A stretch of DNA of 26,649 bases, from IMG/VR virus record IMGVR_UViG_3300037418_002962, positions 1 to 26,649 of that record. The stretch is one strand, 5' to 3'. This stretch comes from a virus. Lineage: Duplodnaviria > Heunggongvirae > Uroviricota > Caudoviricetes. Positions 1 through 26,649 of this stretch are shown here, piece by piece. Made by a program: the position numbers and the translations under genes. The notes beneath the pieces are model-generated. The model saw only the letters and a program-made list of their open reading frames with translations. It searched no databases and was not told where the DNA came from. Each line of letters begins with the position of its first letter. Positions within the stretch are counted from its first letter, which is position 1.

Positions 1-8388: not shown

Positions 8389-8675
8389 CCTAATACCCTT
8401 TTGTTATGATAGTCAATATAATCAAATGCCTTACTCAAATCATATCTTCCTTTATTCACTTCATAAAAGGCATGATCCAGGATGATTGGTCTATTAATAG
8501 AATTCAATTTTCCATTATTATAAATTAAGTCCTTGCTGGAATAAATTATTAAATCTTCCCTGCCAAGACTCTTAGACAAACTTTTAGGATATGATAAGAC
8601 TGCATTAACCCAAATGAAAATTGCTCCCTCTGGGGCTTCTTTCATCTGATTTGTTGTTCTACCAGTTTGTCTCAT
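8385..8675 (-). CDS. hypothetical protein with N-terminal P-loop-like RQTGRTT
   Basis: MRQTGRTT and IILDH resemble a minimal Walker A/B pair. Confidence 0.6.
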   Translation of the reverse strand: MRQTGRTTNQMKEAPEGAIFIWVNAVLSYPKSLSKSLGREDLIIYSSKDLIYNNGKLNSINRPIILDHAFYEVNKGRYDLSKAFDYIDYHNKRVLG

Positions 8676-8676
8676 C

Positions 8677-9159
8677 TTATTGCATCGTTGCTAAAGATTC
8701 ATCAAATTCTTCTAACTTTTCTAGATTGGAGATTTCTCTGAATTCCTTTAATTCGGTTTCAATATATTCTGTAGATTCTTCTAGTTTCATATAATTAAAT
8801 CCTGAGACTAACTCTAAATAATCTAAACAACTTGAATAATGATTTGTGGCAGATTCATCAAGATTAGAAATAGTTAAAATTTTATTAACATCAATTTCCA
8901 TAAATGGATTAATATCAAAAGCAAAATATCTTTCTGGAACATAACAAATTTCATTATATTCTTCAGTCTCGCTTTCCTGATCTAGAATATGAACTGAAGT
9001 CATTTTTAATGGTTCATAAAGAATAATTGTATTTTCAGAAGGAACAAAATCAAAATCTTTTTTTGCTGATGGTCTATTAATAGATTTGGCCCATACTTCT
9101 GTGCCATCAATAAATTTAACCATTACATAGGAATTTAAATCAATATACTTTGGAATCAT
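8677..9159 (-). CDS. conserved T4-like hypothetical protein (usual position between uvsW and gp55)
   Basis: VMVKFIDGTEVWAK...IILYEPL; GAGG RBS; own sigma70 promoter. Confidence 0.7.
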   Translation of the reverse strand: MIPKYIDLNSYVMVKFIDGTEVWAKSINRPSAKKDFDFVPSENTIILYEPLKMTSVHILDQESETEEYNEICYVPERYFAFDINPFMEIDVNKILTISNLDESATNHYSSCLDYLELVSGFNYMKLEESTEYIETELKEFREISNLEKLEEFDESLATMQ

Positions 9160-9193
9160 TTATACCTCACTTAACTCAAGTTTTATTTTTAGA

Positions 9194-9222
9194 TTTATAC
9201 AACAATAAAGAATAAATGTCAA
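9194..9222 (-). promoter_or_regulatory. sigma70-type promoter
   Basis: TTGACA-17 bp-TATAAA. Confidence 0.7.
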
Positions 9223-9226
9223 GTAT

Positions 9227-9306
9227 AATAAATAGTTGTGGATCGCGAGGCTGTAACCTCCATCCACAGTAAAAACTTTCAAAGAGTTCTCACAATGGAT
9301 ATTTAT
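9227..9306 (+). promoter_or_regulatory. late promoter (AATAAATA) plus structured leader of GIY-YIG gene, copy 1
   Basis: 65/78 nt identical to the reverse complement of 21605-21682, with compensatory changes in two stems. Confidence 0.8.
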
Positions 9307-9996
9307 CATCAAACTTTACCAGTAGAAGCTTTATTTCCTTTACAACTTTGCAAAATTTATAAAGCAAAAAATATTATTAATAATAAAATATATATTGGGT
9401 TCACTACTTTAAAATTAAATAAAAGAATATATAAACATAATAATGATTCAACTAAAGTTTATAAAGATAAAAGAAAGAAAACTTATTTTAATAATGCTAT
9501 TTCTAAATATGGAATAGAGAGCTTTGATTGGGAAATTTTATATTGGTCATTTTATCCATTTCATTGTAAAAACATAATGGAATCATATTATATAAAATTA
9601 TATAATAGCTGCTATAGAAAAGAAAATGGGCATGGATATAATGGTACTTTAGGCGGTGAAGGAGGAATGGGAAATCCTGCTTTCTTTAAAAATAAAAAAC
9701 ATTCAGAAGAAACAAAAGAAAAAATGTCTTTAAAAAGAAAAGGAATAAAACATTCCAAATCTCATGTTAAAAATCTAACAGAAGCTACAATAAAAAGATA
9801 TGAAAATAGAGACGATAAAAAATATTATTGTTTAGTAACAAATGTAATTACAGGAAGTGAACAAACTACTAATAATCTAAGAAGATTTTGTTTAGATAAT
9901 AATTTATCTTATGATTGTATGCATAAAGTATTAAAAGGTAAAAATAAATCTCATAAAGGATTTATTGTAAGATACATTTATAGAGAAACTTCATAA
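9295..9996 (+). CDS. GIY-YIG homing endonuclease with NUMOD3-like and C-terminal HTH domains
   Basis: KIYKAKNIINNKIYIGFT, GYNGTLGGEG, KKHSEETKEKMS; start placed at ATG 9295 (MDIY) because the upstream extension is the shared leader. Confidence 0.9.
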   Translation: MDIYHQTLPVEALFPLQLCKIYKAKNIINNKIYIGFTTLKLNKRIYKHNNDSTKVYKDKRKKTYFNNAISKYGIESFDWEILYWSFYPFHCKNIMESYYIKLYNSCYRKENGHGYNGTLGGEGGMGNPAFFKNKKHSEETKEKMSLKRKGIKHSKSHVKNLTEATIKRYENRDDKKYYCLVTNVITGSEQTTNNLRRFCLDNNLSYDCMHKVLKGKNKSHKGFIVRYIYRETS

Positions 9997-11444
9997 ATTT
10001 TATAAGGAAATTTCTCTTCTGCATACATTTTTATTCTTTCAAAAAAATGTCTGATAAGAATGTTTGGCTTGTTTTTTATATTGAAATTGTCTGCTATATC
10101 ATACAGAGTTGCTATATTTTTCCCTGCAGCCTTTCTTAAGATACGTCCAATGGATTGTAATACTTTTATCTGATTTTTATATGATGTCGTAAAAATTATG
10201 TTATCTAATGCCGGAACGTTAAGTCCGGTGCTGGAGGTTCCGAATGAAGCTACAACAATAGCATTAGTTTCTTTAGCAAGGATTTCTTTAAGATTATTTC
10301 TTGTTTCTTTTCCTTCTTTATCAAGTTGACCATGAACCAGAAGAATTTTTCTATTCTCTGTATTCATCTCATTGATAAGTCTATATAATTCCTCACCATG
10401 ACTAATGATCCTGAACATCACAAAGGTATTTCCCTTTATACTCAAGGCCAGATTAGCAATGAATTTATGTCTCTTTTCATAACCATGAATTACTTCATTT
10501 TCCCCATCCCAATCCAGACCCCTAAGATACTTTTGTGGAATTTCTTTATAATTCAGGACCAGTCCTTTTACCCTGACTGGAGTAGCGTATCCTTGTTCTA
10601 TTAATTCACTAGTTGTAATAAATCTTTTTACTTCACCAAATAATCCACGTAATGTATTTTCATTAGTTTCAGTACCATCTAGTGTCCCTGTAAAGCCAAA
10701 TCTATATCTAGTGTTAGGCATAGACTCTAATATACTAGTAATACTTTTACTTTTTGCTGTATGGCATTCATCCACAATAATATGTCCAAATTTCTTAAGA
10801 TAACTTGGAGGTAATTTTGCCATGCTCTGATAAGTTGAAATTATACACTTTTTTTGAGTTTCTTTTTCTTGACCTGAAAATATTTTATGAATATTTTCTT
10901 CAGAATCCCAACCATAATCTTTAAAATCTTTAAAAAGCTGATTAACAAGATTTACTGTAGGAACAATAATAAGTGTTTTTTGATCCTGAAAATATCTAAT
11001 AAGCCAATATAGCAACAAACTTTTTCCAGATGAAGTTGGAAGTAAACTTAAAGCTCTTCTTTCTCTAACACAATGAACAAACGCTTCTATCTGATAATCT
11101 CTAATTTCAATAAAATTTGGAAGATTTAATGTTTTGATAAATTCCTTTGCTTCATGGACTGAGAAGTTTTCTTTACCGAAATCTCCATCAAACTCTACTT
11201 GGTAATTTTTTTCTTTTGCAAATTCTAATAATTTATCCAATAAACCCAAATAAATTTGACCAGTTTTTAGATTTAGAAGCCTTATAACCCCATCCCAAAC
11301 TCCAGCCTTTACTTTTGGATGAAATCTAGCATTAGGAATCTCAAAAGAAAATCTTTCTGAAATCTCTCTGGCTACACTATAATCACAAAATACCTTGACA
11401 AATACTTCATTTATTTTTTTAATTACTATTAATTCACTACCCAA
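9978..11444 (-). CDS. uvsW: UvsW-like SF2 DNA helicase
   Basis: RDYQ, LPTSSGKS, IIVPT, VDECH, GFTGT, QSIGRILR. Confidence 0.95.
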   Translation of the reverse strand: MGSELIVIKKINEVFVKVFCDYSVAREISERFSFEIPNARFHPKVKAGVWDGVIRLLNLKTGQIYLGLLDKLLEFAKEKNYQVEFDGDFGKENFSVHEAKEFIKTLNLPNFIEIRDYQIEAFVHCVRERRALSLLPTSSGKSLLLYWLIRYFQDQKTLIIVPTVNLVNQLFKDFKDYGWDSEENIHKIFSGQEKETQKKCIISTYQSMAKLPPSYLKKFGHIIVDECHTAKSKSITSILESMPNTRYRFGFTGTLDGTETNENTLRGLFGEVKRFITTSELIEQGYATPVRVKGLVLNYKEIPQKYLRGLDWDGENEVIHGYEKRHKFIANLALSIKGNTFVMFRIISHGEELYRLINEMNTENRKILLVHGQLDKEGKETRNNLKEILAKETNAIVVASFGTSSTGLNVPALDNIIFTTSYKNQIKVLQSIGRILRKAAGKNIATLYDIADNFNIKNKPNILIRHFFERIKMYAEEKFPYKIYEVSL

Positions 11445-11752
11445 GAATGCTTCCTATTTAAAAATTCTATAACAGCATCATCAACATTGCTCAAAAAAAT
11501 ATTTAAAGTATCTCCTGCTTTATCTACCATGGATAAAAAGAAAAATTTCTTTGTATTTAATGCTTTATCATAATGATCGTCATCAAACCAAACAGAGTTT
11601 TTATGGTTTGACATAATAATCTTTATGTCATCAGCTAAATCATATTTTCTCAATGCTTCAAAATTATAATTATAAAAATGGAGAGATATTCCATGAAATT
11701 TATATAACTTTTCTAGAATATCTACAGTATAATCAATTTCATAATAATTCAT
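11429..11752 (-). CDS. hypothetical protein
   Basis: TAATG coupling to uvsY. Confidence 0.65.
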   Translation of the reverse strand: MNYYEIDYTVDILEKLYKFHGISLHFYNYNFEALRKYDLADDIKIIMSNHKNSVWFDDDHYDKALNTKKFFFLSMVDKAGDTLNIFLSNVDDAVIEFLNRKHSWVVN

Positions 11753-12189
11753 TATCCTATCCCTGCCTGAAATTTCTGGAATTCAATTGCATTCTTAATA
11801 TTGAAACTTCTCTGATGGAGTTCTGCAGTTATCTCTTTGATTAGTTTGCATTTTTCATCAGCAAGTATTATTATCTTATTTAGCTTAAGAACATCCTCAT
11901 CAGCCTCCGCAAATGCCTTTGCCTCAACACCACTCATTTTAACATTATTACCTTCCCAACCAAGTTCTTTTAATTTCTCCAGAGTAATTTCATTTTTATA
12001 ATAATGTCTTTTGGTCGTAAGTAATTTTTTATGGATGTTTTCGTATTCAAGTTTAGCCTTAAATTCTTCTATATAATAACGATTATACTTAACTTTCAAC
12101 CTTGGTATTCTGAGAGATTCTGTTGACAGATCACTATCATCCATTTCTGCATCTCTTTTCCATTCGTCAAGAATTTCTTCAATTTTCAT
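11752..12189 (-). CDS. uvsY: UvsY recombination mediator
   Basis: WKRDAEMD...ESLRIPRL...RSFNIKNAIEFQKFQAG C-terminus; adjacent to uvsW. Confidence 0.93.
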   Translation of the reverse strand: MKIEEILDEWKRDAEMDDSDLSTESLRIPRLKVKYNRYYIEEFKAKLEYENIHKKLLTTKRHYYKNEITLEKLKELGWEGNNVKMSGVEAKAFAEADEDVLKLNKIIILADEKCKLIKEITAELHQRSFNIKNAIEFQKFQAGIG

Positions 12190-12511
12190 TAATTATCTCA
12201 TAACCAAAATGTTCATCATAAAAATCCCATGATGGAATTATAGAAATATCTTCCATAGGGGCTTCAACAATCCAATCTCCAGGATATAAAGATTTCAATT
12301 CCCTATGTAGGTTAAGAAAAACTCCTTTGCCCTCGATATAAATTATACCATACTTATCAAATCCATTTTTAATTTCTTTATAAGGTCCACCATATAAAGG
12401 CTGTTCTTTATATTCCTCTTTTAATTCAACTAAATTAGTATCAGGAAACCATTGAAATCCCTTTAGAATATTGGATTTTTTAACAATCTCTTTATCAAAG
12501 AATTCTTTCAT
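12179..12511 (-). CDS. hypothetical protein
   Basis: FQWF...LYPGDWIV...IIPSWDF motif seen in small phage proteins. Confidence 0.65.
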   Translation of the reverse strand: MKEFFDKEIVKKSNILKGFQWFPDTNLVELKEEYKEQPLYGGPYKEIKNGFDKYGIIYIEGKGVFLNLHRELKSLYPGDWIVEAPMEDISIIPSWDFYDEHFGYEIINEN

Positions 12512-12515
12512 ATTT

Positions 12516-12764
12516 TTATTCTTTCTCTCTAAACATTACTGTATTCCACCAACCATCAATACCTTTAAATTTATATGAAGATTTCCAATTTTCTACAAAT
12601 ACATTTTCAACAATATATTCTCTTAGTACTGAAAATTTCTCCTGTGCCTTATCCAATTCAAAAGGATATCCGCCAGAATTGATAAATTTCATCACTGTTC
12701 CAGGTGAAGGCCATCTATTCTTTTCATCTTCTGGAAGTTCCTCCCAATAATATTCATAATACAT
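12516..12764 (-). CDS. hypothetical protein
   Basis: TAATG coupling; WWNTVMF C-terminus. Confidence 0.65.
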   Translation of the reverse strand: MYYEYYWEELPEDEKNRWPSPGTVMKFINSGGYPFELDKAQEKFSVLREYIVENVFVENWKSSYKFKGIDGWWNTVMFREKE

Positions 12765-13162
12765 TAAAATGTTCTTTCATTAGTGAGAAGCAATCCATAA
12801 AATGATAATTGAGTTACTTCTTTTTCATCATTTAATTCTCCCATTGCTTGGGGAGACAATTTAAAAAATTCTTCCTTAGCTAAATTATAACAAATAATTC
12901 CTTCTTCAGTATTAATAAAATTAACTGTTGCATAAGCAAAAATTCCTGTATCAGATGCACCAGCAATCCAGAGATCTTTAACCACAGCAACAACATCTTC
13001 AAGATTAATTCTCTCCCCTGAAAATTTACTAGTAACAAAAAATGTTCCATGGCTAATACTTTCTTTTGCTTCAAGAATAGCCTTTTCAACATCTTCTGTT
13101 CTATAAACTCTTCCATTACTTAATGGTGTATCAAGCTTTAAAAATTCCCCTGTAAACTCCAT
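12764..13162 (-). CDS. degenerate T4 gp21 prohead-protease-like protein
   Basis: DTPLSNGRVY, RINLEDVV and INTEEG resemble gp21 motifs; the GEL.HP His is absent; start placed at ATG 13162 after GGAGG. Confidence 0.55.
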   Translation of the reverse strand: MEFTGEFLKLDTPLSNGRVYRTEDVEKAILEAKESISHGTFFVTSKFSGERINLEDVVAVVKDLWIAGASDTGIFAYATVNFINTEEGIICYNLAKEEFFKLSPQAMGELNDEKEVTQLSFYGLLLTNERTF

Positions 13163-13175
13163 ATATCCTCCAAAC

Positions 13176-13200
13176 AAAAAGAGCCAATTAAGGCTCTTTT
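13176..13200 (-). terminator. intrinsic terminator, symmetric and possibly bidirectional
   Basis: AAAAGAGCC-6 nt loop-GGCTCTTTT(T). Confidence 0.7.
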
Positions 13201-13226
13201 ATACAATAATTATAATAATTTGTCAA
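13198..13226 (-). promoter_or_regulatory. sigma70-type promoter
   Basis: TTGACA-17 bp-TATAAA. Confidence 0.7.
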
Positions 13227-13233
13227 GTATTAT

Positions 13234-13416
13234 CTAATCAGTATAAGAAGAGAAAGAATACTTTCCGTTAGAGAAATAATTCCAAGATCCTCCTAGACCG
13301 AAATCATACATTTCCTGTATCTGTTCTTTGGTTACGTCTCCTTCATAACTGCCAATATAAGTAATCTTTGCGAATCCATACTCTGTTTTATCTAAATAAA
13401 TTTTATTTTCCATCAA
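13234..13416 (-). CDS. hypothetical protein
   Basis: AAGGAG RBS; FGLGG...YTD C-terminus. Confidence 0.65.
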   Translation of the reverse strand: MMENKIYLDKTEYGFAKITYIGSYEGDVTKEQIQEMYDFGLGGSWNYFSNGKYSFSSYTD

Positions 13417-13423
13417 ACTCCTT

Positions 13424-13792
13424 TTAAAAATCGCTTTTATCTAACTGTTTAACAACCTTAATTCTTTTATGGCTGATTTTATTTTTTGTAACAAATTCAT
13501 GAGGATGATCACCATTCGAATATTCCATCTTCCAATTTTTTAATTTCAATCTTCGGCAATCAACCTCAAGTAAATATGGCTTATTATCATTGACCCAATC
13601 AATTCCTGCTTGATTATTTAGAATATATTTAACATTATCAGTAAGAAATACATGGTCTCGTATAGGAGAATCCGAATATGGACTGTAAAATACAGTTATT
13701 CCATTGGTTTTATCAACAGATTTTCCAGGATATAATCCTTTACTCAAAATACTTTCTAAGTTAGCAGAAGGGGTAATATGATAAAGAATCAT
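13424..13792 (-). CDS. putative ADP-ribosyltransferase-fold protein (Tpt1/KptA-like)
   Basis: LYHIT...NLESILSKGL.P, HVFLT, LLEVD, EFVT...I. Confidence 0.6.
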   Translation of the reverse strand: MILYHITPSANLESILSKGLYPGKSVDKTNGITVFYSPYSDSPIRDHVFLTDNVKYILNNQAGIDWVNDNKPYLLEVDCRRLKLKNWKMEYSNGDHPHEFVTKNKISHKRIKVVKQLDKSDF

Positions 13793-13795
13793 TTT

Positions 13796-14038
13796 TTACT
13801 TGCTCTTGTACGGAATGAAAACAGAAATAATAAGAAATATTAAATTTAACGGACCTAGACAAGAAAAAAACAAGCAAGGAACATAAACATCCTTGTAAAA
13901 AGATAAAAATGTTTCATTTTCACAATAATTATCATCGATTCTGTAAATAATTCTATTATGAAAATCTTTTGCTATGATTAGAGTAAATAAAAATCCGTAA
14001 AAATACCATTCAAGAAACCACATTAATGAATCCAGCAT
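13796..14038 (-). CDS. small membrane protein
   Basis: Two hydrophobic segments, LGP motif; GGAG RBS. Confidence 0.65.
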   Translation of the reverse strand: MLDSLMWFLEWYFYGFLFTLIIAKDFHNRIIYRIDDNYCENETFLSFYKDVYVPCLFFSCLGPLNLIFLIISVFIPYKSK

Positions 14039-14039
14039 T

Positions 14040-14234
14040 TTATTCTCCTAATTTATCAAAGGGTTTAATTGATGGGAAGAATTTACAAAAATATGTAATT
14101 TCATCAACAATTTTCCAGGACTGCATTTTACCTATATTATCATCAGATACCAATGCCTTAATATGAGCTATAGCATCTATTTGATGTTTGTCAAGAATAA
14201 ATGGCCTAACTTTAAGAATTTTTGGTCTTGGCAT
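14040..14234 (-). CDS. hypothetical protein
   Basis: Start placed at ATG 14234 (MPRPK) after a purine-rich RBS. Confidence 0.5.
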   Translation of the reverse strand: MPRPKILKVRPFILDKHQIDAIAHIKALVSDDNIGKMQSWKIVDEITYFCKFFPSIKPFDKLGE

Positions 14235-14463
14235 TTCTTCTTTCTCTATAATGAACATGATAATGGAAAAATGTTTTATCGAGTCTATCAACTATAGGAT
14301 ATACTTCAAATTTACGTTCTATAAATTCTAGCCATACATATTCAATTCTAGGCCAGAATATAAGAACAGGATACCATGCGAACCATTTGTGCCAATCAGA
14401 ATACTTGGCAGTTAAGAGTTCATGCCTTTTTCTCATTCTTCCTTCTTTAGTAAGAAATCTCAT
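14212..14463 (-). CDS. conserved phage hypothetical protein (W..WFAW.PV family)
   Basis: WHKWFAWYPV...VWLEFIER; GGAGG RBS before ATG 14463. Confidence 0.7.
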   Translation of the reverse strand: MRFLTKEGRMRKRHELLTAKYSDWHKWFAWYPVLIFWPRIEYVWLEFIERKFEVYPIVDRLDKTFFHYHVHYRERRNAKTKNS

Positions 14464-14464
14464 A

Positions 14465-15436
14465 TTACCTCCATGGATCATAGTCTTGATCATGCCAAGT
14501 CAAATCTGAGAGCATATTTTTATATTTTTCTGGAAGTGGAGCCATATTTTCTCCTGGAAGAAACTTTCTATATTGTTGCCATCCAACTAAATTTCCATGC
14601 CTTCTTTTATTCATCCAAATACCACAAAATTTAGAATCAGGTTTACCCTGATGCTCTGCGGGGCTGGCATGAATTGGTTGCCTTTCAAGAAGTCTATCAT
14701 AAAGAGCAAGATCCTCTTCAAGAGTAGAAATCTTTCCTGTTGCATGGCTCTTATAACTTGTTCTGGCACATCTAGCAACAGAAATTTTAATATAAGTTTC
14801 CTTCACCAAATCTACCCAAGAAGAAATACTTCCTTTATGAATTTTATCTGTATAGCTAATTACCTTCTGTTCGTCTTCTGTTGTAACAAATGGAAGATGC
14901 CACTGTCCTTTACGCAAAGATCTTGGATGGCTACTGACATAAGCTCTCCACATCTTCTCGGCCAATTCACGAATTTCCGGTTGAGCATCCTTATCTAGCC
15001 TCAGACCAAAGAAATTCATATATTCTGTAGCAGTTGTTACAGTTCTAGCATGGACAAAAGGCTCCAGAACACGATTAACAAGTTGCTTATGAACTCCTTG
15101 ATTAAGCATATGTTCTGCACGGAATGCAGCATCATTTGCAGCCAATGCCCATGATTTCTTTGCTGCAGCTAAGGCTTCACCAGTTAGCTCTTCCTTTGCT
15201 TGCATACCTGGAATATTCTTTCCCCAACCTGAAGGATTTACTCTTAGGTCTGGATTTCTTACTTCCTCGATATATTTTGCAGTTGTGACTGCCCTTGAAG
15301 ATGAGGTAGATTTAGAAATAACCCTATGAGTATTCAATTCAGCCAGAACGAATTTTGGGAATTTTAGTCTGAATGTTGTAAGTCTGTTATTGTACTTGTT
15401 TACTGAATCGCAAACAATTTCTGCTTCTATTGTCAT
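14465..15436 (-). CDS. thyX: FAD-dependent thymidylate synthase ThyX (phage type)
   Basis: LAELNTHRVISKSTSSSRA, HKQLVNRVLEPF, AQPEI, SVARCARTSY, HASPAEHQ. Confidence 0.93.
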   Translation of the reverse strand: MTIEAEIVCDSVNKYNNRLTTFRLKFPKFVLAELNTHRVISKSTSSSRAVTTAKYIEEVRNPDLRVNPSGWGKNIPGMQAKEELTGEALAAAKKSWALAANDAAFRAEHMLNQGVHKQLVNRVLEPFVHARTVTTATEYMNFFGLRLDKDAQPEIRELAEKMWRAYVSSHPRSLRKGQWHLPFVTTEDEQKVISYTDKIHKGSISSWVDLVKETYIKISVARCARTSYKSHATGKISTLEEDLALYDRLLERQPIHASPAEHQGKPDSKFCGIWMNKRRHGNLVGWQQYRKFLPGENMAPLPEKYKNMLSDLTWHDQDYDPWR

Positions 15437-15685
15437 TTATTTCCTTTTAATTGTATAAATTGTCTTTGACATAATATTGGAAGAGCATACGAATGCTATA
15501 ATCATAATCATAGCCATAACAAAAGTTGAAGGGCCAAATAGAATAGAAACTAGAAATATAGTTACTCTTAGTAGAGTAATTCCAATGTCTCTATACCTAT
15601 CAACATAAAAAATAATTGATATATCAATTATTTGCATCATGCAAGAACCAACTAGTCCTAGTAAAAACCAAATAAAAAGTTCCAT
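15437..15685 (-). CDS. small membrane protein
   Basis: Hydrophobic helices, FGP motif; GGAG RBS. Confidence 0.65.
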   Translation of the reverse strand: MELFIWFLLGLVGSCMMQIIDISIIFYVDRYRDIGITLLRVTIFLVSILFGPSTFVMAMIMIIAFVCSSNIMSKTIYTIKRK

Positions 15686-15694
15686 TTTATCTCC

Positions 15695-16012
15695 TTATCG
15701 ATTTCCGTAACATCTGCTATAGACTTCATCTGAATTATCTTGAAAGTTATCTTTATTCAAGTCAGGAAAGGTTGTTGAAGAAAATAATTTTCCTTTTAGG
15801 ACACAAACATCTTTATTAGAAGAGGCATCTATACAACCAATTTCATAAGCCAATACAGATTGTTCTTCAAAAATTCTAATCTCTGCATTAGTCAGGCAAG
15901 ATTGAGCATCTAGCCTTGCCTCTCTTATAGAAGAGTCTGCTATAGAAAATGCAATTAGAGATCCTAGGAATAATCCGATAGCCATCCCTATTAGGGAAAA
16001 CATTGTTTTCAT
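15695..16012 (-). CDS. membrane-anchored hypothetical protein
   Basis: N-terminal transmembrane helix followed by a Cys-containing domain. Confidence 0.6.
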   Translation of the reverse strand: MKTMFSLIGMAIGLFLGSLIAFSIADSSIREARLDAQSCLTNAEIRIFEEQSVLAYEIGCIDASSNKDVCVLKGKLFSSTTFPDLNKDNFQDNSDEVYSRCYGNR

Positions 16013-16272
16013 TAATGAGCTTTCTTTTCTAGAACTTCCCAGACTGCAAAGGGATCATCAGGATCACCAAATTTTTCTGCAATCTTTAGGAGTTCTTCCT
16101 TAAAGGGTCTAAGATCATTTAACTCTTCATCAAGCTTAATATTTTCTTTGCATTTTATATCAATCAAATCAAAAAAAGTCTGATATGTTCGGGATACATT
16201 TACAATATCGCGTTCTCTATTTACTCCAGAAACATCACGTTCTGCTAAGTTCCTTGCATGATTGAATAGCAT
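16012..16272 (-). CDS. hypothetical protein
   Basis: Coupled ORF; GDPDDPFAVWE motif. Confidence 0.6.
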   Translation of the reverse strand: MLFNHARNLAERDVSGVNRERDIVNVSRTYQTFFDLIDIKCKENIKLDEELNDLRPFKEELLKIAEKFGDPDDPFAVWEVLEKKAH

Positions 16273-16497
16273 TTAATCTTCCTCTCTTTCATCATTGCAT
16301 TGGTCACAAAGTTCTTCATCAGTTAAATTATTTAATTCTTCTGTGCCACACCACCAACCACATCCATCACAGCAGAACACTAAACTATCAAAAGTATAAG
16401 ATTCCTCAAGAGTAAGCTCTTCAAGTTCATCTACAATATTATTACAAGTGCCTATAACACTTTCTGCTAATTCTCTAGGATTAATATAATGCCCCAT
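16273..16497 (-). CDS. zinc-finger hypothetical protein
   Basis: FCCDGCGWWC...LCDQC. Confidence 0.7.
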   Translation of the reverse strand: MGHYINPRELAESVIGTCNNIVDELEELTLEESYTFDSLVFCCDGCGWWCGTEELNNLTDEELCDQCNDEREED

Positions 16498-16498
16498 T

Positions 16499-16729
16499 TT
16501 ATCCTTGCTCCATGTCTAAAATTTCTTGAGGAATATCCGGCATCTCAATTTCATCAATATGATAATGCCATGATTGAGATGAATGCCTATCTTTTCCATA
16601 ACTTCTAAGTGACGATTCTATCTCATCCTTGATAAGCAATTCAGCCTCATATTCTGTCCAATAACCTCCAAGAATCCTTGAATCTTCTGGATACATATTA
16701 TCAGTATATCGCGCAATAAAAATTCTCAT
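16499..16729 (-). CDS. small phage hypothetical protein
   Basis: MRIFIA...ILGGYWTEYEA...YHIDEIEM. Confidence 0.65.
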   Translation of the reverse strand: MRIFIARYTDNMYPEDSRILGGYWTEYEAELLIKDEIESSLRSYGKDRHSSQSWHYHIDEIEMPDIPQEILDMEQG

Positions 16730-16732
16730 AAT

Positions 16733-16963
16733 TTACCAAACCTCATCCAAGGCTTCATCAGCCTTAATAATTTTGTTGATTTTATCAATATTATTGATGG
16801 CAAACTGAAATCCACACCAGCCCATAGCAATAGCAATGCTACTGTAATGGCCTTCCTCAGTCTTATTAAGAACATCAGGAGTAAATTTAGGTTGGGCCAT
16901 CAAAATAGTTTCATAAAGTTCTCTAAATTTCTCATTCATTTTAATAAATCCTATTCTCTTCAT
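16733..16963 (-). CDS. hypothetical protein
   Basis: In the packed minus-strand run; may start at the second Met. Confidence 0.55.
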   Translation of the reverse strand: MKRIGFIKMNEKFRELYETILMAQPKFTPDVLNKTEEGHYSSIAIAMGWCGFQFAINNIDKINKIIKADEALDEVW

Positions 16964-17387
16964 CGTCTACATAACAAATTTGTTGGCCCCTAGGATATCC
17001 ACCAAGCCTAATAAAGGCTGGATAACCCCAACGGTTCAGATATCGTGCATAACAGACAGGTTCAAAAACATAACTGTCAATATATTCAACATCATTATCG
17101 TTAAGCTTCCAAACAGGAATTGGTAATAGACTCCATAGAACAATTTCACCAATCTTGTATTCGAAATCTTCTGCTGTATCATATACAACATAAAACTTTA
17201 CCTTCATTCCAAGATATGGAAGTGAAAGCATAAATGCCTCATCAGACAATCCACCTTTTCCAAGGTTAACTGAATTATTCATGAAACTAAGGAATTTGTC
17301 ATGAAGCTCATCATCTGTATAACCAGACAAAAGTTTGCCATGTTTCTTCCGAAGATTATCAATAAGTTTCTGATCTGCCCAATGCAT
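16941..17387 (-). CDS. hypothetical protein
   Basis: Start placed at ATG 17387, 6 nt after GGAGA. Confidence 0.65.
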   Translation of the reverse strand: MHWADQKLIDNLRKKHGKLLSGYTDDELHDKFLSFMNNSVNLGKGGLSDEAFMLSLPYLGMKVKFYVVYDTAEDFEYKIGEIVLWSLLPIPVWKLNDNDVEYIDSYVFEPVCYARYLNRWGYPAFIRLGGYPRGQQICYVDDEENRIY

Positions 17388-17411
17388 AGTCAATCTCCAA
17401 GTTAGGAGAGA

Positions 17412-17451
17412 AATTTAACAGGTTGACTTTTATATGTCAAGAGGCTATGAT
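17412..17451. promoter_or_regulatory. overlapping divergent sigma70-type promoters
   Basis: Minus: TTGACA(17440-17435)-17-TAAATT. Plus: TTGACT(17423-17428)-17-TATGAT. Confidence 0.65.
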
Positions 17452-17460
17452 AAAGAAACT

Positions 17461-17751
17461 TTATAGAGCTTCAATAGCCTGAAAAATTAATTCATTAGCA
17501 GTTTTTTCATCGAACTCATTAAGATACCCATAAGAATCTAGAGTACCTTCAACAACCTTTGCAACTACAAGTGGTAAATATAGTTCATATTCCCATCCTG
17601 AATTTCCAAAAGGATGTTTTCCAGAAAAGCCTTCTCCTTCAGCCCATAAAGTGTAGATGAGGCTTTTAAGATAATCTTTGATGGTTTTTGCTTTAATGTC
17701 ATTGTGACACATCTTGATTTTAAGAATGTCCTTGCCAGTTAATTGATTCAT
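17461..17751 (-). CDS. conserved phage hypothetical protein
   Basis: LW.EGEGFSGK.PFGNSGWEYELY.PL; GGAG RBS. Confidence 0.75.
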   Translation of the reverse strand: MNQLTGKDILKIKMCHNDIKAKTIKDYLKSLIYTLWAEGEGFSGKHPFGNSGWEYELYLPLVVAKVVEGTLDSYGYLNEFDEKTANELIFQAIEAL

Positions 17752-17805
17752 ATATTCTCCATTTTAATAAAATTTTATTTTTACAGATTCTATTAAATTA
17801 AACAT

Positions 17806-17902
17806 AATGCTTCGCATTTAGTCCTTCGGACTATTACTTTATTGATCTAATTATCCATTGATATTATATATAGAAGATACTTAAAGAAAACATAAAGTAA
17901 TA
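17806..17902. repeat. tandem triloop hairpins plus an 11-bp inverted repeat (origin-like)
   Basis: AATGC-TTC-GCATT, TAGTCC-TTC-GGACTA, TATTACTTTAT/ATAAAGTAATA. Confidence 0.7.
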
Positions 17903-17925
17903 TAGTATTTCATTCGGACAGATTC

Positions 17926-17953
17926 ATTATACAGGCTTTAAAAAACCTGTCAA
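17926..17953 (-). promoter_or_regulatory. consensus sigma70 promoter
   Basis: TTGACA-16 bp-TATAAT. Confidence 0.75.
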
Positions 17954-17979
17954 GAGCATTTTGGGGTATAAGACAATTT

Positions 17980-19023
17980 TTATTTAGAAAAGTAGTCTAC
18001 CCAAATTTTTTCTGATTCTCTATTATACTTTTCAAGACCCTTGAGAGAACGGTTCAGCCATGGACAATTTTTTGACATCCAATATGCTCTTTTCATTTTA
18101 CAAAGGATATCAATAGGATCTGTTGGATCAGCATGGAGAAGATTTTCATTCCAGAAAATTTCAGAAGAGGTTACAACGGGAATTCCTTGTGCTAGGAAAT
18201 CGGCTGTACATATATTAAATGTCTCGCTGAAGGACACTTGCATACCGAGATCTAATTTAGCAATGATTTCGTGATAATTCGGATTCCACTCATGTTCAAC
18301 AAGATTAAAATCCTTGAATGGCTCAAAGAGTGCTCTAAGATTTTTTAGAATTGGTGAACCACCACCTTCAATCCTGGTAGCATTGATATGGAAATTCATT
18401 GGCTTCCCTACCCATCTGGCAAAATCGATAGCAGCAATGGCTTGCATTAGATGATTCTTTAAAGGTCTGATTGCTCCAAAACATCCAATATCAATGACAG
18501 GTCCAGAAAATTTATTTTTCTGCATTTTAACCTTGTCAATTGGGTAATAATTTGGTAGATATGTTACGTTTCTTGGATAACCGAATTTTGCCTCAGATAG
18601 CATTGCCATTTGCTCTGCTGCTCTTGGGGCATTCGAAGCAACAATCACGTTATCATATGCAAGATATTTTAATGTCCATTCCATTGCAATTCCCTCATTG
18701 GCGAGGAAGGGAATTTCAGAATGGTTACGAATAACCCATTTAACTTTTGGTAATACTCTCTTTAGTTCCGCAAATTTTTCTGCAACAACCCAATAAGCTT
18801 CAACAATAACAATATTTGCTCCAAATTCTACAACTTCTTTATGAATTTTATTATTATCTGCACAATGAACCAACTTGCTTTCGATTCCATTTTTGTTTAG
18901 CATATCACACATGAACCTTGCAGAATTATAAAGTCCACTGTGTAGAGGAATTCCTGAATAGGAATAATCATTACACCAAGAATTTTCGCGATACTTTAAA
19001 ACAAATAGAACCTTATTAGCCAT
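17980..19023 (-). CDS. GT-B fold glycosyltransferase (GT4-like)
   Basis: IGCFGAIRPLKN, DLGMQVSFSETFNICTAD, GIPVVTS; GAGG RBS. Confidence 0.82.
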   Translation of the reverse strand: MANKVLFVLKYRENSWCNDYSYSGIPLHSGLYNSARFMCDMLNKNGIESKLVHCADNNKIHKEVVEFGANIVIVEAYWVVAEKFAELKRVLPKVKWVIRNHSEIPFLANEGIAMEWTLKYLAYDNVIVASNAPRAAEQMAMLSEAKFGYPRNVTYLPNYYPIDKVKMQKNKFSGPVIDIGCFGAIRPLKNHLMQAIAAIDFARWVGKPMNFHINATRIEGGGSPILKNLRALFEPFKDFNLVEHEWNPNYHEIIAKLDLGMQVSFSETFNICTADFLAQGIPVVTSSEIFWNENLLHADPTDPIDILCKMKRAYWMSKNCPWLNRSLKGLEKYNRESEKIWVDYFSK

Positions 19024-19039
19024 TAAAACAACCTCACTT

Positions 19040-19077
19040 AAAAAATGGAAGCCACAGAAAAATATTCCATGGCTTCC
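19040..19077 (-). terminator. intrinsic terminator-like hairpin in the glycosyltransferase leader
   Basis: GGAAGCCAUGGAA/UUCUGUGGCUUCC 13-bp stem (2 G-U) followed by AUUUUUU. Confidence 0.65.
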
Positions 19078-19133
19078 GGGTTCATCCTCGCCATTAAGCC
19101 ATTATTTGTTTTATTATTAGAGGCTTACAGAGA

Positions 19134-19141
19134 TATTTATA
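19134..19141 (-). promoter_or_regulatory. T4-type late promoter
   Basis: TATAAATA. Confidence 0.7.
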
Positions 19142-19158
19142 ATTCCTTGAAATAGCTA

Positions 19159-19187
19159 TTGACATTTCTTTAAGAATAAATTATGAT
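19159..19187 (+). promoter_or_regulatory. sigma70-type promoter
   Basis: TTGACA-17 bp-TATGAT. Confidence 0.75.
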
Positions 19188-19197
19188 ATTTTTGTGG

Positions 19198-19205
19198 TAT
19201 AAATA
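19198..19205 (+). promoter_or_regulatory. T4-type late promoter
   Basis: TATAAATA. Confidence 0.7.
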
Positions 19206-19214
19206 ATTTACTTA

Positions 19215-19276
19215 TTTGACTCTGAGTTGCGGGGTGGAGCAGTCTGGTAGCTCGTTGCAACTCAGAGCCAGATTTT
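19215..19276 (+). ncRNA. hairpin RNA containing the 5' ~30 nt of an initiator tRNA-Met (not a complete tRNA)
   Basis: TGCGGGGTGGAGCAGTCTGGTAGCTCGTTG enclosed by the perfect stem CTCTGAGTTGC/GCAACTCAGAG; no anticodon, T-arm or CCA follows. Confidence 0.6.
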
Positions 19277-19297
19277 CACTATAAGAAAGTTTAAACA

Positions 19298-19588
19298 ATG
19301 AATATAAATGAACGTCAAAAATGGTTCAATGACAATAAAGAATTTTTCATTGATGGATATCTTACTCAAAGATATTTAAATGGTGATATTCCAGATTATT
19401 CTCTTAACAAGAAGGAAACTAAAATGAATTATGCCCCTTATTCTGAGGAACAGTTAAAGGAACGTGAAAAGTCCATGACAATTGTTCCAGAACTTGAATA
19501 TATTTGTAAATCTTGCAATGATACTGGTGTTATCACCAGAGAAGGCAAGGAATATGCCTGTAAAAATTGCAAGATTTATGAAGACTGA
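19298..19588 (+). CDS. hypothetical protein with C-terminal zinc finger
   Basis: CKSC...CKNC; an internal AAGGA-ATG (MNYAPY) may be the real start. Confidence 0.55.
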   Translation: MNINERQKWFNDNKEFFIDGYLTQRYLNGDIPDYSLNKKETKMNYAPYSEEQLKEREKSMTIVPELEYICKSCNDTGVITREGKEYACKNCKIYED

Positions 19589-19590
19589 GA

Positions 19591-19827
19591 ATGCATAACG
19601 GAATTGATGAAAATTCCCCATTAGAAACACGGGTTACACCATGGAAACTTCTTTGGTGGGAAGATCCAACTTATTCTCATGTTAGAATTTGGGCCAAGAA
19701 TACTCAGTTCGGAGTTTTTCAAAGGCATGAATGGAAATATTATGATGGTACTACTTTTATGGAACAGTGGATTCCAAGTATTAAGGCATGGCCTGTAGGT
19801 GCAAAGAAGGTAGAAAATGATGAGTAG
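19591..19827 (+). CDS. hypothetical protein
   Basis: Packed plus-strand ORF. Confidence 0.6.
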   Translation: MHNGIDENSPLETRVTPWKLLWWEDPTYSHVRIWAKNTQFGVFQRHEWKYYDGTTFMEQWIPSIKAWPVGAKKVENDE

Positions 19828-19999
19828 AGAATTAATATTGTGTGATAGATGTAAAGGTGATGGTAAAATTTATTGGGATGAACTTGTAGATTATCATAAA
19901 GGTTTATATGATTACCATTCTAAGGAATGTGATTTTTGTGAGGGTAAGGGAAGAGTTTATAAAATCACAACAATTACTTATGAAAAAATGAAAGATTGA
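19817..19999 (+). CDS. DnaJ-like zinc-finger protein
   Basis: CDRCKGDG and CDFCEGKG. Confidence 0.7.
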   Translation: MMSRELILCDRCKGDGKIYWDELVDYHKGLYDYHSKECDFCEGKGRVYKITTITYEKMKD

Positions 20000-20781
20000 T
20001 TATGCACTGGATTTTACAAGATACTTTCCAGAATGAGCCAGAGCAGCAGGAAATGATTGAAATCCTGGAGAAGCTTGATATCCCTTATTCTGTCCATAAG
20101 GTTGTTCCGTTCGTTGGTGAACTTATTCCAACTCCAGATCTTACTACAAATAATGTAGTCTGTTTTGGTTCGTATTCCATGAGGCGTGTTGCAAAAGAGT
20201 ACGGATGGACTCCAGGTGTATTTGATCTTTTTGAGCATAACTTCCTGAAGCAGAAAGAGCATTGGAGAAAGCTTATGTTGAATTATGATTCAAAGGTCTA
20301 TCCTTTCAAGGATGTGCCAGAATTTTATTCCCCATATTTTATCCGTCCTATTGAGGATACGAAATATTTTGCAGGCAAGCTTTTCAATCCTGATGAGTTT
20401 CAGGAGTGGCAACATAACGTTTGTGAGCTTAAACTTGATTATGGGAATTCTCTGAAGCCAGAAACATTAGTGCAGGTTTCAAAGCCAAAGGAAATTTATT
20501 CAGAGTACCGTTTCTGGATTGTTAATGGTAAGATCGTAACTGCTTCACTTTATAAAAGAGGTAGTAGAATTATCTATGATTCAGAGGTTGGTGAAAAATT
20601 TCATGATTTTGTTAGGATGGCAATTAATATCTGGCAACCTGACAAAGCTTTTGTGATTGATGTTTGTGATACTCCAGAAGGACTAAGGATTGTTGAAATC
20701 AACACCATCAATGCATCTGGATATTATGCTGCAGATATCTACAAGCTTGTAGAGGCTTTTGAAAGGAACTTTAATGAATAA
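19996..20781 (+). CDS. ATP-grasp domain protein, R2K clade (DUF4343-like)
   Basis: FIRP...K.F.G, EYRFWIVNGKIV, FVIDV...IVEINTINASG. Confidence 0.85.
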   Translation: MIMHWILQDTFQNEPEQQEMIEILEKLDIPYSVHKVVPFVGELIPTPDLTTNNVVCFGSYSMRRVAKEYGWTPGVFDLFEHNFLKQKEHWRKLMLNYDSKVYPFKDVPEFYSPYFIRPIEDTKYFAGKLFNPDEFQEWQHNVCELKLDYGNSLKPETLVQVSKPKEIYSEYRFWIVNGKIVTASLYKRGSRIIYDSEVGEKFHDFVRMAINIWQPDKAFVIDVCDTPEGLRIVEINTINASGYYAADIYKLVEAFERNFNE

Positions 20782-21616
20782 TTTCTTTACATTTATATCC
20801 TTTATATTGGTTTACTTTGCCGTTTGCAACTCTATACATGTGACCACTATGTAAATTATTTTCCCGACAAAATTGTTTCATATTAGTTACAATAAACGGA
20901 GAACTATCAAAATAAGTAAATTCGTATATTTTACAAACTTTTTCTAACTTAAATCCCATAGTTTGGGACCTAGGAACTCCTTCTTCTTTATACCATATTA
21001 ACCAGTTTTCAGTTGATCCTTTAGAAATCCTTCCAGATGTTAATTTTAAACTTATTGTACAATAAGATATTTTATGTTCTTTACAAAATTTCTCTAAGCT
21101 TCCATTAACTTCATATTCTATACCATCAGGAGATTTTAAACAAATTATTTTTGCAGAAGGATTGTTTTCACCACATACTAAGGGATTATCTAATCGCCAT
21201 GCACTAATCTTTGCTTTTGTTTCTGGAGTTCTATGTTTTCCATATAAGTAATGATTTTCTCCTGTTTTTTGGAATTTTGATGGTCCTATTCCGCCATCTA
21301 ATCCATTTTCAAGAATTAAATTTGCCCACTCTTCTGATTCGGCAATATTATTCTCTTCCGAGAAATTTATAGCGAATTCTGTTAAAGATTTTTCATCAAT
21401 AAAAAGTTCATACCATAAAGTTGTAATATCACTACCATGAATTTTTAGATGTCTTTTCCAATATTTACCTGAACCTTTGTATTTTATTGGATCTTTTTTG
21501 GTTGTTTTGCCAAAATATTTTAGGCCAGTGATATTGTGTTGTTTTATATAAAGATAAGTAGGTATAAAATCAGAATTGTTGGCATTTGCGTTTTCAGATG
21601 TTAAATAAATATCCAT
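20771..21616 (-). CDS. GIY-YIG (Seg-like) homing endonuclease with NUMOD3-like and repeated HTH domains
   Basis: YLYIKQHNITGLKYFGKT, YKGSGKYW, YGKHRTPETKAKIS; start placed at ATG 21616 (MDIY). Confidence 0.88.
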   Translation of the reverse strand: MDIYLTSENANANNSDFIPTYLYIKQHNITGLKYFGKTTKKDPIKYKGSGKYWKRHLKIHGSDITTLWYELFIDEKSLTEFAINFSEENNIAESEEWANLILENGLDGGIGPSKFQKTGENHYLYGKHRTPETKAKISAWRLDNPLVCGENNPSAKIICLKSPDGIEYEVNGSLEKFCKEHKISYCTISLKLTSGRISKGSTENWLIWYKEEGVPRSQTMGFKLEKVCKIYEFTYFDSSPFIVTNMKQFCRENNLHSGHMYRVANGKVNQYKGYKCKEIIH

Positions 21617-21684
21617 TGTGAGAACTCCCTTAAAGTTTTTACCGTGGTTGGATGCTTCAACATCACGAACCACAAATATTTATA
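21605..21684 (-). promoter_or_regulatory. late promoter TATAAATA plus structured leader of GIY-YIG gene, copy 2
   Basis: Homologous to 9227-9306 with compensatory base changes. Confidence 0.8.
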
Positions 21685-21704
21685 GTTTTTAATAAAAATG
21701 GGAG

Positions 21705-21733
21705 TTGACTTCCATTCAGAATCCGTTTATAAG
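21705..21733 (+). promoter_or_regulatory. sigma70-type promoter
   Basis: TTGACT-17 bp-TATAAG. Confidence 0.55.
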
Positions 21734-21766
21734 TAAGGTCAATTCACTCCTAACAAGGATTTCAAA

Positions 21767-22075
21767 ATGTTGGTCAAAGTTTTCCATTGCGCTTTTGGTG
21801 ATAGAAACGTTCATGTAGCTACAGTTAGATGTGATACTCCATCTACCATGGAGGCTCTTGAAGTAGCTTATCGTTGGACACAGAACTTTGAAGATTCTTG
21901 GAGCATTAAGGATGGCAATCCTGATAATTCTGATGCTGTGACTATTGAGGCTCCTTTGCCTGTTTATGCAGGCAGGACTTATGGACTTCGTTCCACTTCG
22001 GTTGGTGATGAGATGGAAATTAATGGAGTTCGTTACGTTGTGGCTTCCTTTGGCTTCAAGAAGAAGGATTCTTAA
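21767..22075 (+). CDS. conserved phage protein (RSTSVGD motif)
   Basis: AYRWTQN..DSW...RSTSVGD...Y.VA.FGF; AAGGA RBS. Confidence 0.75.
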   Translation: MLVKVFHCAFGDRNVHVATVRCDTPSTMEALEVAYRWTQNFEDSWSIKDGNPDNSDAVTIEAPLPVYAGRTYGLRSTSVGDEMEINGVRYVVASFGFKKKDS

Positions 22076-22077
22076 AA

Positions 22078-22449
22078 GTGACTAAGAAAACTGTCACGGT
22101 TCCTGTAGGAACCCCTTATATGGATTCTCATTGTGGTATGCCATGGCTTAGAATTACTAATCAGGAACAGCTTGATTTATATTTAAATCTTCATGATATG
22201 ATTAAGGAGCTAAAGTTTCTTAATAAGAAGTACGGAAATGAGTATGAATCCCTTCATTTTCTTCCTGAAAATAATTGTGGATGTCGATATCAATGTACTT
22301 GTCATCCGTCTTATGTTCTTTGGGGAACACGCCTAGAAACTGATCTGGAATATGATTATAGATTAAAGGTGGAAAAGAGACAGCAAGACGATAGGGATGC
22401 TAGAGACAAGGCAGCATTTGAGCGTCTTAAGAAGCAATTTGGAGAATAA
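22078..22449 (+). CDS. hypothetical protein
   Basis: RLETD.EY..R...ERLKKQF C-terminus common in phage proteins. Confidence 0.7.
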   Translation: MTKKTVTVPVGTPYMDSHCGMPWLRITNQEQLDLYLNLHDMIKELKFLNKKYGNEYESLHFLPENNCGCRYQCTCHPSYVLWGTRLETDLEYDYRLKVEKRQQDDRDARDKAAFERLKKQFGE

Positions 22450-22683
22450 TTGATGGATATGAAAATTCAGAGCCTTGCTCATACAAATTTCCTTCCTGTG
22501 CCTGTTAAGCAGCATGTCAAGGCATTGACGAATGCTCTTGTTGATAACCATGTCTGGTATCAAATCAATAAGGATCTTGAAGGAGCTTATGAAAAGGCTG
22601 CACAAGATTGTGAATATTTGTTTGATGAGATTGATAGGGTTCTTAATCCCTTTTTGACAGGAGATGATCTATGTTTAAGTTAA
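22450..22683 (+). CDS. hypothetical protein
   Basis: GGAG RBS; packed ORF. Confidence 0.6.
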   Translation: MMDMKIQSLAHTNFLPVPVKQHVKALTNALVDNHVWYQINKDLEGAYEKAAQDCEYLFDEIDRVLNPFLTGDDLCLS

Positions 22684-22986
22684 TTGATAATTATAGAGTT
22701 TAAAATGAATGTTTTGCCTTTGCTTTGGGTTTTATGTGGCATTTTAGCAGCATTAATTAGTTGGCCTTTAAATAAATTAATTAATGGTTGTTATCCTTGT
22801 CCAACTGTTCGTGAATTTATAGAAATGGTTTGTTTCGGACCATTATTCCTTTTAGCAATAATATTTTCAATTATTGCATTTTTTGTTTTAAGGTTACTAG
22901 AAAAATCACAATTTTTAATTAACAGAATTAATAAATTACTATCCATAAAAATTTGTGATATTTTTCGGATTAAAAGTAATGCGTGA
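22684..22986 (+). CDS. small membrane protein
   Basis: Two hydrophobic helices, FGP motif; probably starts at the internal MNVL. Confidence 0.6.
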   Translation: MIIIEFKMNVLPLLWVLCGILAALISWPLNKLINGCYPCPTVREFIEMVCFGPLFLLAIIFSIIAFFVLRLLEKSQFLINRINKLLSIKICDIFRIKSNA

Positions 22987-23170
22987 TTATCGCACAGACC
23001 TTGATTATCAGAGACAGGAAAGGTTAGCAGCAAAACAAGCTGTATGTGACCACTCTTGGAGTTATAATGGAAATAATTCCAGAACTAAACGACCACCAAG
23101 AAGTATTCGTTGGTGTCCTAAATGTATGGCAGTTCAACAACTTATAAAGGATAAAAATGACTGTATTTGA
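22979..23170 (+). CDS. zinc-finger hypothetical protein
   Basis: CDHSW...CPKC; start placed at ATG 22979. Confidence 0.55.
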   Translation: MRDYRTDLDYQRQERLAAKQAVCDHSWSYNGNNSRTKRPPRSIRWCPKCMAVQQLIKDKNDCI

Positions 23171-24494
23171 AATTATTGATTTAATCTCTAAGACTGCTTC
23201 AAGAAACGAAAAGCAGGCAATTCTTGAACGTAATAAGAATAATAAAACTCTACAGAGAGTTATCCGTCTTGCTTATGATCCAATGACAGTGTTCTATATC
23301 AAGAAAATTCCTGAATATACTCCAGTTCCAATTGATGTTATGGGGAGTTCTCTTGATGATGCTCTAGATAAACTCTCAAAGCTTTCTGATAGAACTTATA
23401 CAGGCCATGCAGGTATTGAATATTTAAAGGAAATCTTACAAAGTCTTTATACTGAGGATGCAATTCTTATTGAAAGAATTATTGGTAAGGATCTTAGAGC
23501 AGGATTTTCTGAGAGCACAGCCAACAAAATTTGGAAAGGGTTGGTTCCAGAATGGCCTGTTATGCTAGCAACTCCTTTTGATCAAAAATATGTTGATAAA
23601 CTTGAATGGCCTTGTGTTGCACAACATAAACTTGATGCAATGCGAGTAAATGCTGTTATTGTTGATGGACAAATTCAATTTAGAAGTAGGAATGGAAAAA
23701 TTCTAGAAATTCCCGGTCCAATTAATACAGAACTTTTAATTATGGCAAATAATTTAAAAGAAAATATCGTATATGATGGAGAAGTTTGGGTATGTGATGA
23801 AAAAGATCATACAAAACCTGCAGTTCGTGAGATAAGTAATGGAGTGCTTTTGAAAAGCCAGAAAGGCACATTAAGTAAACTTGAGGCTGATACTATCAGA
23901 ATGACACTGTGGGATAGAATCAATTATGATGATTTTATCAAGGGAGAATCTAAAGTAAAATATGGTTATCGTTGGAACATCCTTATTGATGATTATAAGA
24001 CATTGGCAGATTCTCATTTAAACAACCGTATATTTCTTGTAAAACAACATTTTGTTAAGAATATAGACGAAACTCAAAAGATTTTTCAAAATTATCTTGA
24101 GGAAGGTCAAGAAGGAATTATTCTGAAGGATCTTACCTCTATCTGGCAAGATAAGAGATCTAAGAAACAAATTAAATTTAAAGCAGAGAATACTGCTGAT
24201 CTAATTTGTACTGGTTTCTTTTTTGGCGATAAAGGAAAGGAAAATGAATTTCGATTAGGTAGATTACAGTTTGAAAGCTCTGATGGAAAAATTAAAACTC
24301 TTATTGGAACTGGATTTTCAGATAAACAGAGAGATGAATTAACAGAAGAAAATACTTTAGGTACAATTTGGGAGGTTGTTTACAATTCACGTATAACTGA
24401 TAAAAAAACAGGGCAAGAAGCTTTATTTCTTCCTAGGGTAATTTGTCAAAGATGGGATAAAGTTAAAGCAGATCATTCAAAGGATATTAAATAA
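23157..24494 (+). CDS. gp30: ATP-dependent DNA ligase (T4 gp30-like)
   Basis: Motif I KLDAMR, SRNGK, YDGEV, EGIILK, WQDKRSK..IKFK, GTGFSD, LFLP. Confidence 0.95.
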   Translation: MTVFEIIDLISKTASRNEKQAILERNKNNKTLQRVIRLAYDPMTVFYIKKIPEYTPVPIDVMGSSLDDALDKLSKLSDRTYTGHAGIEYLKEILQSLYTEDAILIERIIGKDLRAGFSESTANKIWKGLVPEWPVMLATPFDQKYVDKLEWPCVAQHKLDAMRVNAVIVDGQIQFRSRNGKILEIPGPINTELLIMANNLKENIVYDGEVWVCDEKDHTKPAVREISNGVLLKSQKGTLSKLEADTIRMTLWDRINYDDFIKGESKVKYGYRWNILIDDYKTLADSHLNNRIFLVKQHFVKNIDETQKIFQNYLEEGQEGIILKDLTSIWQDKRSKKQIKFKAENTADLICTGFFFGDKGKENEFRLGRLQFESSDGKIKTLIGTGFSDKQRDELTEENTLGTIWEVVYNSRITDKKTGQEALFLPRVICQRWDKVKADHSKDIK

Positions 24495-24868
24495 TGACTA
24501 GAGAAGAAATTATTAGACAGTGTGCAGAGATTGCCAGAACTCATAGACCTAAAAAAGTTTCTTTGGCTGGATATGAGTTAGAAGAAAGAGAATTAATTAG
24601 GGCTGAATGGAATGGTGAAGAAATTGCTGGATATTTAATCAATAAAGAAATTCTAGGTCTATTAAATGAAAATGATGAGCCATTAGAAGAGTTAAGTAAA
24701 TATAAAAAAGAATTGAGTACATATAAAACAGGATTCTATAAATTAATGCAGTACGTTCAAGAAATGCAACATGATGATCGGATATCGCGCGATCAAACAC
24801 TACATGAAGCATTACAGTATATTAGAAATTTTTATAATTATAATTCTGGTCCTGGACAATACGTTTAA
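24494..24868 (+). CDS. hypothetical protein
   Basis: TAATG coupling to the ligase gene. Confidence 0.6.
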   Translation: MTREEIIRQCAEIARTHRPKKVSLAGYELEERELIRAEWNGEEIAGYLINKEILGLLNENDEPLEELSKYKKELSTYKTGFYKLMQYVQEMQHDDRISRDQTLHEALQYIRNFYNYNSGPGQYV

Positions 24869-25171
24869 ATGACTGAAACAAATTATTCAGACCTAGACCA
24901 TCTGGAAACAATTAGGGATCTGGCAATTGCACTTATTAGTAGATATGAGTTAAAGGATAGTAAAAAGGCTATAGACTGGAAAGGATTGGCTAAAGATTAT
25001 TCTGAAAGAATAAAAGATTATCAGAATATTATTTTCGACCTTAAAAGTTTTATTTACTCTATCGAGATTGCATATGCAACTGTAAAGAAATATCCAGAGC
25101 ATTTCGATTATACACAGTTTGAGCAGCAAATTGAAGAAGCTGTGAAGTATTGTAATGAATTAAAGAAATAA
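24869..25171 (+). CDS. hypothetical protein
   Basis: Abutting ORF. Confidence 0.6.
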   Translation: MTETNYSDLDHLETIRDLAIALISRYELKDSKKAIDWKGLAKDYSERIKDYQNIIFDLKSFIYSIEIAYATVKKYPEHFDYTQFEQQIEEAVKYCNELKK

Positions 25172-25183
25172 GGAGAAATAATT

Positions 25184-25405
25184 ATGAGAATTTATTATAC
25201 TACAGTAAATGGTGGAGATGGTTCAGCTTGGGTAGAATTTTTTGAATCACAGGAATGTATTAATCTTCTTGAACAAGAAGATCCTGAAACCTATGGAATG
25301 GGAGAAGGTGGAGATTGGTTTGATGTTGATGGAACAATCACTGGAATTAGAATTAAATCTCTTGCACAAGTTCAGAAAGAACTTAATGGTGATTTTGGTA
25401 ATTAA
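25184..25405 (+). CDS. hypothetical protein
   Basis: AAGGAG RBS; NGGDGSA motif. Confidence 0.7.
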   Translation: MRIYYTTVNGGDGSAWVEFFESQECINLLEQEDPETYGMGEGGDWFDVDGTITGIRIKSLAQVQKELNGDFGN

Positions 25406-25579
25406 TTGAAATTTCTTTATGACCATTTTGGAGAACCATTATTAACTCCAGAAGAACGAAAAATTTTTGATGATAATCCTTTTTATGGTCATCATGGATT
25501 ATGCACTCCTTTAAAGATACCTGCTTATAAATGCTGGCTGTGTGAAAGATTTAGAAAAGAATATGGAGAAGTTGAATGA
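25406..25579 (+). CDS. 57-aa hypothetical protein absent from the ORF track
   Basis: TTG start right after the previous TAA; MKFLYDHFGE...CWLC...; fills the gap exactly and has an ATGA overlap with the next gene. Confidence 0.55.
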   Translation: MKFLYDHFGEPLLTPEERKIFDDNPFYGHHGLCTPLKIPAYKCWLCERFRKEYGEVE

Positions 25580-25899
25580 GTACTGATTATACTACCTATG
25601 TAGTTTATGGAATTAAATTAGAATATAATGGTGATTTACAAGATTATCTTTATGATAATGATTTAGAAGGGTCTATTGATATTATTAATGATTTTATATG
25701 TGGTGAATATACTGTTATTGGTAAAATTTTGAGCACTCATGACAAATATGATTGCCCAAAGTTTACTGAAATTTCTGTTGATGGATTAAACCATTATAAA
25801 GAAGAATATAAAGTCAAGTTTAAGGAAATCTTTCCTGAGAAATTTCATTATTATGTAAATGATGAATTTAAGTTACTTTCATTTGTTCATGTAAGCTAA
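25576..25899 (+). CDS. hypothetical protein
   Basis: GGAG RBS; YVVYGIKL...VIGKIL. Confidence 0.7.
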   Translation: MSTDYTTYVVYGIKLEYNGDLQDYLYDNDLEGSIDIINDFICGEYTVIGKILSTHDKYDCPKFTEISVDGLNHYKEEYKVKFKEIFPEKFHYYVNDEFKLLSFVHVS

Positions 25900-25909
25900 A
25901 GGAGAAAAA

Positions 25910-26413
25910 ATGTTTGGAACTAATAAACAAAAACGAGAAATTAGTGATTTAAAATATAAACTAAATAATATGGACGTTGCATTATATGATGCCAGATATT
26001 ATAGAGATCATTATGAGACTCAATTGAAAAATCAGAAAGAAGAAACCAATAGATGGCAAGAAAAATATTTAGAAGAAGTCCTGAAAAATGCTGACAGAGA
26101 CTATTCTTTGGCAGAAGAAGCTGCAAAGGATTGGGAATCTCAGATTAGGGTTTCTTCTGCTCCACTTTCTGGAAATATGTGGCTAGAATGGCAGAACCAT
26201 AATGTTCTGATCAGCGATATCAAGAATATTTATATTGGATTAACAGGATCTAAACCAAGAAAGTTAACGGATAATCGAGTAGAAGATTTTATTAACTCCA
26301 GAATTGTGATTGAAACTTTCAGTACTGGTAGCGGATATATTTTCGAAATCCATCCATCATTTGATAAGGTTGTCTTGGAGTTTCTTAAAGAAGTTTGGAA
26401 AGAGAACCGTTAA
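25910..26413 (+). CDS. hypothetical protein with N-terminal coiled coil
   Basis: AAGGAG RBS. Confidence 0.65.
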   Translation: MFGTNKQKREISDLKYKLNNMDVALYDARYYRDHYETQLKNQKEETNRWQEKYLEEVLKNADRDYSLAEEAAKDWESQIRVSSAPLSGNMWLEWQNHNVLISDIKNIYIGLTGSKPRKLTDNRVEDFINSRIVIETFSTGSGYIFEIHPSFDKVVLEFLKEVWKENR

Positions 26414-26418
26414 GGCTC

Positions 26419-26446
26419 TTGACATTAGGTAAATTTTCTGTATAAT
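26419..26446 (+). promoter_or_regulatory. consensus sigma70 promoter
   Basis: TTGACA-16 bp-TATAAT. Confidence 0.75.
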
Positions 26447-26474
26447 TCTTCTATCTAACCACAGGAGCATTAAA

Positions 26475-26649
26475 ATGCAGTTTCCGATTGTGAACATGAA
26501 TGGGACTTCCAAGAAGGAACTCTTTAAGCAGTATAAGTCTGTTTATGACAGTCTTAAGGTAGCTATGAAGGATATGTAGGAAGCTATGCCTCATGGCAGG
26601 GACTACCAAACGCTTCCTGGAGCCTATGAGGTTGCTCGTAAGGAACACA
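26475..26649 (+). pseudogene. phage protein gene with an in-frame TAG at codon 35 (runs off the window)
   Basis: Promoter and AGGAG RBS; MQFPIVNMNGTSKKEL...KDM*EAMPHGRDYQ; protein-like sequence continues in frame after TAG 26577-26579. Confidence 0.6.

Follow-up and report, generated by a model that had tools for sequence, protein, structure and literature searches.

Homing endonucleases need to cut rival genomes and to spare their own phage, and the solution found in T4 combines late promoters, mRNA hairpins and autorepression. Antisense control of a transposase is said to operate in the RNA-IN/RNA-OUT system of IS10/Tn10, in work attributed to Simons and Kleckner in 1983. The T4 late promoter occupies positions −13 to −6, where A at −13 is the commonest variant (PMC2988020). 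In the T-even phages and in Aeh1, the endonuclease genes of I-TevI, I-TevII, I-TevIII, segB and mobE carry late promoters and hairpins that bury the ribosome site, and in phage 25 a hairpin that was left unexplained precedes the ribosome site of one such gene (PMC2988022). In ocean metagenomes, Dassa et al. (2009) noted hairpins that contain TATAAATA ahead of GIY-YIG and Vsr-like genes of fractured gene loci, and took these hairpins for translational attenuators (PMC2677866). According to Millard (2010), as cited in PMC2984593, the cyanophage S-PM2 produces CfrI, an antisense RNA of about 225 nt opposite a homing endonuclease gene and psbA, which is co-expressed with the endonuclease gene. The PeSL cassettes of T4-like phages are modules of an early (sigma-70-type) promoter and a stem-loop terminator in hyperplastic regions, which form exchange points at gene boundaries (PMC2839356, PMC4122927).

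Here, we describe a repeated cassette of about 85 bases that precedes two endonuclease genes in the window, which is the first 26.6 kb of a 243,684-bp IMG/VR virus record of a T4-like phage with 34% G+C. Like the T-even and Aeh1 genes, it has a T4-type late promoter directly upstream of a homing endonuclease ORF, an RNA structure at the translation start and, as proposed below, limited nuclease expression. However, in the known genes a single stable mRNA hairpin masks the ribosome site and is missing from late transcripts, whereas the cassette has a fold on the opposite strand, weak and mismatched mRNA hairpins, and a second, inward promoter motif in the first codons. The likeness to RNA-OUT of IS10 lies in two promoters (promoter motifs in the cassette) that face each other where a selfish-element gene begins, and in an antisense RNA of about 70 nt (a predicted one in the cassette), which has an imperfect stem and lies over the translation start; the cassette differs in its phage late promoters and in having two hairpins instead of one, and there is no sequence relation.

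Like the RNA predicted here, CfrI comes from a T4-like phage and lies antisense to a homing endonuclease gene, but it is longer and linked to psbA, and S-PM2 has no match to the two-hairpin covariance model of the cassette (R2) at E values up to 10. Like the cassette, the hairpins of Dassa et al. are conserved, go with a late-promoter motif and lie 5′ of endonuclease genes that are free-standing, belong to several families and come from uncultured marine phages. That study proposed neither covariation nor a strand test, a second promoter or an antisense RNA; by their description, these hairpins may be the same or a related element. PeSLs are also short, repeated modules of a promoter and a stem-loop that mark modular exchange. 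However, they have early promoters and are not tied to endonuclease genes, and the cassette falls outside this class with its late-type motifs, its covarying stems and its extension inside the ORF. No family of Rfam 15 matches the cassette: the window gave no match at the gathering level, and a search by E value of six cassette-bearing loci returned only an unrelated RNA elsewhere in L145. On this IMG/VR contig, an abiF RNA (RF03085) at L145:2818-2854 (+) scored above gathering (46.7 bits, E = 5e-6), about 1 kb downstream of an endonuclease gene.

Phage record and endonuclease genes

The record encodes T4-type replication and recombination proteins, which include SbcCD-like gp46/47, a helicase and a ligase and show only about 41% identity to those of cultured phages. 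Many of its large ORFs have NATAAATA 20–45 nt upstream, which suggests that T4-type late promoters operate in this phage. The genome has at least 11 endonuclease-like ORFs (a PF01541 search and one HNH). The seven endonuclease genes examined are all inserted antisense to two neighbours of shared orientation, and each runs at its 3′ end 11–19 nt into the convergent neighbour; for the copy 1 ORF, this neighbour is a helicase gene. The two ORFs in the window are as follows.

9295–9996, + strand: copy 1 ORF, homing endonuclease of 233 aa with GIY-YIG and NUMOD3, antisense to both neighbours
20771–21616, − strand: copy 2 ORF, endonuclease-like, 281 aa, with NUMOD3 and a shared C-terminal module, antisense to both neighbours

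The initial annotation took these for two unrelated GIY-YIG genes. The assignment stands for the copy 1 ORF, and the divergence is evident from the pairwise identity of 30–41% among the proteins behind copies 1 to 3. However, neither Pfam nor profile comparison gave a match to a GIY-YIG domain in the N-terminus of the copy 2 ORF, although this ORF carries NUMOD3. Since a C-terminal DNA-binding module is common to the copy 1 and copy 2 proteins, they are not fully unrelated. Residues 1–104 of the copy 2 ORF, with the motif Y-L-Y-I ... K-Y-F-G-K-T-T, recur behind cassettes of other phages (L204 and L201), and its N-terminal domain may be a divergent or new nuclease domain. In a tblastn search of the endonuclease family against cultured phages, all identities were below 60%, with 29–45% among the matches listed. 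The closest homologue was P0005, with 69% identity.

Organization of the cassette

Copy 1 (9227–9306, + strand) and copy 2 (21684–21605, − strand) align without gaps and are identical at 66 of 80 positions; the count made by hand in the initial annotation was 65 of 78. A search of the whole record with copy 1 returned copy 2 at E = 4.7e-19, and a third copy at G000:224964-225042, identical to copy 1 at 73 of 80 positions, precedes an ORF that starts with MDIY. Between copies, the identity forms a sharp block that runs from the late-promoter motif to the inner motif and stops after codon 4. The genome contains six copies in total, two of them in the window, according to a structural scan and the covariance model R1, which found nothing else of note. 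In all six, NATAAATA lies upstream and is followed by the cassette, a ribosome site and the ATG of an endonuclease-like ORF, where the distance from NATAAATA to the ATG is 58–66 nt. One of these ORFs is a Mob-like HNH ORF, which has a weak Pfam HNH match (E = 0.004) and an HHIIPK-type motif, and whose leader and first six codons are common to a GIY-YIG gene.

On the gene strand, the cassette consists of the late-promoter motif, a spacer of 3–5 nt, the hairpin HP1, CTCTAA, the hairpin HP2, CAGC, the ATG and a TATTTAT box. HP1 has an outer stem of 6 bp, a conserved internal loop of C-R-C on one side and Y on the other, and an inner stem of 4–5 bp. HP2 has 5 bp on this strand, and its loop holds part of the Shine-Dalgarno sequence. 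The box lies 3–8 nt inside the ORF and is the late-promoter motif on the other strand. The hairpins as folded on the opposite strand are denoted HP1′ and HP2′ below. The features of copy 1 are as follows.

9227–9234, + strand: late-promoter motif AATAAATA for the endonuclease gene, assigned from the sequence; its complement forms the U-rich tail of the predicted opposite-strand RNA
9237–9268, − strand: bulged hairpin HP1, outer stem of 6 bp or more and inner stem of 4–5 bp, assigned from covariation and the − strand fold; terminator-like before the U-rich tail
9269–9293, − strand: hairpin HP2′, 9 bp including G.U pairs, with a 7-nt loop complementary to the Shine-Dalgarno region
9300–9307, − strand: TATTTAT box in codons 2–4, which reads GATAAATA on this strand; predicted late promoter of the opposite-strand RNA
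9227–9294, − strand: predicted cis-antisense RNA of about 66–68 nt, with its start placed by the T4 spacing and its end by the U-rich tail

On the + strand of copy 1, only 4–6 bp can pair (9274–9288) around the Shine-Dalgarno sequence at 9281–9286. Copy 2 has the same parts in the reverse orientation.

21677–21684, − strand: late-promoter motif TATAAATA of the endonuclease gene, complementary to the U-rich tail on the + strand
21644–21673, + strand: bulged hairpin HP1, whose stems differ from those of copy 1 through compensatory changes
21618–21642, + strand (opposite the gene): hairpin HP2′ of 9 bp, whose loop complements the Shine-Dalgarno region
21604–21611, + strand: box, which reads AATAAATA on this strand and lies in codons 2–4 on the gene strand; predicted late promoter of the opposite-strand RNA
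21617–21684, + strand: predicted cis-antisense RNA of about 66–68 nt, both ends placed by prediction

Three further sites of the record touch on this organization. A seventh endonuclease gene (start at 209,982) is arranged in this way too, except that its hairpin is simpler and its box precedes the ATG. At G000:C1:162500-162533, a cassette-free endonuclease gene has the late-promoter motif followed immediately by its own inverted copy (AATAAATA ... TATTTATT) upstream of the ribosome site, and this layout is a minimal form of the inverted-promoter arrangement of the cassette. In the window, a weak R1 match (E = 1.4) at 19196–19312 (+) extends from an ATAAATA motif and lies upstream of a 96-aa ORF (19298–19588); it is probably just a late promoter and leader.

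Distribution of the cassette

In uncultured T4-like phages, this portable cassette stands ahead of endonuclease genes of both the GIY-YIG and the HNH type. In this genome, the covariance model found it always at endonuclease genes. Among 80 IMG/VR loci of the P0003 family, whose members frequently have the N-terminus M-x-I-Y-S/T-I-Y-K, R1 matched 40 and R2 matched 46, always just upstream of the ORF. Four of the five further phage records tested have 3–8 cassettes each, ahead of several GIY-YIG subtypes, HNH enzymes and unclassified ORFs. A strict pattern search of IMG/VR gave matches in at least 120 stretches, and R2 applied to 80 of these loci gave 96 matches. The portability proposed in the initial annotation was thus supported across unrelated endonuclease genes, including HNH; the two-state mRNA switch proposed with it was not supported, as described below.

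The outer motif is ATAAATA or CTAAATA in nearly all members of the family. In about one quarter of the cassettes collected by pattern (L221, L224, L230, L232 and 17 further loci), the outer promoter is (A/G)CTAAATA in place of NATAAATA and the inner box stays ATAAATA, which may reflect a different late-promoter consensus in those phages. At L207:1501-1582 (−) and L189:2413-2502 (+), the downstream ORF is absent or cut to 54 aa; the box has decayed there and the hairpins are intact.

With the covariance model, the cassette was not found in S-PM2 (NC_006820; for which R2 was used with E up to 10), T4, Aeh1, Aeromonas phage 25, HTVC008M or DLP_6, and neither megablast nor blastn gave a match in cultured phages. 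It was also not found in 80 helicase loci of the nearest IMG/VR relatives, which have 42–47% amino-acid identity. An exact pattern of the copy 1 type had no match in IMG/VR and close relatives of P0001 were likewise not found; within the searched records, the copy 1 subtype occurs in this genome only.

Covariation of the hairpins

Both hairpins covary strongly. Between copies 1 and 2, the compensatory differences pointed out in the initial annotation are present, namely A-U to U-A in the outer stem and G-C to U-A in the inner stem. In the six genomic copies, all cells are paired (66/66), and 8 of the 11 pairs show double changes. RNAalifold applied to an unfitted MAFFT alignment of 28 copies recovered HP1 with compensatory changes at 10 of its 10 pairs. 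In 41 distinct copies, all 16 pairs have double changes and 95% of the cells are paired, compared with 30–47% in slid controls, and this value was reached by none of 500 shuffles. These cell counts are not independent events because the members of the family are related, and in the alignments A9 and A12 the rows were picked for the register of HP2.

The cassette could also act as DNA, either as a PeSL-like recombination module or as a hairpin in single-stranded DNA during repair, which would let nuclease ORFs swap behind a common leader. In favour of this, the identity ends abruptly at the edges of the cassette and the ORFs behind it differ to the point of being GIY-YIG in one case and HNH in another, exchanges of this kind are mediated by PeSLs (PMC4122927), and G.T is the best-tolerated DNA mismatch. 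However, recombination homology favours identical sequence over compensatory stem changes, the strand-specific wobbles described below and the conserved asymmetric loop indicate that one strand is folded, and the motif positions coincide with transcription signals. We therefore consider an action as DNA to be very improbable.

Strand of the conserved fold

It is the strand opposite the gene that carries the conserved fold. Over all sets, the gene strand has 122 A.C and 7 G.U among its non-Watson-Crick cells. The excess is found in each of them, with A.C and G.U counts of 27 and 2 in the first set, of 10 and 1 in 15 independent copies, and of 85 and 4 in a further 83 copies, which were gathered by a pattern that demands the box and the two motifs. 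Since A.C on the gene strand corresponds to G.U on the other strand, this excess fits a fold of the opposite strand.

The same conclusion follows from HP2, which gains three pairs on the opposite strand only. The first pair of this extension is A.C on the gene strand, and thus G.U on the opposite strand, in 51 of 53 and in 83 of 83 copies; the second is U-A; and the third covaries (CG 43, UA 6, GC 3). A covarying third pair beyond a near-invariant mismatch is sensible only if the mismatch is a wobble, which indicates the opposite strand, and the conservation of CTCTAA and CAGC is explained by this extension. In an unfitted MAFFT alignment of 24 opposite-strand copies, with 8 bp in HP2′ and 11 bp in HP1′, all 455 of 455 cells are paired, compared with 33–44% in slid controls, and 17 of the 19 pairs have double changes.

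The predicted opposite-strand RNAs of copies 1 to 3 form two clean hairpins each (z = −4.5, −3.2 and −3.7), and their fold energies are −23.4 kcal/mol for copy 1 and −17.9 kcal/mol for copy 2. The sense late leaders have z = −1.3 and +0.4, which is no more structure than in shuffles. The energy of the hairpins fails to discriminate the strands, with means of −9.7 and −9.4 kcal/mol.

These results bear on the mechanism known from T4, in which the mRNA itself would be locked. A read-through RNA would pair the promoter with the box after the AUG and form a three-way junction with both hairpins that hides the start, and a late-start RNA, which lacks this arm, would be translated. Such a lock matches the known logic of I-TevI, segB and mobE (PMC2988022), and late-promoter-containing hairpins occur upstream of such genes in the data of Dassa et al. 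(PMC2677866). The 7-bp pairing of promoter and box is present in the minimum-energy fold of copies 1 to 3 with a probability of 0.55–0.95, and the helix is predicted in about half of the family. However, it consists of just seven A-U pairs, no covariation is found at the positions that flank promoter and box, and the fold fits the other strand. Read-through is also unlikely here because the genes are antisense to their neighbours, and the late leaders are structured no more than shuffles, as given above. We therefore regard the lock, which is the tenable form of the switch proposed in the initial annotation, as quite improbable.

In the initial annotation, the switch was based on a long-range helix that excludes the hairpins and buries the AUG. 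Forcing this competing extension is 3.7–9 kcal/mol worse than keeping the hairpin, and its part formed by GUUGUG and CACAAU is private to copies 1 and 2. Since the minimum-energy fold keeps both hairpins together with the 7-bp promoter:box helix, hairpins and helix are not mutually exclusive. On the gene strand, HP2 has 4–5 bp, and its loop contains half of the Shine-Dalgarno sequence; its energy is about −2 to −4 kcal/mol in those rows that yielded this hairpin. A stable mRNA-strand hairpin that buries the Shine-Dalgarno sequence was not found, and the near-invariant A.C blocks the extension of HP2.

Another role on the mRNA would be that of a 5′ stabiliser with an insulated ribosome site, which would give the late mRNA of a mobile gene uniform expression wherever the gene is inserted. 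The predicted late start lies at the base of HP1 or 2 nt inside it, and 5′-terminal protective hairpins resemble HP1 in this position, with the start at the base of the hairpin. We give hardly any credence to this role, because the A.C mismatches, one of them near-invariant, weaken the fold of the gene strand, and because the box and its conservation in three frames would be left unexplained.

Other assignments of the hairpins were tried and rejected. A K-turn, an RNase III site, and CsrA-type and RegB-type hairpins, judged by their generally known features, do not fit, since the family does not conserve the G.A pairs, helix length or GGAG that define them. If the late RNA is truncated, AUGGAU can pair with the 3′ arm of HP1 in copies 1 and 3, but in neither copy 2 nor the rest of the family, and we take this pairing for a coincidence.

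Inner promoter motif and predicted opposite-strand RNA

On the opposite strand, the box reads (N)ATAAATA. Among 53 copies, it is exact in 34, TATATAT in 11 and TATTTAC in 4. It is preserved in three reading frames, giving the N-termini x-I-Y, M-I-F-I, M-Y-L and M-F-Y-L-Y, and two homologous HNH proteins have frame-shifted N-termini with the nucleotides of the box unchanged. As had been suspected for MDIY from the two copies in the window, the conservation of these codons thus reflects a constraint at the nucleotide level. M-x-I-Y is also a common N-terminus in the P0003-type GIY-YIG family.

When the T4 spacing is measured from the box, the predicted +1 falls on an invariant G, 1 nt before HP2′, and the fold fills exactly the space between this predicted start and the U-rich tail. 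At least five U in eight occur within 0–2 nt after HP1′ in 48 of 53 and in 83 of 87 copies; this tail is the complement of the outer promoter and is therefore not independent evidence. It is retained in two lineages without the outer promoter. The U-rich tail is broken by A and begins up to 3 nt past the stem, and a simple terminator scan made no call on it. No consistent sigma-70-like site was found at the cassette. Promoters and terminators were called from their motifs throughout. A terminator on the opposite strand for the flanking operons was also considered and rejected, since the simple scan calls none and a good tail is confined to copy 3 and to those lineages that have no outer promoter.

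The best explanation, which we hold tentatively and with somewhat less than even confidence, is that the cassette encodes a cis-antisense RNA of about 66 nt that would cover the leader of the endonuclease gene and restrain the nuclease. The cassette would then be a portable control element that travels with free-standing homing endonuclease genes of T4-like phages, in which two T4-type late-promoter motifs face each other about 75 bp apart. The outer motif would drive the endonuclease mRNA. The inner motif, which is the TATTTAT box in codons 2–4 and points out of the gene, would start the RNA of about 66 nt, which would begin 1 base before HP2′, with its 7-nt loop against the Shine-Dalgarno sequence, continue through the G+C-rich bulged HP1′, and end in the U-rich tail. 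This small RNA would be fully complementary to the endonuclease leader and, by analogy with RNA-OUT of IS10, would pair with it loop first and lower the translation or stability of the nuclease mRNA. As in the IS10 type of control, the opposite-strand fold overlaps the translation start of its target, and the loop of HP2′ is complementary to the Shine-Dalgarno region. We infer from the arrangement of these signals that the box may be an active promoter, that the RNA may end at the tail and that the nuclease may be repressed.

Two points limit the antisense reading. The TATATAT variant, which accounts for about one fifth of the family, would be a weak or dead promoter, yet the hairpins are kept, and this counts against it. 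In addition, since both promoters would be late, the opposite-strand RNA could only damp the expression of the nuclease and not time it.

The opposite-strand fold and the inner promoter might instead serve the flanking genes, where the box would restore late transcription cut by the insertion, and HP1′ with its tail would be a leader, an attenuator or an insulator. The position of all seven endonuclease genes, antisense between co-oriented neighbours, agrees with such a function, and the seg and mob ORFs of T4 embed promoters for downstream genes (PMC2988022). In four genomic copies, the box is 83–89 nt upstream of the ATG of the divergent neighbour, one of which is a baseplate wedge gene, and it may therefore serve the neighbour instead. 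However, whereas 14 of the IMG/VR loci are antisense to their neighbours, 10 of 32 are co-oriented with both, so that an outward promoter would serve no downstream gene there, and to some extent the cassette is already seen to be equally conserved next to co-oriented neighbours. Furthermore, the space from the predicted start to the tail is exactly occupied by the fold, and the hairpin loop complements the ribosome site of the nuclease itself. A role for the flanking genes is therefore unlikely in our judgement, and the cis-antisense RNA is the better-supported mechanism.

Implications

Beyond this genome, it is possible, but on balance doubtful, that the cassettes represent a large undescribed class of cis-antisense RNAs of about 66 nt that would govern the expression of homing endonucleases generally in uncultured T4-like phages. 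In each case, the RNA would arise from a late promoter in the first codons and end at the complement of the gene's own promoter, and the rapid compensatory turnover of the stems would give each of several nucleases within a genome a private regulator.

In metagenomic phage contigs, the covariance model picks out free-standing endonuclease genes together with their true start codons, whereas gene callers often run the ORF through the hairpin, as in P0004. If the antisense RNA is true, the cassette would pack overlapping signals into little space: one 8-bp motif would serve one strand as a promoter and the opposite strand as a terminator tail, and a second promoter would lie inside protein-coding codons. 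The promoter and antisense RNA would then form a self-contained module that moves with the nuclease gene or is swapped across enzyme families, and environmental T4-like phages would have a different, and apparently very common, solution to the control of their homing endonucleases.

Follow-up and report, generated by a model that had tools for sequence, protein, structure and literature searches.

The question raised by this locus is whether a hairpin that carries the first part of a bacterial initiator tRNA-Met (tRNA-fMet), set behind phage promoters, represents a new kind of RNA or the remains of a gene. We analysed it in a window of 26,649 nucleotides, the whole stretch of DNA under study, taken from the start (first 26.6 kb) of an IMG/VR virus record of 243,684 bp that is 97%-complete. 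The record contains T4-type core genes (gp46/SbcC-like, UvsW and DNA ligase) and the phage genome is T4-like; the identity of its gp46 to that of any cultured phage is only about 41%. We conclude that an ordinary relic of a gene, and not a novel type of RNA, is the most likely explanation of the hairpin.

An initiator tRNA-Met 5' part in the window

We found that positions 19228-19257 on the plus strand correspond to nt 1-30 of an initiator tRNA-Met gene, comprising the 5' strand of the acceptor stem, the whole D-arm with its A11:U24 pair and the first 4 nt of the anticodon stem. A preliminary description of this DNA had called the stretch a near-match to tRNA-fMet; the likeness is stronger than that, since it is identical at 30/30 positions to natural bacterial tRNA-fMet genes having U1 and U28. 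Such a match cannot have arisen by chance in 26.6 kb. When one genome per bacterial species was scanned for exact copies of a 26-mer from inside the island at least 120 stretches were returned, and those extracted were, among the matches listed, tRNA-fMet genes from many phyla. The full 30-mer was matched by 12 retrieved loci, 10 of which are from Acidobacteriota among the matches listed, and the loci that in addition end in GCAAC-CA (n = 9) are, again among the matches listed, all from Acidobacteriota.

Of the features that mark an initiator, the 5' half with an A11:U24 D-stem pair is thus present at 19228-19257, and the CAU anticodon with three consecutive G-C pairs is absent; no tRNA-fMet anticodon loop was found here or elsewhere in the genome. 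ARAGORN predicted 0 tRNA genes in the window, and Rfam RF00005 gave no match in 18000-20500 even at E up to 10, while the same tRNA model detects ten tRNA or tRNA-like genes elsewhere in the genome. A search around the site with all Rfam families, at E up to 10, returned noise only. In the single 'sRNA' Rfam match near the site, the aligned part of the Staphylococcus model is its tRNA-fMet tail, and the match was rejected.

A C1xA72 mismatch is the usual hallmark of bacterial initiators. The initiator tRNA genes of nine Acidobacteriota loci (L015, L039, L047, L053, L068, L095, L117, L120 and L131) have instead U1 and A72, which form a Watson-Crick 1:72 pair. That the phage relic is of this U1/A72 type hints that the host may belong to the Acidobacteriota, despite the phage GC content of 32%. 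Two further loci, L037 and L127, from Acidobacteriota and Nitrospirae MAGs, hold tRNA-fMet genes that depart from the tRNA sequence within the anticodon loop, which is consistent with interruption by an intron.

Promoters and folding of the hairpin

The preliminary description had placed both a late-promoter box and a sigma70 promoter upstream of the hairpin, and we found both. A near-consensus sigma70-type (early) promoter, TTGACA-17-TATGAT, lies at 19159-19187 on the plus strand; it matches at 11/12 positions and is the best site in 18000-21000. The T4-type late-promoter box TATAAATA follows as an exact match at 19198-19205 on the same strand, one of 45 such sites in the genome.

Separately, three copies of a ~65-nt structured leader were seen outside the window, at G000 about 157453, 184704 and 197357 (plus strand). 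Each lies directly behind a TATAAATA-like box and leads into a ribosome-binding site; its two variable hairpins are enclosed by a closing stem and by 5' and 3' motifs, all of them conserved. These leaders had no Rfam match.

The hairpin itself is a perfect 11-bp inverted repeat, 19220-19230 with 19257-19267, that pairs with a probability of at least 0.995 and closes a 26-nt loop. Its outer 8 bp join the 5' leader arm of the cassette stem (19220-19227, plus strand) to the 3' trailer arm (19260-19267, plus strand), in which CCA is not encoded, and its inner 3 pairs belong to the acceptor stem. Beyond the 11 bp, 5 more pairs (one of them G-U) can form across an A/C mismatch, and the extended stem is followed by a run of four T (19273-19276, plus strand) that may serve as a weak terminator or an attenuator tail. 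The 11-bp stem, its extension to 16 with one mismatch and the short U-run all lie where the preliminary description had put them. A scan for the terminator consensus did not call the hairpin, as its loop of 26 nt exceeds 8 nt and it has only 4 T, although the extended stem abuts the T-run.

The RNA folds at -28.2 kcal/mol (z = -3.6), a value reached by 0/200 shuffles, and no other of the 45 TATAAATA sites in the genome is followed by a fold as stable, their median being -8.8 kcal/mol. The D-stem was said to sit on top of the long helix as its apical structure. We found that the D-stem, 19237-19240 with 19250-19253, pairs with a probability of only about 0.23-0.29, and that the structure containing it lies about 5.5 kcal/mol above the MFE structure. 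According to the folding model the D-stem would be a minority conformer, and thermodynamics do not favour display of the D-arm.

These values bear on whether the locus could encode a functional tRNA-derived small RNA under selection, which might work as a decoy, drawing off a toxin or enzyme that recognises the acceptor or D-arm of the initiator, or as a 5' regulatory element that uses the D-loop. Two good promoters, the stability of the fold relative to all others behind TATAAATA, and the lack of substitutions in the 30 nt and the stem would fit such an RNA; the low pairing probability of the D-stem would not. The anticodon stem-loop of tRNA-fMet is the site cut by VapC-type toxins and is read by MetRS, and it is this part that is missing here. 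Furthermore, an uninterrupted helix encloses U1-A72, which thereby differs from the 1:72 feature that formyltransferase reads.

The junction and the missing 3' half

After nt 30 the window reads C-A-A-C, whereas natural genes continue with the rest of the anticodon stem. Together with G19257, which is common to nt 30 and to the motif, these bases give GCAAC (19257-19261, plus strand). This equals tRNA nt 70-74, that is the 3' acceptor end, the discriminator and C74, as judged from natural full-match genes with a GCAAC-CA end and from the tRNA of a relative, L133, which aligns here. In the hairpin, the true acceptor pairs 1:72, 2:71 and 3:70 make up the inner 3 bp, and in the outer 8 bp the 5' leader is paired to discriminator and trailer. 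Since nt 30 runs straight into GCAAC, the 3' acceptor end of the tRNA, a deletion is the simplest reading. Its register is ambiguous, nt 30 being joined to nt 70 or equally to C75-A76 plus the trailer; ~40 nt of the interior are gone either way.

Exact searches of IMG/VR returned 0 matches for the junction 33-mer and 0 for the leader plus 5' end, and the junction pattern had 0 matches in JGI metagenome contigs. The leader plus 5' end had 25 matches in JGI metagenomes, 24 of them ordinary bacterial tRNA-fMet genes (GC 0.44-0.67) and one non-tRNA; this shared leader is no evidence of capture because a 5-nt leader was required in the pattern. An intact tRNA-fMet with the identical 5' half was matched 5 times in IMG/VR, and none of these came from relatives of the phage (four were GC-rich and four lay at or near contig ends). 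Within the genome the 30-mer and the stem arms are single copy. The structure occurs in one genome only, so that neither decay nor selection is measurable, and the lack of a second example in IMG/VR or in the JGI metagenomes speaks further against a selected small RNA.

A single metagenome-derived record could also be in error. A real phage with an intact tRNA-fMet might have lost about 40 nt to an assembler that skipped them, and bacterial tRNA-fMet genes with exactly this 5' part are abundant and able to tangle assembly graphs. However, the two sides of the junction have just 1 nt in common and no repeated k-mer that could cause a skip, both flanks (leader and trailer) look phage-like and occur once, and 19 kb separate the site from the end of the contig. 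We hold an assembly artefact to be very improbable.

The preliminary description also considered the hairpin as one piece of a split tRNA, and looking for the missing anticodon and T-arm part and for a full tRNA-fMet in the genome brought up neither. None of the ten tRNA or tRNA-like genes of this 97%-complete genome is a tRNA-Met, and a fuzzy search of the genome with the 3' portion of natural full-match tRNA-fMet found only the T-arms of other tRNAs. With no 3' half in a genome of this completeness, joining in trans to a half encoded elsewhere is not supported. The split tRNA genes of Nanoarchaeum have a 5' piece followed by a helix-forming sequence with a complementary partner, and are broken after nt 37. 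Our locus resembles them in having a 5' piece, intact to nt 30 and with promoters of its own, followed by a helix-forming sequence. In contrast to them, the partner of that sequence is its own leader and not another locus, the break falls at nt 30, inside the anticodon stem, and neither a tRNA-fMet anticodon nor a T-arm piece exists in the genome. A split tRNA is thus extremely unlikely.

tRNA cassettes elsewhere in the genome

Leader and trailer were compared for every tRNA or tRNA-like gene of the genome (n = 10, scattered). We found that the acceptor stem of the tRNA-Arg gene (189155-189231, minus strand) is prolonged by 10 bp of perfect leader-trailer pairing, and that of the tRNA-Asn gene (194200-194273, plus strand) by 13 bp, also perfect. 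CCA is encoded in neither, and a T-run follows the first extension and T-rich sequence the second. In the remaining 8 genes CCA is encoded and the extension is 0-1 bp. The hairpin likewise has a leader paired with the discriminator and trailer, no CCA and a T-run; with 8 bp of extension it belongs to the same class as the tRNA-Arg and tRNA-Asn cassettes, the T-run of the Arg cassette being longer than the hairpin's four T. The tRNA-Asn gene lies just behind TATAAATA, and the tRNA-like gene at 60367 lies directly behind TTGACA-17-TATAAATA. On sequence grounds, the promoters, outer stem and T-run of the hairpin appear to be an ordinary tRNA cassette shell whose cargo has been gutted.

The preliminary description had also offered a tRNA gene destroyed by template-switch inversion. 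The destroyed gene we retain; in place of the inversion, an internal deletion in a pre-existing leader-trailer stem fits better. If synthesis had stopped near nt 30 and the leader had been copied backwards, the fold-back would have yielded an exact 11-bp inverted repeat as its automatic product, and the outcome would still be a dead tRNA gene. Such an event is unnecessary, however, because leader-trailer stems of 10 and 13 bp exist around intact tRNAs of this genome. Moreover, the pairing beyond the 11 bp, with its A/C mismatch and G-U pair, is imperfect and resembles the evolved stem of the Arg cassette, and the bases after the junction equal the true tRNA 3' end. We regard a template switch as unlikely.

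The tRNA-Arg and tRNA-Asn cassettes, both outside the window, carry an identical 6-nt flank beside the tRNA, and in both the helix continues through the discriminator. Their leader-trailer helix is an unusual pre-tRNA design, and a cassette that holds a tRNA inside a long leader-trailer helix doubling as a terminator may deserve study itself. The genome also has aberrant tRNA-like genes at G000 27701-27795, 60367-60437 and 202717-202788, for two of which ARAGORN reports a 2-base 'anticodon', reflecting odd anticodon loops. The T-loop of one Gly-like gene is non-canonical, and only Rfam detected this gene; the tRNA-Cys is 89 nt long.

The locus in related phages

The divergent neighbour of the hairpin, an ORF of 347 aa at 17980-19023 on the minus strand, is glycosyltransferase-like, with homologues in glycosyltransferase Pfam families, and served as a synteny anchor. 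Among 5.8 billion proteins three relatives exceed 60% identity to it, and the closest ones (P0002 to P0004) were traced to contigs L132 to L135. In L133 and L134, which come from two independent samples, the glycosyltransferase is 70% identical; divergent from its gene are TTGACA-16-TATAAATA, 5 nt, an intact 76-nt tRNA(CAU) and a small ORF. The identical promoter pair is kept in L135 (63%), a contig that ends at the TATAAATA box, and the promoter block is also kept in L132 (69%), which is rearranged immediately after it. TTGACAT is conserved in L132, L133 and L135. On alignment the promoter block is conserved, and the 3' end motif of the window is aligned with the 3' end of the L133 tRNA.

The D-stem of the L133 tRNA has a pyrimidine11:purine24 pair, which indicates an elongator Met or lysidine-Ile type and not an initiator. 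CAU tRNAs of these types are common in T4-like phages (PMC1524935). The locus thus appears to be a conserved slot for a tRNA, filled differently in different relatives and, in the window, apparently by a broken initiator type; the L133 tRNA and the relic may be different occupants of the slot rather than orthologues.

An intact tRNA(CAU) at the slot in a relative, together with a hairpin unique to this record, is the combination that the preliminary description itself had named as speaking against its proposal. That proposal, a dedicated small RNA that displays the D-arm as a decoy, as a dock for a T-loop or as a source of tRNA halves, finds no support, the hairpin being unique, the D-stem a minority conformer and the anticodon loop absent. 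That a relative keeps a whole tRNA at the slot also speaks against a selected tRNA-derived small RNA, and we consider such an RNA quite unlikely.

On the other side of the slot the first downstream ORF, 96 aa at 19298-19588 on the plus strand, has zero homologues apart from itself among 5.8 billion proteins. Relatives were sought in IMG/VR through two downstream genes and none were found, and blastn of 18700-19800 against 50,697 phage records gave no match. As the first downstream gene is an ORFan, the tRNA slot borders a plastic, variable region. Plastic regions of this kind are known in T4-type genomes (PMC2839356, PMC4122927). A link to the nearby homing endonuclease (20771-21673) was dropped, as its tblastn matches were weak, partial and without tRNA context.

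The minus-strand leader of the glycosyltransferase-like gene has a structure of its own, a 13-bp hairpin with a T-run at 19047-19077, between a minus-strand TATAAATA (19134-19141) and the start of the gene. L132 and L135 have a hairpin at the matching position with a completely different sequence, so it is the structure that is conserved and not the sequence.

Discussion

We think it likely that the hairpin is the relic of a phage-borne initiator tRNA-Met gene whose interior has been deleted. The ancestral cassette would have consisted, in order, of an early and then a late promoter, a leader complementary to the trailer and thereby lengthening the acceptor stem, a CCA-less tRNA and a T-run. 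An internal deletion of ~39 nt (about nt 31-69) would have joined nt 30 to nt 70, removing the anticodon loop, the variable loop, the T-arm and most of the 3' acceptor strand. What was left over would be 3 acceptor and 8 leader-trailer pairs closing a 26-nt loop with the D-arm sequence. The anatomy, the analogues within the genome, the intact tRNA of a relative and the uniqueness of the junction are observations; from them we infer the deletion event itself.

After such a deletion the tRNA function would be gone, both promoters would still fire and the stem would form the 5' end of the transcript of the ORFan block. For that downstream block the stem now probably acts as a 5' stabilising stem, or as a partial terminator or attenuator. 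The 30 nt without a substitution and the perfect arms fit a very recent deletion and are equally compatible with selection on the RNA. The deletion product might have been selected as an early and late small RNA, its loop presenting the acceptor and D-arm of the host initiator and thereby titrating or misleading a host factor or defence protein, or seeding pairing with the 3' strand of the host tRNA; we judge this distinctly improbable.

The putative gutted tRNA-fMet gene can be set beside several known arrangements. The initiator tRNA gene at the head of the E. coli metY-nusA-infB operon leads an mRNA. In both cases a promoter, a tRNA-fMet sequence and a terminator-like element precede protein genes on the same strand. 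The likeness is one of arrangement: unlike metY, our locus has only part of the tRNA, and phage ORFans lie downstream.

For T4-like phage genomes, lists have been given of predicted tRNA pseudogenes and of early promoters located 5' of tRNA genes (Nolan et al. 2006, PMC1524935). Our locus shares with these pseudogenes a non-functional tRNA-derived sequence, variable tRNA content and promoters directly upstream. It differs from them in having one clean internal deletion within a perfect expression cassette, with the 30 nt undiverged.

PeSL promoter/stem-loop cassettes occur in hyperplastic regions of T4-type genomes (Arbiol et al. 2010, PMC2839356; Comeau et al. 2014, PMC4122927). They are a repeated motif family in which the stem-loop lies upstream of a sigma70 promoter and terminates upstream transcription (PMC2839356). 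A near-consensus sigma70 promoter with a stable stem-loop, intergenic and beside ORFans and indels, is common to both. However, the hairpin studied here lies downstream of its promoters, its arms are single-copy in the genome and it is derived from a tRNA, which sets it apart from PeSL.

A bearing on phage counter-measures to tRNA-directed defences would arise only if the RNA were functional. As a relic the hairpin matters little in itself; it is a record of how tRNA genes come and go at one fixed promoter slot, in large T4-like phages of a clade that has been poorly sampled. Its 30 nt and 3' motif are of a type found, among the matches listed, only in initiator tRNAs of Acidobacteriota, and as such they offer a cheap clue to the host of an uncultured phage.
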